Source: Candidatus Hermodarchaeota archaeon | Lineage (GTDB): Archaea > Asgardarchaeota > Hermodarchaeia > Hermodarchaeales > Hermodarchaeaceae | Length of the DNA: 64,000 bases | Direction: 5' to 3' | Assembly (NCBI GenBank): GCA_016840065.1 | Contig: JAEOTB010000054.1 | Coordinates: 16,483-80,482 of the forward strand | Part shown: positions 1-64,000 of the stretch, piece after piece | Layout of the letters: the number at the start of each line of letters is the position of its first letter | How positions within the stretch are numbered: the stretch's first letter is position 1 | Notes under the pieces: generated by a model | The model's input: only the letters and a program-made list of their open reading frames with translations | Told to the model about the DNA's origin: nothing | Databases searched by the model: none | Program-made: the position numbers and the translations under genes

Positions 1-3000
1 AAGAGTGAAGGTAAAGGTGCCCGTGAAGACTTGGTCGCCGCCCACGGGGCAATTGGTGATGGTGATGTTCTGCAGGTTACTGGTGTCGAGGATAGCTCCC
101 GTGTCCAAGTCAGTCCAAACTAGGATAAGACTAGTGTTTTCACCCCAAGGCGTATGTTCGGGTGATTGAGCCACAACGGCAGTGTAGTGCAGCCGTATTG
201 TTACCGTGACGCTGGCGCTGCTGTTCTGGTAGAAGCCCAGGCTGACGTTGGCATAAACGGTAACCGTTAGCGTATAGGACCCAGTGGTCCAAGAGTCCGT
301 ATCGAGGGTGAAGCTGAGGCTAGTAAACGTCTGATCGCCACCCACCGGGCAATTCGAAATCACAACTGATGAAAGGTTACCACTGGCGACATCTACACTT
401 CCTAGGTCGAGGTCCACCCACTGCACAGTTATGGAGGTGTTGAAATCGAAGGGGGTTTGCTCAGGAGGAGATACAATGGTTTGAGTTTGGTGGCTTCTGA
501 TGGTGACCGTCACTGAACCACTGCCAGTGTCGTAGGAAGTGTTGCCGTAGACGTATACGGTTAGGGTATGTCCGTCAACGCCCCAACCCTCTGTATCCAA
601 AATTATGGTGAGACTGCCAGTGAAGGTTTGATCGCCGCCTACTGGACAGCCCGTGACGGTTATGTTGTCGAGAGCGGAGACGGAGATAGTGGTGCTGGTA
701 TCTACATCCTCCCAGTTCACGACCAGAGTTGTGTTTTCACCCCAAGCGGTTTGGGCGGGAGGATTGATGGTCACGGAAACATAGTGGGCACGGATGGTTA
801 TTGTCACCGTGTAGATGTCCGTCTCATATTGCTGTGGTGACATATCGGGGTAGACCGTGATTGTGATTTGATAGCTGCCTACGCTCCAGTCATCGGTTTT
901 TAGCGTGAAGCTTAGGCTACCGGTGAAGGTCTGGTTGCCGCCGACAGGACAGTTGGACACGGTAATGTTGTCGAGGTTGCTGACATTGATTGATGTGCCT
1001 GTGTCGAGGTCGTTCCATGTAACGGTAATGGAGGTGTTTAGGTCAAAGGCAGTAGGTGCCGGTGTGGAAGCGATGGCTTCTGCCTGATGGATGCGGATGA
1101 CCACCGTGACGCTTCCTGTGGCATCACTATAGTTGCGTGGACCAGTGGTCGCATAGATGGTCACACTGAGCGAGTAACCTGCGCTGATGGACCAAGAGTC
1201 CGTGTCCAAGGTCGGAGCGAAGGTGCCAGTGAAAGTTTGGTTACCACCCACCGGACATCCTGACACTGTTATATTACTCAGGTTACTGGTGTCAAGAATA
1301 GCTCCTGTATCGAGATCTGTCCAGATGATAGTGAGCGAGGTGTTTTCACTCCAAGGCGTGGGTTCGGGGGATTGAACCACTACGGTTGTGTAGTGGATTC
1401 TGATGATGACGGTTACGCTACTGCTGCTATTCTGATAGAAGCCAAGGGCAGCACTAGCGTTGATGGTGATTGTTAGTGTGTAAGATCCTACGGACCAGCT
1501 GTCAGTGTCGAGGGTGAAGCTTAAGCTACTGAAAGTTTGGTCGCCGCCCACTGGGCAATTAGACACAACCACGGCGGAGAGGTTGCCGCTAGGCACATCA
1601 CTGCTACCTAAATCGATGTCCACCCACTGCACAGTTATGGAGGTGTTGAAATCGAAGGGGGTCTGCTCAGGGGGTGAGGTTATTGTCTGGGTTTGGTGGG
1701 CGCGGATGGTTATGGTGACGGTGCCGTCTCCAGTGTCGTAGGAGGTGTTGCCGTATACGTAGACGGTGAGGCTGTAGGAGTTGACGCCCCAGTCCTCTGT
1801 ATCGAGGGTGAAGGTGAGGGAACCGGTGAATACCTGGTCTCCTCCTACGGGACAGTTGGTGACGGTGATGTTGATGAGGGCGGAGACACTGATGTCGCTA
1901 TCAGTGTCGATGTCTCGCCAATTGACGGTGAGGCTCGTGTTTGTGCCCCATGGATTTTGGGCTGGTGGGTCAACGGTAACTGTGACATAGTGGGCGCGGA
2001 TGGTTATGGTGAGGTTGTAGCTGTCGATGTCGTAGAGTTGGGGTGCCATGTCTGGGTAGGCGGTGACGGTGATGAGGTGGGCTCCGACATTCCAGTCGTC
2101 ACAGACCAAGGTGAAGATGAAGCTGCCTGTGAAGGTCTGGTTGCCGCCAACGGGAGTGTTGGAAACGGTGATATTGTCGAGGTTGCTGACATCGATGGTT
2201 GTTCCTAGGTCTAGGTCATTCCAGGTCACGGTCAGGGAGGTGTTGAGACCCCAGGCAATGGGTGCGGGGGTGTTGACTATGACTTCGACTCGGTGGAGCC
2301 GTACCACCACAGTGACTGACCCACTCGCGTCAGCATAGTTACCTGAAGCGGTATAGACGGTCACAGTGAGCGAGTAACCGGTGCTGATGGACCAGGAGTC
2401 CGTGTCCAAAGTGGGCGAGAAAGTACCAGTGAAGGTTTGGTCGCCACCGACCGGGCAATCAGAGACCGTGATATTATCAAGCTGGCTGGTGCTCAATATT
2501 TGGCCCGTATCGAGATCTGTCCAGATGACAGTAAGGGTGGTGTTCAACCCATAAGGTGTGGAGTTGGGTGGCTGAACTGTTACAGCGGTGTAGTGGATTC
2601 GTATGATGACGGTTAAGCTACTGCTACTGTTCAGGTAGTAGCCGAAGGCTCCGTTTGCATAAACGGAAACAGTTAGGACATAGGTTCCAACCGTCCAAGA
2701 GTCGGTATCTAGAGTGAAGCTAAGGGAATAGAAGGTTTGGTCGCCACCGACCGGACAATTGGATACGACGATGGAGGAGAGGTTACCGCTGGGCACATCA
2801 CTGCTACCCAAGTCTAGATCCACCCAATCAACTGAGATTGAGGTGTTGAAGTCGAATGGAGTCTGTTCAGGGGGTGATACTACAGTTTGGGTTTGGTGTT
2901 CTCTTATGGTTATGATGACAGGTCCGTTGGTCGCGTAGTAACTGGAGTTGCCGTAGACATAGATTGTGAGACTAAAACTCCCTACGCTCCAGGCTTCAGT

Positions 3001-4130
3001 GTCAAGGATGAAGGTGAAACTGCCAGTGAAGGTTTGGTCACCGCCCACCGGGCATCCAGTGACGGTGATATTATCGAGGGCGGTGAGGTCGATGGCAGTG
3101 GAGGTGTCAGAGTCCTGCCAGTTGATGGTCACAGAGGTGTTGGTACCCCATGGGCTTTGAGCGGGTGGGTCGGCTGTGACGCTGGCGTAGTGGGCGCGGA
3201 TAGTGACGGTTACTTGATAGCTACCGATTTGGTAGTTGTTTGTGTTGGAGTAGACGGTTGCGTTGACGAGGTGGTCGCCCACACTCCAGGTATCTGTTTT
3301 GAGGGTGAAGGGGCCAATGGTGGAGGAGCTTTGGTCGCCGCCCACCGGGCAGTTGCTGATGGTTACATTGTCTAGTTCGGTGTCTGTGAGAGTGGTTCCG
3401 TTGTCCAGATCTGTCCAGGTGACGGTGAGGCTTGCGTTGAGTCCCCAGGCTGTTGGGTTGGGTGTTTGGATTGAGACGCTTACTCGGTGGGCTCGGATGG
3501 TGACTTGGACGGTGGCGTTGTCGTCTTCGTAGAGGCGGGGTGAGGTGAGGGCATATACCTGGACTGTGAGGGTTTCGGTGGCCAAGTTCCAGGTGCTTGT
3601 GTCGAGCCAGAAGGTAAGGCTGTTGGCTGTTGTTACCAAGCTGCCGTTAGCGAATAGTACGGTGACGTTCAGGAGGTCCGAGTCAGTGAGGAGGGATCCA
3701 TCTTCGAGGTCCGTCCATTGGACGACTAGCTGGGTTTGCCATCCCCAGGGCGTTTCATCTGGGGGTTCGACAAAGACGGCTGTCTGGTGGGTGCGGATCG
3801 TTATTCTTAGGTTGCCCTGGCTGTAAACATAGAGGCTAGTGTTGGAGTAGACATAGGCGGTCAGGTTGTAGGTGTTCGTCGTCCAGTCATCAGTGTCGAG
3901 GATGAAGGTGAGGCTGGTGTGGTTGGAGATTGCGGTACCATTCTGGAAGCGGACATCCACACGATCTAGGACACTAGCTGTGAGGTCAGTATTTGTGTCA
4001 AGATCTGTCCAGGTGACGGTAACGGTGACGTTGTTGCCGATGCCTACGGGGTCGGGCTGGTCTACTATTGTTTGTGTGAGGTGCGCCCTTATGTCGAAGG
4101 TAAGGCTCCGGCTGGCACTGGTGTAGTCAG
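1..4130 (-). repeat. Coding tandem repeat, ~300-bp unit with ~1,200-bp (4-unit) higher-order period
   Basis: (C)PVGGDQTF-encoding motif recurs at about 40, 340, 640, 940, 1245, 1545, 1845, 2145, 2445, 2745, 3045 and 3340. Near-identical DNA at 421 vs 1627 and 1171 vs 2371. Confidence 0.9.
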
Positions 4131-7100
4131 TACTAGTGGGTGTGACCGTTATGTCTAGCTCATAGAGGGCGACCTCGGTGAGTACTGAGGCGTTAATCGT
4201 GATAAGGTATTCTCCGCCCCCTAGGGAGGTCCAGGTGAAGTTGATGTTTAGGACCAGTGGCGTCCCATTTAGTTCACAGGTTATGGTTGTGACTGCTGGG
4301 AAGGTTCCGTGTTCGCTACTGGCGGAGTCATCAACAAAGTAGTTGATGGTGACGCTCATGTCGGTGCCCCAGGGTTCGGGGTTGGGGGCGTCGTAGAAGA
4401 CTACGGTGTTAATCTGCCGGAGCGTTAAGATCACATCTACTGTGCGGTTAGCGTAGAAGGGGTTGTTTGCTCCAGCGGCATCATACCAGGTGAAGTTAAC
4501 AGTAAAGGTGTATTGACCTGCTCCTGGGAGGGTGGAGGTGTCGATGGTGATGTTCCATATTCCAGCGGCAAATTCAGTTATGGTCGCGTCGGTCCAGAGG
4601 GCTCCTGAATACCAGAGGGTGAGGTTGACGTTGGGGGAGCTGGGGAGATTTGCTCCACCTTCATCCAGGTCGGTTATGGTGACTGTGAGGTTAGCTTGCT
4701 CGTTGAGTGGGAGGGTGGAGGGAGTGGTTGAGGAGAGTTGGGTGTTTCTGGCCCGTACGCTGACATAAGCAGTCACGGTCCTGTTGGCAAAGAAGGGGTC
4801 ATTGGCTGAGCCGTTGAGGTACCAGTAGAAGCGGATTTCAAAGGTGTGGGTGCCAAGCCCCTCAAGATAGCTGGTGTTTAAACTGATTTCGTACACTCCT
4901 ATTGAGCCGCTATAGGTGATGGTAGCATACCCGAGGGTATCCCATCGGTGGGTGCTGTTCCAGACTTGGAGGTGGATGTGCCCGGTACTGTTACTTACGG
5001 GGTTGCTGCTGTTATCAAGGTCTGTAAGGGTGATGTCGAATACCGAGTCATTCCCGAAGGGAACGGTGAGGATGGCCCCGGTAGAGAGTTGAGTGTTTCG
5101 TGCTTGTACCAAGATGGTTAGGGTGAGGGTTTGGGTCTGGTAGCTTGTTCTTTGGGCTGTGACGGTCATGTAGTAGGTTCCAGGTTCGCTGACTTCGCCC
5201 GAGTCTATAGTGAAGTTGTACCATCCGCTGCCCTGCGCGGTGGGATTGACGGCGTTGGTCCAGTTTGAGGTGACTGTGGCGCTTTCGATTCCCGTCTCAT
5301 CCACTTCTCGTCTATAGGCGAAGTTGACATTGGTTGTCTCCCCATAGGGAATCGAGAATCCTGGAGTGGAGGGAGATGTCAGGGTTGTCTCCTCGACCAC
5401 ACTGACGGTTATCAGGCAGTAGGCATCAGCATGGTACTGTTTTGTGGCGTTCACTCGGAGAGTATAGTTTCCTGCATTCTGGGCAGTAGAGTCGAGTTCT
5501 ACGACATAGAAACCGCCGACTAGCTCGAAGGTGTCAGAGCCCGTCCAATTACCCACAACGGTTGCACCCTCAAGGAAGGTGTCCGTGGGAGAGGTATCAT
5601 TACTATAGAAACGGACTCGCGGGTAGAAATAGCTGCCCGTCTGACGAATCACCTCAATCGTACTATATTGGGGAATAAGGGTGGTTGTCCCGTGGGTAAC
5701 TGTTATAATGGTGGAGTTAAAGCCAGCCGCAGTCATGGATTGTGTGTCGCCATTATCATAGCTTACGCAGAGAGTGTATTCGCCTGCAGCGAATTCGGTT
5801 CCATTGTCAAAACTTACCGCGGAGAAGGAGGCGGCGCCTGCGACGACTGATTGTGTGTCCTCAGCGACAATGGTACCTGAGGGATCATAAAGAGTGAGGT
5901 TTGCTTCACCAGTGGTCTTGCCGAAGGTTGCGCTAACAGAAAGGCTGTTCGGCGTATTAGGTGCAATTTGGAAGGTATCAAAATTAAGGGTGACCGTATC
6001 GACTCGATTTGGTGAGGTTAGGGTAAAGTTCCACCAGCCGTAGGCATCGTTGATGGTGGAGTGGGTCATGCGGATGTGAGTACTGTTGCTGTCAGTGGTT
6101 ACAGGGCTTGTACGGTTATTGAAGAGCGCGTCGATGACCGTATCTATTGTCCATGTCTCAGTGGTGGGCAGAGCGATAGTGAGGTTATAATCGTCAAAGT
6201 AGAAAGGTTGGTACGCATAGTACCATGTGTTCCAGTATACACTGGTTTCGTTCTGAGCCGAGAAGGTTGTACCCTCTGGCCCTGTCTGCTGCTCGGTGGT
6301 GGAATCCTTTGTTATGTAAAGAGTGAGATTGTAATCAAAGTAGACGCCGCTGCTGTTGCTGGAGTAGGTCTCCCAGAGGGCTTGCACCGTTGAATGGCTA
6401 GCACCCGGGTTTGCCCAGGTTCCGGTGAGGGTGATGGTGCCGGTTCCATAACCGGTGCTGGTCACAGCGGTGCTGTTCAGGCGGAGGTCAACCCAGGCAT
6501 GGTCTGGTTGTGCCTTTCCTGTTATCTCCAGTGTGACATCATCGAAGTCTAGAGCCCATTCCTCAGCTGCCGGGGCGTCGACGTCCGCGGTGAAGCTGAG
6601 TCCCAGCCGGACTGTGAGAAGTGGCAGGCTCCATGTGAGAATGTCATCATAAGGAATACTCACATTGACCTGATACCATTGCCCATCGTTCGGAGCTGTT
6701 GATGCTAGGAGTCTTGGGTAAACTATCCCTTCAACTTCGACATAGATGACTAGGTTACCTCGGCAGTCTGGTTGACCCACAGAGATTTGGTTTACTTGGA
6801 CATAGAATGTCAGCTTTGCATATGATACGTCGGTTCGGGGAATGCTTATGTTGTTGAACCAGGCAGCATAGGAGTCGTCATTCATGTCATAGTTATTGCT
6901 CCAGGCGGCTTGAACGCGAACACCATTTGTACTAGACCGACCATAGGAAGTTCCATACGAACCAGAATGGGAGTTAGGGCTTGCGACCCAGTAGCTGGTG
7001 TAGTTCCATTCGGTGGGGTCTGATCCGCTGCTGGCTTCAAAGTCGCCGTTCTCGCGGGTTCCATTTATCCAGTAGAGTTTGTCGTGGAGGTTATCGACAT

Positions 7101-7461
7101 TGCCTATTAGCTCGTAGCCAGTCCATCCCGCGGGTAGGCGTATCTCTCCGTATCGGTCGTCGCCATAGTCCATTGGATTTGATTCGGGAACCTCCAGCGA
7201 TTGGTTTGTTCCCACAGCATACTCGGTCGTGTTCAGTACGGTTCCAAGCCCGTCGTACTGGTATTCTCCATCAACCAAGGTGGGTCCAGCAGGTGGTAAG
7301 GGGGTAGATATACCCAAGAGGGAGGAAGGCACCTCAGAGCTAGACCCAGCAGAATCTGGTATCCCCGCCATGTTGATTAATGGAAATGCGGGTGCTATGA
7401 GGGAGGAGGACAGAATGAAGAGTGAAAAGAGAAGAAGTAACGCTTGTTTCCTGAATCTCAT
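1..7461 (-). CDS. Giant secreted/surface tandem-repeat protein (>2,487 aa; Ig-like beta-rich ~100-aa repeats), C-terminus outside window
   Basis: ATG at 7461 gives MRFRKQALLLLFSLFILSSSLIAPAFP (signal peptide). The same frame is coding where spot-checked (6841-7030, 1-180: ...TPWGENTSLILVWTDLDTGAILDTSNLQNITITNCPVGGDQVFTGTFTFTL). It is absent from the ORF track, as expected for an ORF whose stop lies beyond the window edge. Thr/Val/Ser/Asn-rich with many NxS/T sequons. Confidence 0.9.
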   Translation of the reverse strand, partial: MRFRKQALLLLFSLFILSSSLIAPAFPLINMAGIPDSAGSSSEVPSSLLGISTPLPPAGPTLVDGEYQYDGLGTVLNTTEYAVGTNQSLEVPESNPMDYGDDRYGEIRLPAGWTGYELIGNVDNLHDKLYWINGTRENGDFEASSGSDPTEWNYTSYWVASPNSHSGSYGTSYGRSSTNGVRVQAAWSNNYDMNDDSYAAWFNNISIPRTDVSYAKLTFYVQVNQISVGQPDCRGNLVIYVEVEGIVYPRLLASTAPNDGQWYQVNVSIPYDDILTWSLPLLTVRLGLSFTADVDAPAAEEWALDFDDVTLEITGKAQPDHAWVDLRLNSTAVTSTGYGTGTITLTGTWANPGASHSTVQALWETYSSNSSGVYFDYNLTLYITKDSTTEQQTGPEGTTFSAQNETSVYWNTWYYAYQPFYFDDYNLTIALPTTETWTIDTVIDALFNNRTSPVTTDSNSTHIRMTHSTINDAYGWWNFTLTSPNRVDTVTLNFDTFQIAPNTPNSLSVSATFGKTTGEANLTLYDPSGTIVAEDTQSVVAGAASFSAVSFDNGTEFAAGEYTLCVSYDNGDTQSMTAAGFNSTIITVTHGTTTLIPQYSTIEVIRQTGSYFYPRVRFYSNDTSPTDTFLEGATVVGNWTGSDTFELVGGFYVVELDSTAQNAGNYTLRVNATKQYHADAYCLITVSVVEETTLTSPSTPGFSIPYGETTNVNFAYRREVDETGIESATVTSNWTNAVNPTAQGSGWYNFTIDSGEVSEPGTYYMTVTAQRTSYQTQTLTLTILVQARNTQLSTGAILTVPFGNDSVFDITLTDLDNSSNPVSNSTGHIHLQVWNSTHRWDTLGYATITYSGSIGVYEISLNTSYLEGLGTHTFEIRFYWYLNGSANDPFFANRTVTAYVSVRARNTQLSSTTPSTLPLNEQANLTVTITDLDEGGANLPSSPNVNLTLWYSGALWTDATITEFAAGIWNITIDTSTLPGAGQYTFTVNFTWYDAAGANNPFYANRTVDVILTLRQINTVVFYDAPNPEPWGTDMSVTINYFVDDSASSEHGTFPAVTTITCELNGTPLVLNINFTWTSLGGGEYLITINASVLTEVALYELDITVTPTSTDYTSASRSLTFDIRAHLTQTIVDQPDPVGIGNNVTVTVTWTDLDTNTDLTASVLDRVDVRFQNGTAISNHTSLTFILDTDDWTTNTYNLTAYVYSNTSLYVYSQGNLRITIRTHQTAVFVEPPDETPWGWQTQLVVQWTDLEDGSLLTDSDLLNVTVLFANGSLVTTANSLTFWLDTSTWNLATETLTVQVYALTSPRLYEDDNATVQVTIRAHRVSVSIQTPNPTAWGLNASLTVTWTDLDNGTTLTDTELDNVTISNCPVGGDQSSSTIGPFTLKTDTWSVGDHLVNATVYSNTNNYQIGSYQVTVTIRAHYASVTADPPAQSPWGTNTSVTINWQDSDTSTAIDLTALDNITVTGCPVGGDQTFTGSFTFILDTEAWSVGSFSLTIYVYGNSSYYATNGPVIITIREHQTQTVVSPPEQTPFDFNTSISVDWVDLDLGSSDVPSGNLSSIVVSNCPVGGDQTFYSLSFTLDTDSWTVGTYVLTVSVYANGAFGYYLNSSSSLTVIIRIHYTAVTVQPPNSTPYGLNTTLTVIWTDLDTGQILSTSQLDNITVSDCPVGGDQTFTGTFSPTLDTDSWSISTGYSLTVTVYTASGNYADASGSVTVVVRLHRVEVIVNTPAPIAWGLNTSLTVTWNDLDLGTTIDVSNLDNITVSNTPVGGNQTFTGSFIFTLVCDDWNVGAHLITVTAYPDMAPQLYDIDSYNLTITIRAHYVTVTVDPPAQNPWGTNTSLTVNWRDIDTDSDISVSALINITVTNCPVGGDQVFTGSLTFTLDTEDWGVNSYSLTVYVYGNTSYDTGDGTVTITIRAHQTQTITSPPEQTPFDFNTSITVQWVDIDLGSSDVPSGNLSAVVVSNCPVGGDQTFSSLSFTLDTDSWSVGSYTLTITINASAALGFYQNSSSSVTVIIRIHYTTVVVQSPEPTPWSENTSLTIIWTDLDTGAILDTSNLSNITVSGCPVGGNQTFTGTFAPTLDTDSWSISAGYSLSVTIYATTGPRNYSDATGSVTVVIRIHQAEAIASTPAPTAFDLNTSITVTWNDLDTGTSINVSNLDNITVSNCPVGGNQTFTGSLSFTLKTDDWSVGSYQITITVYPDMSPQQYETDIYTVTITIRAHYVSVTINPPAQTAWGENTTLVVNWEDVDTSTTISVSALDNITVTGCPVGGDQTFTGSLTIILDTEGWGVDGHTLTVYVYGNTSYDTGSGSVTVTIRSHQTQTIVSPPEQTPFDFNTSITVQWVDLDLGSVDVASGNLSSVVISNCPVGGDQTFTSLSFTLDTDSWTTGSYTLTVTVYANVSLGFYQNSSASVTVTIRLHYTAVVAQSPEHTPWGENTSLILVWTDLDTGAILDTSNLQNITITNCPVGGDQVFTGTFTFTL

Positions 7462-7843
7462 ATTATCTAACCCCTGATGCTTTAGGCGATGAATAAGGGT
7501 TGTAAAGCCTTGTGCTGATCGTTAGAAGGACACCTAGGTGTGTTGGGTTCTGATATTTTAGAGCCACTTAAGAACTCCAATAAACGGTCTGGCAGCATAC
7601 ACACTTCAAAACCTCATGAATCCACCGCAATGCATTATAAAGGAGCCAGCAATGCTGTATAAATAGATTTTCAGTTTAATTTTAATTTATATTGTAATCT
7701 GCCCTGTTTTTGTGATTTCGTGAATTAAATCCCTGTTTTTCGAGAAAAATAGCTCTCATTCTTCTGTCAGAAGGTTTTCCATTAGTTGTCGCTGAATGAG
7801 GAGTTTAGTTTCCTGGGGTACTGCTATGCTTCTTAAAGCGTAT

Positions 7844-9943
7844 CTATTCATCATTTGGTGTAACACGGAAGGCTTCGATGCATGAGAGTTTGGTCTGGGT
7901 GTGTAGGCGCTCTGGTATGAGCTGGGCTTGCCATAGTTTGTGAAGCCCCTGGTATATGATGACCTCAACTTCAGGATCTTTTAGCAGATTGTTTCGTTGG
8001 GCTTGACGTTCTAGGGTTTCTGCAAATTCTGGGTTCTCCTCCCAGGAGGTTTCTATTTTCTCTTTAAGGAATGTGAGGAAGTCAGGGTCGAGTTCGGTGA
8101 CTGGTGCTGTCCGCTGTTCTAGGTTACGGGGAACCCGTCGATCGAGATCCATTAAGAGAAGGGGAGGGATGGCGAAAAGGTGGGTTGTCTCGTTATCTCG
8201 CTGAAATCCTAGTAGGAAGAAGGGTATCTGTAGCTCAAGAACGGTATCGGTGGGCAGTAGTGCCTCTGGTTCCATGAGATATTCTTCAAATAACTCCTTT
8301 CTTCCCTGACAATGTTTAATCTGGTCCTGAATTGATTCTTGAATTTTGGTGGAGAGATTCTCCAATGTTTGTTGGCGTTCTTGGATTTCTTGGAGCTTCT
8401 GATCTCGTTCCTGGTCTAGGGCAACAAGTCGGGCTTTCTCTTGTCGAACCAGTTCTGCATAGTGGTTGCGGAGTCCAGATATTCTCTCTTCAGCGTTACG
8501 GTTCAATTCTTCAAGATCCTTCTCAATTTGCTGAATGAGCTTACGCCGATCCTTTATCTTATCCCGCAACTCACTGCTGAAGGATTTATCAAAAACATCG
8601 AGCACAGACCTCATATCATCCATGAATCGAGGAACATTGGGGTCAACCTCTGAATCTACTTTGATGAGTTGGGCAAGGGCTTCTCTTTGCTGTACAAAAT
8701 CCTCATCAACTGGCTCCAAGCTAAATCTTAGCCTTTCGACGAGTTTGGACTCTTCACCCTGCCACCACTCCTTCGCTTCGTCTATTGCTGAGTTTTCCTG
8801 TCGGGATAGCTCTTCTAGGTTCCGATTGATTTCCTGTACCAGATTCTCACGCCGTGTTTCATAGTAGGATTGCATTTCATCAAACTCTCTCTCAGCTCGC
8901 TTAGTCCAGTTTCGAACTTCTTCTTGGAAATGAATCCTGAACTTGTCCCACTGTCCTGCTGCAGAGACATGGCTCTGGATGGCTTCATCATAGAACCTTT
9001 CAGTTGCGTGGATACTCTGGGACTGAACTACCTTTGGGGGGAGAGGTGAAGCATATTCTACCTTTGAGCTTGCTAGGCTGCTCAGCTTCCTGATTAGCTT
9101 GGCAAATTTAGGAGTAACAAGATAGGTTTCGAAGGGGCTGGTTCGAGGGCTCGCGATGATGTCTTCTTGAAGTTTCTCAAGCCCTGCAAGGAACTCGAGG
9201 TTAGTTTCGACTTTGAGGAGGGCTTCGTATCTGCTGGTGGAGGGCATATTACCCCGTTCTACTGCATGCTGATTTAGGGCTAACCCATCGATAATCGCAA
9301 TGTTTCCATTTTGTTGACGCACAATCCATAGGGGCCAAAGAACCTTAGAGAAGAATTGATAGCATCCTTTTTTGAGTGGCTTGAGCTGTCTTGTATTCTG
9401 GCGGATGTCCTCAGCCAGGAGGTAAACAGCTGCTAGTTCTTGGTGGGTGTCTAGCACCAGAGAACTATCCATTTCGAGAGAGTGAATTGATGGCTCATCT
9501 AAGCTTTTTCCGTCTAGGGAAAAGGGAAGCGAGAATTGTGCATCCCCTTCTGTACGCCGACTCTCCGCAACAATTACTTCGATATCCTCTGTAAAGTCCC
9601 CAAAGGGGGCTGGATTACCGTCCCAATCAGTAAGCATAGTTTGATATTTCTCAACAAAGCGTCGCTTGATCTCGGTGAGGACCTTTTGTCCATCTTGTGG
9701 ATTATGGGCTTTATCGGTGGCGACGGCGAAGAGGATGTCATTTGACTTGTGAAGTAGGAAGTAGAAACTCACTTCGCCTAGATTGATGGTTTCGATGCCG
9801 CCATGGCCCAGTTCTTCGGCAAAGGCGTTTAAGGCGCTGTAGAACCCGCTAAATACCGCTTCGTCTACTCCTCGTCTGCTAAACGTCTTGTGGACCATTA
9901 CTTCACCGGTTGCTCGCTTGAGCACATAGACATCACGTATCAT
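7844..9943 (-). CDS. N-terminal longin-like domain fused to a long coiled-coil protein
   Basis: MIRDVYVLKRATGEVMVHKTF...FSGFYSALNAFAEEL...ILFAVATD...LTEIKRRFVEKY...WDGN..F..F matches the Asgard longin pattern. Heptad-rich E/Q/R region ~aa 330-560. ATG 9943 preferred over TTG 9970. Confidence 0.75.
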   Translation of the reverse strand: MIRDVYVLKRATGEVMVHKTFSRRGVDEAVFSGFYSALNAFAEELGHGGIETINLGEVSFYFLLHKSNDILFAVATDKAHNPQDGQKVLTEIKRRFVEKYQTMLTDWDGNPAPFGDFTEDIEVIVAESRRTEGDAQFSLPFSLDGKSLDEPSIHSLEMDSSLVLDTHQELAAVYLLAEDIRQNTRQLKPLKKGCYQFFSKVLWPLWIVRQQNGNIAIIDGLALNQHAVERGNMPSTSRYEALLKVETNLEFLAGLEKLQEDIIASPRTSPFETYLVTPKFAKLIRKLSSLASSKVEYASPLPPKVVQSQSIHATERFYDEAIQSHVSAAGQWDKFRIHFQEEVRNWTKRAEREFDEMQSYYETRRENLVQEINRNLEELSRQENSAIDEAKEWWQGEESKLVERLRFSLEPVDEDFVQQREALAQLIKVDSEVDPNVPRFMDDMRSVLDVFDKSFSSELRDKIKDRRKLIQQIEKDLEELNRNAEERISGLRNHYAELVRQEKARLVALDQERDQKLQEIQERQQTLENLSTKIQESIQDQIKHCQGRKELFEEYLMEPEALLPTDTVLELQIPFFLLGFQRDNETTHLFAIPPLLLMDLDRRVPRNLEQRTAPVTELDPDFLTFLKEKIETSWEENPEFAETLERQAQRNNLLKDPEVEVIIYQGLHKLWQAQLIPERLHTQTKLSCIEAFRVTPNDE

Positions 9944-10045
9944 TTCGACCAACATCCGATAATGTTTCAAAGATTATTAAGCCTAGCGCCAGTACAATAA
10001 CAGGTATCACCTTTTTGAAGATAACTATAGGAGATTGTATAGGCA

Positions 10046-11518
10046 ATGATGCTAGCCGGGTTGTTAGAAAGAGATAGTAAGCTCCGAAGCCTTGCTAATC
10101 CCCTCTTCTGGGGCCCCCTTCTAGCTATCATCGTTGTAAAACTTTGGGTCTTTCATCTCTCCATAGTTAGGTATATTGAGAGCCAAACAGTTTACTTTAG
10201 CTACGGATACTTTTACTTCGGAATGGATTTTGAGATTGTAGAACCTTATGGTGACTTCCAAGCATACTATATGAACTTTGTAGAGCAGTTTACGCAAGGA
10301 TATCTGCCATATACACCGGATTTGTACATGGTCGAAGAAAGCCAAGTCTATATTTATCCCCCCCTTTTTCTTTACATCATTACTGCGTTCTATTTCCTGC
10401 CCGTAGAATTGGGTTTTCCTGACTTGCTGCTGATGGGGCAGGACCTTCATTTTGCACGAGTTGGATTCAGTTTCATTTTCTTCGATATTGCCACCTGTAT
10501 CATTATCTACGGTGCAGCTAAGAAACTGACATCCAATCGAATTCTTCCTGCTACCGCAATGTTGTTGTTTGGTCTGAATCCCATCACCCTCTGGTGGGGT
10601 GACTACATTTGGATGAGTACACCCATCCATACCTTCTTTCTCATCCTGGGGTTCTACTTCATGTTAGATGGGCGGCTCCGTTGGGCTGCGTTTTGGGTTG
10701 CAATTGCTACGATGGTAAAACAGACCGCAGGACTTCTGCTTCCTCTTATACTCATGGTGGAGCTATCTCGTGGCTGGCGTCGTGTTCCCATCAGCCTTGG
10801 CATTATGGCTTTCGTGATCGTTACCCTCTCATTGCCCTATCTAGTTATCTATCCTGTGAATTATATCTCAGCTGTGGCTAGCGGAATGGGGGGTTACTGG
10901 ATGGAGTCCCTACCCCTTCAGACCTATCCTGTTCCTATCTCTGTTCTTGCCTGGTATCTGCCACCAGTTCTGAATAGCATTATCCTTTGGGCTGTGTATC
11001 TTGGTATACCATTTCTTGTTTCTCTCACAATGCTCTGGGTTATTGCGTATTTGGTCGAGGAGAAAACTGGTCGCCGTTATAGAGAACAAATCCTGGTGCT
11101 TTGTCTTCTTCTCTCCTTGGCATTGCATTCCTTCTTTTCCCGGGGAATCTACAAGTACTATCTTATTGCCTTGTTGCCCTTCCTTGTCCTCCTTATTCCT
11201 GCTCTTAGTGGCCCACTTGTTCCCCTTCGACAAACTAGGTTAATGGACTCGGTGTTTTCGCGGAGTCCTTTGCGGTTGCTTCCTATTAGGCTTCAGCATG
11301 CGGCCAGGTCTTTTCTTACGTTAGGACAGTCGGTTGTTAATCGTTTAGCGACTTGGGCTTTGCTACTTGTTTCTTTCGTGAGTATAGCCCTCTTCACGGT
11401 CCATCGTTTTGTTTCGCCTGCTATCCTACTTACGCTTTTTCTATGCTGTCTTCTAGGAGCTTGGTATCATTTCGATTGGAAATCCCGTTCAAAACCGACG
11501 AAGAAAAATGAAGGATAG
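10046..11518 (+). CDS. Polytopic membrane GT-C-fold glycosyltransferase (GT87/GT39-like)
   Basis: ~11-12 TM segments; D..AYY...G..PY and YIYPPLFLY motifs; FD in TM2; NP..L; A..VKQ. Confidence 0.7.
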   Translation: MMLAGLLERDSKLRSLANPLFWGPLLAIIVVKLWVFHLSIVRYIESQTVYFSYGYFYFGMDFEIVEPYGDFQAYYMNFVEQFTQGYLPYTPDLYMVEESQVYIYPPLFLYIITAFYFLPVELGFPDLLLMGQDLHFARVGFSFIFFDIATCIIIYGAAKKLTSNRILPATAMLLFGLNPITLWWGDYIWMSTPIHTFFLILGFYFMLDGRLRWAAFWVAIATMVKQTAGLLLPLILMVELSRGWRRVPISLGIMAFVIVTLSLPYLVIYPVNYISAVASGMGGYWMESLPLQTYPVPISVLAWYLPPVLNSIILWAVYLGIPFLVSLTMLWVIAYLVEEKTGRRYREQILVLCLLLSLALHSFFSRGIYKYYLIALLPFLVLLIPALSGPLVPLRQTRLMDSVFSRSPLRLLPIRLQHAARSFLTLGQSVVNRLATWALLLVSFVSIALFTVHRFVSPAILLTLFLCCLLGAWYHFDWKSRSKPTKKNEG

Positions 11519-11597
11519 TTACTAGAAGCAGTCATATCATGAGCATCTGCTGCAAAACAAGTAATACGGTGCACGTTAAACGAACCCAGATACCAAC

Positions 11598-11885
11598 CTA
11601 GGCTCTAATTCGCTCTCCACAATGTGGACAGTAGGTTTCATCAGGTTCCAGACTGACTGTTTTTCCGCAGAATCTACATTCCATTACCAGGGACTGTTGA
11701 ACCCCAACTCGATCTGCCTCAAATGCAGTCTCCTGTTCTTCTTTAGATGTCTGAGAGCCCCAGAAAAAGATAGGCGGGAGAAGGAAGAAGATTAGGAAGG
11801 GGAACCCAGGGATGAGCAGCCAGAGAACCACCATTAGAAGTGTGAGAATCACACTGATTATGGATATCAGGTACCACCGTTTCAT
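11598..11885 (-). CDS. Small membrane protein with C-terminal zinc ribbon
   Basis: N-terminal hydrophobic hairpin; CRFC...CPHC. Confidence 0.75.
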   Translation of the reverse strand: MKRWYLISIISVILTLLMVVLWLLIPGFPFLIFFLLPPIFFWGSQTSKEEQETAFEADRVGVQQSLVMECRFCGKTVSLEPDETYCPHCGERIRA

Positions 11886-11921
11886 TTCCTCAGTGAACTC
11901 CTTTGGGTGATTCCCAAGCCC

Positions 11922-12374
11922 TCATTTGGGATCAGGAACCTCGTCTAGGTGCTCTGTGATTCTATTGATAATGTAGTGGGAACGTCGGATTGCTGTAAGG
12001 GAGCCGAATTCGGCATAGTGTAGCTCATCGGAGGATAAGGTTTTTCCGCGTTTTCCCCTCAATTTTTCAAGGAAATCTTCGAGGTGGTGCTTTACCTCCC
12101 GGAGGGAGGAAATAGCTTCTGAGGATGCGCCTATTAGCAGTTGTGCGAGTTCCTTTGCTGGAGGAATTCCTGATGTATCAGAGAGTAGGTTGCGCACCTC
12201 CTTAAAATGGGATTTTATATTTTCGAGTACAACTCGTAGTTCTTCAGCTGTTCGCAGCATGGTCTCGAGTTCTTCTAGACTCTGAGAGGGGGATATTTTC
12301 TCAATTGCTTTCTCAAAGGGACTGAGGATTGTTTCGAGTTGGTTTTGTAATTTCAGGATTTTTGCACGGCTCAT
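11922..12374 (-). CDS. Hypothetical all-helical protein
   Basis: 150-aa ORF with GGTGA SD-like site, co-oriented between two genes. Confidence 0.7.
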   Translation of the reverse strand: MSRAKILKLQNQLETILSPFEKAIEKISPSQSLEELETMLRTAEELRVVLENIKSHFKEVRNLLSDTSGIPPAKELAQLLIGASSEAISSLREVKHHLEDFLEKLRGKRGKTLSSDELHYAEFGSLTAIRRSHYIINRITEHLDEVPDPK

Positions 12375-12388
12375 AACATCACCATAGT

Positions 12389-14377
12389 TCAGGTTTTTGT
12401 GGTTTTTTGTATTCTGACGAGTCTTAAGCCCTCAAGGAGATTTATTAATTTTAGTACTGCTTCTATGTTTGCTATGGTACCAAATTCAGCTTCTAGTACT
12501 ATTTGTATCTCAAAGAGGTTTCGGTCACCATCAATGAAGTTAGTTAGCTCCAAGAGGAACTCTGTGAATCGGGGTCTCTCTCTTTGACTCCTGAGCCATT
12601 CTGCTTCCTTTGGTGGGAGGGCTCTGTTTAGTTGGTATAATGAGAGGGGCCCAGTGAACTCTCTGTGAGGAATTATTTGTTGAGCTTCATTCTCTGGTTT
12701 TCGAAGGCGAAGTCTTGTAGGAGGTTTATAATCGAGTGATTCGCATCGTAGTTTTTCGAATTCGAGGAGCCGTTTTTCTTCAACCTCTTTCACTCGCTTA
12801 AGGTCGGCAATAAGGCTGTTGACGAATCGTTGAACCTTATCTTTTCTTGAGAGTTTAATAACGCTCTTTATTGCGAGTTCATCACAGCTCACAAGCCTCC
12901 TAATTTTTCTGATGCCCTTCCTGAGGGCTGTAAACATGGTGTATCCCTTTTGAGTTGAAAAGGCGCTGCGAATGGTCTCCTGACTTGTGTGGCTTAGCCG
13001 CTTAAGGGACCGAGCATAGACCTCGGTGGCGATGAAGGTAGCCTCCTCTTGCTCTGCGTTGGCTTGAAGGAGGGTACTCATTGCAACTGCATATGCAACG
13101 CGTTTTAATTGGGAGGCGTCGCACTTGTCCATCGAGTCCTCGCTAGAGTGATAGAAGGCATCAGGCCAGTGGTTCAGCATCGGACAAGGCACACCGATAG
13201 TGGAATCCACCAGCATCACATGATCGCTTCCTCCTCCAAAACCCATAACTTTGAACCGAAAGGGTTGACGACTTCCCCGAGGAGAGAGAAGTCGTGGCTC
13301 TTGAGAGGCTTCTTCTAATAGATACTCAAGTAGATCGTTTATATAACTAGGAATAGAATGGGGAGTACGATAAAGAATCAGAGAACCACCGCACCTTAGA
13401 GAGTCTTGGCCCACCATGTCGCAGTTTATTGCGCTTATGGTTCGTTTTGCTAGCTCTGGGTATTCATGGAGATAACAGATGGTTCCAAAAAACTCGGGGA
13501 CCCACATAAACCGGATTGTGCGAAGGGGTCGAGGAAGTCGACCCTGATTAATGAGCGAGCTTATCGTCCTAGCAATCTCCATTATTAAGGCGCTGCCACT
13601 AGCGTTGTCATTTGCGCTTGGACGCGGATGACAGAGGTGAGCTATGAGTAGTACCTCCTCCTCTGGGTACTTCTCACCCTCGATGACTGCAGTTAGAACT
13701 CTTTGTTCCCCTTTGTAGAGTTCAGCTTCAATCTTTGCATGTAACAATACTTCTTTCTCAGTTTCCACTAGTCTTCGGAGCCTCAATCCTGTCTTACCCG
13801 AGATAGAAAAGGCAAAGCCAATGTTCTTCACTTCATCTTTGACAGGCCAGAGTCCTTCATATTGTACAAGATCCGGGTGTAGAGTTCTTCGTTCTGTGGG
13901 AGGGAAGTGAACTGTTCCAAGGGCACCACGACGGAGAACTGCTTGCCGATGAACGTCCCGGGCACGACCATAGGAGAGCACGATCTTCCCTTCAACTTCA
14001 ACCTTCTGGTAATCTCGGTCATGGCTACCCTCCCCCACGTAAACGAGGGGAGCTTCTACATCTGTTCCCTGACTGTGCGCAACGACACTTACCGGCGTTT
14101 CCGAGAAACGTGTGAGGAGTTTCTGATGTGGGTGAATGAGACGGAGTTCGCCGCTTGTTACGCGCCAGCCCATGGGTGCTGTCCACTGCCAAGTTCTCGT
14201 GTATCCGTCTGCAGGGTAAACACTAATCCTAGTCGTGACACCAGGTAGAGGTTTCATCTGCTGCTCCACATATCGTATCGCTTCATGAAACCCTGGTGAA
14301 GCCTGGATCCTGTGAAATCGTGTTATTTCACTGATGAAATCCTTGGCAATCGACCCGGACAATTCTTCGATAAGCAC
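12389..14377 (-). CDS. M28-family metallopeptidase with PA domain (DUF4910 type)
   Basis: AHLCH, NDNASG, WVPE, NCDMVG, GSDH, YHSSED Zn-ligand motifs; PA insert (LVYVGEG...VEGKIVL). Confidence 0.85.
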   Translation of the reverse strand: MLIEELSGSIAKDFISEITRFHRIQASPGFHEAIRYVEQQMKPLPGVTTRISVYPADGYTRTWQWTAPMGWRVTSGELRLIHPHQKLLTRFSETPVSVVAHSQGTDVEAPLVYVGEGSHDRDYQKVEVEGKIVLSYGRARDVHRQAVLRRGALGTVHFPPTERRTLHPDLVQYEGLWPVKDEVKNIGFAFSISGKTGLRLRRLVETEKEVLLHAKIEAELYKGEQRVLTAVIEGEKYPEEEVLLIAHLCHPRPSANDNASGSALIMEIARTISSLINQGRLPRPLRTIRFMWVPEFFGTICYLHEYPELAKRTISAINCDMVGQDSLRCGGSLILYRTPHSIPSYINDLLEYLLEEASQEPRLLSPRGSRQPFRFKVMGFGGGSDHVMLVDSTIGVPCPMLNHWPDAFYHSSEDSMDKCDASQLKRVAYAVAMSTLLQANAEQEEATFIATEVYARSLKRLSHTSQETIRSAFSTQKGYTMFTALRKGIRKIRRLVSCDELAIKSVIKLSRKDKVQRFVNSLIADLKRVKEVEEKRLLEFEKLRCESLDYKPPTRLRLRKPENEAQQIIPHREFTGPLSLYQLNRALPPKEAEWLRSQRERPRFTEFLLELTNFIDGDRNLFEIQIVLEAEFGTIANIEAVLKLINLLEGLRLVRIQKTTKT

Positions 14378-14497
14378 ATTCCGATACTTGTTATGAAAAA
14401 TGGCAAGATGCCCTCCTGCTTTGGGTAAATATTTGTTTAGAATCCTTTTATTGTTGGTTAACCTTTAAAAGCACATGAACTATACTCTGTTAAACAG

Positions 14498-15439
14498 GTG
14501 AGTGGCTTGTCAGCGAGCCTCCAATTACATGATGTCCAGGACACAGGCGAGATTCTAGAGATAAAGCCAAAGGGTGACATTAGGGACGAGCTCGCTGGTG
14601 ACCGAGTTCTCATAATTGTAAATCATGAGGACCGAAAGATATGGGTGTGGATGGGGGGACAGGCTCGCGTTCGCAGGAAATTTATTGGTGCCCGCCAAGC
14701 ACAAGCCATCCGTAGTCAGGTTGGCCTCACATACAAGGTTATATCTGTTGAAGCTGGCGATGAGTCAGGAGAATTTCTCACAGCAGTTGGTCTTAAGGCA
14801 CCCACAAAGGTTGAGAAACCTGAAGTTGTCACTGAGGTGGATATCCCCACCCGTCCAGCCTCTAAGCCAAAACCTGTAACTACCCCAAAACCCAAACCAA
14901 AGACAACCCCAAAACCCAAACCAAAGACAACACCCACCCCAACCCGTCCAGTTGCGACTACACCAGCACCTTCGAGCCAGCTAGGCCAAGAATATGAGGG
15001 GTTAGAGAAGGTTTTCCCGCTTAAGGAAACAGGCTTAACCTCACCAACAAAGTTGGACCGCATCATCAGCATCATTGAGAGTACTACACTACCACCAGGC
15101 TATGCACGTGAACTGGTTATCATTGGCCATGAGGTCTTTACAACTGTAGAACGTACAGTAGATCAGATGGGTAAGACAAAAACTACAATCCAACTAGAGC
15201 GCAGCCACACGTTACCCGAGGGCACATTTTTTGGCGGCGATTACACTCCACGAATCATCGTTGAAGCTGGACGGGTGCTTGCCACCGAGTTCTTAAAGAG
15301 AGTTAATAATGGAGACAGAACAAGTCTTCGTGACACAACTCAAGACGCTGGGGTTTCACAACTCCTTGACATTTTCCAAATCAGCACAGAAAAACCGAAG
15401 CCCCCAAAGCGGAAGAGAAAAGCTAAGGCAAAGCCATAA
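14498..15439 (+). CDS. Single-domain gelsolin-like protein with Pro/Thr/Lys linker and C-terminal domain (1DGelX architecture)
   Basis: DRVLIIV...KIWVWMG...RRKFIGARQA...V.AGDESGEF gelsolin-repeat signature; linker with PKPKPKTT repeats; C-terminal LPPGYARELVIIG...LPEGTFF...YTPRI domain. Confidence 0.75.
   Translation: MSGLSASLQLHDVQDTGEILEIKPKGDIRDELAGDRVLIIVNHEDRKIWVWMGGQARVRRKFIGARQAQAIRSQVGLTYKVISVEAGDESGEFLTAVGLKAPTKVEKPEVVTEVDIPTRPASKPKPVTTPKPKPKTTPKPKPKTTPTPTRPVATTPAPSSQLGQEYEGLEKVFPLKETGLTSPTKLDRIISIIESTTLPPGYARELVIIGHEVFTTVERTVDQMGKTKTTIQLERSHTLPEGTFFGGDYTPRIIVEAGRVLATEFLKRVNNGDRTSLRDTTQDAGVSQLLDIFQISTEKPKPPKRKRKAKAKP
14882..14931 (+). repeat. 24-bp perfect tandem duplication (TPKPKPKT x2) in the gelsolin linker
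   Basis: accccaaaacccaaaccaaagaca twice in tandem. Confidence 0.9.
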
Positions 15440-15536
15440 CCTCAAGCTCTTCGGCTCATTGGTTCCTTTTTGCAAAAATAGATAAAGGCGGGGTTCTTAG
15501 CTCAACTCGTCAAATAATTGGCGGAGTAAGAGAACA

Positions 15537-16793
15537 ATGAGTCGAAACTGCACGAAGTGTGGTGCAACTGTTCCTGGTATTGCAAAATTCTGCCGCGTCT
15601 GCGGTACAGCCATAAAGCCAAAGGTTAGCCCGAAACCGCGTAAGTGCCCTACCTGTAATGATATGGTTCCAGGAGGTCAGCGGAGTTGTCCAAAATGTGG
15701 CACCCGGCTCCCCCGCCCCAAAACCCCATCAGCCACTGGTGAAACAAAGACCTGTTCCAGCTGTGGCTATGATAAGATACCTGTTACGGGTAAATTCTGT
15801 ACCAAGTGTGGAATCTCCCTTTCTGAAGCTGCCCCCCCAGAAGAGGAGCCAGTAGAACCTGAGACTTCCACGGTTTCAGTAAGTGAAGGTGTGTGCCCAA
15901 AATGTGGCAAACCTACTAAACCGAGGGCAAAGTTCTGCACCGGCTGCGGTTCAAGCCTTTCAAACCCATCGTCCTCTACCGTTTCTGTTGTTGAGAAGGT
16001 CACGACTCCCCGGGTTGTATCTGGGTCTGAACCTTCCATTTCCTATGATCCCATCCCAGTTCCAGCAAAGGCTCTCAGTCAGCTTGTAGCAAGAGGAAAA
16101 CAACTGGCTCTAGAGAAGACGTACACGGGGAAGGAGGGTGACGAGAAGGTCATCAAGCGTATAAGCGAGGTAGAGAAGGATGGCGGTTTCCCATTAGAAG
16201 AGATTGTAGATACATACATCCAGGAAAGGGGAGAGCAGGAAAGACTGGAGATGCTTCTTGAGAATGGAGAGGTAACTGAAAGGGTCTACTCTCGACTATC
16301 AAAGGAGTACGATGAGAAACTCCTAGACCTTGAGGAGAAAATCAAGGACGGTAGAGCAACGCTTCTAGGTTATCTTACTAAGCTTAGAAGTGACCTTCAG
16401 GATGCGGAGGAAAAGCTAGAAACCATTGAAACCAAATCCCAGATTGATGACGATAAAACCCTAAAGGCAAAGCAGAAAAAACTCAAGAAGAAGATTCAGA
16501 AGCTTCAGCTAGCCATCTCTGCCGCGGTCCACATTCTTAACAAGGAGAGCGCCATAAGTGGTGGAACTCCTATCCGCTTTGAAATCTCGGAGGTAACTCT
16601 TGGAGAGGCAGCTACAGATATATCCGAATCCAGCGATAAAGACACTAGCACTACCTCACCACCTAAGGAAGATGAGAGTACTCCAGAAGAGAAACCAACC
16701 GAAGATATCGAAGGCGGGAAAATTTGCCCTCGATGTGGTGTGGTCACAGCACCTTCAGCGAAATACTGCACTAAATGTGGTCAGATAATCTGA
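15537..16793 (+). CDS. Multi zinc-ribbon (DZR) protein with central CdvA-like coiled coil
   Basis: Five CxxC...CxxC ribbons (4 N-terminal, 1 C-terminal); RLEMLLENGEVTERVYSRLSKEY motif followed by a coiled coil. Confidence 0.7.
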   Translation: MSRNCTKCGATVPGIAKFCRVCGTAIKPKVSPKPRKCPTCNDMVPGGQRSCPKCGTRLPRPKTPSATGETKTCSSCGYDKIPVTGKFCTKCGISLSEAAPPEEEPVEPETSTVSVSEGVCPKCGKPTKPRAKFCTGCGSSLSNPSSSTVSVVEKVTTPRVVSGSEPSISYDPIPVPAKALSQLVARGKQLALEKTYTGKEGDEKVIKRISEVEKDGGFPLEEIVDTYIQERGEQERLEMLLENGEVTERVYSRLSKEYDEKLLDLEEKIKDGRATLLGYLTKLRSDLQDAEEKLETIETKSQIDDDKTLKAKQKKLKKKIQKLQLAISAAVHILNKESAISGGTPIRFEISEVTLGEAATDISESSDKDTSTTSPPKEDESTPEEKPTEDIEGGKICPRCGVVTAPSAKYCTKCGQII

Positions 16794-16820
16794 TGAGCTG
16801 TCGCCTTGAACTGGGCCGCA

Positions 16821-17402
16821 TTAGATATTTCTAGTTTCTAGCGCATCGAAGAAAGCGTCAGTGAGTCCAGCTCTGTACCTGAATCCACCTGATTTTGATG
16901 CAAGAAGTAGTGGACGAATCTCCTTTTGTAGTTCATCACGTGTTCTGAGTTGGACATCAGAAATCTCAGTTGTGTCTTGTGTTTCTAGTTCTCCCCCCAC
17001 TGATTGAGCCAGAAAAACATAGGAGACCCAATCGATTGGGGAGTGACCTTTACAGTAGAAGGTGACATGGCATTCTAGGACCCATCTCTGAAGTTCTATG
17101 TCCAGTCCTGTCTCCTCTTTTCCTTCGCGGATGGCGGCCGCTTCGAGGCGCTCACCAGGGGATGCGCCTCCGGAGGGGGCGCGGAGAATCCCAGTCTTGG
17201 CGTAGAGGTGCTTCTCTATTACAACGTATTTGTCTTGGTGTAGGATGAATAGAGTAACATCATGATAGCGTCCCTGTTGGGTTGATTGGATTACTAGCTT
17301 GAATTCTTCTGGATTCATTTCAAAACAGAATTCAAGTCGTCGTGGTTTTCCAAAACGTGCTTCCAGGACATTGAGTTCTGCCTGAAAATCCTCATGAGCC
17401 AT
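16821..17402 (-). CDS. NUDIX hydrolase
   Basis: Nudix box GGASPGERLEAAAIREGKEETGL. Confidence 0.9.
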   Translation of the reverse strand: MAHEDFQAELNVLEARFGKPRRLEFCFEMNPEEFKLVIQSTQQGRYHDVTLFILHQDKYVVIEKHLYAKTGILRAPSGGASPGERLEAAAIREGKEETGLDIELQRWVLECHVTFYCKGHSPIDWVSYVFLAQSVGGELETQDTTEISDVQLRTRDELQKEIRPLLLASKSGGFRYRAGLTDAFFDALETRNI

Positions 17403-17454
17403 AGAAGAAGCCTCAGGGCAAGAATTTGATTCAACCTAAAAAAATGTTGGGAAC

Positions 17455-17498
17455 AGCGAGAGGGAGGGCGGGTGAGGTTAGTTCCCGCCCTTCTCGCT
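17455..17498 (-). terminator. GC-rich stem-loop downstream of hsp20
   Basis: agcgaga..gggcggg / cccgccc.tctcgct inverted repeat; a T-run follows on the minus strand (17438-17444). Confidence 0.45.
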
Positions 17499-17530
17499 TC
17501 TCAGGTCTTCTATCTCTGCTGATTATGGGA

Positions 17531-18136
17531 TTATAGGTGTTTAAGCTGGATTTCGATAACTCCGTTCTTGAATTGTTGTTCTTCGAGTTCTACTGGGACT
17601 GGCAGTTCGAGCTCACGGAAGGGATTACCGTTCACTTGGACAAAGATGCGTCTTCCCTTGACACTGGTTTGCACGTCTTCAGCGTTGGTTGCAGGCAATT
17701 CAAAGATCACTATGAAGCCGTTCTCCTTGTCGATGACATCGATTAGGTAGTTATCAGACTCTTTTAGCTGTGGATGGGGTAAGGGATTGGGTGTTGGATC
17801 AAGGGGCTTAGGATAGGGCTCTGCGGGTCTGGGTCGTGGCCTTTGTGGAGGTGCTTGGAGGCCAGGAGGAAGAACATGTTCTGCGATGGAGTCGTTGAAA
17901 TTCTGTTTATCTGTAGGTAGGTTGCTGAACTCTTTGGTTTCTACTCGTCCGTCGGGAGTTACGATTGTGGTTCGACCATAGACTATTGGGCCCCATGTGA
18001 TTGTTTTCCCGTGTTCGTCTTCTTTGATTTGGGGTTGGAGTTGCCTTGCTTGGCTAAGTCGACTGGATTGGAGCATGCTGAGGAGAGCTTGGAACTCTCG
18101 CTGTATCATCTTGTTGAATTCGTCTATTAGGCTCAT
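17531..18136 (-). CDS. hsp20: Archaeal small heat-shock protein (Hsp20)
   Basis: WGPIVYG..IVTPDGR....EFSN archaeal sHSP motif; alpha-crystallin domain ending FKNGVIEIQL; ATG 18136 with GGAGTGAGG SD. Confidence 0.8.
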   Translation of the reverse strand: MSLIDEFNKMIQREFQALLSMLQSSRLSQARQLQPQIKEDEHGKTITWGPIVYGRTTIVTPDGRVETKEFSNLPTDKQNFNDSIAEHVLPPGLQAPPQRPRPRPAEPYPKPLDPTPNPLPHPQLKESDNYLIDVIDKENGFIVIFELPATNAEDVQTSVKGRRIFVQVNGNPFRELELPVPVELEEQQFKNGVIEIQLKHL

Positions 18137-18154
18137 TATTGCCTCACTCCATTT

Positions 18155-18255
18155 TACTAACAATTTGTGACTAACTCGTTGTTAGTAACTCTATAATATA
18201 AACTTTTTGTCCATTCTAGAGCAAACCACAACATTTACTAACATAAAGTGAGTAA
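18155..18255. promoter_or_regulatory. Heat-shock regulator operators (CTAAC-N5-GTTAG) in the divergent hsp20/regulator promoter
   Basis: Perfect CTAAC-TCGTT-GTTAG at 18171-18185; near-perfect TTACTAAC-ATAAA-GTGAGTAA at 18235-18255; degenerate site at 18157-18171; TATA-like element at 18192-18202. Confidence 0.8.
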
Positions 18256-18290
18256 ATAAACCAGCTAACCCATAAAAAGGAGCTGCATCA

Positions 18291-18827
18291 ATGCCACCCA
18301 CAAAAATCAGCGACGAATTCGACATCCTCTTCCACCTACTGGGCAACCGAACCCGCTATGAGATTCTACGCCACCTGGTCCGTGAACCTATGTTTCTTGG
18401 TCAATTAAGCCGAGAACTCGCCATTGGACAGCAGGCAATACTACGTCATCTACGGGAACTCATCAAACAGGGACTGCTTGAGACCTATGAGGATGAAAGC
18501 ATTCGTGGACCCCCAAGGAAGTACTACAAGTTAGGTAAATGTATTCGTCTCAGTATTCGCATCTCTCCTGAGGGAATTCATGTCATCAGCACGATGCCTG
18601 ATACTGCTCAGCCTCAGACTGTGGAGGAGCTTCTTCGAAGGAACTACCCAGAACTTAGCAGGCTCCTAACCCGCGTCCAATTACTCCCTAGAATCAGAAA
18701 TCATGAAAAACGTCGTATTGCATCAAATGAGCTCCTCAGACAACTAAAAATGAAACGTAGGGAAGTAAGATCAATTGCAGAATATCTTAGCAAGGTAATT
18801 AACTGGGTGCAGGAGAACCAACACTAG
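18291..18827 (+). CDS. ArsR-like wHTH heat-shock regulator (HSR1/Phr family)
   Basis: LGNRTRYEIL..L...PMF..QLSREL.IGQQAILRHL..L...GL...GPPRKYY is the HSR/Phr-type signature; divergent from hsp20. Confidence 0.8.
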   Translation: MPPTKISDEFDILFHLLGNRTRYEILRHLVREPMFLGQLSRELAIGQQAILRHLRELIKQGLLETYEDESIRGPPRKYYKLGKCIRLSIRISPEGIHVISTMPDTAQPQTVEELLRRNYPELSRLLTRVQLLPRIRNHEKRRIASNELLRQLKMKRREVRSIAEYLSKVINWVQENQH

Positions 18828-18974
18828 ACTTTTGTTCGTCCAGGTGATATAAGGCTAGTTGATTCTGTTTTTTGCGTGTCTGAAAAACTATTTATGCCCA
18901 ATGGGGGGATAGTAGGATGGAACGAGACAATCACTCCAACAAGCTTTGCAACTCGAGCTTTTGGTGGTTATTTA

Positions 18975-19415
18975 ATGGGGCTTCTAGATAGGTTACGGTC
19001 ATTGTTCAGACGAAGAAAAGCAGCTGATGACAAGTCAGCTGGTAGCAAGTCGCTTAAAGGCAGTGAACAGACATTCAAACAAGTAGTAGTAGGAGAGGTA
19101 TCCGAAAGGAAGGGTGGTATGGGTATATCCCATACTCTAGAGCTTTCTGGAACACCAAAGGTTGACAAGTTGTTAAAGGAATACCAGAAGTTAGAATTGG
19201 AACGTTTTCGTCTAAGAAGCGAATTGGATATCATAGAGAAACGCCTGGCCCTTGGTGCCATCACTGAGAAGCAGCGCAACGGTGCTTATAGGACTCGCCT
19301 TTCTCGAGCAGGGAAAATCAGTTTGCGCCAGGTCACAATTAGAACCAGACTAAGGAAGTTAGGATGTTCCATTCACCGCCATTGGCGTGTTGTTGAACCA
19401 CAACCTCTAGTCTAA
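18975..19415 (+). CDS. Hypothetical basic helical protein
   Basis: ATG 18975 after GGTGGT; MGLLDRLRSLFRR amphipathic N-terminus; coiled coil with LALGAITEKQ motif. Confidence 0.6.
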   Translation: MGLLDRLRSLFRRRKAADDKSAGSKSLKGSEQTFKQVVVGEVSERKGGMGISHTLELSGTPKVDKLLKEYQKLELERFRLRSELDIIEKRLALGAITEKQRNGAYRTRLSRAGKISLRQVTIRTRLRKLGCSIHRHWRVVEPQPLV

Positions 19416-20569
19416 TCTTTGATTCCTAGTAGAGGAAATGCTAGTTGCTTCACCCTTTCTATGCTGATGTTAATGACTTTCTTCAGTTGATTTCTTTCTG
19501 AATCAGTCAATTGAGGGGCTTTTTGGTCTCGAACGTGGGTGGGTGGCTCTAATCCGGTGGTTTCTTTGAAGAGCTGCAGCCACTCCTTTGGGATTTCATC
19601 ATCAACAACGAATTCGGCGTATTCACTAAACATCAGAGTCCAGCACCTGGGTACAGAGAGGTAAGAGTAACCACCTCCGCCCACTGTTATGAGACGTCCC
19701 CCTGTATAATGGTTGGTGAGTTCCGCCACCCGGGCTGCTACCTTTGTGTAGGTTTCTGTTGTCAACCTGAGATGCCCTAGTTGGTCTTGGAAGTGAGTAT
19801 CTACTCCACTCTGCATGACAATGGCTTCGGGTTGATAGGTTTCAATGATGGGAGGGACAATGGCTTCAAAGGCTTGGAGATAGAACTCGTCTGTAGTGTA
19901 TGGTGGTAAAGGAACATTGACCGAGTAGCCCTCTCCTTCACCTTCGCCAAGTTCTTCTGGAAAACCTGTGCCTGGGTATAGGGTTCGACCTGTCTCATGG
20001 ATGGAGAGGGTGAGAACACCAGATTCATTGTAGAAGATTTCCTGAACCCCATCCCCGTGGTGAACATCGATATCGATATAGAGGATTCGTTCGAGCCCAT
20101 ATTGTTTTTGTAAGTGGCGGCAGGCGATGGCAACATCGTTGAAGATACAGAAACCAGCAGCGCTGCCTGGCCTAGCGTGATGGAGTCCTCCAGCGGGGTT
20201 CCATCCAATACTAGCCTTTCCCTTCATGACATAATCTACACAGGCGAGAGTTGCTCCAACTGCAAGGCAGGTCACTTCATAAGCGCCAGGAAATGCGCTG
20301 GTGTCTCCCATGTCAAGGACGGAGTAATTGTCCTTCTGACTGAGCTTCCGGACTTGATCTATGTAGGATTGAGTGTGGACTAGTCTTACCTGGTCTTCGG
20401 TGGCAGGGGAGAACTCTGGCTCTAGTATGTTGGGACTTTCGAGTATTCCAAGAACTTGACATAACTCATGATGAAGCATTATCCTTTCTTGCCGCAAAGG
20501 ATGTCTTGGACCGAGATCGTAGCGGAGGAAGTCGGGATGGTAAAAAAATGCCACTTTTTTTGTCAACAA
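19412..20569 (-). CDS. acuC: Histone deacetylase-family protein (AcuC-like)
   Basis: HPLRQER, GGLHHA, GFCIFND, DIDVHHGDG, LYPGTG, GVDTH, GGGGY. Confidence 0.9.
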   Translation of the reverse strand: MLTKKVAFFYHPDFLRYDLGPRHPLRQERIMLHHELCQVLGILESPNILEPEFSPATEDQVRLVHTQSYIDQVRKLSQKDNYSVLDMGDTSAFPGAYEVTCLAVGATLACVDYVMKGKASIGWNPAGGLHHARPGSAAGFCIFNDVAIACRHLQKQYGLERILYIDIDVHHGDGVQEIFYNESGVLTLSIHETGRTLYPGTGFPEELGEGEGEGYSVNVPLPPYTTDEFYLQAFEAIVPPIIETYQPEAIVMQSGVDTHFQDQLGHLRLTTETYTKVAARVAELTNHYTGGRLITVGGGGYSYLSVPRCWTLMFSEYAEFVVDDEIPKEWLQLFKETTGLEPPTHVRDQKAPQLTDSERNQLKKVINISIERVKQLAFPLLGIKD

Positions 20570-20796
20570 GTTTACTTCCGAGTTCTTGTTTGTATTGAGA
20601 TATTTATAGGAGATGATAGTATTATATGAGAGAATATTGGAGATTCTTCTTCAAGATTACGTTTTTCGAAGGGTACAATGGTTTTGCGATTTCCTCAATT
20701 GATATGAGATATGTTTTAGGATTACTTAATGTTAATGATTCTTATTCAAAGAAAAATAATCCAAAAGCTATTTAAACCAGAAAGACTTAGCACTAT

Positions 20797-21501
20797 TTGG
20801 GCAGGCAAGCGAGTCGCATTTCGCGATTAACCCGCAATCCTTTAGATCTGGTGCAAATGTTGGGAGAAAATCCACCTGAAAGAGAACCGGTAGAATCCTT
20901 GACAAACCAAGCCATGTCTGTAACTGAAGGAACGCCTATCTTCAAACTTGTTTTTGCGGGCGAAGGAGGAGTAGGTAAAACCTCTATTGTTAACCAATAC
21001 CTTAGCGGAGAACACAATGAGCCACCTATGACGGTGGGCTCAGAGTTCGCTTATCAAGAGGTGGAGTTGGAGAAACAGACAGTAGGTTTGAGTTTGTGGG
21101 ATTTTGGTGGAGAAATTCAATTCCGAGACCTCATCCCGGTCTTTTGCATGGGTGCTCACGGTGCTGTGGTCGTTTTCGACTTGAGCCGTTACTCCACTTT
21201 TCGACAGATTATTGCCTGGCTAGACCTCATTAAGCAGACTGAAGACCACATACCAATAATCCTTGTTGGTTCTAAGAGCGATCTTGCGAGCGGGGGCCCC
21301 TCTGAGGAGGAAATTCAGGCGATTCGCGAGAAATATAAAATCAGAGAGTACATTACAGTCTCATCGTTAACTGGAGAGAATATCTCCAAACTGTTTTTAC
21401 GGATTTCAGAGATACTCATCGAGGCCGTTAAGGATGGGGAAATAACTCCTGCCAAGTCGGTCAAGGTACCTTGTCAGGGAAATGAATCCGTCTGCGATTA
21501 A
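20797..21501 (+). CDS. Rab/Ras-like small GTPase (true start probably ATG 20857 or 20914)
   Basis: G1 GEGGVGKTS, G2 MTVG, G3 WDFGGE, G4 GSKSDL, G5 VSSLTGENI. Confidence 0.9.
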   Translation: MGRQASRISRLTRNPLDLVQMLGENPPEREPVESLTNQAMSVTEGTPIFKLVFAGEGGVGKTSIVNQYLSGEHNEPPMTVGSEFAYQEVELEKQTVGLSLWDFGGEIQFRDLIPVFCMGAHGAVVVFDLSRYSTFRQIIAWLDLIKQTEDHIPIILVGSKSDLASGGPSEEEIQAIREKYKIREYITVSSLTGENISKLFLRISEILIEAVKDGEITPAKSVKVPCQGNESVCD

Positions 21502-21615
21502 GGGTAGACAGGTATACCCCTATCCACACTAGCTTTCAAGGCATTTTATTTCTTCAAAGGCAACGTTTTTTATTGTTAATCAAAGAGAAGCCTTGCATAT
21601 CGTGTGGTGGAATAA

Positions 21616-22356
21616 GTGTTTGAGGGTAAACGTGTTTGTGTAGTAATCCCAGCGTATAATGAGGCGGATGCCATCGGTGAGACAGTCAAGGATTTCCTGA
21701 TTCCTGTAGTTGATGAAATCATCGTCATTGACAACAACTCAACTGACGACACTGCGCGTATAGCCCGTAAGGCAGGAGCAAGGGTGGTCCCTGAACCCAT
21801 TCAGGGTTATGGTGCTGCAATCCGCAAGGGGCTCAATGAGGCTCTTGAAGGGGGAAACCATTTCATTGTAATTACAGAGGCAGATGCTTCATTTAGGGGA
21901 TCGGATGTTGGCAAATTGCTGGAGAATTGCCGAGATCGCCATTTTGTCGTGGGCACGCGCACAGCTACACCCTATCTAGGCGAAGGAGCAAACATGGGAT
22001 TATTCCTTGTAGTTGGGAACATGGCTGTGGCGAAGCTTCTGGGGCTCCTTCATGGCTATCCTCCCTTAACTGATGTGGGCTGCACTCTTCGCGTCATTAG
22101 ACGCCCCATGCTAAAGGCTGTCCTTCCAGAGCTAGAGGCAGATGGAGCTGCCCTTTCACCTGAAATGATTGTGCGGGTTCTCAGACATGGTGGACGTATG
22201 AAGGAAATTCCTGTTCATTACCTAGCACGTGTTGGCACGGCAAAAATTACTACATCCCGAAGGAAGGCTTTCAGGAATGGCCTTATGATGATTCAGGTAA
22301 TTCTTGGAACACCAGGGAAAATATTGGTTGGTCCTTTCCTCCGGCTCTTCAAGTAG
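21616..22356 (+). CDS. GT2 polyprenol/dolichol-phosphate glycosyltransferase
   Basis: VVIPAYNE, VIDNNSTD, GYG.A, EAD, GTR, TDVGC.LR. Confidence 0.85.
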   Translation: MFEGKRVCVVIPAYNEADAIGETVKDFLIPVVDEIIVIDNNSTDDTARIARKAGARVVPEPIQGYGAAIRKGLNEALEGGNHFIVITEADASFRGSDVGKLLENCRDRHFVVGTRTATPYLGEGANMGLFLVVGNMAVAKLLGLLHGYPPLTDVGCTLRVIRRPMLKAVLPELEADGAALSPEMIVRVLRHGGRMKEIPVHYLARVGTAKITTSRRKAFRNGLMMIQVILGTPGKILVGPFLRLFK

Positions 22357-22370
22357 TTCTGTAACAATCG

Positions 22371-23114
22371 CTAGCGTTTGTCGTGGTAGCGTAGCATCTC
22401 CTCGGCGAAGGTAATATCTTCGGGGTATGTAACATTCAGGTAGGTTCCTCCGAGGAAGTAGCCATGTACTGCATGCCCCAACTTGGTGAGGGTATTTAGT
22501 GTATCAGTTATCTCGATTTCCTTCTTTGCAGATTTGGGTGTTTTCCGGATAGCATCAAAGACTGTTTCATCAAAGATGTAGGAGCCACACCCGAGAATCT
22601 TGTTGGTAACAACTGTGGGCTTCTCGACAAGATAACGGATACGATGAGTATCCATATCGATGTCCACTGAATAGTTGCGGCGAATTAGTTCCTCCTTCTC
22701 CACCCACATGAGACCAATAGAAGCGTTGCAGCCAGTTTCGTCAAAGCCTTGGATGAAACCCGTGTGATTTGAACCCAGATATAACTCATCCCCTAAGTAG
22801 ACTGCAAAGGGCGGCTTTACAATTCCTTCAGTCAGGCCAACAGCGTGACCAATACCTTCAGGGTGCGGCTGCCCTACATACTCTATGGACAACCCGAGTT
22901 CCGAGCCGTCGCCAAAGTAATCCTTCACAACATTCGATTCAGGATTAACAATGAGTATTATCTTCTCAAGACCTGCTTGTTTGCAGCGATCCAGCACGTA
23001 GGCGAGAATAGGCCGCTCCAATACCTGAATCATTGGTTTTGGTACTCTCTCCGAGTAGGGCTTAATCCGTTTGCCAGCACCTGCCGCTGGAATCACAGCA
23101 TAACGGGGGGGCAT
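22371..23114 (-). CDS. Sugar-1-phosphate nucleotidyltransferase (RmlA/GalU-like)
   Basis: IPAAGAGKRIKP...PKPM, FGDGS, YLGD, VEKP, EITD. Confidence 0.9.
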   Translation of the reverse strand: MPPRYAVIPAAGAGKRIKPYSERVPKPMIQVLERPILAYVLDRCKQAGLEKIILIVNPESNVVKDYFGDGSELGLSIEYVGQPHPEGIGHAVGLTEGIVKPPFAVYLGDELYLGSNHTGFIQGFDETGCNASIGLMWVEKEELIRRNYSVDIDMDTHRIRYLVEKPTVVTNKILGCGSYIFDETVFDAIRKTPKSAKKEIEITDTLNTLTKLGHAVHGYFLGGTYLNVTYPEDITFAEEMLRYHDKR

Positions 23115-23257
23115 TGCAAGAAGCAAAACGCTTCCAAGTGCTTAAAAGCCTTGTCAGTTTCCCCCACTAAGAAGTTTGGTAGTAGGGCGAGGATTTTTAG
23201 GCTAGCAGATTGCAGAAGCCTTTACTCTTCATTCAAGGAACACGAAGGGGCTCTGCC

Positions 23258-24271
23258 ATGCGTTCACGAACCTATTATGCTATCGCTGTCATCAGCCTAA
23301 TACTCATTGTCATCTGGCTCCACCTTGCTCTTCTTCCAGAGGGGGGCCTCTATGCTATCCTGAATGTACTACTTACTGTGAATCTATTCTGGTTGCTGCC
23401 TGCCTTTGGTCTTTTTGCCATAGCTTATGTTCTCAGAGCTGTTCGTTGGTGGCAGTTACTCAGACCCTTCAAAACAGGAGGCAATCCAGCTAACCTCTTC
23501 CCCATCATTGTCGGTGGTATCTTCCTAACCTATGTGGTTCCTCTTCGTGCCGGGGATATTGCGACACCATATTGGCTTCGAGAGAAAAGGGGGACTCGCT
23601 TTACTGCAGGACTCTCTTCTGTGCTTCTTGCAAGGCTCCTAGACTTTGCCAGCCTCACGCTAATAGTGATAGTCTTTGCCATTCTCATCTTTGGTACGGT
23701 AGCTGACGTGATGCGATATATCATTGTAGGTGGAATCATTGGTGTTGCCTTTGTCGCCTTTTTCCTCCTTATTCGTAGCGGGCGATTCGTTGGTTTTCTT
23801 TCTCGGATACTTGGTCGTTTATTCAAACCCTCTGAGCGGCTCCGAGATGATGTGCCTAAATTCGTGGAAAACGCTGCTTCCGATATGAGGACTGTGATTA
23901 GCAGTTGGAACTCTGGAGGTGCACTCCTCACTAGTGTACCCCTCTGGATCCTAGAGACCGCCAAGCTTGTATTCCTTGGTCTAGCCCTTGGTGTTGACAT
24001 TCCTCTTCTAATATCCTGCTTTGCTGCCTCTCTTAGCTACATGGGCGGCCACGCCTCTGGTATTTTCTTGCCCGCAGGAATTGGTATATTCCTCTTTCAA
24101 AACATCACCCTTGGTTTTTGGCTCACAACATCAGGTGTTCCTGCTGCGGTAGTGGCGAGTATTGCCCTCTTGGATGGTCTAATCTATATCATTGGTCTTA
24201 CTGTACTCGGTGTTCCCTCCATTGCGAGTATGGGACGTGGTTATCGAGAACTTCAAGAAGATGAGAGCTAG
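23258..24271 (+). CDS. Lysylphosphatidylglycerol synthase TM / putative flippase (UPF0104, AglD2-like)
   Basis: LRAVRW..LL, VPLRAGD, RLLD, PAGIG motifs; ~8 TM. Confidence 0.8.
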   Translation: MRSRTYYAIAVISLILIVIWLHLALLPEGGLYAILNVLLTVNLFWLLPAFGLFAIAYVLRAVRWWQLLRPFKTGGNPANLFPIIVGGIFLTYVVPLRAGDIATPYWLREKRGTRFTAGLSSVLLARLLDFASLTLIVIVFAILIFGTVADVMRYIIVGGIIGVAFVAFFLLIRSGRFVGFLSRILGRLFKPSERLRDDVPKFVENAASDMRTVISSWNSGGALLTSVPLWILETAKLVFLGLALGVDIPLLISCFAASLSYMGGHASGIFLPAGIGIFLFQNITLGFWLTTSGVPAAVVASIALLDGLIYIIGLTVLGVPSIASMGRGYRELQEDES

Positions 24272-24383
24272 GTAACTCCTCCCTATGTTGACACTCTAGT
24301 TCTACTAAAACCAAAAGGTTAAAAGTTGTCTAGGCACTACGCTGAACCTCAAGATATCCCAATCAACTGTTTGGTGAGAATCT

Positions 24384-25436
24384 ATGCCTTTGAAGAATCC
24401 TCCTCTTGCTGTTGTGAAGACGACTCCGAAGACTTACTTCGACGATGTTTCTCGTCTTTTCAGATTGGCAAAATTTGACAAGGTTATGAACCCAAAGAAG
24501 CGTACCGCTATCAAGCTCAATATTAGTTGGCAGGAATATTTCCCAGCTTGTAGCACTGCTCCATATCAGCTAGAGGGGTTGCTCAAGGTGTTAACCGACC
24601 TTGGCTTCAATGATATAATCGCTGTTGAGAATATGACAGTGGTCACTGATGCTCGTACTGGTATGTACAAGAACCGATTCGTGCCTGTTCTTGAGAAGTA
24701 CGATATTCCCTACACGATTCTTTTGGATGAGAAGTGGAAAGAGGTGAATCCCTCCAAACCAATGGTGTTTGGTCAGGAGGACATGTTGATGCCAGAGACC
24801 ATCCTGGGAGCTCAGGTCATCCATCTACCTACATTCAAATGTCATGGGCACAGCACAATCACCTGTTCGTTGAAGAACGCTTTTGGTTTTCTCAAGACTG
24901 TTCGCCACCATTACCACTTGAAGATACACGAGATTCTCGTGGACTTGTTACGTATTCAGCAGGAGTTCTGTGGTCCACTCTTTGGCTTCGCGGATAGCAC
25001 CATTGCCATGGATGGAGCAGGGCCTCGCACAGGCGTACCCTATGTTAAAGATTACATCGCGGCAAGCGCTGACCTAGTTGCCCTAGATGCTCTGTGTGCC
25101 AAGATGCTTGGTTACGACCCGATGAGTATCGGTCATGTCCGTATGGCCCACGAGCAGGGATTGGGCAACGCAGATTTAGATTCAGTAGACCTGGTGGGTG
25201 ACTGTGTGGATAATGTGTGCTTTGGCTTCAAGACCAAGTTAGATCCAGTTATTCGCTTTGACCGCTTATTCCGTAGCAGCCTCCTTGAGCCCCTGATGAT
25301 GCGATCCGCATTCTTCAAGGTCAATGTTAAAATCAGCCACTATCTACGCGACATTTGGCTGAGGACCCGTGGGAGACGACACATCGCTCGGATCATGAAA
25401 ACCAGATGGGGCAAGTTCTTCCGCACCTATCTTTAG
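24384..25436 (+). CDS. DUF362 domain protein
   Basis: IKLN, LPTFKCHGH...CSLKNAFG, AMDGAGP, D.VA.D motifs. Confidence 0.8.
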   Translation: MPLKNPPLAVVKTTPKTYFDDVSRLFRLAKFDKVMNPKKRTAIKLNISWQEYFPACSTAPYQLEGLLKVLTDLGFNDIIAVENMTVVTDARTGMYKNRFVPVLEKYDIPYTILLDEKWKEVNPSKPMVFGQEDMLMPETILGAQVIHLPTFKCHGHSTITCSLKNAFGFLKTVRHHYHLKIHEILVDLLRIQQEFCGPLFGFADSTIAMDGAGPRTGVPYVKDYIAASADLVALDALCAKMLGYDPMSIGHVRMAHEQGLGNADLDSVDLVGDCVDNVCFGFKTKLDPVIRFDRLFRSSLLEPLMMRSAFFKVNVKISHYLRDIWLRTRGRRHIARIMKTRWGKFFRTYL

Positions 25437-25496
25437 CCCTTGACGTAAAGCTTTTGTTTAACACCCTCACAACGCTTGTAAGGGAGTACGCTGGCT

Positions 25497-27290
25497 GTGG
25501 ACTCTGAACAGACAAGTACTGGAAAAGAACCTAGTACACTTCAACATCTAATTAGTTGGTTGAACCTTTCTGACATTCCTAAGTTACGTCGTGAATCAAG
25601 CTTCTGGGCAGGTCTCATCGTCCGATCCGCCACCATTACCACCTTCCTACTCTTCCTCTTCATCGGTGGGGATATAACGGATATGAATGAGCTTCTGTTC
25701 AAGGGATTGGCTAACCTTTTGCAGGGTACCAGTCCTTACGGTCAGTCCTACGCCTTGGCGACCTTTGGTGGGTCCTTCACCCAGTCATACTTTAACTACC
25801 CGCCCTTTGCCATCATATTTCACATCCCTGGACTCCTCTGGCCTGGTCCTCATAGTATTGGATCTCTAGATTTCATGCCGGGTTTCCTCCTTCTTCACAC
25901 CTTCTTTGACTTCATTATCTATTATCGGCTTCACCAAGCAGGTTACTCCAGAGCTCCCGTTATGCTCTGGGTTAATCCAGGAATGGTCTTTGTTGATGTT
26001 GTAACCTTCATCTCATTACCCCTCCTTCTCCTTACACTAGCTATCCTAAACATAAATGACGCAGTTCGTTGCGGCCTCTACTCAGCCTTGCTAGCAGCTA
26101 GTTATCAGTTGGGAGTTGTCTTTCTTCCCTTCTTTCTGATTTACCACCTTGACAGGAAGAATTTCCGTCGTGCCATTGCTGGTATGCTACCGGTTTTTGC
26201 AGTCACACTATTTTTCTTCGTGATTTCCCCTTTTGCGTTCACCAATGACCTCTTCATCGCTCAGTTCGGTCGGCCGCCTGTCAATTGGCTTGATTCGAAT
26301 CCAAGTAGCCCATTCTTTAACAGGTACTATCCGATGAGTTTCTTGTTCATGGGTTCCTTGCCTGCAATTGTCTTCAACATTGCCATTAGTCTCGGTGTTT
26401 CACCTGCCTTGGCGCCGCGTATCTCCTTACCTATGTTAATCATAGTTGTAGTTATTGCCCTTGTGTTCCTGATTCACTTTCTCCGTAATCCCCGCAGGGG
26501 ATTGGCAATTCTATATCCCGGCGTCCTCCTTACTCTTCTGATTGCTAGCATGTCAGAAGGGATTGCCCATTATTGGGTCCTGACAATTACTCTACCATTT
26601 CTTGCCTGGAATCAACGTCACACCTTTTTCTCAAACCCCAGAGCAACAATTATAGGCTCAGGTTCACCTCAACCCATCGCCCTCGCTGAGGGAAAACCTA
26701 ATAGCTCAGGAATACAAGCTTCAAAAAGTCGGAGAGAGGCAAGAATGTCACGACTCCCAAAATTCATCCGGCGCATCTTCGAATCCATCGATTTAGAACG
26801 TGGGGAACGATTAATCAGTAAGTTCGAGAGCCTACCCTTCATTTGTGGGATACGACGCTATATAGCGTTTTGGCCCCTGCTTGAGGACCAACTCACACTC
26901 GAACTAGGATCTGAAAGAGGATTCGGTAGCAAGGGAGTCGCAAGCTGTGTACGAACGGACCTTCGCCCAATAAATGGAGTCGACGTTGTCTGCGACGCAA
27001 CAACCCTCCCCTTCCGAGATGACGTTTTTGACCGAACCTGGTGCGTCTACCTCATCCATCACATACCCGATGTTCGTCAACTACTACTTGAGGCAAAGCG
27101 AGTCTCTAGAAAAGCATATTTCTTTGATTTCATCCCCCGCACTTGGCTGCACTACTTCTCAATAGTCTTTGACAGATTATTCTTTGGTGATAAAATCCAC
27201 CCGCCCTCACCTCAAGCGATGAAGGATATGGCTCCAGGACTACGCGTCTACCCCCAGGGTGCTTTGGGTGGTGTCCTATATGCCCTCTGA
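25497..27290 (+). CDS. GT-C (GT87-like) membrane glycosyltransferase fused to a C-terminal class I SAM-methyltransferase-like domain
   Basis: DMNEL...G.SPY, FNYPP; ~10 TM; C-terminal LELGS.RG, DVVCDATTLPFRDDVFD, IHHIPD. Confidence 0.7.
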   Translation: MDSEQTSTGKEPSTLQHLISWLNLSDIPKLRRESSFWAGLIVRSATITTFLLFLFIGGDITDMNELLFKGLANLLQGTSPYGQSYALATFGGSFTQSYFNYPPFAIIFHIPGLLWPGPHSIGSLDFMPGFLLLHTFFDFIIYYRLHQAGYSRAPVMLWVNPGMVFVDVVTFISLPLLLLTLAILNINDAVRCGLYSALLAASYQLGVVFLPFFLIYHLDRKNFRRAIAGMLPVFAVTLFFFVISPFAFTNDLFIAQFGRPPVNWLDSNPSSPFFNRYYPMSFLFMGSLPAIVFNIAISLGVSPALAPRISLPMLIIVVVIALVFLIHFLRNPRRGLAILYPGVLLTLLIASMSEGIAHYWVLTITLPFLAWNQRHTFFSNPRATIIGSGSPQPIALAEGKPNSSGIQASKSRREARMSRLPKFIRRIFESIDLERGERLISKFESLPFICGIRRYIAFWPLLEDQLTLELGSERGFGSKGVASCVRTDLRPINGVDVVCDATTLPFRDDVFDRTWCVYLIHHIPDVRQLLLEAKRVSRKAYFFDFIPRTWLHYFSIVFDRLFFGDKIHPPSPQAMKDMAPGLRVYPQGALGGVLYAL

Positions 27291-27342
27291 CCTGAAAGAA
27301 TAAAAGAAAGAAGAGAGCCACGAAGAAGCGGTGCGTGTTTCC

Positions 27343-28542
27343 ATGAGTAACCCCCCTCCCTACCCATTGGTTCATCCTGCACCTGAGGTTGATGGTCTAC
27401 TCTCAACAATAAGCGTTAAACTACGGCATAGCTTCACTCTTTACCGGAGCTGGTGGAAAGAAATCGGTCTAGGTGCCTATATCCGAATCTTATCTTTCAT
27501 CGGCATCATGTTAGCAGCCTTCACAAACCCCCTCTTTCCAGACGTAAATGACATGAACGAGCTAATCACGCTCGGTATAGTCTATATGTTTCAGGGGCAG
27601 AACCCCTATGGGCAAACTTATGTGCTTTCAGCCTTGGGGGCAACGCCTAGTGATACCTACGTTCAGAACTTTCTAAACTATGGTCCCATGAACCTGCTGC
27701 TGCACCTTCCTTGTATGATTTATCCGTGGATGATTAATGGGGCAGGGTACATGAATTTTCAGCCAAGTTTCTTCCTCTTTCATACAATCTTTGATTTTTT
27801 GATGTTTGACAGGTTGATGCGGATGAATCAGCGCTTTGTCGCTTTGTTTGTTTGGATTAACCCTCTGTTTGTGACGCTTAACTTGGTGACTCATATGAGT
27901 GTCCCATTGCTTCTGGTAGTTTTGGGGTACGAGAATTGGAAGGATCCGGTGCAATCTGTGTTTTGGTTGGGACTCGGTGCACTCACCTACCAGTATATAG
28001 CCTTGCTGCTGATTTTTGCGATTGCCTACCATATCCGGAGCTGTAAAGGAGTGTTACTTGGTTTACTCCCATCCCTAGCTGTCCTCGGTGCTTTCCAGCT
28101 TTGGGCTGTGTTCGAGGGGCGACCCTTCGTCCTTGTAGATGATTTGTTGCTGCAGCAGTTTGGTAGACCTTATGAGCCTTGGTTCCCTGATCACCAATAC
28201 AGTTGGTATACTTGGACCGGCTCTATCCCTGCCGTTGTGTATAACGTGTTGGGTCAGGTTGATCCCCTGATGGTTTTAACCGGTGGTTTGCTTCGACTAA
28301 GTACCTTAATGAACGCCATCGCGCTATCCATTGCGGTAGTCTTTCTCCTCCATATTGTCATTGAACCGAACTATAAGCGGTCTGTCCTCTATGGTGCTCT
28401 TGCCCTTCTTTTAGTATTGCTTAGTTCACCTTCTGGGATCTGGCATCATAATTTCGTTGTGGCGTTCCCGCTCTACATGACTTCTGTTGAGCGGGGGCAG
28501 CTAAAAAGGTGGAAGGATTTCCGAGTAAGGTCAGGGACCTAA
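27343..28542 (+). CDS. GT-C (GT87-like) membrane glycosyltransferase, paralog of upstream gene
   Basis: Shares DMNEL..G....QG..PYGQ.Y.L, NY.P, F.P.F.L.HT.FDF, QFGRP and GS.PA.V.N with 25497. Confidence 0.7.
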   Translation: MSNPPPYPLVHPAPEVDGLLSTISVKLRHSFTLYRSWWKEIGLGAYIRILSFIGIMLAAFTNPLFPDVNDMNELITLGIVYMFQGQNPYGQTYVLSALGATPSDTYVQNFLNYGPMNLLLHLPCMIYPWMINGAGYMNFQPSFFLFHTIFDFLMFDRLMRMNQRFVALFVWINPLFVTLNLVTHMSVPLLLVVLGYENWKDPVQSVFWLGLGALTYQYIALLLIFAIAYHIRSCKGVLLGLLPSLAVLGAFQLWAVFEGRPFVLVDDLLLQQFGRPYEPWFPDHQYSWYTWTGSIPAVVYNVLGQVDPLMVLTGGLLRLSTLMNAIALSIAVVFLLHIVIEPNYKRSVLYGALALLLVLLSSPSGIWHHNFVVAFPLYMTSVERGQLKRWKDFRVRSGT

Positions 28543-28677
28543 CGTCGCATTTAGACTGACTCTGATTTCAGTATTTCCTGAGGGATAATATTAATTTCAC
28601 GCCAAGCACATTGAACCATGCTCAGACGTTATTCCCCAGATAACATTATATAGAATCCGAAAGGAGTATGAGATATT

Positions 28678-28818
28678 ATGTGTCCCAGAAGACCATCTAC
28701 TTCACGTGAAACACATCCCGAGAAAGTAAGGAAACCCTCCAAGAGAGGGAGAAGTTCTCGTCAAGTTCAAGATACCCTCGGAATAGAACGTCCCGAGAAA
28801 ATAGTCAAAGACGAGTAG
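28678..28818 (+). CDS. Possible 46-aa basic peptide
   Basis: MCPRRPSTSRETHPEKVRKPSKRGRSSRQVQDTLGIERPEKIVKDE; upstream TATA-like ATTATATA and AAGGAG. Confidence 0.35.
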   Translation: MCPRRPSTSRETHPEKVRKPSKRGRSSRQVQDTLGIERPEKIVKDE

Positions 28819-28976
28819 CTTGTTCAGTGGTCAATCACTATCCACTCTACATGTGCAATTGGTTGGTCACAACCATCATGCCCTCCGATACTTATGACCA
28901 TGGAGGGGAATGTTCGTTAAGTGTTTCACTAAGATTGTGTGCTACGTTCCGTTCGTTTTCAGTAGGCTTGAATTAA

Positions 28977-30569
28977 TTAGAAGAGTGGTACATCCTGAAC
29001 GTATGGTCGTCCCGTCTTTAAGGCAATCTCTGCTTTAGCAAGTTCATGACCTACATATGCAGCATGGTCTAGTCGGGTGATGAGGTCTTTTGATAATAAA
29101 GCGGCGAGGAGTTGCTGTGATGTCTTGGCAGCGAGAACAACGTCTGGGGTTTGTGCTCGAATTGATGGAAAGTGTCGGATTACAAGTTGCTGCTTTTGTC
29201 GGTCTATATGGATTGTTAAGTATCCCGAAGGATCAAGTTTTACAGGCGATATCTTGGTAGGTGCAGTTTCTGTCGATACGCCCATATTTCCTGCCTTGTC
29301 AAAGGCTACTTCGGTGAAGCGCTTGGTTTTCAGAAGCAACAGGTCTATGCCTAGATCCTTGGGAGATGTTTGTCTTTGTTGGGCTAGGAACATCATTTGG
29401 GCAGCACGATGGAGCTCCCAGACCGCACCTCTGGTTTTGTGGCTGACCTCTGTTGTGAGCATCAAGGTTGCACCAAGTTCACTTGCCATGCCTGCAAGGA
29501 GGGCGTTTACACCGATGCTATCAGCGTCTAGTAATTCTGTGACATTCCCTGCACCCAAGAGGAGGGGTATTGACGGATAGCGGTCTGCGAATAGTGTGTA
29601 AGCGTGGATTGCTTGGCTCAGTCCTGGTGTAACAAGGGAGTCGCAGAGGAGGTCCGCTATAAGATGCGTATATCCTAGTTTTTGAGCAGCATCCAGATTG
29701 ATTTTCATTTGTTGGAGACGGTCTTCGGCTGAGGTTGGTAGTTGTTGCCCCGCCTGGGTAACAGGGATTATGACAAAAGCTGCCTTTTGACGGAGTGACT
29801 TGGGGATTGCCGTCATGTTGTCTCGATCTATGCTGAGAACCAAGGAGGCGCCAGCTTTGATGGCGGCAGCGATTTCCTTTGGGTCACTTGAGTCGATGCT
29901 GATGGGAACGGGGACTGCCCGTTGAACTACCTTAACGGTATGTTTAGCGGCTTTGGAATCAGGTGCATTAGCAATCATCCCCAGGTCAATGATGGTAGCT
30001 CCACTCGCTACATATCGGCGAGACATGGTGACGAGTTCCTTGTCAGGCCTTGCTGGGGCATCGGTGATTTCAGCGACAATTCGAATGGGGTATGTGGGTC
30101 CGGTCATGATTGTGCGGCGACCACTCCCTATCTGAAGTGTTCGTGGTGGTGGCGGAATTGGTAGGGGCGTGGTTTCTGCGGCTATTAGGTCGTTTGCTGC
30201 TTTTGCTTGGAGATGTTCTAGGAAAATGTGGTCTGCCGACTCGGTTGTGGATAGAATCTCTAAGTTCCTGTATAGTGATTGGAGGATGAAGGGGAGATCA
30301 ACAGCATGGCGTGGTCCCTTGAAGGTGGGGATACCTGTTGCCTCCTTTACTAGGGTTGTATCACCTGAGGTCATACCAGGAAGGAGGATACAGTCATGCT
30401 TGTCAAGGACCTGCTTTCGAAGCCTGGAGGCTACATATTTTGGGTGGAGGAAGGCTGCGACCGCTACTGGCAAGACCAAGACTTGGCAAGAGTGGATTGG
30501 TGGTGCTGTTTTGGCTGCGTTGCGGACAAGTGGTTCGGCCAGTTGACCGGTGATTAATAGGATTTTCAT
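28977..30569 (-). CDS. Dihydropteroate synthase-like protein (archaeal MJ0107 type, C-terminal DUF4346)
   Basis: KILLITG.LA, FKGPRHA.DL, RIVAEI, IIDLGM, ISIDS, GNVTELLDADS.GVN, HAAYVG.EL.KAEIAL..G..YVQD; ATGA overlap with the mptE stop. Confidence 0.85.
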   Translation of the reverse strand: MKILLITGQLAEPLVRNAAKTAPPIHSCQVLVLPVAVAAFLHPKYVASRLRKQVLDKHDCILLPGMTSGDTTLVKEATGIPTFKGPRHAVDLPFILQSLYRNLEILSTTESADHIFLEHLQAKAANDLIAAETTPLPIPPPPRTLQIGSGRRTIMTGPTYPIRIVAEITDAPARPDKELVTMSRRYVASGATIIDLGMIANAPDSKAAKHTVKVVQRAVPVPISIDSSDPKEIAAAIKAGASLVLSIDRDNMTAIPKSLRQKAAFVIIPVTQAGQQLPTSAEDRLQQMKINLDAAQKLGYTHLIADLLCDSLVTPGLSQAIHAYTLFADRYPSIPLLLGAGNVTELLDADSIGVNALLAGMASELGATLMLTTEVSHKTRGAVWELHRAAQMMFLAQQRQTSPKDLGIDLLLLKTKRFTEVAFDKAGNMGVSTETAPTKISPVKLDPSGYLTIHIDRQKQQLVIRHFPSIRAQTPDVVLAAKTSQQLLAALLSKDLITRLDHAAYVGHELAKAEIALKTGRPYVQDVPLF

Positions 30570-31363
30570 TGTGTATCCCACGAAAATTCAGTGATTTCTT
30601 GGTCCGGAATCCCCTGTATTTGTGTTGTTCCTCCACTGAGGTTAATGATTTTGCTTCGGCTCTGACTGGCTAACCATTCAAGGAGATTTTTGGCTACCGA
30701 TAGTTTTTCTCGTTTTGTTTTGCTTGCCAAGACGTCAGAGGATAAGCTTGGCTTTGAATAGCGCCCCACAAAAACTCCTAAATCCATTCCGACAAGTCCG
30801 ATATTCTTTGCTCCGAGAGCTTCTGCAAGGAAAACACAACGGTCTCCGTCGGTGAAGCCTCCAGTATTGATAACACCGGGGCGTGGACGTGCCTGCGTTG
30901 ATCCCAGAACCCTATTTCCCTCCGCGCATTCTTGTAGGAGTATCGGGACATAGTGTTCCACAGTTGATGTGTTGTCCCCGTGAGCGTGCACTACTACAAT
31001 CGAGCCATCCTGGTGGGCCTGGAGAATATCAGGAACCGTACCGTCTAGATCAGTTAGAACCAGATCTGGTTGGAGATCAAATTCTAGTAGTGCTGTTGTT
31101 GCACCATCTGCTGAAATCAATGTAGCTTCATTGTTGATGTTTCTCTGAGTCATCTCCGCTAGATTTCGGGGTAGTGAGGGACCTGCTCCACAGACTAGAA
31201 CATTCTTATCGGTTATCAGGTTGCTAACCCTTGACAGGCGTATTGCTCTTCCATCAAGTATTCCGCTTAGCAGGTCTGCTGCTCTTTGGTCTTCTTCAAT
31301 ACTGTATCCGAATCTAGCTACAATCTCAAGGTACCGAGGCCACCATTCTTCTAGAGCAACCAA
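30566..31363 (-). CDS. mptE: 6-hydroxymethyl-7,8-dihydropterin pyrophosphokinase
   Basis: GAGPSL, SADGA, TDLDG, VHAHGDN, GGFTDGDR. Confidence 0.9.
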   Translation of the reverse strand: MVALEEWWPRYLEIVARFGYSIEEDQRAADLLSGILDGRAIRLSRVSNLITDKNVLVCGAGPSLPRNLAEMTQRNINNEATLISADGATTALLEFDLQPDLVLTDLDGTVPDILQAHQDGSIVVVHAHGDNTSTVEHYVPILLQECAEGNRVLGSTQARPRPGVINTGGFTDGDRCVFLAEALGAKNIGLVGMDLGVFVGRYSKPSLSSDVLASKTKREKLSVAKNLLEWLASQSRSKIINLSGGTTQIQGIPDQEITEFSWDTQ

Positions 31364-31411
31364 TTATAATCGCCTACTAGGCTGACGCGTCCCAGGCTAT
31401 ATTATTTCTTA

Positions 31412-32368
31412 TCATTGACCGCTGGGGTTGTTTTCTTTAATTTCGCGGCGTGCCTCCCCCATGGTTATGGTCTGTTCAGCGACGAGGTCGTGGCGATGCA
31501 CGCACTCTTCATTGCGTTGTCTAAAGGAAAGCTCCATCTCGTCTGGAAGGTCGTGGAAGGCCTGGACGACATCACGAATCATATGGCGTATTGAATCCTC
31601 AACAAAGCAAGGATTCTCTAAGGCTGTTTGTACCACAGCGGCTTCATCAGGACGTTTCAATATCTCAAAGGTGCCCGAGCTCATCGCTTGCTCTACGATC
31701 TTGACTAGCTGGAGTGCGTCAATGGGATAGCCAGCGGGGATCTCAACCATGACGGTTCCATGGCTGCGTTGCATGTGGCTTCCGATTGGCAGGTTATCGA
31801 TTATTTCCCGGGCTTGTTCTTGTTTTATCTTGTGGGTGCTAGTAAGTTCGGCTTCGGAGACATCTCGGAGCAGTTCTTGGGCGCAGGGACACGCTGTCAT
31901 TCCGGTTGCTGTCACGCCAATCCAGCGTCTGAGGCTGGTGTCTTCTTCGCCTTTACCGCGCTTGGCTAGTGCTTTAGCCTCCATAATGCATGACTCGAAG
32001 GTGCGAATGTTGCTCTTGGGGGTAGTACGAGCATACACAGTGTCCGCTCTTCCAAAGACCTCAGCTTCGCTGGCATAATCGTGACGGCGGAGTAGGTCTT
32101 GGGCAATATCTGCACAGATGTCCTCAAGGCGATAGAGCTTCTCTGCATATTGACTCACTACTTCGACTGCTGCCTCGATGCTCCTCGATGGATGGATGCC
32201 CTTCTGGTGAGCCGGCAAATCCACATAGATATCAAAGCTGGGTACAACTATGGCGGGTTGCTCCTCGAAGAAAATACCCTGAATCGGGACTCGAATGTCG
32301 GTTACTCCAACTCGACGGACGGGTACGGCAACTGGTGGTTTTTGTGTATGTGTGTCAGGACGTGGCAA
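31412..32368 (-). CDS. mptA: GTP cyclohydrolase IV (MptA/FolE2 family)
   Basis: RVGVT, VDLP..QKGIH.SR, GMTACPCAQ, SHMQR, LKRPDE, NP.FVED, EC.H.H. Confidence 0.9.
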   Translation of the reverse strand: MPRPDTHTQKPPVAVPVRRVGVTDIRVPIQGIFFEEQPAIVVPSFDIYVDLPAHQKGIHPSRSIEAAVEVVSQYAEKLYRLEDICADIAQDLLRRHDYASEAEVFGRADTVYARTTPKSNIRTFESCIMEAKALAKRGKGEEDTSLRRWIGVTATGMTACPCAQELLRDVSEAELTSTHKIKQEQAREIIDNLPIGSHMQRSHGTVMVEIPAGYPIDALQLVKIVEQAMSSGTFEILKRPDEAAVVQTALENPCFVEDSIRHMIRDVVQAFHDLPDEMELSFRQRNEECVHRHDLVAEQTITMGEARREIKENNPSGQ

Positions 32369-32601
32369 CCAGCAAAGCTCCTATTGATACACTCTTCAAA
32401 ATAGAAACCAACAGGATAAAAACCTTCACAAGCTACTGGAATAAATTCTACAGGTTAAATACAAGGGTTGCCTTGAAGGTGATACTTAATTAGGTGTTCA
32501 GAGGAAGATTATGTGGGAGATTCGATATGGTTCACTCCTACTGGTTAGGAGGATTCTCCGTCGAGCACTCTCTACCTTGACACCTAGATTGGAGGATTCC
32601 G

Positions 32602-35517
32602 ATGTTGATTTCTCAACGGATAAGGACCTTTGGATTCATCACCTTACTTCTTATTGGGTTACTTTTGTTAACCCCGCTTTCACGACCCCAGTCGTTCAGT
32701 CTTTCTGAAGAGCAGTTGAAGGCATCATACACTCAAGATGAGGTATTAGGTAAGCATAGTGAAAGGCATAATTACATCTCGAATACCGCAGATGGTACGG
32801 AGTTCAGAGACCTTGGGCTAGATCCCTTTGAAGAGAGAAATCGTTGGGAGAGGGATTTTAGCTTCTGGAACACATCCCGAGAGCCCGAGGAGGTGAGGAA
32901 GACTCAACCGAGTAGAAGCTTCACAATTCCGGTGACAGCGGGGACCCCCCATGATTCTATCCTCATCACCTCCGATGCTGACTTTGCTAGTCAGGGGTGG
33001 CCTGGAGCAGGAACCCCATCAAATCCTTATCGTATTGAGAATCTTAACATCACAGCAAACCCTGAAAGTAGCTGTATCGACATTCAGGACACCCGTGTAC
33101 ACTTCGTCATTGCCAATTGTACACTTCACGATGCAGATTATAAATGGGCAGGCATCGATTTACAAAACGTATCCAACGGGTTCATCGTGAATAACACCCT
33201 CAATTATAACGGGTTTGGCATCCGACTCAACGCATCGTCGTGGAACATTATCTATAACAACACGATTGCTGAAGGCGAGTCGTTGTTGATTTACCTTAAT
33301 CTGTCGCCTTCTAACTCTATTATTAACAACACTATTTGGTCAAGTTTGTCACATATCAAAATCAGATCCTCAAATAATATTAGATTAGTCAATAACACCT
33401 GCTCAAAGAGTATCGTTGTAGATTATTCCTTCAATGTCACTATCAGCACAAACACCTTGTCTAGAGTTGAGTTCAATGACGTGAATTCTTCTGTGGTAAA
33501 TAACAACAAGTTGGGATGGTCGATGGCACTCTACGATTCCTTTTCTAACCAACTCGAACAGAACACCCTGAAAGGAACTCTCTACCTATTCGACTCTGGC
33601 AATAACTCCATCATTCAAAATTATTTTTCAGATTATGGGATTTTCATTACAAGTTCCATTGAAACGGCACGACAGTTCCTTGTACAGAGTAACACCATCA
33701 ACAGCCGCCCGTTGGTGTTCTGGCAGGATCAAATTGGCGGTGCGGTTCCTCCTAACGCAGCGCAAATCATTCTCATTAATTGTACTGGAACCATCATCCG
33801 TGACCTAATAATCACTCGTACTCATAGTTGCATTCGACTCCTACATTCGCGGCAAATCACTGTCCAGAACAACACCTGTACCCCCATATTTGGAGATGGT
33901 ATTAACCTCTATAACACAAATGCAAGCATGGTTGTAAACAATACCTGCATTGGCCAGGGCTTTTATGGAGGTAACGAAGGCATCGAACTCAGGAGAGGTT
34001 ATGAGAATATCATCACCAACAACAACTGCACTCAGAACACATTTGGATTCTTGATAGTATATGGCAGTCTCAATGTGATTCATGACAATACAGTGGTTGA
34101 GAACAGACAAGCTGACATTCAAGTTTCAGCCACTGATAGGAATACCTTAACAAACAACACTGCCGACTGGATAAACCTCTGGTATGCTGACTCAAATAAT
34201 ATTTCTTCAAATTACTTAGGGGGAGAACGCTCCAGCGCTCTATTTATTGAAATGGCAGGTAACAACACGATATGTGATAACCATTTTGTTAACGGTGGCA
34301 TTTTCTTAGATCAAACATACCTAATTAGACAAAGGCTAGTTGCAAATAACACGGTTAATGGAAAACCCCTCATCTATCTAGCGGACAAGGTAAACTGGAC
34401 TATCCCAAGTGTTGGGGGGCAAATCGTTCTTGTTAATTGTTCTGAAATGGTTGTGTCAGATTACACGATTAGCGATTGCCATACAGGTATACTACTCCTT
34501 TATTCAAGGCGGTGTCAAGTGATGAGTAATTCGCTCACTCGTTCGGGGATACTAGTCCTTTACACCAATTCCACTCTCTTAGAGCATAACACTTGTACAG
34601 ATTCAGATTATGGAATCCGCGTGAGAGGCTCAAACAACATAATATCCCAAAACACCTGTGCTCGTAACTTGTTTGGTCTTATCCTAGGTAGTGGACAAAA
34701 CAATAGAATTGTGAATAATCTCTGTACCCAAAACGTATACATCGGTATTAGCGTGCATTATGATAGGAATTTGGTAGTGTCGAATAACACATGCAATTAC
34801 AATTTGTTAGGCTTGGAGGTGGCCTCGTGTGAAAACGGTAGAATCGTTGAGAATAATTGTAGCCACAACTTAGAACGCGGAATTCTTATTGATACGCACT
34901 GGGGTGCTAATCTGACTCTAATCCAAAACACTTGTCATAATAACGCTCAAGTTGGAATTTATGGTGGTCACGTCAGAGACGCTTACATCTCGGGGAATGA
35001 TTGTCAGGACAATGGAGGGTATGGGATTGGTATTTTCTGGTCTGGAGATAATAACATCATCGAGCAAAACTGGTGCCTTCACAACGGAAAAGATGGACTA
35101 TATTTGGAGGACCTTACCAACAGTAGAATCACCTACAACGTGTTTGGTGAGAACCACCGGCACGGTATCGCCTTCAATGGCACAAGCACGAATAACACAG
35201 TGATGTGGAATGTCTTTGCCTTCAATGAGGCATCAAACGGTTTTGATAATACTATGTACAACTTCTTTGATTACAACTTCTGGTCGGACTATCAGGGCTT
35301 CGATTTGAATTTCGATGGAATCGGCGATACGCCCTATGTTATTCAGCATCCTTTTGGAAATAGTGATAATCACCCCTTGTTACAATGGCCCGGGGCAGTT
35401 GTCGTTAACAGGATGATAGGAATTATCTTCGGAGCAGCCTTAATCACTGGCATCGTTGTCATCAGCGTCTTTGGTATCATTGGCTTCAGTATTAGACATA
35501 GGCGAATGAAAAAATAA
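32602..35517 (+). CDS. Membrane-anchored right-handed beta-helix (NosD/PbH1) surface protein
   Basis: Signal peptide; GWPG.GT..NPYRIENL; many I.NNTC..N..GI repeats; NFWSDY.G.D...DGIGDTPY; C-terminal TM + RHRRMKK. Confidence 0.85.
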   Translation: MLISQRIRTFGFITLLLIGLLLLTPLSRPQSFSLSEEQLKASYTQDEVLGKHSERHNYISNTADGTEFRDLGLDPFEERNRWERDFSFWNTSREPEEVRKTQPSRSFTIPVTAGTPHDSILITSDADFASQGWPGAGTPSNPYRIENLNITANPESSCIDIQDTRVHFVIANCTLHDADYKWAGIDLQNVSNGFIVNNTLNYNGFGIRLNASSWNIIYNNTIAEGESLLIYLNLSPSNSIINNTIWSSLSHIKIRSSNNIRLVNNTCSKSIVVDYSFNVTISTNTLSRVEFNDVNSSVVNNNKLGWSMALYDSFSNQLEQNTLKGTLYLFDSGNNSIIQNYFSDYGIFITSSIETARQFLVQSNTINSRPLVFWQDQIGGAVPPNAAQIILINCTGTIIRDLIITRTHSCIRLLHSRQITVQNNTCTPIFGDGINLYNTNASMVVNNTCIGQGFYGGNEGIELRRGYENIITNNNCTQNTFGFLIVYGSLNVIHDNTVVENRQADIQVSATDRNTLTNNTADWINLWYADSNNISSNYLGGERSSALFIEMAGNNTICDNHFVNGGIFLDQTYLIRQRLVANNTVNGKPLIYLADKVNWTIPSVGGQIVLVNCSEMVVSDYTISDCHTGILLLYSRRCQVMSNSLTRSGILVLYTNSTLLEHNTCTDSDYGIRVRGSNNIISQNTCARNLFGLILGSGQNNRIVNNLCTQNVYIGISVHYDRNLVVSNNTCNYNLLGLEVASCENGRIVENNCSHNLERGILIDTHWGANLTLIQNTCHNNAQVGIYGGHVRDAYISGNDCQDNGGYGIGIFWSGDNNIIEQNWCLHNGKDGLYLEDLTNSRITYNVFGENHRHGIAFNGTSTNNTVMWNVFAFNEASNGFDNTMYNFFDYNFWSDYQGFDLNFDGIGDTPYVIQHPFGNSDNHPLLQWPGAVVVNRMIGIIFGAALITGIVVISVFGIIGFSIRHRRMKK

Positions 35518-35620
35518 CCCGAATGTCTCCTTTGAACGGTCAAGAGAGACTATTCTACTTGGATGTGAATTTTTGCCCCGATAATCTGTCTTATTAAGAT
35601 GTAGAAGAGATAGCCGGCGT

Positions 35621-37666
35621 ATGGGCGGCTGCTATTCAAAAGGAAGGAAGAGCCGGTATGTTATAGTGCTTCTTCTTGTGTACACATTTTTTTGGGGAGT
35701 TCTGTCCCAGATGAGCCTGCTTTTTACCCCCTTTGATTTAAAACAGGAAGGTTTTTTGAGGTATAAGCTGCCCCTGAAGAGTAACAGGAGTCGGCGATTC
35801 CTAGATCATGATGTTACTTCTGTACGAAAGGGACTCCACAAGCGTTCAACAACCAGTTTTAGGGGAGACATGGGGCGTTCATACCTTGTTTCTGGTCCAA
35901 TCGATATCAGAAGCGATGACGACTTTGCCCTCCAAGGCTGGCCAGGTGAAGGAACACCTGGGAATCCTTACAGAATTGAGAACCTCACCATCGATCCCCA
36001 CTCTTATGCTGATAGTTGTATTGACATTCGTGGCACTCGGGCCCATTTCATTATCCGTAATTGCCTGCTTGTGAATGCTCAGTGGTGGTTTAGCGGGGCT
36101 GGAGTCTTCTTGTTTGATGTTATGAATGGTCAGATAGTCAACAACACCCTAGTTGACAACGTTTACGGTGTTCGGTTGATACAGTCAACGTCGAACTTGA
36201 TCGCGAACAACACGAGTTCTAGACAATGGGCTGGTATCCGTTTCGATAATTCGTACACTAATATCGTCCTGAACAACACGGTGTCTGTTAACGAGCGTGG
36301 TGTCTCACTTCAGAGTTCGAATGACAACACTATTTCAAATAATACACTGATAGCTAATGACTTTGGAGTTCACATCTATATCTCAAATGATAATACAATC
36401 ACGAATAACACCTTCATCGGTTGTGGCATGTATATAACGGGTTTTTCACTACAGGATACGGAACAAGCATTAGTGGCAGACAACACTGTTAACAATAAGC
36501 CGCTAGTTCTATTGTATGATTTAGTGGGAGAAACTATCCTTGGCCCAGCGGGGCAAATCATCCTAATCAACTGTACCAATGTTGTTGTACGAGATTTCAT
36601 CTTGTCCAACTGTTCTGTAGGAATTCTTTTTCTCTTCTCGAGTCAGATAACAGTGACGAATAACACTTGCTCTGCGAATAGCGGTTCTGGCATACGCTTC
36701 ATATATTCAAACTATTGCACCGCAACCAATAATACCTGTATAGCTAATGGGCTTTACAACGATAGCCTCTCTGCAGGTATCTCCCTATTATACTCGCATA
36801 ATTCAACCATTACATCGAACAAATGCACCAGCAACCAGATTGGGATTCTTCTCGAGACCTCTAACGACAACACAATAACAAACAACAGCTGTACCAATGA
36901 CTGGAATGGTATCTACCTTCACATTACAATTAACAGCACACTGAATTACAATAGCATCAATTCGAACTACTCGGCGATTTTGATGCAATCAGCATATCAC
37001 AGCGTCGTCACCCACAACAATTGCTCTAGTCTAGTTAATGATGGCATCCACATCTACGCCTCCGAACACTGCATCATTGAAGATAATTTCTGCACGGAAA
37101 ACGGTGAAGCCGGAATCTCTATCTTATCTTCCCTGGAGAACGTTTTTTCCGGGAATACCTGTACGAGGAGCGGAATGGGTTTTGAGATGTACGGATCTGA
37201 CGAAAATCTAATAGAGGACAACATCAGCAGCGAAAACGAGGAATACGGATTCTACATCGACTACAGTGCTGATAATATCATTTCTTACAATCTGGTTGAG
37301 CAGAATGGTCTCTGGGGCGTTTACATAACCAATCGCTCCTTGAATAACACTATCTACAGGAACTCCTTCATAGGCAACAATGGTAACGTAAACGGGTTTG
37401 ATGATGGCTCTGGCAACTTGTTCGACTACAATTTCTGGTCAGAGTACACAGGCCCTGACCTTGATTTAAACGGGATAGGAGATTTACCTCACCCCATTGA
37501 AGGGATTGCGAATAACACCGATCCACACCCCTTGATGGCACCACAGGGCATTCGACCCCCGACAATGTTTATTTATCAGATGCTAATGTTATCTGGGAAC
37601 ATTGCTACCGTAATAATCCTTGCAGGGGCAATATTGAGATTACGTAGGCTTTCTCGAAGTAGCTGA
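35621..37666 (+). CDS. Membrane-anchored beta-helix (NosD/PbH1) surface protein, tandem paralog
   Basis: Same N-cap (GWPGEGTPGNPYRIENL), KPLV...GQIILINC, FDYNFWS.Y.G.D...NGIGD.P, C-terminal TM. Confidence 0.85.
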   Translation: MGGCYSKGRKSRYVIVLLLVYTFFWGVLSQMSLLFTPFDLKQEGFLRYKLPLKSNRSRRFLDHDVTSVRKGLHKRSTTSFRGDMGRSYLVSGPIDIRSDDDFALQGWPGEGTPGNPYRIENLTIDPHSYADSCIDIRGTRAHFIIRNCLLVNAQWWFSGAGVFLFDVMNGQIVNNTLVDNVYGVRLIQSTSNLIANNTSSRQWAGIRFDNSYTNIVLNNTVSVNERGVSLQSSNDNTISNNTLIANDFGVHIYISNDNTITNNTFIGCGMYITGFSLQDTEQALVADNTVNNKPLVLLYDLVGETILGPAGQIILINCTNVVVRDFILSNCSVGILFLFSSQITVTNNTCSANSGSGIRFIYSNYCTATNNTCIANGLYNDSLSAGISLLYSHNSTITSNKCTSNQIGILLETSNDNTITNNSCTNDWNGIYLHITINSTLNYNSINSNYSAILMQSAYHSVVTHNNCSSLVNDGIHIYASEHCIIEDNFCTENGEAGISILSSLENVFSGNTCTRSGMGFEMYGSDENLIEDNISSENEEYGFYIDYSADNIISYNLVEQNGLWGVYITNRSLNNTIYRNSFIGNNGNVNGFDDGSGNLFDYNFWSEYTGPDLDLNGIGDLPHPIEGIANNTDPHPLMAPQGIRPPTMFIYQMLMLSGNIATVIILAGAILRLRRLSRSS

Positions 37667-37694
37667 CGTCGATAGTCTGTATGGAGGTTTCGAA

Positions 37695-38414
37695 TTGATT
37701 GATTATGACAGGATAGCATCAGAGTATGCACAACACCGGCGGGTCCACCCAGAGGTGCTCAATCGACTCCACCTTGATAGCGGCATAGACATGAACTCGA
37801 TTGTGCTTGAGGTGGGCTGCGGAACAGGAAACTACATCCTCGCCATTGAAGGACTGACGGGTGCACAATGCTGGGGAACAGACCCCTCAGACATCATGTT
37901 AGAAAAAGCGCGATTACGTTCCGAGACCGCAACCTTCCAGCGTGGGTTAGCGGAGAGTCTCGATTTCCCAACCGTGTTTGACTTTGTGTTCTCCGTTGAT
38001 GTTATCCACCACCTAAAGAAACCCCGTACCTACTTTGAACAAGCATATCGAATCCTGAAGAGTGGAGGCAAGTTATGCACTGTTACTGACTCGGAGGAGA
38101 TAATTCGAAATCGAGAACCTCTCGCTATTTACTTCCCTGAAACCGTCAAGGCAGACTTGAAGCGTTACCATCCAATTGCTGAGCTTCGTGAAGAAATGGA
38201 GACCGCAGGATTTGTCAAACTATCCGAAACCACCGTCGAGTTCACCTACTTGCTCACCGACATACAAGCCTACAAAGACAAAGCCTTTTCCTGCCTTCAC
38301 CTAATATCAAAGGGATCATTCAAGCGAGGGATCGAAGAAATGGAGCGGGACTTAGAAACAGGATCCATAAAGTGTACACCGCGTTACCTGCTTCTCTGGG
38401 GTACTAGAATCTAG
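37695..38414 (+). CDS. Class I SAM-dependent methyltransferase
   Basis: VLEVGCGTG, GTDPS..ML, FDFVFS..VIHH, ILKSGG. Confidence 0.9.
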   Translation: MIDYDRIASEYAQHRRVHPEVLNRLHLDSGIDMNSIVLEVGCGTGNYILAIEGLTGAQCWGTDPSDIMLEKARLRSETATFQRGLAESLDFPTVFDFVFSVDVIHHLKKPRTYFEQAYRILKSGGKLCTVTDSEEIIRNREPLAIYFPETVKADLKRYHPIAELREEMETAGFVKLSETTVEFTYLLTDIQAYKDKAFSCLHLISKGSFKRGIEEMERDLETGSIKCTPRYLLLWGTRI

Positions 38415-38428
38415 GAGAAATAGTAAAG

Positions 38429-39403
38429 GTGCCATTTACGATTCGGAGAGCAGAAACCAGCCAAGACTTTGAAGACTACTACTCGATAAGTTTCGACCTC
38501 TTCAAACGGTACTTTTACAAGGGTTCAAAGGAACCAGATGAGGTGCTGTTTGAAAAGCACAGAATTGAACTTCAGAAAGTAGATTTTAGCGATCCCACCC
38601 GTTCCCTCTATGTCGCACACGACGAAAAAGGTGTCTTTGCTGGGGCATTATGGGTGGGAGTGCGTGAGCAAGGCTTTGTATGGGACTTACCAGAAGAAAT
38701 CCCCAGCTGGGTCTATGATGTGGAAGTGGTGCCATCCTTCAGAGGCCAGGGGCTAGGTCGACAACTTATGCTACAGGCAGAAGAATGGACCAGAGAGAAA
38801 GGAATCAAGACGATTGGGCTGCACACAAGCCATGACCTTGAAGCAGCACTCCATCTCTACAGGTCAATGGGCTACAAAGAGAATAGTGTCATCATGAAAA
38901 AGAGCCTTACAAGCGGGATATCCGTTTTACCTGACACACCGTTCACGACAAGAACGCCAAGTGCAACTGATAACCTTTCTGAGTATTATGAACTAAGAAT
39001 CGATTCTTTCCGTATGCTTATCACTGATGGCGCGGCATTATCAAATGAGGATATCCGTGAACGTTATCCAGAATTCAAGGTTATCTTTGATCTGGCAGAT
39101 CCTGCGCATAGGGCATATCTTGCTGAAACCGCGGAAGGCACGTTTGCTGGCTTCATCTTAGCACGCTTACAAGAAAGGGGAGAAGAGAAGCGGGCATGGT
39201 TTCTAAGCATCCACGTGAGTCCCAAGTTCAGGCGCCAAGGACTCGGCACACTCCTCGTACACAAGATCGAGAGCTGGTGCCAAGCCCAAGGATTCAAGGA
39301 TGTACTGATGTTCTTGAATGTTCGCTTCAAGGGTGCCGTCAAGCTCCTCCAGTCAATGGGGTTTAAAGCCACTAATTTCTACATGGAAAAAGAACTAATC
39401 TGA
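38429..39403 (+). CDS. Tandem GNAT acetyltransferase
   Basis: Two motif-A copies: V.PSFRGQGLG and VSPKFRRQGLG. Confidence 0.9.
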   Translation: MPFTIRRAETSQDFEDYYSISFDLFKRYFYKGSKEPDEVLFEKHRIELQKVDFSDPTRSLYVAHDEKGVFAGALWVGVREQGFVWDLPEEIPSWVYDVEVVPSFRGQGLGRQLMLQAEEWTREKGIKTIGLHTSHDLEAALHLYRSMGYKENSVIMKKSLTSGISVLPDTPFTTRTPSATDNLSEYYELRIDSFRMLITDGAALSNEDIRERYPEFKVIFDLADPAHRAYLAETAEGTFAGFILARLQERGEEKRAWFLSIHVSPKFRRQGLGTLLVHKIESWCQAQGFKDVLMFLNVRFKGAVKLLQSMGFKATNFYMEKELI

Positions 39404-39472
39404 CCGCTTTACTACGAAAACCGATCCTTTGGAGAAGTCAACGGTTTGGATTCTATTGAGCGTTATTTAAAT

Positions 39473-39760
39473 CTAGAATTTGAGTGTTCTGTCGGTTGAG
39501 AGGTAAAGAACCTCTGTGATGATGTCGACTGTGATTTCGGGTATCTTATTTGGTGACCTCGTGTAGTAGGTGATTCCTTTATCGACGGCGATGTAAACAT
39601 AGTATTTGTCTATGACTCCTACCCGCCCCTGAATGACCTCAAGGCCCTTCCCAGTAATAATATCGATGAAGTCTTCAGACTTGACCTGTACTACTATTGA
39701 TCCCGTCACTAGAATCTTCATTGCTTTGATTGGTTCTACTTTTGGTTTTCCTTCAGTCAT
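39473..39760 (-). CDS. Small hypothetical protein (paralog family A, copy 1)
   Basis: ATG 39760 after GGATGGTGAA; VQVKSEDF..I...K.L.VI...YY.Y....GI.YYTRS. Confidence 0.7.
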   Translation of the reverse strand: MTEGKPKVEPIKAMKILVTGSIVVQVKSEDFIDIITGKGLEVIQGRVGVIDKYYVYIAVDKGITYYTRSPNKIPEITVDIITEVLYLSTDRTLKF

Positions 39761-39803
39761 CTCGTGATTCACCATCCGATTGTGGGATTCACCTTAATTA
39801 TCT

Positions 39804-40085
39804 TCAATCCTTGTATCTAAGACGTGCTTTGAATTTTGGTATTAAGATATCAACTCGGATTTCTGTTAACTCGACCTTCGATCGGGTATAGTACACGATT
39901 CCTGGTTCAAGGGTGTAGTAGTAATAGAAAGCCTTTCTGATTTCTTTTCGGCGAATAACAGTAAGGCTCTTTTCTAGCACAATCTCGACGAAATCTTCAG
40001 GTGTGACCTGTAAGAATAGACCTGCATAACCCCACGCATGGCAGAGGGGTTCGATTGGTTGGATTTTCGTTTTCGCTTTTGGCAT
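39804..40085 (-). CDS. Small hypothetical protein (paralog family A, copy 2)
   Basis: LQVTPEDFVEIV.EKSLTVI...YYYY...GIVYYTRS; same upstream GGATGGTGAA. Confidence 0.7.
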   Translation of the reverse strand: MPKAKTKIQPIEPLCHAWGYAGLFLQVTPEDFVEIVLEKSLTVIRRKEIRKAFYYYYTLEPGIVYYTRSKVELTEIRVDILIPKFKARLRYKD

Positions 40086-40343
40086 CTATTGTTTCACCAT
40101 CCGGTCCTTGTGAAGCCGTGGGCTCCCCGAGCTTACGGGAATCAGAGAGATACTTGCCTCCTTGGCTGCAAGCACAATCTTCTGCACATCTTCGGTGTTA
40201 CGGGGCCAGACCACTCCAAGGGGTGTGCTGGGTTTTGTGAAGCTTTGGTCCTTTGAGTACTGTTCAAGGAGTTCGGGGCTCCAAGAAACATTCTCTGAGC
40301 CAGTAATATCAACTAATTTTTGGAGAATGGGGTGTTGTGTCAA
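40086..40343 (-). pseudogene. Truncated FAD-binding oxidoreductase (GlcD/D-lactate dehydrogenase N-terminus)
   Basis: ITG.ENV...E.LEQYSKD.SF....P..VVWPRNTEDVQKIV..A......LIPVSSG then an abrupt end at 85 aa. Confidence 0.7.
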
Positions 40344-40374
40344 GAAGGAATTTCCACCTATTCGTGTATGGGTT

Positions 40375-40743
40375 TTAGGCTGGCGCGTATCGCTTCTGAA
40401 TGTAGATGCCGAAATAGAGTTCCAGTGGGTAGACTGCGAATAGAACTGCTGCTACTGCATCAATCAGGCCGACCGTCAGAGCTGGGTCAGAAGGAAAGGG
40501 GAAGATTAGTGAGTTAATCATGAAGTCCCGCCCTGATGTTGCGAAGGGGAAGAAGGGACGCCACATCCAATCCATCACCGGATTGTTCAGGTATAGTGAT
40601 ACGCCGGCGAAGGACATCACTGCGAAACTGAAGTAGGCAAGGAACTTGGCAATGGGGATACGGGTTCTGTGACCGTACCTATCACCTATGTAGTAGGAGA
40701 GGAACCCGAAGAGGATTAGTAGAAAAGGGTCAATGAGGAACAT
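40375..40743 (-). CDS. Small membrane protein (3 TM)
   Basis: Hydrophobic 122-aa ORF with GGTGA SD. Confidence 0.7.
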   Translation of the reverse strand: MFLIDPFLLILFGFLSYYIGDRYGHRTRIPIAKFLAYFSFAVMSFAGVSLYLNNPVMDWMWRPFFPFATSGRDFMINSLIFPFPSDPALTVGLIDAVAAVLFAVYPLELYFGIYIQKRYAPA

Positions 40744-40872
40744 TATTCAATCACCATCAATGAATTAGGTTCTATTCGTCTCATATTCTTAAGAATTCTT
40801 TTACTATTCTAACTCGGCCATGATTTTCAAGCGGATGCCTAAAGGCTGATAAATGAAGTTGTGTGATGTTCA

Positions 40873-41544
40873 GTGGTGGTTCCTTTGGTTTCCTTCACCC
40901 CTTCTTCGCTACGTAGGATGGGCTTTGTCCCTGGAACTGTCGTGGAGACTATTCTTACTACCATCGCATCAGATGGCACACCGAATGCTGCACCAATGGG
41001 GGTCTGGGTTCATCCAGGCTCAAATCTGGTAATCCGTCCCTATGCTGAGACACAGACTGCCAAGAACCTGCTTGAGGTACCGGAGGCGGTCATCAATATC
41101 ACCGATGACTCACGCATCTTCTTCAATACTGCGTTCAAACGCCGTGGAACCGATACGGAGGACTTCTTTTTTGACCCCTCAAAGAGTGTAAGACCACCAC
41201 GGCTTCGTGGGATGCTTGGCTATCTTGAGGTGGAGATTGAGGAACCTCTGAAGCCCCAAGAAATAGAGAATCCCCTTGAGTATGAATGCAAGATAAAGGA
41301 GGTGGATGCTCCTTCTAGGCTACCTCAGGTCTACTCACGGGCTCGTTTTGCTGCTATCGAATCTGTGATTCATGCTACTAGGATTGTTGCTTTATCTGAT
41401 TCTGATCCTGACCTAACAGAGAGACTTTACAGGCTCGTCCAGGAATATCACAGTCTAGTTCACCGTATTGCACCGAATTCGGTTCATTCAGGTGTGGTGG
41501 ACGATGTTCTATATCTAGTAAAACAGTTGGTATATTGGCTATGA
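40873..41544 (+). CDS. DUF447 family protein (FMN-binding split-barrel-like; methanopterin-linked)
   Basis: ETILTT....G.PNAAPMGV, T..NL, R...A.IE..IHATR. Confidence 0.8.
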   Translation: MVVPLVSFTPSSLRRMGFVPGTVVETILTTIASDGTPNAAPMGVWVHPGSNLVIRPYAETQTAKNLLEVPEAVINITDDSRIFFNTAFKRRGTDTEDFFFDPSKSVRPPRLRGMLGYLEVEIEEPLKPQEIENPLEYECKIKEVDAPSRLPQVYSRARFAAIESVIHATRIVALSDSDPDLTERLYRLVQEYHSLVHRIAPNSVHSGVVDDVLYLVKQLVYWL

Positions 41545-42539
41545 CCTCTGACAACAGGACTGTCACAGTGGAAGCCGGGGCACGCCTTCACCTTGGGTTC
41601 ATCGACCCTCTGGGAGGATCGGGGCGCAGGTATGGCTCCCTGGGCGTAGCCATTCGCCGTCCATTCTTCTCCCTAACTGCTGAGCGTATGAAGCGCGGTG
41701 TTTCAGTGAAAGGCCCTTCAGGTCAGCGCGTTCGAAATCTTGTGAGAATTTACAAGAGGTACTTCGAATATACTGGAGGATTGAGGGTTACAGTCCATGA
41801 GGAAATCCCAGAACATATTGGGTTAGGATCGGGAACACAGATGTCGCTAGCCTTAGGCACAGCCTTCGCAACTCTATTGGAACAAGAGGTGAACATCCAA
41901 GAACTGGCTAAAACAACCGGACGAGGTGAAGTTTCTGGAGTCGGTACAGCCACCTTTGAGAAAGGCGGATTTGTCATCGATGGAGGTATCCCAGTTCCAA
42001 CAGAAGACAAGGATGCTAAGGTTGCTGAAGGCTATGTACCATCCCTTCTTTTCCATCATGAGGTACCAAAGGATTGGGTGTTTATAGTTGCACTACCGAA
42101 TATCCCCCGTGGCTTCAGTGGTACCGCAGAAGAGCAGGCATTCTCCAGGATGTCACCAGCCCAGGCGGAAGAATCTAATGAGATTGGCAGGCTTGTGTTG
42201 ATGCAGCTCCTGCCTGCTCTGGTTGAAGACGATATCATTGGCTTTGGGCGGGCACTGACTACAATTCAGCGGCTCGTTGGGGATTGTTTTGCCCAGGCCC
42301 AGGGTGGACGTTTCGCAAATCCAGTGATTGCTACATGTATCACAGCTATGCTTGAAGCGGGAGCCTACGGTGCAGGGCAGAGTTCTTGGGGACCTGCCTG
42401 CTATGGACTGTCAAGAGGTTCTACCGCTGTGATGGCAATCAAGCAGGCTATCTCCCGGGTTTTGGATGCCACAAGTGGTGGCACAATCATTACTACTCAG
42501 GCTAACAATTATGGTGCTCGTGTAATCACTTCACCATAA
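41541..42539 (+). CDS. mptG: Beta-ribofuranosylaminobenzene 5'-phosphate (RFAP) synthase, GHMP-kinase family
   Basis: ARLHLG.ID, H.GLGSGTQ, GRG..SGVG...F..GGFVIDGG, GQSSWGP; ATGA-coupled to DUF447. Confidence 0.85.
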   Translation: MTSDNRTVTVEAGARLHLGFIDPLGGSGRRYGSLGVAIRRPFFSLTAERMKRGVSVKGPSGQRVRNLVRIYKRYFEYTGGLRVTVHEEIPEHIGLGSGTQMSLALGTAFATLLEQEVNIQELAKTTGRGEVSGVGTATFEKGGFVIDGGIPVPTEDKDAKVAEGYVPSLLFHHEVPKDWVFIVALPNIPRGFSGTAEEQAFSRMSPAQAEESNEIGRLVLMQLLPALVEDDIIGFGRALTTIQRLVGDCFAQAQGGRFANPVIATCITAMLEAGAYGAGQSSWGPACYGLSRGSTAVMAIKQAISRVLDATSGGTIITTQANNYGARVITSP

Positions 42540-42577
42540 CGCTTTATGCTTCCCTTGTTGGAGCCCTGTTTGGGCTG

Positions 42578-43675
42578 CTAGGCTTCTTTATACATTTGGC
42601 GAATCATTTTTGCCTGTGGTAATGAAATCCAGTCCAGCACTGAGCCGCCGCATTCTCTTAGTTGCATCGCCTCAATAATTTCCTCGTAGGGCCCTCCTGC
42701 AAGGCCATCAGCAAATATTGCTGCACCCTGAGCAGCCTCTTTGGATTTGTCTCCCAACCGAGCTATCTGTCTTACTGGGACACCAAACTGGGTCATGCGT
42801 TTTTCTAGGTCTTTGGCTAGCTTGCCTACCCGAGTGAGTCGCCCTGAGAGGAGGATTTCTCGTACATCAGGCACTGCTACCTTTAGCTGAGCTACGGCTT
42901 TTGCAAGTCCTTCAGCGACGCCATTCCAAGCTGCTTGTGCTCTTTTGTCACCTTTGGCAAGGCGTTTCGCGAAATCTTCTGGGCTAAGATTCGGTTCACC
43001 CATCATCGAGAGAACCCCTCCTTGGAAGAGGGTGCCTTTAGAGAAGCCGCGAAGCAGATAGGCGAGTTCACCGTCCATTCCACCAAGAGTTAGGAAGCCT
43101 GGACCACCGATTGTGCCTCCGACGCCGTCAACGACTAATCCCTTGTCGGCAGCCATCGCCGCTGGGTAACCGTATCCTAGCTCAACAACGATTACTGATG
43201 TCTCGTTATAGGGGATGCCAAGACGTTTGGCTTGGTCATAAACGCCAAGTATTGTGCAGCATAATTTGTCTGCTGTGCCGAGGTCGATGCGGTTATGCTT
43301 CCGCCATACTGGGACAGAGTCAAGGTGGATTACGCCTGGGATGAACATCATTTCAATATCGGATTTCTGAACTAGACGCACCATGTCCTTGATAGCTTCT
43401 AACACTGGTATCTTGTCATCGTCGTGGCGTACAAGGACTAGCTGGAAGAATTCTTCGTCTTCAACCTCTTCAGAGTAGAGAAGTGGAAGGCCATATCCGC
43501 TGGGTCCAACTACAAGATCGATGTCGCCAGCTTTGTTAATCACATCAAGGATGCATTGGGGGTCCTTGGCCACATCCACGCTTGTGATGCTCGACTCGAG
43601 GAACACCTTCCCATCCTCAAGTCCACAGAAATCAAAACTACGAGTACCTGGGTCAATACCAATTACGCGAACCAT
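42578..43675 (-). CDS. DUF1464 family protein (ASKHA/butyrate-kinase-like)
   Basis: VIGIDPGTRSFD, GPSGYGLP, PGVIHL..VP..RK.N.ID.GTADK, DG.GGT, KEAAQGAA..ADGL. Confidence 0.85.
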   Translation of the reverse strand: MVRVIGIDPGTRSFDFCGLEDGKVFLESSITSVDVAKDPQCILDVINKAGDIDLVVGPSGYGLPLLYSEEVEDEEFFQLVLVRHDDDKIPVLEAIKDMVRLVQKSDIEMMFIPGVIHLDSVPVWRKHNRIDLGTADKLCCTILGVYDQAKRLGIPYNETSVIVVELGYGYPAAMAADKGLVVDGVGGTIGGPGFLTLGGMDGELAYLLRGFSKGTLFQGGVLSMMGEPNLSPEDFAKRLAKGDKRAQAAWNGVAEGLAKAVAQLKVAVPDVREILLSGRLTRVGKLAKDLEKRMTQFGVPVRQIARLGDKSKEAAQGAAIFADGLAGGPYEEIIEAMQLRECGGSVLDWISLPQAKMIRQMYKEA

Positions 43676-43924
43676 TTTTTCCGAACCTCATCATATGATT
43701 GATCTCTTGTCACTATCGAGTCTTCGAGGTTCTTGTTACTTAAACATTTGTCCTTTCCTCTCATCAACAAGTACAAAAAGCTAGAAACAAATAGCCTCTG
43801 ATTGTGGCTTGGTTTAGTACTGCTTTCTAATAGTTAAAAGATTTTATACGCGAATAACTATAGGTCTATTGCAGATAGCTTCGGCGGACGCGTATGAGGA
43901 ACGCGTTTTAGGTCGTGAGGAAAG

Positions 43925-44737
43925 ATGTCGTTTTCGGGTCTAGTCAAGAAACACTGGGTCTATGTTCTTGTAGTAATAATTGCGGTGATTATAGGCGTTC
44001 TTGGCGTCCTAAATCCAGTAACCCTGCCGAACCCCCTTGAAGGGTTGCCTTTCGAAGACGTAATGCTTCTAGGTCTTTCGATGAACTCACTGATTCTACT
44101 TTGGGGCGTAGCCATCTACCTGTTTTATCGATGGGTGATTACTGGGCAGCAGATATCATCGACACTATGTTGGGCGATAGCATTCCTAGTCTATGGATTT
44201 CTCTTTGTTGCCATGAGTGCCCAAGCCCTTGGTGTACCATGGGCCAACATGAAAAACGCACTGGTCTTCTTCGAGTTTCGCCAAGCGATGATCTGGTTCC
44301 TCGCCTTCCTCTGGCTCGGAGTCGCCATGCGACTGACTGAGAACTCACAGGTTCGCTATATCCCAGCTATATTGATAGTAGGTGTGAGTTATGTCTGGTT
44401 CGCATGGTGCTTGATTTCTCTCTATGGTGTCGTTCCCGATAACGTCTTGATTGATACGATTATGTATGGCTTTACCTTCGGTGTCCTGATTCCCGTTTGC
44501 TTCACGCTCGCGTACAGTTTCTTCCTTTATGGCCGCAAAGGAGGAATCAAAGCGCCCTATTACCTTGCTGCTGGGTTCACTTGGCTGGGCTTAACTTATG
44601 GCAGCTGGGCTCCGTGGCATGGAACCAGTTTCTATTTCATCTGCTATTTCCTGTTCATGATATCACTAATACTCATAGCCATAGGCTTTTTGATGTTGTC
44701 AAGAGACGTGGAGCTCCAACGGCTTCGTTCAAGATAG
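43925..44737 (+). CDS. Polytopic membrane protein (~8 TM), 7TM-receptor-like, no output domain
   Basis: Eight hydrophobic segments and short loops. Confidence 0.7.
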   Translation: MSFSGLVKKHWVYVLVVIIAVIIGVLGVLNPVTLPNPLEGLPFEDVMLLGLSMNSLILLWGVAIYLFYRWVITGQQISSTLCWAIAFLVYGFLFVAMSAQALGVPWANMKNALVFFEFRQAMIWFLAFLWLGVAMRLTENSQVRYIPAILIVGVSYVWFAWCLISLYGVVPDNVLIDTIMYGFTFGVLIPVCFTLAYSFFLYGRKGGIKAPYYLAAGFTWLGLTYGSWAPWHGTSFYFICYFLFMISLILIAIGFLMLSRDVELQRLRSR

Positions 44738-44812
44738 ACCACGTATAAAACGAAGAATCTTACCAGGTGAAATACCTAGGATTAGTTCAAGTAATTCGTT
44801 CGATATGCTAGT

Positions 44813-44851
44813 AAAAAGAAAAGAGAGGAAAGAGAGGCGACTCCTCTTTCC
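44813..44851 (-). terminator. Stem-loop plus U-tract after the 44874-45377 gene
   Basis: GGAAAGAG-AG-GCGA-CT-C-CTCTTTCC hairpin, followed on the minus strand by TTTTCTTTTT. Confidence 0.55.
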
Positions 44852-44873
44852 ATTTGTACATCCAAGGAAGGTT

Positions 44874-45377
44874 CTATTTTCGGAAGTAGGTCAATGAAGG
44901 ATCTGGTCTGCCGACAAAGCAGATGTATCTGAATCCGTATTTCTTGATGATATTGAAAGCCTGTCTAGCTTCTCCAGCGTTGCTCTCAAAGTCCATGATC
45001 CAATGTGATCCCTCGACAATCTTCCATCGTCCATTGATTTCCTTTACTTCGATATTGGCTGGGTTGAAGCCGATTGCGTCTTCACCCGGGAATGGACCAG
45101 AGGGAGCCATTCTGCCAACGAGGAAGTAGGTCATCGAAGGGTCAGGTCGTCCCACAAAGCAACTTCGGTTCATCCGGTAGTGCTTGATGATGGAAAAAGC
45201 TAGTCTAGCCTCTGCTTCGAGGTTTTCAAAGTCGAGAAGCCAACGGCGTCCTTGAATGATTTTCCAGCGTCCACGGACTTTTTTGACTTCGATTCGGTCG
45301 GGGTTGAAAGTAAGGCAGTCTTCTCTGACTGGTCTACGTATTTTTAGTCGTCCTTGCCATCTTGGTGGTCTACTCAT
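44874..45377 (-). CDS. Two-repeat hypothetical protein
   Basis: ED...FNP..IEVK...GRWKI..G..W..DFE....EAR.AF.IIK.Y.....CFVGRPDPS.TYF occurs twice. Confidence 0.8.
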   Translation of the reverse strand: MSRPPRWQGRLKIRRPVREDCLTFNPDRIEVKKVRGRWKIIQGRRWLLDFENLEAEARLAFSIIKHYRMNRSCFVGRPDPSMTYFLVGRMAPSGPFPGEDAIGFNPANIEVKEINGRWKIVEGSHWIMDFESNAGEARQAFNIIKKYGFRYICFVGRPDPSLTYFRK

Positions 45378-45433
45378 ATTCAGTTCACCGTTTATCTTCG
45401 GGTCTTGCGTGGTTTATATCTGCTTTCTTTTTC

Positions 45434-46402
45434 CTATTGGTCTTGAATTTGTAGTCCGAGGCGTGTGAAGAAATCGTTTAGGTCGATGTTTCCGCCGCTG
45501 ATTATGACTCCGATTTTCTGGTCCTCCATAGGTAATCCGCTGTAAAGGAGTCCTGCCATGGAAACGGCGCCTGAGGGCTCTACGACGAGTTTCATTCGTT
45601 CCCATAGTATTCTCATCGCGACGAGTATTTCCTTTTCTGATACAGTGACGATGTCGTCGACCTTGTCACTGATTATTTTGAACGTGTGGCTTCCCAATGA
45701 TGTGCGAAGGCCATCGGCTATCGTCTTGGGGTCAATTGAGGGGAGTATTTTACCTTCCTTAAGAGAACGGTAGGCGTCATCGGCGTTTTTGGGTTCCACA
45801 CCGATTACATTCGCGTCTGGGCAAAGCCCCTTGGTTGCGATTGCTGTACCGCTTAGTAGTCCGCCTCCCCCAACTGGTGCGAAAATCCAGTCTAACGGAC
45901 CGACTTCTTTTATCAGCTCATAAGCTGCTGTGCCGGCGCCGTGGATGACACGGAGATCATTGTAAGGGTGGATTAGGGTGTAGCCATGTTCTTCAATGAG
46001 TTCTGTTGTTCTCTTTTCACGGTCAGCTGCAGAATTGCCACAGGTTATGATTTTTGCGCCGTAGCCGCGAGTTGCTTCCATCTTTATTGGTGATGAATTC
46101 TTTGGCATGACTATTGTAGCTTTGACGCCAAGCAGTATTGCAGCTAATGCCACTGCCTGTGCGTGGTTGCCTGAGGAGTGGGTAATGACTCCCTTTCGTC
46201 GCTCCGTTGTGGACAGCTGACTGATGGCGTTGTAGGCTCCTCTGAACTTGAAGGCACCAACCCGCTGGAAGTTTTCGCACTTGAAAAACACCTCTCCACC
46301 TGTAAGAGTGTTTACAGTCCGGCTAGTCATAACGGGAGTGTGATGAGTGACCTGTCGAATCCTGGCAAGGGCAGCTTCTACTTCTTCAAACATCTTGGAC
46401 AC
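45434..46402 (-). CDS. PLP-dependent threonine/serine dehydratase (serine racemase-like, no regulatory domain)
   Basis: FKCENFQR.GAFKFRGA, SSGNH, PVGGGGL, TIADG, VEPSGA, SGGN. Confidence 0.9.
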   Translation of the reverse strand: MSKMFEEVEAALARIRQVTHHTPVMTSRTVNTLTGGEVFFKCENFQRVGAFKFRGAYNAISQLSTTERRKGVITHSSGNHAQAVALAAILLGVKATIVMPKNSSPIKMEATRGYGAKIITCGNSAADREKRTTELIEEHGYTLIHPYNDLRVIHGAGTAAYELIKEVGPLDWIFAPVGGGGLLSGTAIATKGLCPDANVIGVEPKNADDAYRSLKEGKILPSIDPKTIADGLRTSLGSHTFKIISDKVDDIVTVSEKEILVAMRILWERMKLVVEPSGAVSMAGLLYSGLPMEDQKIGVIISGGNIDLNDFFTRLGLQIQDQ

Positions 46403-46445
46403 AACATTCGCTGAAGCAACGAAGGAATATAGCGTTTCCTATCCA

Positions 46446-47708
46446 CTAGCCTTTCGGTAGTGGACGGAGTTGCTTGTAAATCGATTCAACGGTTTGCCAT
46501 GCACCTTCTAGTGCCTCTTTATGGGTTGAAGCCACAGAATTCACAGTGCAGATAGGGTCCCCAAAGCCTGCGTGGCTACCTGGGATTGGAATATCCACGA
46601 CATCAGGAATGAATCTAAGATCGGGAATCTCACAATGTTCCCGAGCGTAAACGATGATACGAGCACAGCTAGATGTGTGCAGAGGCGCCTCATCTGGGAG
46701 GTTTCCTTCGCAGGCAGCAAGATGTTGTTTCACTTGGTTGACACCCGTCGTTAGTTCTATGGCTTCAATGGTAGCCTGAAAACGGGGGTTAATTTCCATG
46801 AAATAAGGTGTGCCGTCTTGTGTAATTACAAAGTCGAGTCCGTTACTTCCTAGAAGTCCAAGGCTCTCAGTCATCTCTTCTGCTGTCGAAGCAAGGCCTG
46901 ATAAGATAGAGGAGTCCGCCTTTAGAGGGATTACATTTCCACAGTAGGCTTTAGTGCGTTCTCGCCCCAGCTCTGGAAGCCCGATTAGTTGTTCATTGAC
47001 TGAGACGGCACATGCTCTTTGACCAGTCCCGAGGACTGAGACACTGGCGTCTGTTCCTACTACTAGTTCCTGTACAATAACGGGCACTGAATCGAACGCA
47101 TGATGAATCGCATAGCTGGCGGCTTCTTCTTCGGTACGTAGAACTCTGGTGTAGAAGCCACCGCTCCCATGATAGGGTTTGACAACGACTGGAAGAGCCA
47201 GTCTAGTAACTGCGTTCTTGAAGGTCTTTCGGGATTTTGCTGACTCTCCTACTGGAATTTCCGCGCCACAGCGCTGGGCCAAGTCAGCTGTTGCCTTGCG
47301 GTCGCGTGCAGATTTCAAGAGTTCAGGTGTATTACCTGTAAGAGGTCCAAGATTTGTTAGTGCCTCCCATTCAGTGGGGTTGTCATCGAAGCCCCCACCA
47401 ACTAGTACATGCTGAACCCCACCACGCCCTATAAGGATTTGTTCTGCGCCCTCAATTAGTGTCTGTGTTGTGGGAATCGATGGACGGTCTGGACGTGCAT
47501 CGGGTTGCTGGTCGAGCACCGCAATATAACGGTCTGCCCACAGTGATAGATCTAGGTCACCCCAATAATCAACGGCAAGAACACGAAAGCCTGCCAGCTT
47601 TGCTGAACGAGCCAACGGGCGGACATTGAATCCAATGGCAAGTACCCAAGACTCCTCGACAGGTGATGAATCGGAGTGAGCGGTCATCAAGGGAAAATCC
47701 TCAGCCAT
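46446..47708 (-). CDS. ATP-grasp protein of the methanopterin/methanofuran-associated type
   Basis: RPLARSA..AG..V.AVDYWGD.D, VVKP..GSGG, YCGN..P, L.GSNGLDF, EINPRFQAT, G.PICTV. Confidence 0.8.
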   Translation of the reverse strand: MAEDFPLMTAHSDSSPVEESWVLAIGFNVRPLARSAKLAGFRVLAVDYWGDLDLSLWADRYIAVLDQQPDARPDRPSIPTTQTLIEGAEQILIGRGGVQHVLVGGGFDDNPTEWEALTNLGPLTGNTPELLKSARDRKATADLAQRCGAEIPVGESAKSRKTFKNAVTRLALPVVVKPYHGSGGFYTRVLRTEEEAASYAIHHAFDSVPVIVQELVVGTDASVSVLGTGQRACAVSVNEQLIGLPELGRERTKAYCGNVIPLKADSSILSGLASTAEEMTESLGLLGSNGLDFVITQDGTPYFMEINPRFQATIEAIELTTGVNQVKQHLAACEGNLPDEAPLHTSSCARIIVYAREHCEIPDLRFIPDVVDIPIPGSHAGFGDPICTVNSVASTHKEALEGAWQTVESIYKQLRPLPKG

Positions 47709-47876
47709 ATTCGCTATCTAAACACACCAAGACCCGAACTCAACTATCTCCTACCAAAGAATCACTAATAAAACATTCCCAAATATGGCAACAATGGAAT
47801 CTAATCACCTCTACACAAAATATATGAGGTTTTAGATAGAAATTCAATATGCAGAAACCCAGCGCCAGGAGCAACA

Positions 47877-48347
47877 ATGAGTATCATTAATCTCAACCCA
47901 GATGAAGTAACGATTCAGATTTTCTGTAAGACGTGTCAGACCGAGATAGAGGTTACTATACCTCGTCTTGTGATTGACAATGCCAAATCCTTTCCAATTG
48001 CACACCTCCACCTTCACGGGGACCCACCACATGGGTTAACACTCTATATTGATCGACATTATGGGGTTAGGGGAACCGAACTAAGCGAAGCAGTCACAAT
48101 CGAGAAACCAAAGGAAATTGCGCCCCTCACTAGCTTAGTATTGCTCCGGGTTCCAAAGCGACTTAAACAAACTGCGTTAGCTATGTTGAAGCTGCGGCAG
48201 GGTTCTGCCATAGAGGTTGCGAACATGACTGGTAAGGACCCAGCAGTCGAATCCCAATATCTGGGTCAGCTTTGGCGTATGGGCTACCTGATACGGACTA
48301 GAGTCCAACAACATTACCAGTATCAAATCGCGCAAGCAAATCCTTAA
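47877..48347 (+). CDS. CxxC/His metal-binding domain + C-terminal winged HTH
   Basis: CKTC...HLHLHGDPPH..LYID...VRG.E; LLRVPKRLKQTALAML...A.EVA..TG....VES.YL.QL..MGYL. Confidence 0.75.
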   Translation: MSIINLNPDEVTIQIFCKTCQTEIEVTIPRLVIDNAKSFPIAHLHLHGDPPHGLTLYIDRHYGVRGTELSEAVTIEKPKEIAPLTSLVLLRVPKRLKQTALAMLKLRQGSAIEVANMTGKDPAVESQYLGQLWRMGYLIRTRVQQHYQYQIAQANP

Positions 48348-48392
48348 TACATCAATAAACTAAGGCTCTATTGGACTTAGGAGTAACCGATT

Positions 48393-49199
48393 ATGTCTGG
48401 AGCAACTATTCACAAATCCATCTCAATTCACTCCTTTAAGGGAGGAACCGGGAAATCAAATATCTCATCTAATACTGCTTTGACCTTGGCAAGGCGAGGA
48501 CACAGTGTTGTCCTTCTAGACTTTGACTTCCGGGCCCCAAGCTTATCCACTTTATTTCAGATGAAGGATGGAGTGAAGTATTGGTTAAATGATTGGCTGG
48601 ACCAGAAGTGTGAACTCACAGATGCATTGGCAGACCTGACCAGCAAGTTTGGTACAAAGGGCAAGTTTCAGGTCGGCTTTACCAACCCGAGCGGCGATGC
48701 CATCAATGAGATGACTCAACACGGCTTAGATGAGGCCTGGCAGGCAAGAGTTCTTCAGCTAATCCTTGACGCGAAGGATACGCTCTTTGAAAGGCATGGA
48801 GTGAATTTCATAGTTTTCGACACCAGCCCAGGTTTTGCCCTAAGCTCAATAAACGCCATTGTAGCATCAGATCATCTAATTCTGGTTCTGAAGGCTGATC
48901 AGCAGGACTTGGTAGGAACAGAGCAGCTAATCAAAGGAGTTTATGACCAGACTCTTGGGAAGCAACCAGAACTAATACTGAACAAGATGCCTGTTAGCAT
49001 TCTCAAGTCTAAGGAGAAGTATGAGAGGATTCTAGGTGAAATACAGCAACAATTAGGAGTCAGAATCGTCTCTGTCATCGCTTGTTTCTGTGAAGTCTTG
49101 GAGAACCTTGGTAGCCAACTCTTCGTGATAGCGAAACCTGAACATCCCTTTACAAAGAGTATCGAACATCTGGCAAGTCACTTTGAAAAAGTGAAGTAG
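48393..49199 (+). CDS. MinD/ParA-family ATPase
   Basis: Deviant Walker A SFKGGTGKS, DFDFRAPSL, DTSPG, LNK; ends F....P.HPF. Confidence 0.9.
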   Translation: MSGATIHKSISIHSFKGGTGKSNISSNTALTLARRGHSVVLLDFDFRAPSLSTLFQMKDGVKYWLNDWLDQKCELTDALADLTSKFGTKGKFQVGFTNPSGDAINEMTQHGLDEAWQARVLQLILDAKDTLFERHGVNFIVFDTSPGFALSSINAIVASDHLILVLKADQQDLVGTEQLIKGVYDQTLGKQPELILNKMPVSILKSKEKYERILGEIQQQLGVRIVSVIACFCEVLENLGSQLFVIAKPEHPFTKSIEHLASHFEKVK

Positions 49200-49216
49200 A
49201 TAATGAGGTGATAATT

Positions 49217-50179
49217 ATGGAACCCGAACTAAAAACTCTAGTAGATGTGTATGGTCGAGAGAACCTCCCCACTCTTTTCTGTTTATTGTTGTCCAGAGAA
49301 CCTATCTTAGTGACAGGACAAGCGGATAGCGAAGCACTATCAATCCCATTGAAGATATTCACGCCTCACCGACGGGTTGTAACTGATCTTGATGTAACGC
49401 AAATATCACCATCCACCATAGTTGAACGCCTAAAAAGGGTTCAAGCCCAGACTTCTGGGAATTACGTGGTTGTTTTCCAAAACATTCCATCGGATTCAAT
49501 ATCTGAATTTGTGGAGCATCTGGACAGCTCTGATTTTAATCACAGCTGGATAGGAAACATTTCAACTCCAGTTGAAGTTGACGCTGTCACCTTCAGCATT
49601 GAGACAAAGGAGTTTCAGGGTGCTAAAATGGCCCTACCAATCCTAACTTTCGCTCAGACATTGCTTGAAAAGGTATTATCAGGACAGCTCTCGCTGGAGA
49701 ATTTCACCCAAGAACTAAGTAACCAAATCAGCATGGCTGAACAGCTCTATAAAAGACTAACCAAGCTCAAAAAGGCCGAGGACCTTGTAGGATTTCTTGG
49801 TCTGGACCCTCAAACCACCAACTTCGATGATATGTCCACACTCTTCCAACAAGAATATGGACTGCCCCTTGCTGATATGCTTCACCAGAGACTGGTTAAA
49901 TTCACCCGCTTAACCAAACTTTCCCAAATCACCTCCTTGACTCTGCTTCGACTACCCCAGCATTTGAAACTAACTGCTATGGCGATGCTTAGGCTCAGGA
50001 AAGCAACAGCTGGTGAGGTCAGTAAGCTGACTACGAGAACTCGGGGGTTAGAATCAAGGTATCTAAACGACCTAGCTAACATGGGCTTTCTCTGGAAAGA
50101 ACAGGAAGGGCGCCGTGCCTGGTTCAGTATTAAATCAGCAGCACCAACTCCAGGAACTGCACCTGAACCTCCCTTCTAG
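49217..50179 (+). CDS. Protein with DENN-core-like N-terminus and C-terminal winged HTH (paralogous to the 47877 wHTH)
   Basis: ENLPTLFCLLLSREPILVTG...L.IF.PH resembles the cDENN start (tentative); LLRLPQHLKLTAMAML...TAGEVS..T.R.R.LES.YL..L..MGFL. Confidence 0.6.
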   Translation: MEPELKTLVDVYGRENLPTLFCLLLSREPILVTGQADSEALSIPLKIFTPHRRVVTDLDVTQISPSTIVERLKRVQAQTSGNYVVVFQNIPSDSISEFVEHLDSSDFNHSWIGNISTPVEVDAVTFSIETKEFQGAKMALPILTFAQTLLEKVLSGQLSLENFTQELSNQISMAEQLYKRLTKLKKAEDLVGFLGLDPQTTNFDDMSTLFQQEYGLPLADMLHQRLVKFTRLTKLSQITSLTLLRLPQHLKLTAMAMLRLRKATAGEVSKLTTRTRGLESRYLNDLANMGFLWKEQEGRRAWFSIKSAAPTPGTAPEPPF

Positions 50180-50302
50180 GCGATTCTAATCACATCGAGT
50201 AAATACAAGAAATTACAACCTCATAGGCATTGACTATCCCCAACACCAAAAAGAATATACTATTCTAGTTGGTAAGTTTTTAGATAACAGAAGGTGAAAA
50301 AG

Positions 50303-52798
50303 ATGGCAGAAGAGGAAACGGACAAAGAGTTACAACAAATAACCCTTCGGGAACGTAACCTAGAATTCTATGAAGCAGCCCAAGCTTGTTTCGCGTGGTA
50401 CCGAAAGAGTCGTGACCATAACTTTGCGGTCCGAGGATGCGAGAACCTCTCAGCGAGTGCGTGGCAAGCGAAGGATAAGGAAGAGATGGATCAGCGGCTT
50501 AGAGAGGTTGTCACGCAATGTCAAACTGTCGCTGCTAATCCGATGCTAAGTGACTCCCAGCGCGCCCAGCTTCAAGGAATGATTTTGGAGTCAGAAGGTT
50601 GGCTTTCCGATCCGCCCGACGCAGACAAGTTCATCGAAGCTGTCAAGGTGTATGTCGATTCAGGAAACGTCTATTACGCCCTACAACTCATTCCCAGTCT
50701 AATTCCCTTTGTCCCCATGGAAAGACAGATCTACTGGGCTGAGTATGGAAACCAACTCGCCGAACCTCTGCCAGATGATCACAAGAACATTTTCTTCATT
50801 CTCTTCTCTGACCCGCTGATAGCTTATGTTGACCTTGAGAAGAAAACGAAAATAGCCGAAGAAATCTTCAAGCGAGCTGAGGCCCTTTCTTCTTCTACTA
50901 CTGATAGCCACCTCAAGGAGTTAGCTATACTCAAGGCTCTGAATACAACCCACCAGTACGGAGTAGAGAGGGACCGAGGTCATGAGATTCGACAAGCAAA
51001 CTTGGATGGGCTTGAGCGAGCGCTTTCTAATATTCACTCCAATCTTTTACGTGGGATCATGCTACAAGTCCTAGGTCTTTCTTATTATCGGCTAGCTGAA
51101 AGAGAAAAGGTTCCTGACATGAGGAGTACTCTATTCCAAGAATCAAGTGGTTTTGCTCAGGAATCAGTTTCCACCTTGGAACGGACGCGAGCATACGGAG
51201 AGTTGTTTAACTCCTATATTCGAGCAGGTACAACTTTTCTTAGCATCGCAGAACTGGCCAAGGATATCGAAAAACGTAACGAACTATATGGATTAGGTAA
51301 GGAGTACTTGCAGAAGGGACGAACGATAGGGGCTAGTACTCAGCTAGTACAACTGCGTGCTAACGTCGCCATCAATCTAGGAGTGGTTATTGAACGCATG
51401 TTGTGGCTCGAGACCGACCTTGAACGTAGAAGGGAATTGCTTCAAGAGGCCTTTGATTTACAGTTAGAGGCTAAGGAGCTCGCTGAGCAAAGTCAGGGAT
51501 ACAGGATGGCAGGTTATGCTAGTATGAACGCTAGCGAGTTCTGTGGGCTGATTTCAGACTTGGTATCCAAGCTCAGTGAGAAACAGAAGTGGGCATCCCG
51601 CCAACTTGGGCTTGGTCGTCAGAGTATAGAATTTTTGAAGGAAACCAAGGATTGGCGAGGTCAAATGGGAGCATACACCAATGCAGCCTTCGCTTATGAC
51701 AAGTTGGCTGAAGTATCTCCCTCCCTTGAAGAGAAACAGAAGCATCTCCAAGAGATGCTTAAATTTGCCTTGCAGAGCCTTGAATTAGTTGAACAGGTCA
51801 ATGACCCCCTGTCAACAGCCTTCGCATATCAGAAAACAGCGGACGCCTACCGTAAGCTTGGAGTTATTTCCGGGGATGTTGAGAAACTAGTTCAAGCTAT
51901 CAAGTTCTACGAGCTATCCAAGGTAGATTACGAAAAGACTGGCGAGAGACACAAGCAGGGAGAAATCAACACCATTCTTGCTGATACGCTGTTGATTCGT
52001 TCAGGTCTTGATTCAAAGTTGCCTGCAGGAAAGCGTCAAGAAATACTTCAGCGATGTCAAAGCATCCATCGTACAACATCGGAATTGTACAACCAGCTTT
52101 TCCTCTTCCATAAAGCTGGTGAGAACCTCTGGAAAATTGGGCAGATACACCTTATCAAGGGTGAGCACAACGAAGCTCGGGAAGCTTTTACTGAAGTGAG
52201 AGACGCCTTCAACAGAATTGCGCGTATGGTACCTGCACTTGCTGAAGGATACAGTTTGTTCATTAAATTCTCCGAAGCCTACATCAGGATTCCTGACGGG
52301 TTAGCTAATTTCGCAAGGGGCGGCTATTCAGAGACTGAAAAAACCTTCAACGAAGTTGCTTCCGAGTTCACAAAGGAGGCAGAGAGTAGCCTCCGCCAAC
52401 TCCGTCAACTCCTAGAGGCTGCAAACTCTGTTTGCCAATTCGTAACCACTGGAAATTCTGGCCCAGCAGAAAAAGCGAAACAACAATTGAACCGCCTCAA
52501 ATCTACACTACAACCTGATGCATACACGCTACGTCTTCCATTCAGTATCCATGATTCGATAAGGAAATTACTGTCCTTCATCGAGGATCCAAGTCAAAGC
52601 TTTCCTCCACCCCTCATTGACCTTCCACTCGAGGAGAAGATGTTGACAATTGCCCAGACTGGACACTTGGTTCGTACAGCCATGAGTTTGTATCAAGCCG
52701 CGTCTCAGCATCAAGAAACCGAAGTCGCTGCGCCAACAGAGGAAACTATCCGCTCCTATGTCGCTCGAATAAGTCAAATGGTTGCCTCCCGAGCGTGA
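50303..52798 (+). CDS. Large alpha-solenoid (TPR-like) protein
   Basis: Repeated helical pairs, e.g. AFAYQKTADAYRKLG...AIKFYELS and AGENLWKIGQIHL...AREAF; 830 aa, no TM. Confidence 0.75.
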   Translation: MAEEETDKELQQITLRERNLEFYEAAQACFAWYRKSRDHNFAVRGCENLSASAWQAKDKEEMDQRLREVVTQCQTVAANPMLSDSQRAQLQGMILESEGWLSDPPDADKFIEAVKVYVDSGNVYYALQLIPSLIPFVPMERQIYWAEYGNQLAEPLPDDHKNIFFILFSDPLIAYVDLEKKTKIAEEIFKRAEALSSSTTDSHLKELAILKALNTTHQYGVERDRGHEIRQANLDGLERALSNIHSNLLRGIMLQVLGLSYYRLAEREKVPDMRSTLFQESSGFAQESVSTLERTRAYGELFNSYIRAGTTFLSIAELAKDIEKRNELYGLGKEYLQKGRTIGASTQLVQLRANVAINLGVVIERMLWLETDLERRRELLQEAFDLQLEAKELAEQSQGYRMAGYASMNASEFCGLISDLVSKLSEKQKWASRQLGLGRQSIEFLKETKDWRGQMGAYTNAAFAYDKLAEVSPSLEEKQKHLQEMLKFALQSLELVEQVNDPLSTAFAYQKTADAYRKLGVISGDVEKLVQAIKFYELSKVDYEKTGERHKQGEINTILADTLLIRSGLDSKLPAGKRQEILQRCQSIHRTTSELYNQLFLFHKAGENLWKIGQIHLIKGEHNEAREAFTEVRDAFNRIARMVPALAEGYSLFIKFSEAYIRIPDGLANFARGGYSETEKTFNEVASEFTKEAESSLRQLRQLLEAANSVCQFVTTGNSGPAEKAKQQLNRLKSTLQPDAYTLRLPFSIHDSIRKLLSFIEDPSQSFPPPLIDLPLEEKMLTIAQTGHLVRTAMSLYQAASQHQETEVAAPTEETIRSYVARISQMVASRA

Positions 52799-52824
52799 CC
52801 CACAATCCAGGTTAGTGAAATAGA

Positions 52825-53715
52825 ATGACGCGCACTATCACACTGAGTTATCTTGTTGCCTTTAGTTTGGGTGTCATTTCCTTTGTCCTGTTAATGACAT
52901 TCCTTGGTTGGGATTTGATTGCGTTCACCAACCCAACCTTATTGTTCATACCTGCTCTCTGCTCTGGTATCGTCATGAAGGTTCTCGGCGGATTAGGTAT
53001 AGCGATTAACTACGCGGTGTTTTGTCAGTTAGTCTTTAGGACTTTCTCAGGCTCTATGAAAGGGCGGAAGGGACGAGTAAGGACCTTTAAGGTGATATTA
53101 TTGGTCGTTGCCTTTGTGCTTTGTGGGTATGCGTTGTATCGCATCATAGGTGCCTTCTTCCTGTCGCAGCCTCAGACCCTCTTTGATCTTATACTGAATA
53201 TTTACGGAGCAGTATCCCTGATGGTCTGGATTTACATTCTCCCAGCAATTCGGGGCAGCTATGGTGAAGGCGACAAGAGTGTGCTGGATCGCATTCGTGC
53301 GAAGATAGGGAATGCCCGGTTTTCTCTGTGGAAAGGATACCGTTATCGAATTCGTCGAGATTATGGCACAGTACAGGCAGCTGAATATGAACGTCTACAG
53401 GGGAGCCTTGATGATGTCCGTGGGCAGTTGAGTGGCCTCCTGTTGCTTCCTCTCGCGTTGATTCTGCTCTTATTCCCTCCGCTAATAGGTGTGGTTCTTG
53501 TTCTTTGGGTTAGGCTTTTCTCGTTGAAGAAGAGGCCTCTAATGAAAGGAGAACGGCTCATCCTTGGGATTGTTAGTGCCAGTATCTTGATGATGAGTCT
53601 TTTCATCAATCTATTCATGAGTATGCCCTCGATGACCTCATATCTTGATTTAACCTATGGTTTTGCGATTCTTGCAGGTGTTTTCCTTCTGGCTTACCTC
53701 GTCCTCAAATCCTAG
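52825..53715 (+). CDS. Polytopic membrane protein (~7 TM) with a basic cytoplasmic loop
   Basis: Hydrophobic segments; 27 bp downstream of the solenoid gene. Confidence 0.7.
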   Translation: MTRTITLSYLVAFSLGVISFVLLMTFLGWDLIAFTNPTLLFIPALCSGIVMKVLGGLGIAINYAVFCQLVFRTFSGSMKGRKGRVRTFKVILLVVAFVLCGYALYRIIGAFFLSQPQTLFDLILNIYGAVSLMVWIYILPAIRGSYGEGDKSVLDRIRAKIGNARFSLWKGYRYRIRRDYGTVQAAEYERLQGSLDDVRGQLSGLLLLPLALILLLFPPLIGVVLVLWVRLFSLKKRPLMKGERLILGIVSASILMMSLFINLFMSMPSMTSYLDLTYGFAILAGVFLLAYLVLKS

Positions 53716-53887
53716 CCCATCTCGGGCTTCTAGGGAGTGGTTAGTTCTCTCCGCTATCTGTATCAAGTGAGGGGTGCCAAAGTGGGTTGCCTACCAATGC
53801 AGCAACGGAATCCGGCAGGTAACAACAGGAGGTTCATTATCTCTTCTAGTTGGGTTAGGGGTTCACAACTGTCTACTTGTTCATGCA

Positions 53888-55609
53888 TTATAACACCACC
53901 TTTACTTTTGCATCACGAGGTTCTGGGAGCAAATCCTCACCGATGATTTGACTCAATCGGTCAAATTCGCTTAGAATTGAGCCGTCAGCGTCAACTGCAA
54001 TACAGGCACCATCTATTATTCGTGTTTGAATTGTCCCCTGAGCATTGGGATTGCCTTTCAATCCAGGTGCATCAAGAACTCCTTGCCTTAATGCGAGAAT
54101 ATAGGTTTCGGGGTTCAAGAGTGGATGAACTGCTTTGTTTTGAGGCAGTTTCATTAAAACACTCAGCAGCATTTTCGCTTCCGATACGAGCTGTTCTTTA
54201 CGTTGTATGATCTTTGGATCTAGCTGATAGTTCGGTAGACCTTGTAAACTTTCCTTGACTACTTGTCGTACAATCTTACAGCTTGTAATGATATCGCTGG
54301 GCGTCGCAGCATGATCTGCTTCACAGAACCCAACTACATGGAATATACTTGGTTTCAGATGCATAGCGGTATAGGCTGAGGCTGCGATTTGTCCCTTCGC
54401 TGCATCCAAGTCGACAGGAAGGCTAAGGAGCCCAGCTCGAACTTGTCGATGAACCCTGAAGAATTGATCCTCTAAGGTTTCAATTAGCTCTATCGTTGCC
54501 CACATTTTAGCAAGATCCATTACTGGTGAAACACCTAGGGGCGTATTCAGCATAAACTGAGCGATGTAATCACGTGTACCTACAACTTTTGCAATATAGG
54601 CTGACCAGTAGGCTGCCGCAACAGCAATTGTGTCATGAGCTTGGCGAAGGCTCCAGTGATGTGGCTCGTTCACCTCAACAGGGATACGATGCTGCGCGTG
54701 CCACCGAAGATTTTCGATATTCTCGCGAATAGCGAGAGCTAGAGACCGTTTACTTCGTCCGTCAAGAACACTATACCAATTGATTGGTGTTGCATTCCAA
54801 GCACTCTTAATCGTCTTGTCTAACAAGATTGCCCATTGGGTTAAATCCTGAGTACCACTGTAGCAACGAAGTAACGGGTAATTCCCCTGCTGCGCAGCTT
54901 GATAAATTGAAATCAAATCTTGCTCTGACCGGACAGGTACACCACCTGCCCCTTCGAGAGAGGCGACCATTTCATCAGGACGGAAGAAGAATTGCTGAGC
55001 GTTCTGGTCAGGTGCTATGGAAAGGATATCCAGACACCTACTTCTGGCTATTTCTCCAACACCTTGAATCGTCTCTTCAAGGCTGGGTAAACCAAAATGA
55101 TGTCGGATTAGCGGCCAGGGGCTTCGCTGAGACATTCGAGGCAGTAATGATTTCTTGTAGATACCACTTCGCGAAGATAAATGGGAACCAGTCATCTTCT
55201 CAGGTGAACAACCACTAGATAGAAACATCAACACCTCTTCTTCTGTGGCGCTCCCATCAAAACAATAGTCGAATATTTTAAGCGGGTGAACTTTTTCAAC
55301 AACTGGTGTTGTTCCACCAAAAATCCATGTTCTAGGAGTAAGCTTACGACGCTTCAGAGCGTGTGCCAATTCTTTGACGAGTTGATAAGCAGCCTTTGGC
55401 GTAAGCCGGTAACTAAGCGCTACGACGGGCGCATTGGTTTGTTCGACCTCATCAAGAATGGTTTTCACGGGAATTGCAGGCCCAAGAAACTTGGTTGAAT
55501 AGCCCTTGGCGTCAGCAAGTTGCAGGAAGTTGAGGATTCCCGCAACGTGCACACAATTCCCCAGACAGGCACCTAGAATCAATTTCCCTTGAGAGGTGGA
55601 GCCTGTCAT
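53888..55609 (-). CDS. Cobalamin-binding protein with C-terminal mutase-like (TIM-barrel-type) domain
   Basis: N-terminal B12 domain CVHVAG...VALSYRL...WIFGG (variant of DxHxxG-SxL-GG); large C-terminal catalytic domain. Confidence 0.75.
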   Translation of the reverse strand: MTGSTSQGKLILGACLGNCVHVAGILNFLQLADAKGYSTKFLGPAIPVKTILDEVEQTNAPVVALSYRLTPKAAYQLVKELAHALKRRKLTPRTWIFGGTTPVVEKVHPLKIFDYCFDGSATEEEVLMFLSSGCSPEKMTGSHLSSRSGIYKKSLLPRMSQRSPWPLIRHHFGLPSLEETIQGVGEIARSRCLDILSIAPDQNAQQFFFRPDEMVASLEGAGGVPVRSEQDLISIYQAAQQGNYPLLRCYSGTQDLTQWAILLDKTIKSAWNATPINWYSVLDGRSKRSLALAIRENIENLRWHAQHRIPVEVNEPHHWSLRQAHDTIAVAAAYWSAYIAKVVGTRDYIAQFMLNTPLGVSPVMDLAKMWATIELIETLEDQFFRVHRQVRAGLLSLPVDLDAAKGQIAASAYTAMHLKPSIFHVVGFCEADHAATPSDIITSCKIVRQVVKESLQGLPNYQLDPKIIQRKEQLVSEAKMLLSVLMKLPQNKAVHPLLNPETYILALRQGVLDAPGLKGNPNAQGTIQTRIIDGACIAVDADGSILSEFDRLSQIIGEDLLPEPRDAKVKVVL

Positions 55610-55611
55610 AT

Positions 55612-56760
55612 CTATTCAACACTCTCCATTTCTTCATCTAAAGACAGTAATATATCTGAATGAGCGATAGTAGCCAATGAGCCGTGCCATACGTATAGCT
55701 GCAACTCGATTGCAGACAGATTTTCGATGCCCAGACATTCAGCTGTTCGCCCCTCCTTCCAGAAATCACGTCCAGTCAGGTGGCAAGCCATATCTACAGC
55801 TGTACATATTGCGGGTGTAGCTACTCCCACTGATTCACCGATTGCTGCCAGAGGTACAAGCCCTGTGGGAACATCTTCCCAGATATACCGGTGATCAAGA
55901 GATTTGGGTGCTCCAAGACCCTGATAACATGATGTGGTCTGTAGGCACTCATAGAGGTTCTGGCCCTTGGAATCATAGACTTTCCGGAGCCATTCTGCTG
56001 CTGACAAGAGGTTCTTTCCTAATGCTCTTCCAATGGTTACTCGTTCAGTGTCAATCTTCTCAATAAACTGTGCTACGGTTGGTGAAACACCATCAAGATA
56101 ATGATTATACTGGCCATTAGTGGATTCAGCTCGACCAGTATTGAGGATAAGCGGTGCAGGATGAAATACCGCCCCAATATTACTCAAACCCGTTTCCAAT
56201 ATATCTGCTGCTTCCCGAATACCGGGTAAGATCTTAGATATCTGTTCACAGACTTCTTTGGTGTGGGTGCCAGGGAAGGAGGCTATAGGCAATTCCTTCT
56301 TGATAGCTGAAACTTGGGCTTGCCCTGGACCAATGACTCTACTTACCAGTGGAAACGTCTGGGCTTCAGAGATAACCGGCGACCACCCGATTCTACTCTC
56401 TAGGATTTTAGAGAATTCTAAGGCTCCACCGGTTCTTCCAGGGATGAGGAGCACAACATGCTCGGGTGAGAGATACTTCGCACATTGTACAGCGAGATCT
56501 CTATGAGCGGAGGCAGGGACAACAAGAAATACTAGCTTTGCGTGGGAAAGGGCTTCCTGGATTTTTGATGAGCATTTTGCCAGCTCTGCAAATCCTGAAA
56601 CAACACCGTCAACCTCTATCCCGCCCTGCTGGATAATGGGCTTAATACGGGCTTTTGACCGATTGTACAGGTACACCCCGTGCCCATTAAGGGCAAGATA
56701 CGCTGCTAGCCCTTGTCCGCCGTGCCCGGCTCCTAGTATAGATATATTTTCTGTAAACAT
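55612..56760 (-). CDS. NAD/NADP octopine/nopaline (opine) dehydrogenase family protein
   Basis: ILGAGHGG Rossmann motif, VPASAH, PGRTGGALEF, N.GAVFHPAP, D.ER, HRY..EDVPTGLVP. Confidence 0.9.
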   Translation of the reverse strand: MFTENISILGAGHGGQGLAAYLALNGHGVYLYNRSKARIKPIIQQGGIEVDGVVSGFAELAKCSSKIQEALSHAKLVFLVVPASAHRDLAVQCAKYLSPEHVVLLIPGRTGGALEFSKILESRIGWSPVISEAQTFPLVSRVIGPGQAQVSAIKKELPIASFPGTHTKEVCEQISKILPGIREAADILETGLSNIGAVFHPAPLILNTGRAESTNGQYNHYLDGVSPTVAQFIEKIDTERVTIGRALGKNLLSAAEWLRKVYDSKGQNLYECLQTTSCYQGLGAPKSLDHRYIWEDVPTGLVPLAAIGESVGVATPAICTAVDMACHLTGRDFWKEGRTAECLGIENLSAIELQLYVWHGSLATIAHSDILLSLDEEMESVE

Positions 56761-56841
56761 AATGTCTCCCTCCAAGATAGGTTTGTGAACGGTTTGCGAG
56801 GCGAATCTTTCGCTAGCGAAATTTCCTGTTAGAAAATGGAG

Positions 56842-56894
56842 GTTACGGGTCGTAACTGTAATATTTTTTACCGTTCATGTACTTGACCGTAAAA
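56842..56894. promoter_or_regulatory. Candidate operator palindromes between the opine dehydrogenase operon and its regulator
   Basis: GTTACG-GGT-CGTAAC (56842-56856) and imperfect TTTTACCGTTCA-N5-TTGACCGTAAAA (56866-56894). Confidence 0.5.
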
Positions 56895-57019
56895 CTTTTT
56901 ATAGATGGTATTTAATAAGTCTTTCGGGCACTCTTATATCTAAAAGCCCTGCTGGTGAAATTCTGCCACAAAGTCATGAACGTCAGGCACGCACGGTAAA
57001 ATCGCCTAAATCGGCTAGA

Positions 57020-57562
57020 ATGCTAGTTAATCCCATAACAGCTAGTATTCTTCGCCACCTAGCAGAAGAAGAGCATTCGCTTGCTGAGTTAGCGAGCATT
57101 ATGGGTTTGAGTAAAAGCCGAGTTAGTTATCATCTACACCAACTTGAAGAAGAGCACTTGATCGAAAAGACTCGCGAAGATGTTTACCGGGGTGGTGTAA
57201 GATCGTTTTACCGAGCTTTTTCAACTCTACAACTCCCTAGACTTTCCTCACTTTCTGGTGCTGAAAGGGAGGCGCAATTGCTTCCCATCAAGACTTTTCT
57301 CTGGGGCTACCTTTTGGGCAAGTTTGAATCTAGCGCATGGGATTTCAAACACCTCGTGGGGAGGAAAATTGATGAATATGCCCAGGAGCTCGCAGAAACT
57401 CTTGTCGATATGGTTGAGAAAGGCGAAGAAATTGGAGAAGGTACCGCTGACCTGCTTTATCTTCGGCTCCTGAGTCGGTTAGCGAAATCCCACCTTAATA
57501 AGGAACGCATCAAGCTAGAACAAATTGGTCTAGTTCGCGAATCGGATAAAGGTCAAGACTAA
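57020..57562 (+). CDS. ArsR-family wHTH transcriptional regulator (possible upstream CTG start at 56963)
   Basis: NPI...IL..L.....S..ELA...GLSKS.VSYHL..L....LI; divergent from the opine dehydrogenase gene. Confidence 0.85.
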   Translation: MLVNPITASILRHLAEEEHSLAELASIMGLSKSRVSYHLHQLEEEHLIEKTREDVYRGGVRSFYRAFSTLQLPRLSSLSGAEREAQLLPIKTFLWGYLLGKFESSAWDFKHLVGRKIDEYAQELAETLVDMVEKGEEIGEGTADLLYLRLLSRLAKSHLNKERIKLEQIGLVRESDKGQD

Positions 57563-57690
57563 CTCATAACTCGATGATATCTCGTTGAGGTTATGGCAAA
57601 CACCAAGTTGGCTAATACATAGGGCTTTTGGGGCTCCTAATGGCATGTTTTTATAACGTTGTGAAACACTTTTTCATGATAAAAGGGCAC

Positions 57691-57735
57691 ATTAATATAT
57701 GACAATGTGTTCCGTTGTTAGTAACACGGTGTTAA
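57691..57735 (+). promoter_or_regulatory. TATA-like box followed by an HSR-like operator upstream of tfb
   Basis: ATTAATATAT (57691-57700); CGTTGTTAGTAAC identical to 18177-18189; GTAAC-ACGGT-GTTAA at 57721-57735. Confidence 0.55.
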
Positions 57736-57826
57736 ATTCATTCGTTGGAGTGGGGAGCAATCGGTTGATACGAATGGGACACTTGCATTAATGAATGGCT
57801 TAACACACGGTGCCATATAAGATGGG

Positions 57827-58816
57827 ATGAAGAAGAAAATGGGACAAGAAAGTCTTAGTGAACAGAGTGTCAAACACGCAAATACCCTCAGAGCTATTCA
57901 GGTCAAAGAAATTTGCCCTAATTGTGGAGTTCTAGAAACAGTTCGGGATGTTCCCCGTGGTGAAATTATCTGCACGAACTGTGGACTTGTGCTCGATGCA
58001 CATCTCATTGATTACGGACCTGAGTGGCGAGCCTTTACCAAACAAGAACGCGATAAACAAAAGCGTGTTGGAGATCCCCCTAGTCTTACCCGGTTCGATA
58101 AAGGCCTCAGCACCGACATCGACTGGCGAAACCGTGATGCTCGGAATAAATCAATAGCTCCAAGCCGCCTTGCTGAGATCTACAGACTTCGCAAATGGCA
58201 CCAACGCTCTCGAGTGCGTATAAATAAGTCTCGAAATCTAGTCAGCGCATTAGCTGAATTAACACGGATAACAAGTCAATTAAATCTCCCCTATTCTGTG
58301 AAAGCATCAGCTGCACACCTCTATCGTCGTGCTCTAGAACTTAGGTTGATTCGTGGACGGAGCATTGAAGGCATAGTGACTGCGTGCGTCTACGCTGCTT
58401 GCAGAATCCGTAATATTCCACTTACCATGCAGCAAATTGCTCGCCATTGTCATATTGATCGAAAAGAGCTAGGACAGTCTTCTAGATTTCTCGTCCGTAC
58501 ACTAGATTTACGTATTCCTGTTTCCCAAGCTAGTGACTATATTCCTCAATTCTCTGAGGCTTTAAAGCTAGATAACCGGGTGATACGTCGAGCCCTCCAA
58601 ATTATCGATGATGCACGAAGCAAATTGATTAGTACAGGTAAAGCACCCACAGGTATAGCAGCATCTTGTCTTTACATAGCTTGTATTCTTGAAGGTGTGA
58701 CTCGTACTCAGCGAGAAATTGCGAAAGTATCCGGAATAACTGAAGTGACGATTCGTAATCGATATAAGGAAATTATTGATCAGCTCGGAATCACTTTACA
58801 ATATCCTCAGAATTAA
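57827..58816 (+). CDS. tfb: Transcription initiation factor IIB (TFB)
   Basis: CPNC...CTNCG Zn ribbon, DYGPEWRAF B-reader, RLRKW, GRSIEG, TQREIA.V.G.TEVTIRNRYKE. Confidence 0.95.
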   Translation: MKKKMGQESLSEQSVKHANTLRAIQVKEICPNCGVLETVRDVPRGEIICTNCGLVLDAHLIDYGPEWRAFTKQERDKQKRVGDPPSLTRFDKGLSTDIDWRNRDARNKSIAPSRLAEIYRLRKWHQRSRVRINKSRNLVSALAELTRITSQLNLPYSVKASAAHLYRRALELRLIRGRSIEGIVTACVYAACRIRNIPLTMQQIARHCHIDRKELGQSSRFLVRTLDLRIPVSQASDYIPQFSEALKLDNRVIRRALQIIDDARSKLISTGKAPTGIAASCLYIACILEGVTRTQREIAKVSGITEVTIRNRYKEIIDQLGITLQYPQN

Positions 58817-59121
58817 GAAGGGAAGAATGATAATCGGAGAAAAGCCATTGTAACAGGGCATGAACCTGTGTTCTTTTAGCTGGAGGCGATTCAGAGGTGG
58901 TTTTTCCCTTTCGGGTTGGAGATATTTTCGAAATAGTCTTTGTTGCGCCCAGTTGAGAACATTTTGATTTATCAACGTATATTATATACATGGATATAAC
59001 AGAACATACAAGAAGTTAGAAACCCAAAAACTAGTCAGATGGTTCATAGAATGAATTACTGTTCAGTATTTGAATGCGCAAATTCGGAAGTAAACCGCCC
59101 ATTGATCATTAGGTGACCTCT

Positions 59122-59811
59122 TTGTCAAAGTATTCTACTCTAGGCGAGTTTCTACTCACTAGTGTTAAGGACACAATCAAACTCTCTTTCTCAGATATTG
59201 AGGCGATTTTAAGGTTCACTTTACCAAAATCAGCACGTAAATTCCGAACTTGGTGGGCAAACGACAGAACCCATTCCCATGCAAAGAATGGCTGGCTTGC
59301 CTATGGGTGGCGCGTAACCGAGATTGATTTCACAAACCAGCTCATTCACTTCAGACGCGTCGCAGCACTTAGACTAAAAAAACCTCCCCCCTACCCAAGT
59401 GTTTCAGACGCAGCCTCTATGTCAACACTTCAGCGTGTTCGGCAATTTGAAGGAAAAGCTAGACATTTTCTCTCTGAGTATTTTAGAGCGAAGTTGAGAC
59501 CAGGTATGTTTCCTGGTATCCCCAAGCTGTTTGATTACGTATCAAAGGATAGAAGCATTGTTGGAGAGGCAAAGTATCTTTCATTGGGAAAGGGTCGTAT
59601 TCAACCCGCTAAGTTTGCATCTGTATCTGAGACTGTCTGGTTACTAGAACAAGTTAAGGCAAAACGAAAGTTTCTGATTTTTGGTAAATCAAAGGATATC
59701 CCGATGAAATGGTTACAGCGCTATGGACATCTCGTAAAAGACATCGCCTTCTACTTTTGGAACGAGACAAGCGACCTAGAACTCCTGGCAAAACCGAGTC
59801 AGGACAATTAA
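59122..59811 (+). CDS. Small N-terminal DNA-binding-like domain fused to a PD-(D/E)xK nuclease-like domain
   Basis: SKY..L.EFL...I.LSFSDIEAIL...LP.SA.....WWAN; C-terminal FDYVS.D..IVGEAK. Confidence 0.6.
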   Translation: MSKYSTLGEFLLTSVKDTIKLSFSDIEAILRFTLPKSARKFRTWWANDRTHSHAKNGWLAYGWRVTEIDFTNQLIHFRRVAALRLKKPPPYPSVSDAASMSTLQRVRQFEGKARHFLSEYFRAKLRPGMFPGIPKLFDYVSKDRSIVGEAKYLSLGKGRIQPAKFASVSETVWLLEQVKAKRKFLIFGKSKDIPMKWLQRYGHLVKDIAFYFWNETSDLELLAKPSQDN

Positions 59812-60014
59812 TGGGTTTTCTTAATGATTGCAGCGTAAGCTCTTGCGTAGAAATAAGTAACCCAAGATTCACGGATAGGATACAATCCAGCGCGAGGTAA
59901 TGCAGCGGTTTGCTGCCAGTCGCGCTCATAGGCGATGAAGTCACAGGCGATTATAGGCTTTGGGATAGAGAAGATTTAATTAGAAGATTGTAGTTTGGCA
60001 GGTAAGGCGTTGCA

Positions 60015-60947
60015 ATGACGTTTAGTGTGAAGAACATCATAAGCATCGCTGATCTAGCTGACAAGGATATTCTCACCATTCTTGACCGCGCCGACAAGAT
60101 GGAACGGTTGGCTCGTGGTGGGAAACAATCCCGTCTGCTGGAAGGGCGAATCCTAGCAACCCTCTTTTATGAGCCATCGACTCGAACTCGTCTGAGCTTT
60201 GAATCAGCCATGCTAAGGCTTGGCGGGTCAACTGTTAGCGTTGCCCAAGTTGGAGCTTCCTCAGTAGTAAAGGGTGAATCTCTCGCAGATACGATTCGTA
60301 CCGTAGAGAGCTACTCTGACATCATTGTGCTGCGTCACCCTCAAGAGGGCGCTGCTCAATGGGCTGCTGAAGTGGCCAGTATCCCGATAATCAACGCGGG
60401 AGACGGGGCTGGGCGCCATCCAACTCAAACGCTTCTAGACCTTGCTACTATTAGGAAAAGTCAGGGAAAACTAGAGGGGTTGAATGTAGCCGTTCTGGGT
60501 GATCTGCGCTTTGGTCGAACGGTACACTCCCTTTCCTACGCTATAACGAGGTTTACCGATAAGCTCTACTGTGTTGCTCCTGAGGGTTTGGAACTGCCAC
60601 CAGAGATTGTAATGGATCTGGAAGGGCAAAACAAGGAGATTGTACAAACTGGTGACTTGCAGGGTATTCTGCCTGACTTGGATGTCCTATATGTTACTCG
60701 GATTCAGAAGGAAAGGTTTCCAAGCCCTGCAGACTACGAGCGCGTTCGTGGCCAATATGTTATTGACCTTCCTTTACTCGAACATGCAAAACCAACCTTG
60801 GACATCCTTCATCCACTGCCCCGTGTGGACGAGATTGCACCCGCTGTAGACAAGACACCCTATGCTCGATACTTCTCTCAGGTTTTCAACGGCCTCGTAG
60901 TTAGAATGGCTGTACTCGATTTACTTATGGAGGCTCACAAGACATGA
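60015..60947 (+). CDS. pyrB: Aspartate carbamoyltransferase catalytic subunit
   Basis: FYEPSTRTRLSFE, KGESL.DT, NAGDG...HPTQ, RIQKER, HPLPR. Confidence 0.97.
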   Translation: MTFSVKNIISIADLADKDILTILDRADKMERLARGGKQSRLLEGRILATLFYEPSTRTRLSFESAMLRLGGSTVSVAQVGASSVVKGESLADTIRTVESYSDIIVLRHPQEGAAQWAAEVASIPIINAGDGAGRHPTQTLLDLATIRKSQGKLEGLNVAVLGDLRFGRTVHSLSYAITRFTDKLYCVAPEGLELPPEIVMDLEGQNKEIVQTGDLQGILPDLDVLYVTRIQKERFPSPADYERVRGQYVIDLPLLEHAKPTLDILHPLPRVDEIAPAVDKTPYARYFSQVFNGLVVRMAVLDLLMEAHKT

Positions 60948-61438
60948 CACCAAAGTCATCTGGAGGACCAAGAGAACTCTCTGTTCAGAAAATCAAAGGT
61001 GGGACTGTGATAGACCATATCACAGCAGGCTATGCGCTAGCCGTCCTGCAAATATTGGGAATCACTGGGCGAGAAGGAGACATCCTACTGGTTGCTATGA
61101 ACATGCAAAGCAAACGGCTGAAGAAAAAGGACCTTGTCAAGGTGGAGGGGCGGGAGCTCACCACAGAGGAGATTAACCGAATCGCATTAGTTGCTCCTAA
61201 GGCTACTATTAACATCATTCGCGACTTCAAGGTTCACCATAAGGAACGAATTGCTGTTCCTGATGTAATAGAGGGAATTGTACATTGTGCAAACCCCAGT
61301 TGCATCACGAACAATGAACGTGGAATTTCAAGTTCCTTCAATGTTGTCCAGCGGAACCCTGTAACCCTTCGCTGCACTTATTGTAAACAAATCACAAGCC
61401 ACGACCAAATTATCAACCAATTACTTGGTGAAAGCTAG
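60944..61438 (+). CDS. pyrI: Aspartate carbamoyltransferase regulatory subunit
   Basis: L.V.KI..GTVIDHI, KD.VK.E, ATINII, C.NPSCIT...LRC.YC. Confidence 0.95.
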   Translation: MTPKSSGGPRELSVQKIKGGTVIDHITAGYALAVLQILGITGREGDILLVAMNMQSKRLKKKDLVKVEGRELTTEEINRIALVAPKATINIIRDFKVHHKERIAVPDVIEGIVHCANPSCITNNERGISSSFNVVQRNPVTLRCTYCKQITSHDQIINQLLGES

Positions 61439-61455
61439 CAAGAGGTGTAGAATAA

Positions 61456-62841
61456 ATGAGTGGTGAATTTGGAGCAGCCTTCCGAAAGCTGTTAGAACAG
61501 CGAACTGAGTCTCAGCGTTCACGGGTTATCCATGCCCTTGACATTGCAAACACCTTATCCCCTGACGCTCCTCAAGCTCAGAGAGAAACACTCGTCGAGC
61601 AAGCTTGCCAGATTGCGCGAAGTGTCGCTCCACATGTAGCCGCCATAAAACTCAACTATCCACTGGTTCTAGCTACAGGTGTTGAGATCGCTCACAAGAT
61701 AAAACAGGTCATTTCTGGTATTCCCCTTATTGCTGATTTCAAAGTCGCAGATATCGATAACACGAACGCCTGGATAGCCCGGCACACCTTCTCAGCGGGT
61801 TTCGACGCAGTCATCGTCCACGCCTTCATTGGAAGAGATGCGATTCAAGCTGTTCTCGACGAAGCCCGAAACTACGGTGGTCGAGGAGTAATACTCGTAG
61901 TTGATATGAGTCATCCCGGTGCGCTTCAGTTCATCCATCCTCAAGCAGAAAAACTTAGCAGACTCGCAGTAGAGCTGGATGTCACAGGGGTTATTGCTCC
62001 TGGCACTCGTCCAGAACATGTTACCCAGATTCGTTCATGGATAGGTCCTAACCACCTCATCCTTACCCCTGGTGTTGGTGCTCAAGGTGGTAAACCAGGC
62101 TCAGCCATCGCGGCAGGTGCAGATTATGAGATTATTGGGCGTTCAATATACCAAGCAAAGAGCCCAACCAAGGCTGCGAAAGAATTCGCTGCAGCGACAT
62201 ACAAGGCAAAAGCACATCGAACACCAGTTAGAGAAGGAGTAGATTTTGTTGATGAAATTTCCCAAATCCTGTACGATACGCAGGCTTTCAAGTTCGGCTC
62301 CTTCACCCTCGGTTCAGGTATAGTGAGCCCTTTTTACATCGACCTTCGGCTCCTCCCTTCTTATCCCGCATCCTTTGCCCGCTTGACAGATTTACAGCTC
62401 CAGTGGCTAGCAGCTCACCCAGAAATTAAATTTGATCGAATTGCAGGAATACCCACGGCAGGCTTGTCCTTTGGTACCATGCTGTCGCAGCGGCTAGAAA
62501 AGCCTCTCATCTATGTACGCAAGAAGGCAAAGGGGTATGGTAGAAAGCGACTTGTCGAAGGCAAGTTCGAGTCCGGTGATACAGTACTCGTTGTGGATGA
62601 CCTAATAACTGATGGTGGAAGCAAACTGGAGACAGCTAAAGTCCTAAGAGACGAGGGGCTTAAGGTCAAGGATGTTTTTGTCGTCGTTGACCGTGAACAG
62701 GGTGGCGGCGCCCAACTCGCAGAAGTAGATCTCCAGCTTAGAGCCCTTGTAAAAATCTCTGATCTGGTGAACACTCTTGTTCAGAGGGGACATCTCACCA
62801 AGCAACAAGCACAGCGAATCCGTGACTACATCAACCGCTAA
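61456..62841 (+). CDS. pyrFE: Fused orotidine-5'-phosphate decarboxylase / orotate phosphoribosyltransferase
   Basis: N-terminal ALD, AIK, DFKVADI, TPGVGAQGG, IIGRSIY; C-terminal F.L.SG..SP.YIDLR, VRK..K.YG, VVDDLITDGGS, VVDREQGG. Confidence 0.93.
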   Translation: MSGEFGAAFRKLLEQRTESQRSRVIHALDIANTLSPDAPQAQRETLVEQACQIARSVAPHVAAIKLNYPLVLATGVEIAHKIKQVISGIPLIADFKVADIDNTNAWIARHTFSAGFDAVIVHAFIGRDAIQAVLDEARNYGGRGVILVVDMSHPGALQFIHPQAEKLSRLAVELDVTGVIAPGTRPEHVTQIRSWIGPNHLILTPGVGAQGGKPGSAIAAGADYEIIGRSIYQAKSPTKAAKEFAAATYKAKAHRTPVREGVDFVDEISQILYDTQAFKFGSFTLGSGIVSPFYIDLRLLPSYPASFARLTDLQLQWLAAHPEIKFDRIAGIPTAGLSFGTMLSQRLEKPLIYVRKKAKGYGRKRLVEGKFESGDTVLVVDDLITDGGSKLETAKVLRDEGLKVKDVFVVVDREQGGGAQLAEVDLQLRALVKISDLVNTLVQRGHLTKQQAQRIRDYINR

Positions 62842-62926
62842 CAAAGGAGCAGAAAATCGGAGTCAGTTAACTGGTTGCGCCTTCTTCTTATGAGATTACT
62901 ACGCAGGTTTAGGTGGTGAATGCTTT

Positions 62927-63154
62927 ACGTCATCAGGTAAGCCGAGACCCCACCCAATCGAATCCCCCAGAGCCACAATCTTTGGCCCAACAATTGTTCA
63001 ACTCAGCCCCGAAGATTTCGTGACTGTGATCGTCGGGAAGAACTTAACCATCATCACCAATGATTATGGAATTGAAGCCCGCGGAAGGCGGAACCCATAT
63101 TATTACGTGGCTTGTGATGTACCAATCACTATACAGAATATTGCTAACACATAA
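62927..63154 (+). pseudogene. Degenerate third copy of paralog family A (ACG in the start position, diverged 3' end)
   Basis: TSSGKPRPHPIESPRATIFGPTIVQLSPEDFVTVIVGKNLTII...YYYVA aligns with the 39473/39804 proteins; preceded by GGTGGTGAA. Confidence 0.6.
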
Positions 63155-63365
63155 TCGAAAGAGAAACACCTTTAAACCATCAAAAGCTTCCCCTTTGCCG
63201 ATTAGCAAATAGGATAATTTCGTTTTTTCACAGAAATTTAACTTATCATGCTATGCAGCTATTCCATTGAATTGCATTCAACGGAACAGCACGGTTGCGT
63301 GGCACAGCCAACCCTTCCCCTGGAAGGAAGCCACAACCCAATCGAAGACAACCGAGGTGAACCAT

Positions 63366-63560
63366 ATGGAAAAAGGAACTGTCAAATGGTTTAATCCAGA
63401 CCGCAACTACGGCTTCATCGAACGAGAAACCGGAAGCGACGTCTATGTCCACGGAAGCGAAGTCGAAGGCAATAAAACCCTCAAAGAAGGCGACAAAGTC
63501 ACCTTCGAAATCGAACAAGGCGACCGCGGACCCAGAGCCGTTAAAGTCAAATTAGAATAA
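63366..63560 (+). CDS. cspA: Cold-shock protein (CspA family)
   Basis: [10 protein letters not shown]...YGFI...DVYVH.S...[19 protein letters not shown]; GAGGTGA SD. Confidence 0.95.
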
Positions 63561-63856
63561 ACCACCTCACCACCACAAAAAACCACTAATCTCCTATTGA
63601 ACTCACTTCGAGTTGACCTTCAACCAAAACAGTCCATTCAAGGACAATAAGCCAATGAGTATTAATGGGATGGAAGTCGTCATCCAAAACGTCGCCATCT
63701 TTTACCTTCCGCTCATTGACTGCCATCTACTTTGAGAAATGACATACAAGGACTAGGGAGCCTCTTATCGGTGTAGAGATCGACATTGTAGCAAAGGACA
63801 TTGATTGGCCAAGCTCAGGCGCTACCACCTGAATCAAGCTAGTAGCAGTCTCTGGT

Positions 63857-64000
63857 TTATTCAGTGTCAGTGACTCGCCATCGCTGCCCAGCCAGAATAA
63901 TCACTATCAGTCCTCCAACGCCCAGCACGAATGTCAAGGGATAATGGGAATATTCCCAGGGCATTAGCCCCATTGCTGGTAGCCATAATTCAATGACCAG
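63857..64000 (-). CDS. C-terminal fragment of a membrane protein entering from the right edge
   Basis: LVIELWLPAMGLMPWEYSHYPLTFVLGVGGLIVIILAGQRWRVTDTE* open to the window end. Confidence 0.5.
   Translation of the reverse strand: MVIELWLPAMGLMPWEYSHYPLTFVLGVGGLIVIILAGQRWRVTDTE

Follow-up and report, generated by a model that had tools for sequence, protein, structure and literature searches.

ParA/MinD ATPases organise DNA and protein cargo, and the meaning of their activity is set by an adaptor. In ParA-ParG, SegAB, HpaAB, McdAB, MinDE and FleN-FleQ, as in the locus described here, an ATPase with a deviant Walker A motif sits beside a partner that is small, specific to its lineage and directs the ATPase to its target. 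The partners in those systems, however, are RHH proteins, peptides or other folds that stimulate the ATPase through an N-terminal tail, whereas the conserved element here is a C-terminal winged helix, placed behind N-termini that vary freely. HpaAB of Haloferax was weighed as a close relative of the locus but dismissed, its adaptor being an RHH protein.

The AspA-ParB-ParA cassette of the Sulfolobus plasmid pNOB8 likewise combines a ParA-class ATPase with a winged-helix protein that is small and archaeal: AspA, which binds the centromere in this partition system (PMC13722703). AspA is the only solved protein that matches the profile of the winged-helix family found here (E 1.7e-5). Our locus differs from the cassette in having no ParB-like bridging protein, another gene order and a distantly related ATPase; its winged-helix partners carry extra N-terminal domains, and the upstream palindromic site of the cassette is not seen.

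The sole published treatment of this type of system that we know of is a purely computational preprint by Li, Burroughs and Aravind (bioRxiv 10.64898/2026.10.19.760177), the accessible part of which places a ParA-wHTH system in the ConB2 assemblage and predicts a role in immunity. Variants of its head include profilin/longin-like or V4R domains; ConB2 is characterised by an arginine replacing the second Walker A lysine, and a PG motif is also named. Judged by that description, the present locus appears to be of the same mostly archaeal type, a ParA-class gene with one or more winged-helix genes, and its winged helix may correspond to the PwHTH1 domain of the preprint. It shares the PG motif (DTSPG in gene 2). 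Among its relatives are a form with a long N-terminal helix and a longin-like form. It differs from what the accessible part describes in its metal-domain head, its P-loop-like/helical head and its TPR-like fourth gene, in the TackOD1 and membrane-anchored heads of its relatives, in a Walker A lysine where ConB2 has arginine, and in a pattern of conservation that argues against the predicted immune role. The earlier note on this DNA had spoken of an undescribed system; the general ParA-wHTH type already appears in this October 2026 preprint. Measured against its accessible part, the module type has been predicted, and what is new here are the metal-domain and dead-NTPase-like heads and the TPR fourth gene.

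Gene order and the ATPase

In the window, by which we mean the whole 64,000-nucleotide stretch analysed, three open reading frames follow one another on the + strand with spacers of 45 nt (genes 1-2) and 8-17 nt (genes 2-3), bearing out the earlier description of three tightly spaced, co-oriented genes (Table 1). The ATG previously given as the start of gene 3 was retained, as the homologues begin at that position. Cofactor biosynthesis is also encoded in the gene neighbourhood of the module. The sequencing runs listed as containing this DNA are three marine-sediment DNA runs from a single study, and no RNA run is among them.

Table 1. Coordinates of the genes and domains of the four-gene unit, in window positions
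Feature	Position	Strand	Residues	Description
Gene 1	47877..48347	+	156 aa	metal-site domain and winged helix
Gene 1 metal-site domain	47877-48101	+	aa 1-75	CxxC and His cluster, N-terminal; putative
Gene 1 winged helix	48105-48341	+	aa 77-155	C-terminal; paralogous to that of gene 3
Gene 2	48393..49199	+	268 aa	ParA/MinD-class SIMIBI ATPase
Gene 3	49217..50179	+	320 aa from ATG	alternative GTG at 49208 gives 323 aa
Gene 3 alpha/beta domain	49217-49630	+	aa 1-138	P-loop-NTPase-like, without Walker A or B residues; modelled
Gene 3 helical domain	49631-49912	+	aa 139-232	predicted (AF2 model)
Gene 3 winged helix	49919-50140	+	aa 235-308	paralogous to that of gene 1
Gene 4	50294..52798	+	834 aa	TPR-like helical repeat protein

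The assignment of gene 2 as a ParA/MinD ATPase stands. Its product passes the gathering cut-offs of the Pfam families CbiA, AAA_31 and ParA (55.6, 45.3 and 38.7 bits against 27, 27.1 and 25.4), with E values of 8.2e-15 for AAA_31, 9.4e-12 for ParA and 1.1e-9 for CbiA. The deviant Walker A motif is intact (KGGTGKS) and is accompanied by a DxD switch I, DTSPG and NK; judged by sequence, gene 2 has all motifs of an ATP-sandwich-dimer switch of this class. The motif KGGxGK[ST] with its signature lysine is conserved over 23 members of the clade, and the position of the second Walker A lysine is occupied by lysine in 22 of them and by arginine in one. Gene 2 scores far under the equivalog models of MinD proper (TIGR01968, 54.6 against 212.9 bits; TIGR01969, 53 against 201.75) and far under the ParA equivalog cut-off too. 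Among solved structures it comes closest to archaeal MinD, Cfd1 and FleN (E no better than 1e-7), and pNOB8 ParA is one of its weaker PDB matches. In the clade alignment the protein ends four residues past the last conserved helix. As noted before, no ParB or MinE is recognisable; the four products matched neither family in Pfam or NCBIfam.

Gene 4, with weak TPR matches in Pfam, is probably the fourth component of the unit. An orthologue with 83% identity occupies the same position in another genome of the same genus. In the sister genus, orthologues with 35-39% identity directly follow the ATPase gene, with spacers of about 4-14 nt; gene 3 is missing from this version of the unit. In 12 of 15 sister-genus genomes the genes stand in the arrangement ATP-grasp / gene 1 - ATPase - TPR, at identities of 50-56% for gene 1, 64-66% for the ATPase and 52-57% for the flanking ATP-grasp enzyme.

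The winged-helix family and its heads

The C-terminal winged helices of genes 1 and 3 are 38% identical over 84 residues (E 4e-17, BLASTP), in agreement with the paralogy proposed earlier, and they are the only copies of the domain in the 2.59-Mb, 84%-complete assembly; the heads of the two proteins are, as had been claimed, unrelated to each other. Among 1.84 billion representatives we found 459 matches to the winged helix. It belongs to a wide archaeal family in which it is always C-terminal and follows very different N-domains, namely a long helix, a longin-like domain (Fuz_longin_1 at E 2.4e-5, just under the cut-off), TackOD1, a membrane-anchored ectodomain, a Cys/His metal domain and a P-loop-like domain lacking a nucleotide site. 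Most of these partners have no metal site. A V4R domain was seen solely as the neighbour of a paralogue, and HEPN/nucleotidyltransferase (MNT) toxin-antitoxin genes lie beside one relative.

Across 40 diverse members the winged helix has a mean column identity of 52% and resembles the TrmB, ArsR and MarR types. Searched against all PDB sequences, the profile of these members matched AspA chains alone, over 52 residues and at E 1.7e-5 to 2.6e-5. The winged helix of gene 1 no longer has the Arg that in other members almost always opens the recognition helix, and an invariant Glu lies inside that helix in the family; both features are unusual for a DNA reader. Upstream of gene 1, comparison of nine orthologous spacers revealed no centromere-like palindrome or repeat array, just short, imperfect, widely spaced inverted repeats, and the conserved elements are TATA-like blocks and, in the sister genus only, one further block.

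An ATPase of the gene 2 clade adjoins a winged-helix gene in every context with enough flanking sequence. Our survey of 151 Asgard genomes placed 34 of the 56 strong winged-helix matches, in 30 genomes, no more than 2 kb from such an ATPase; of the other 22, three fall at the ends of contigs and 14 belong to a single genus in which the family is expanded. Co-occurrence of the winged helix with this ATPase clade is widely conserved. Presence and absence follow whole families (for example 17/18, 24/26 and 7/7 versus 0/25 and 0/7), and adaptor type tracks ATPase subclade in a maximum-likelihood tree. Winged helix and ATPase clade have been inherited together, with heads swapped between lineages.

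The earlier note had the shared winged helix docking two different heads on one ATPase. Complex prediction lends this a measure of agreement: an ATPase dimer with two ATP and a winged helix scored 0.49, against 0.06 for the best of three controls, but at a score in this range predictions that pass the mark are more often wrong than right, and the result points only weakly to a contact. Of 80 solved complexes 58 reach the mark, as do 2 of 110 mismatched pairs; both of these pairs, but just 7 of the 80 solved complexes, have scores no higher than 0.60. Contact agreement between runs was at least 82%, and partner pLDDT at least 82.

The head of gene 1 had been described as a putative metal-binding domain with a CxxC and a His cluster, and its conservation agrees with this: residues C17, C20, H43, H45, H47 and H52 do not vary among 13 homologues, the most distant of which are 52% identical. 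A same-genome paralogue retains just C17, C20, H47 and H52, which suggests that the core is a putative Cys2His2 site. Orthologues of gene 1 from the sister genus and from metagenomes are 50-61% identical to it.

The head of gene 3 and its fold relatives

Gene 3 has just five close homologues, and its N-domain found no match among 1.84 billion representatives. A distant counterpart occupies the same slot behind the ATPase in Njordarchaeia, the range of the head being one genus and this very divergent form. AF2 modelling reached a pLDDT of 45.8 from the five close homologues and of 75.5 once the Njordarchaeial family was merged in. In the latter model, two helices are followed directly by an alpha/beta domain and then by a helical domain; the N-terminal part of gene 3 models as a P-loop-NTPase-like domain without nucleotide-binding residues plus a helical domain. 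Neither Walker A (GxxxxGK[ST]) nor the acidic residues of Walker B were present at the corresponding positions in the window and Njordarchaeial families.

Searched with Foldseek, the model (pLDDT 75.5) gave Orc1/Cdc6 first (2v1u_A, 4.7e-5; 2qby_A, 5.2e-5), and its top 26 matches (E <= 0.001), with alignments spanning the whole length of gene 3, are nearly all ORC/Cdc6 or RFC clamp-loader proteins, with one Apaf-1 (apoptosome). The modelled order of domains corresponds to the AAA+ base, lid and winged helix of Orc1/Cdc6. Gene 3 differs from these proteins in lacking Walker A or B residues and sequence similarity, and its winged helix is of the ParA-associated family, not Cdc6_C. Compared by hhalign, the gene 3 family and the genome's own Orc1/Cdc6 gave E 0.74 with nothing in the N-terminal part, and an AAA_22-wHTH protein likewise gave nothing there; AAA_22 has 88 matches in the genome, none at gene 3. 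A profile of the N-terminal part had no match among all PDB sequences at E up to 10, and a shape search of the ESM Atlas, in which winged-helix matches predominated, was uninformative on this part. A feature search placed AAA/Cdc6-type clusters at 0.80-0.84, as a lead only.

The DENN module, found in eukaryotic Rab GEFs, consists of uDENN/longin, cDENN and dDENN, and the cDENN is itself a P-loop-like fold. A segment of gene 3 had been read as DENN-like, and of this reading the resemblance in fold survives, in generic form. DENN structures align to the model nearly as well as Orc1/Cdc6, and since cDENN is itself P-loop-like, structure does not choose between AAA+ and DENN. The sequence gave no signal: Pfam DENN (PF02141) had no match at E up to 1 for gene 3 (P0003) or P0173, and none at E up to 10 in the whole genome. 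A longin (uDENN) lobe is absent, and the model leaves no room for one. To our knowledge, the DENN-dDENN core has so far been found only in eukaryotes. We give only a slim chance to the idea that gene 3 and its Njordarchaeial counterpart could be prokaryotic relatives of this core, with the parts of longin/DENN regulators first serving a SIMIBI-class ATPase switch in Asgard archaea. Longin/Roadblock genes neighbour the Njordarchaeial unit in one genome; a conserved neighbourhood of this kind was rejected, as they are absent from a relative with 70% identity.

Possible roles of the module

We favour, with middling confidence, a reading of the locus as a lineage-specific, four-gene elaboration of an archaeal ParA ATPase plus winged-helix module, in which a constant end binds DNA and the ATPase dimer, the heads vary, and the role is a housekeeping one. 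The winged helix would be the constant working end, binding DNA by analogy with AspA; as the sole part common to all partners, it would also contact the ATPase dimer. The two adaptors would load a Cys2His2-type metal domain and a dead NTPase-like/helical module on the same ATPase, and the variable heads and the TPR protein may supply input, cargo or scaffolding. The outcome could be DNA-anchored positioning or an ATP-dependent switch on the nucleoid. Housekeeping is judged likelier than defence because the unit keeps its position in a stable synteny, its presence or absence follows whole families, and its rate of evolution matches that of the enzyme gene next to it.

In a defence system, the winged helix together with ParA would intercept the DNA of invading selfish elements and coat it, with the heads as sensors or multimerisers, and this we regard as unlikely. 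The mostly archaeal ParA and wHTH genes, long N-terminal helix and profilin/longin-like fusions in the accessible part of the preprint do match relatives of our locus; confinement of the gene 3 head to one genus and a divergent Njordarchaeial form fits fast evolution, and the HEPN/MNT genes adjoining one relative and the expansion of the family to 4-7 copies in one genus point the same way. The unit is nevertheless syntenic, apparently vertical and distributed by whole families, divergence of gene 1 and of the ATPase does not outpace that of the adjoining ATP-grasp gene, and the winged helix is well conserved. PADLOC yielded no meaningful match for the unit and, together with Pfam and NCBIfam, nothing meaningful for genes 1 and 3; no effector domain appeared among the Pfam matches of the four genes, and the Arg-for-Lys signature given for ConB2 in the accessible part of the preprint is absent, with Lys in all but one of the clade members.

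A distinctly improbable alternative is transcriptional control, with the winged-helix proteins as ordinary sequence-specific regulators, one of them metal-sensing through its Cys/His domain, and the ATPase as an ATP-dependent anti-activator or co-regulator, as FleN is for FleQ. FleN ranks high among the solved relatives of the ATPase, the winged helix is TrmB/ArsR/MarR-like and the metal site on gene 1 is conserved; on the other hand, the upstream region shows no conserved operator-like palindrome, plain regulators are not typically bound to a single ATPase clade over such diverse heads, some membrane-anchored, as these obligatory partners are, and the nearest solved relative is a centromere binder rather than a regulator. 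Metal or cofactor handling, with the ATPase as an Mrp/NBP35/HypB-like metallochaperone NTPase partnering the Cys/His protein of gene 1, is very improbable. It would account for the clade-typical CxC motif near residues 231-233 of gene 2 (about 18 of 23 aligned clade ATPases), for the Pfam 'NUBPL iron-transfer P-loop NTPase' and Cfd1 among the matches of the ATPase, for the invariant Cys2/His4 of gene 1 and for the nearby cofactor genes. The Mrp-type matches, however, span only the P-loop region (aa 6-60), the CxC is lost in several subclades that keep a winged-helix partner, and most partners lack a metal site. We likewise attach very little probability to gene 3 being a true DENN-type GEF module that couples a positioning ATPase to small-GTPase signalling. 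The fold would allow it, but genuine NTPases align to gene 3 equally well or better, and the link to GTPase signalling put forward earlier fell away: nothing ties the module to a GTPase, the sole Ras-family gene in the window lying 27 kb from it.

Across archaea, a single conserved winged helix appears to connect widely differing heads to one clade of ATPases. The accessible part of the preprint predicts immunity, whereas conservation here points to a cellular role, and a stable operon with two adaptors and one scaffold protein makes a compact test case for both readings and for the target of the winged helix. Among the Asgard heads are longin-like and dead-NTPase modules, reminiscent of GTPase regulators in eukaryotes. 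A longin-type domain, the other half of the DENN layout, is carried by sister adaptors that go with the same ATPase clade.

Composition of the unit

The window belongs to an Asgard archaeon; one homologue bears the label Promethearchaeota, and marine-sediment sequencing runs contain this DNA. The earlier note had read the locus as three co-oriented, tightly spaced genes, with a ParA/MinD-class ATPase between two proteins bearing paralogous winged helices and a CxxC and histidine metal-binding N-terminus in the first, and all of this was borne out. The genes are separated by 45 nt (genes 1 and 2) and 8-17 nt (genes 2 and 3), the ATG at 49217 being the start shown by gene 3 homologues, and over 84 C-terminal residues proteins 1 and 3 share 38% identity (E 4e-17). 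The gene 2 product scores above the Pfam thresholds of AAA_31, ParA and CbiA, retains an intact KGGTGKS motif and falls far under the equivalog cut-offs of MinD, ParA and Mrp; among solved structures it has distant relatives (archaeal MinD, Cfd1 and FleN, E 1e-7 or weaker).

Coordinates of the module and of related features
Feature	Location	Coordinates	Orientation
Gene 1	window	47877-48347	co-oriented with genes 2, 3
Gene 2 (ATPase)	window	48393-49199	co-oriented with genes 1, 3
CxC motif (C-F-C), ATPase aa 231-233	window	49083-49091	
Gene 3	window	49208/49217-50179	co-oriented with genes 1, 2
Gene 4 (834-aa TPR-like protein)	window	50294-52798	+
Ras-family small GTPase gene	window	20797-21501	
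Second ParA/Mrp-like ATPase	same genome (G000), contig C80, L040	419-1147	
Paralogue of gene 1 metal domain	G000, contig C58, L048	686-1776	-
388-aa AAA_22 protein	G000, contig C30, L051	619-1785	-
Free-standing 114-aa winged helix	fourth genome of the genus (G003), L011	1468-1812	
Njordarchaeial locus	complete genome G029, L018	2075-5666	

Four genes make up the unit, with gene 3 as its variable member. In 12 of 15 genomes of a sister genus, a divergent ATP-grasp gene is followed by gene 1, the ATPase and the TPR-like gene (50-56%, 64-66% and 35-39% identical to the window proteins, respectively); the last two lie only ~4-14 nt apart, and gene 3 is missing from the unit across this 15-genome comparison. 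Full-length gene 3 is confined to the genus of the window. A fourth genome of that genus instead carries, at another location, a free-standing winged helix that is 54% identical to the gene 3 C-terminus, Pro/Thr-rich tail included; this part of gene 3 may have come from it, or it may be what is left of that part. It has a long open frame on one side and a 167-aa gene on the other. Upstream of the gene 1 orthologues, the spacers of five sister-genus genomes keep an 18-nt block (consensus CTTGAGAAGTTCGCATCA; alignment A10, columns ~130-150), absent from the window's genus, that might be a promoter element or operator for the divergent gene pair.

In protein 1, residues C17, C20, H43, H45, H47 and H52 are invariant among 13 homologues, down to 52% identity. 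Because a paralogue in the same genome retains only the two cysteines, H47 and H52, the core site is probably Cys2His2. This 188-aa paralogue (32% identity, E 4.9e-10) has the metal domain fused to a different winged helix, with a V4R-domain protein encoded directly downstream and a 433-aa gene upstream. The CxC of the ATPase is present in ~18 of 23 clade members (alignment A9), is missing in some subclades, and is reminiscent of the cluster-bridging CxxC in Mrp/NBP35 ATPases. The genome's second ParA/Mrp-like ATPase shares ~30-32% identity with gene 2; it is conserved throughout the family and has no winged-helix gene beside it.

The winged-helix family and its partner ATPase

HMMER, run exhaustively against 1.84 billion representatives, returned 459 matches for the gene 3 winged helix and zero relatives for the N-part. 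The 2.59-Mb, 84%-complete assembly holds only two copies of the shared domain, in proteins 1 and 3, and among relatives traced through the HMMER matches it is invariably C-terminal. The head is most commonly a short helical region; other forms are TackOD1 with a stretch of Mrr-like nuclease type (a single weak Pfam match), a signal peptide combined with MG2 and a transmembrane segment, a longin-like domain (Fuz_longin_1, E 2.4e-5, slightly under cut-off) and the metal domain of gene 1.

The co-occurrence anticipated for the pair was found in every context with sufficient flank: the neighbouring gene encodes an ATPase with 27-43% identity to gene 2 and lies downstream of the small adaptor or upstream of the longin-type adaptor. 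A survey of 151 Asgard genomes placed 34 of the 56 strong winged-helix matches within 2 kb of a clade ATPase (30 genomes); of the other 22, three are at contig ends and 14 in one genus with an expanded family. When 23 ATPases are placed in a maximum-likelihood tree, adaptor type tracks ATPase subclade. The expanded genus (G074, G107, G111, G120, G129, G135 and G138) has 4-7 copies per genome, with recurrent pairs, distant from any ATPase, of a small winged-helix gene divergent from a gene for a 560-600-aa protein whose winged helix is near the N-terminus.

In the parts of their preprint drawn on here, Li, Burroughs and Aravind (bioRxiv 10.64898/2026.10.19.760177, 22 Oct 2026) describe a mainly archaeal 'ParA-wHTH system', comprising a ParA gene and at least one gene whose encoded winged helix is preceded by a long helix, with variants fused to V4R or a profilin/longin-like domain, which they predict coats invader DNA. 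The family traced here agrees with it by description, the basis on which PwHTH1 was compared, and those parts do not mention the heads or TPR gene of the present locus. The Walker A lysine is retained in the present ATPase, whereas the ConB2 assemblage has arginine in its place, according to the preprint. The module is a variant of this recently predicted kind, known from computation, and the 'undescribed' of the earlier note has to be given up.

The N-terminal part of gene 3

Among distant counterparts, gene 3 comes closest to a family of 327-aa Njordarchaeial proteins, whose gene immediately follows that of an ATPase sharing 42% identity with gene 2; this ATPase is sister to the window's ATPase clade (maximum-likelihood support 90/86). 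BLASTP aligns residues 18-310 (21% identity, E 1e-7) with a signal mostly from the winged helix, and when the N-parts alone are compared, hhalign matches 43 columns (E 0.0014) that occupy the same place near the N-terminus, so that homology of the two heads is likely, not proven. The Njordarchaeial locus also encodes a Roadblock/LC7-like protein (Pfam E 0.0017), ahead of the ATPase, and, after the gene-3-like protein, a free-standing 176-aa protein akin (pairwise E 3e-5) to the heads of longin type found in other adaptors; neither is kept in a 70%-identical relative (L050).

An AF2 model of gene 3, built from an alignment merged with the Njordarchaeial family (pLDDT 75.5 overall, ~80-89 over the first 170 residues), predicts two helices, a five- to six-stranded α/β domain, five helices and the winged helix. 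Foldseek places archaeal Orc1/Cdc6 on top (2v1u_A, 4.7e-5; 2qby_A, 5.2e-5), with ORC, Cdc6, RFC and Apaf-1 at lower ranks. The cDENN domain is an α/β sandwich of minimal P-loop NTPase topology without nucleotide-binding residues, followed by the all-helical dDENN (Zhang et al. 2012, PMC3521125). As modelled, gene 3 suits this description equally well as 'dead AAA+ with lid', and therefore fold alone does not discriminate DENN from AAA+. Sequence does not favour either one: gene 3 has no Pfam DENN match, and Walker A or B residues, an AAA_22 match at the locus, a match of the N-part among PDB sequences and similarity to the genome's own Orc1/Cdc6 are likewise lacking. A live analogue of the layout, with no sequence kinship to gene 3, is the 388-aa protein on contig C30, which joins an intact AAA_22 ATPase domain to a C-terminal MarR-type winged helix.

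Proposed mechanism and role

Judging by its motifs, the ATPase most likely acts as an ATP-sandwich-dimer switch. As the sole element common to all partners, the winged helix is the most promising candidate for ATPase contact; complex prediction lends weak support to the docking that had been suggested, with a score of 0.49 against 0.06 for the best control, a range in which passing scores are more often wrong than right. Against all PDB sequences, the winged-helix profile matches only AspA (E 1.7e-5), which the part of PMC13722703 drawn on here describes as the centromere-binding protein of the pNOB8 AspA-ParB-ParA cassette, and this likeness suggests DNA binding by the winged helix as well. 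Cargo, input or scaffolding would then come from the heads and the TPR protein. The shared-adaptor logic of the earlier note survives in this scheme, but not its specific DENN or GTPase link: the GTPase gene it cited is a real Ras-family member (Pfam Ras E 8e-30) at a distance of 27 kb, and no GTPase gene linked to the module was seen.

A true DENN-type GEF, for which gene 3 also lacks the longin lobe, is a lesser rival and a very improbable one. Metal handling, to which the gene 1 metal site and the CxC of most clade ATPases would point, is barely more probable, and transcriptional control is rather unlikely. Immunity, as Li et al. predict for ParA-wHTH, is a minority possibility; it is the only published prediction in the sources drawn on here, and two further points tell against a cellular role: one relative has a toxin-antitoxin neighbourhood, and the gene 3 head is narrowly distributed. 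To a cellular role we give an even chance, favouring it over immunity because Pfam finds no effector domain in the unit and PADLOC no signal, because the unit is syntenic and its presence or absence goes by whole families, and because its divergence rate equals that of the adjoining enzyme gene.
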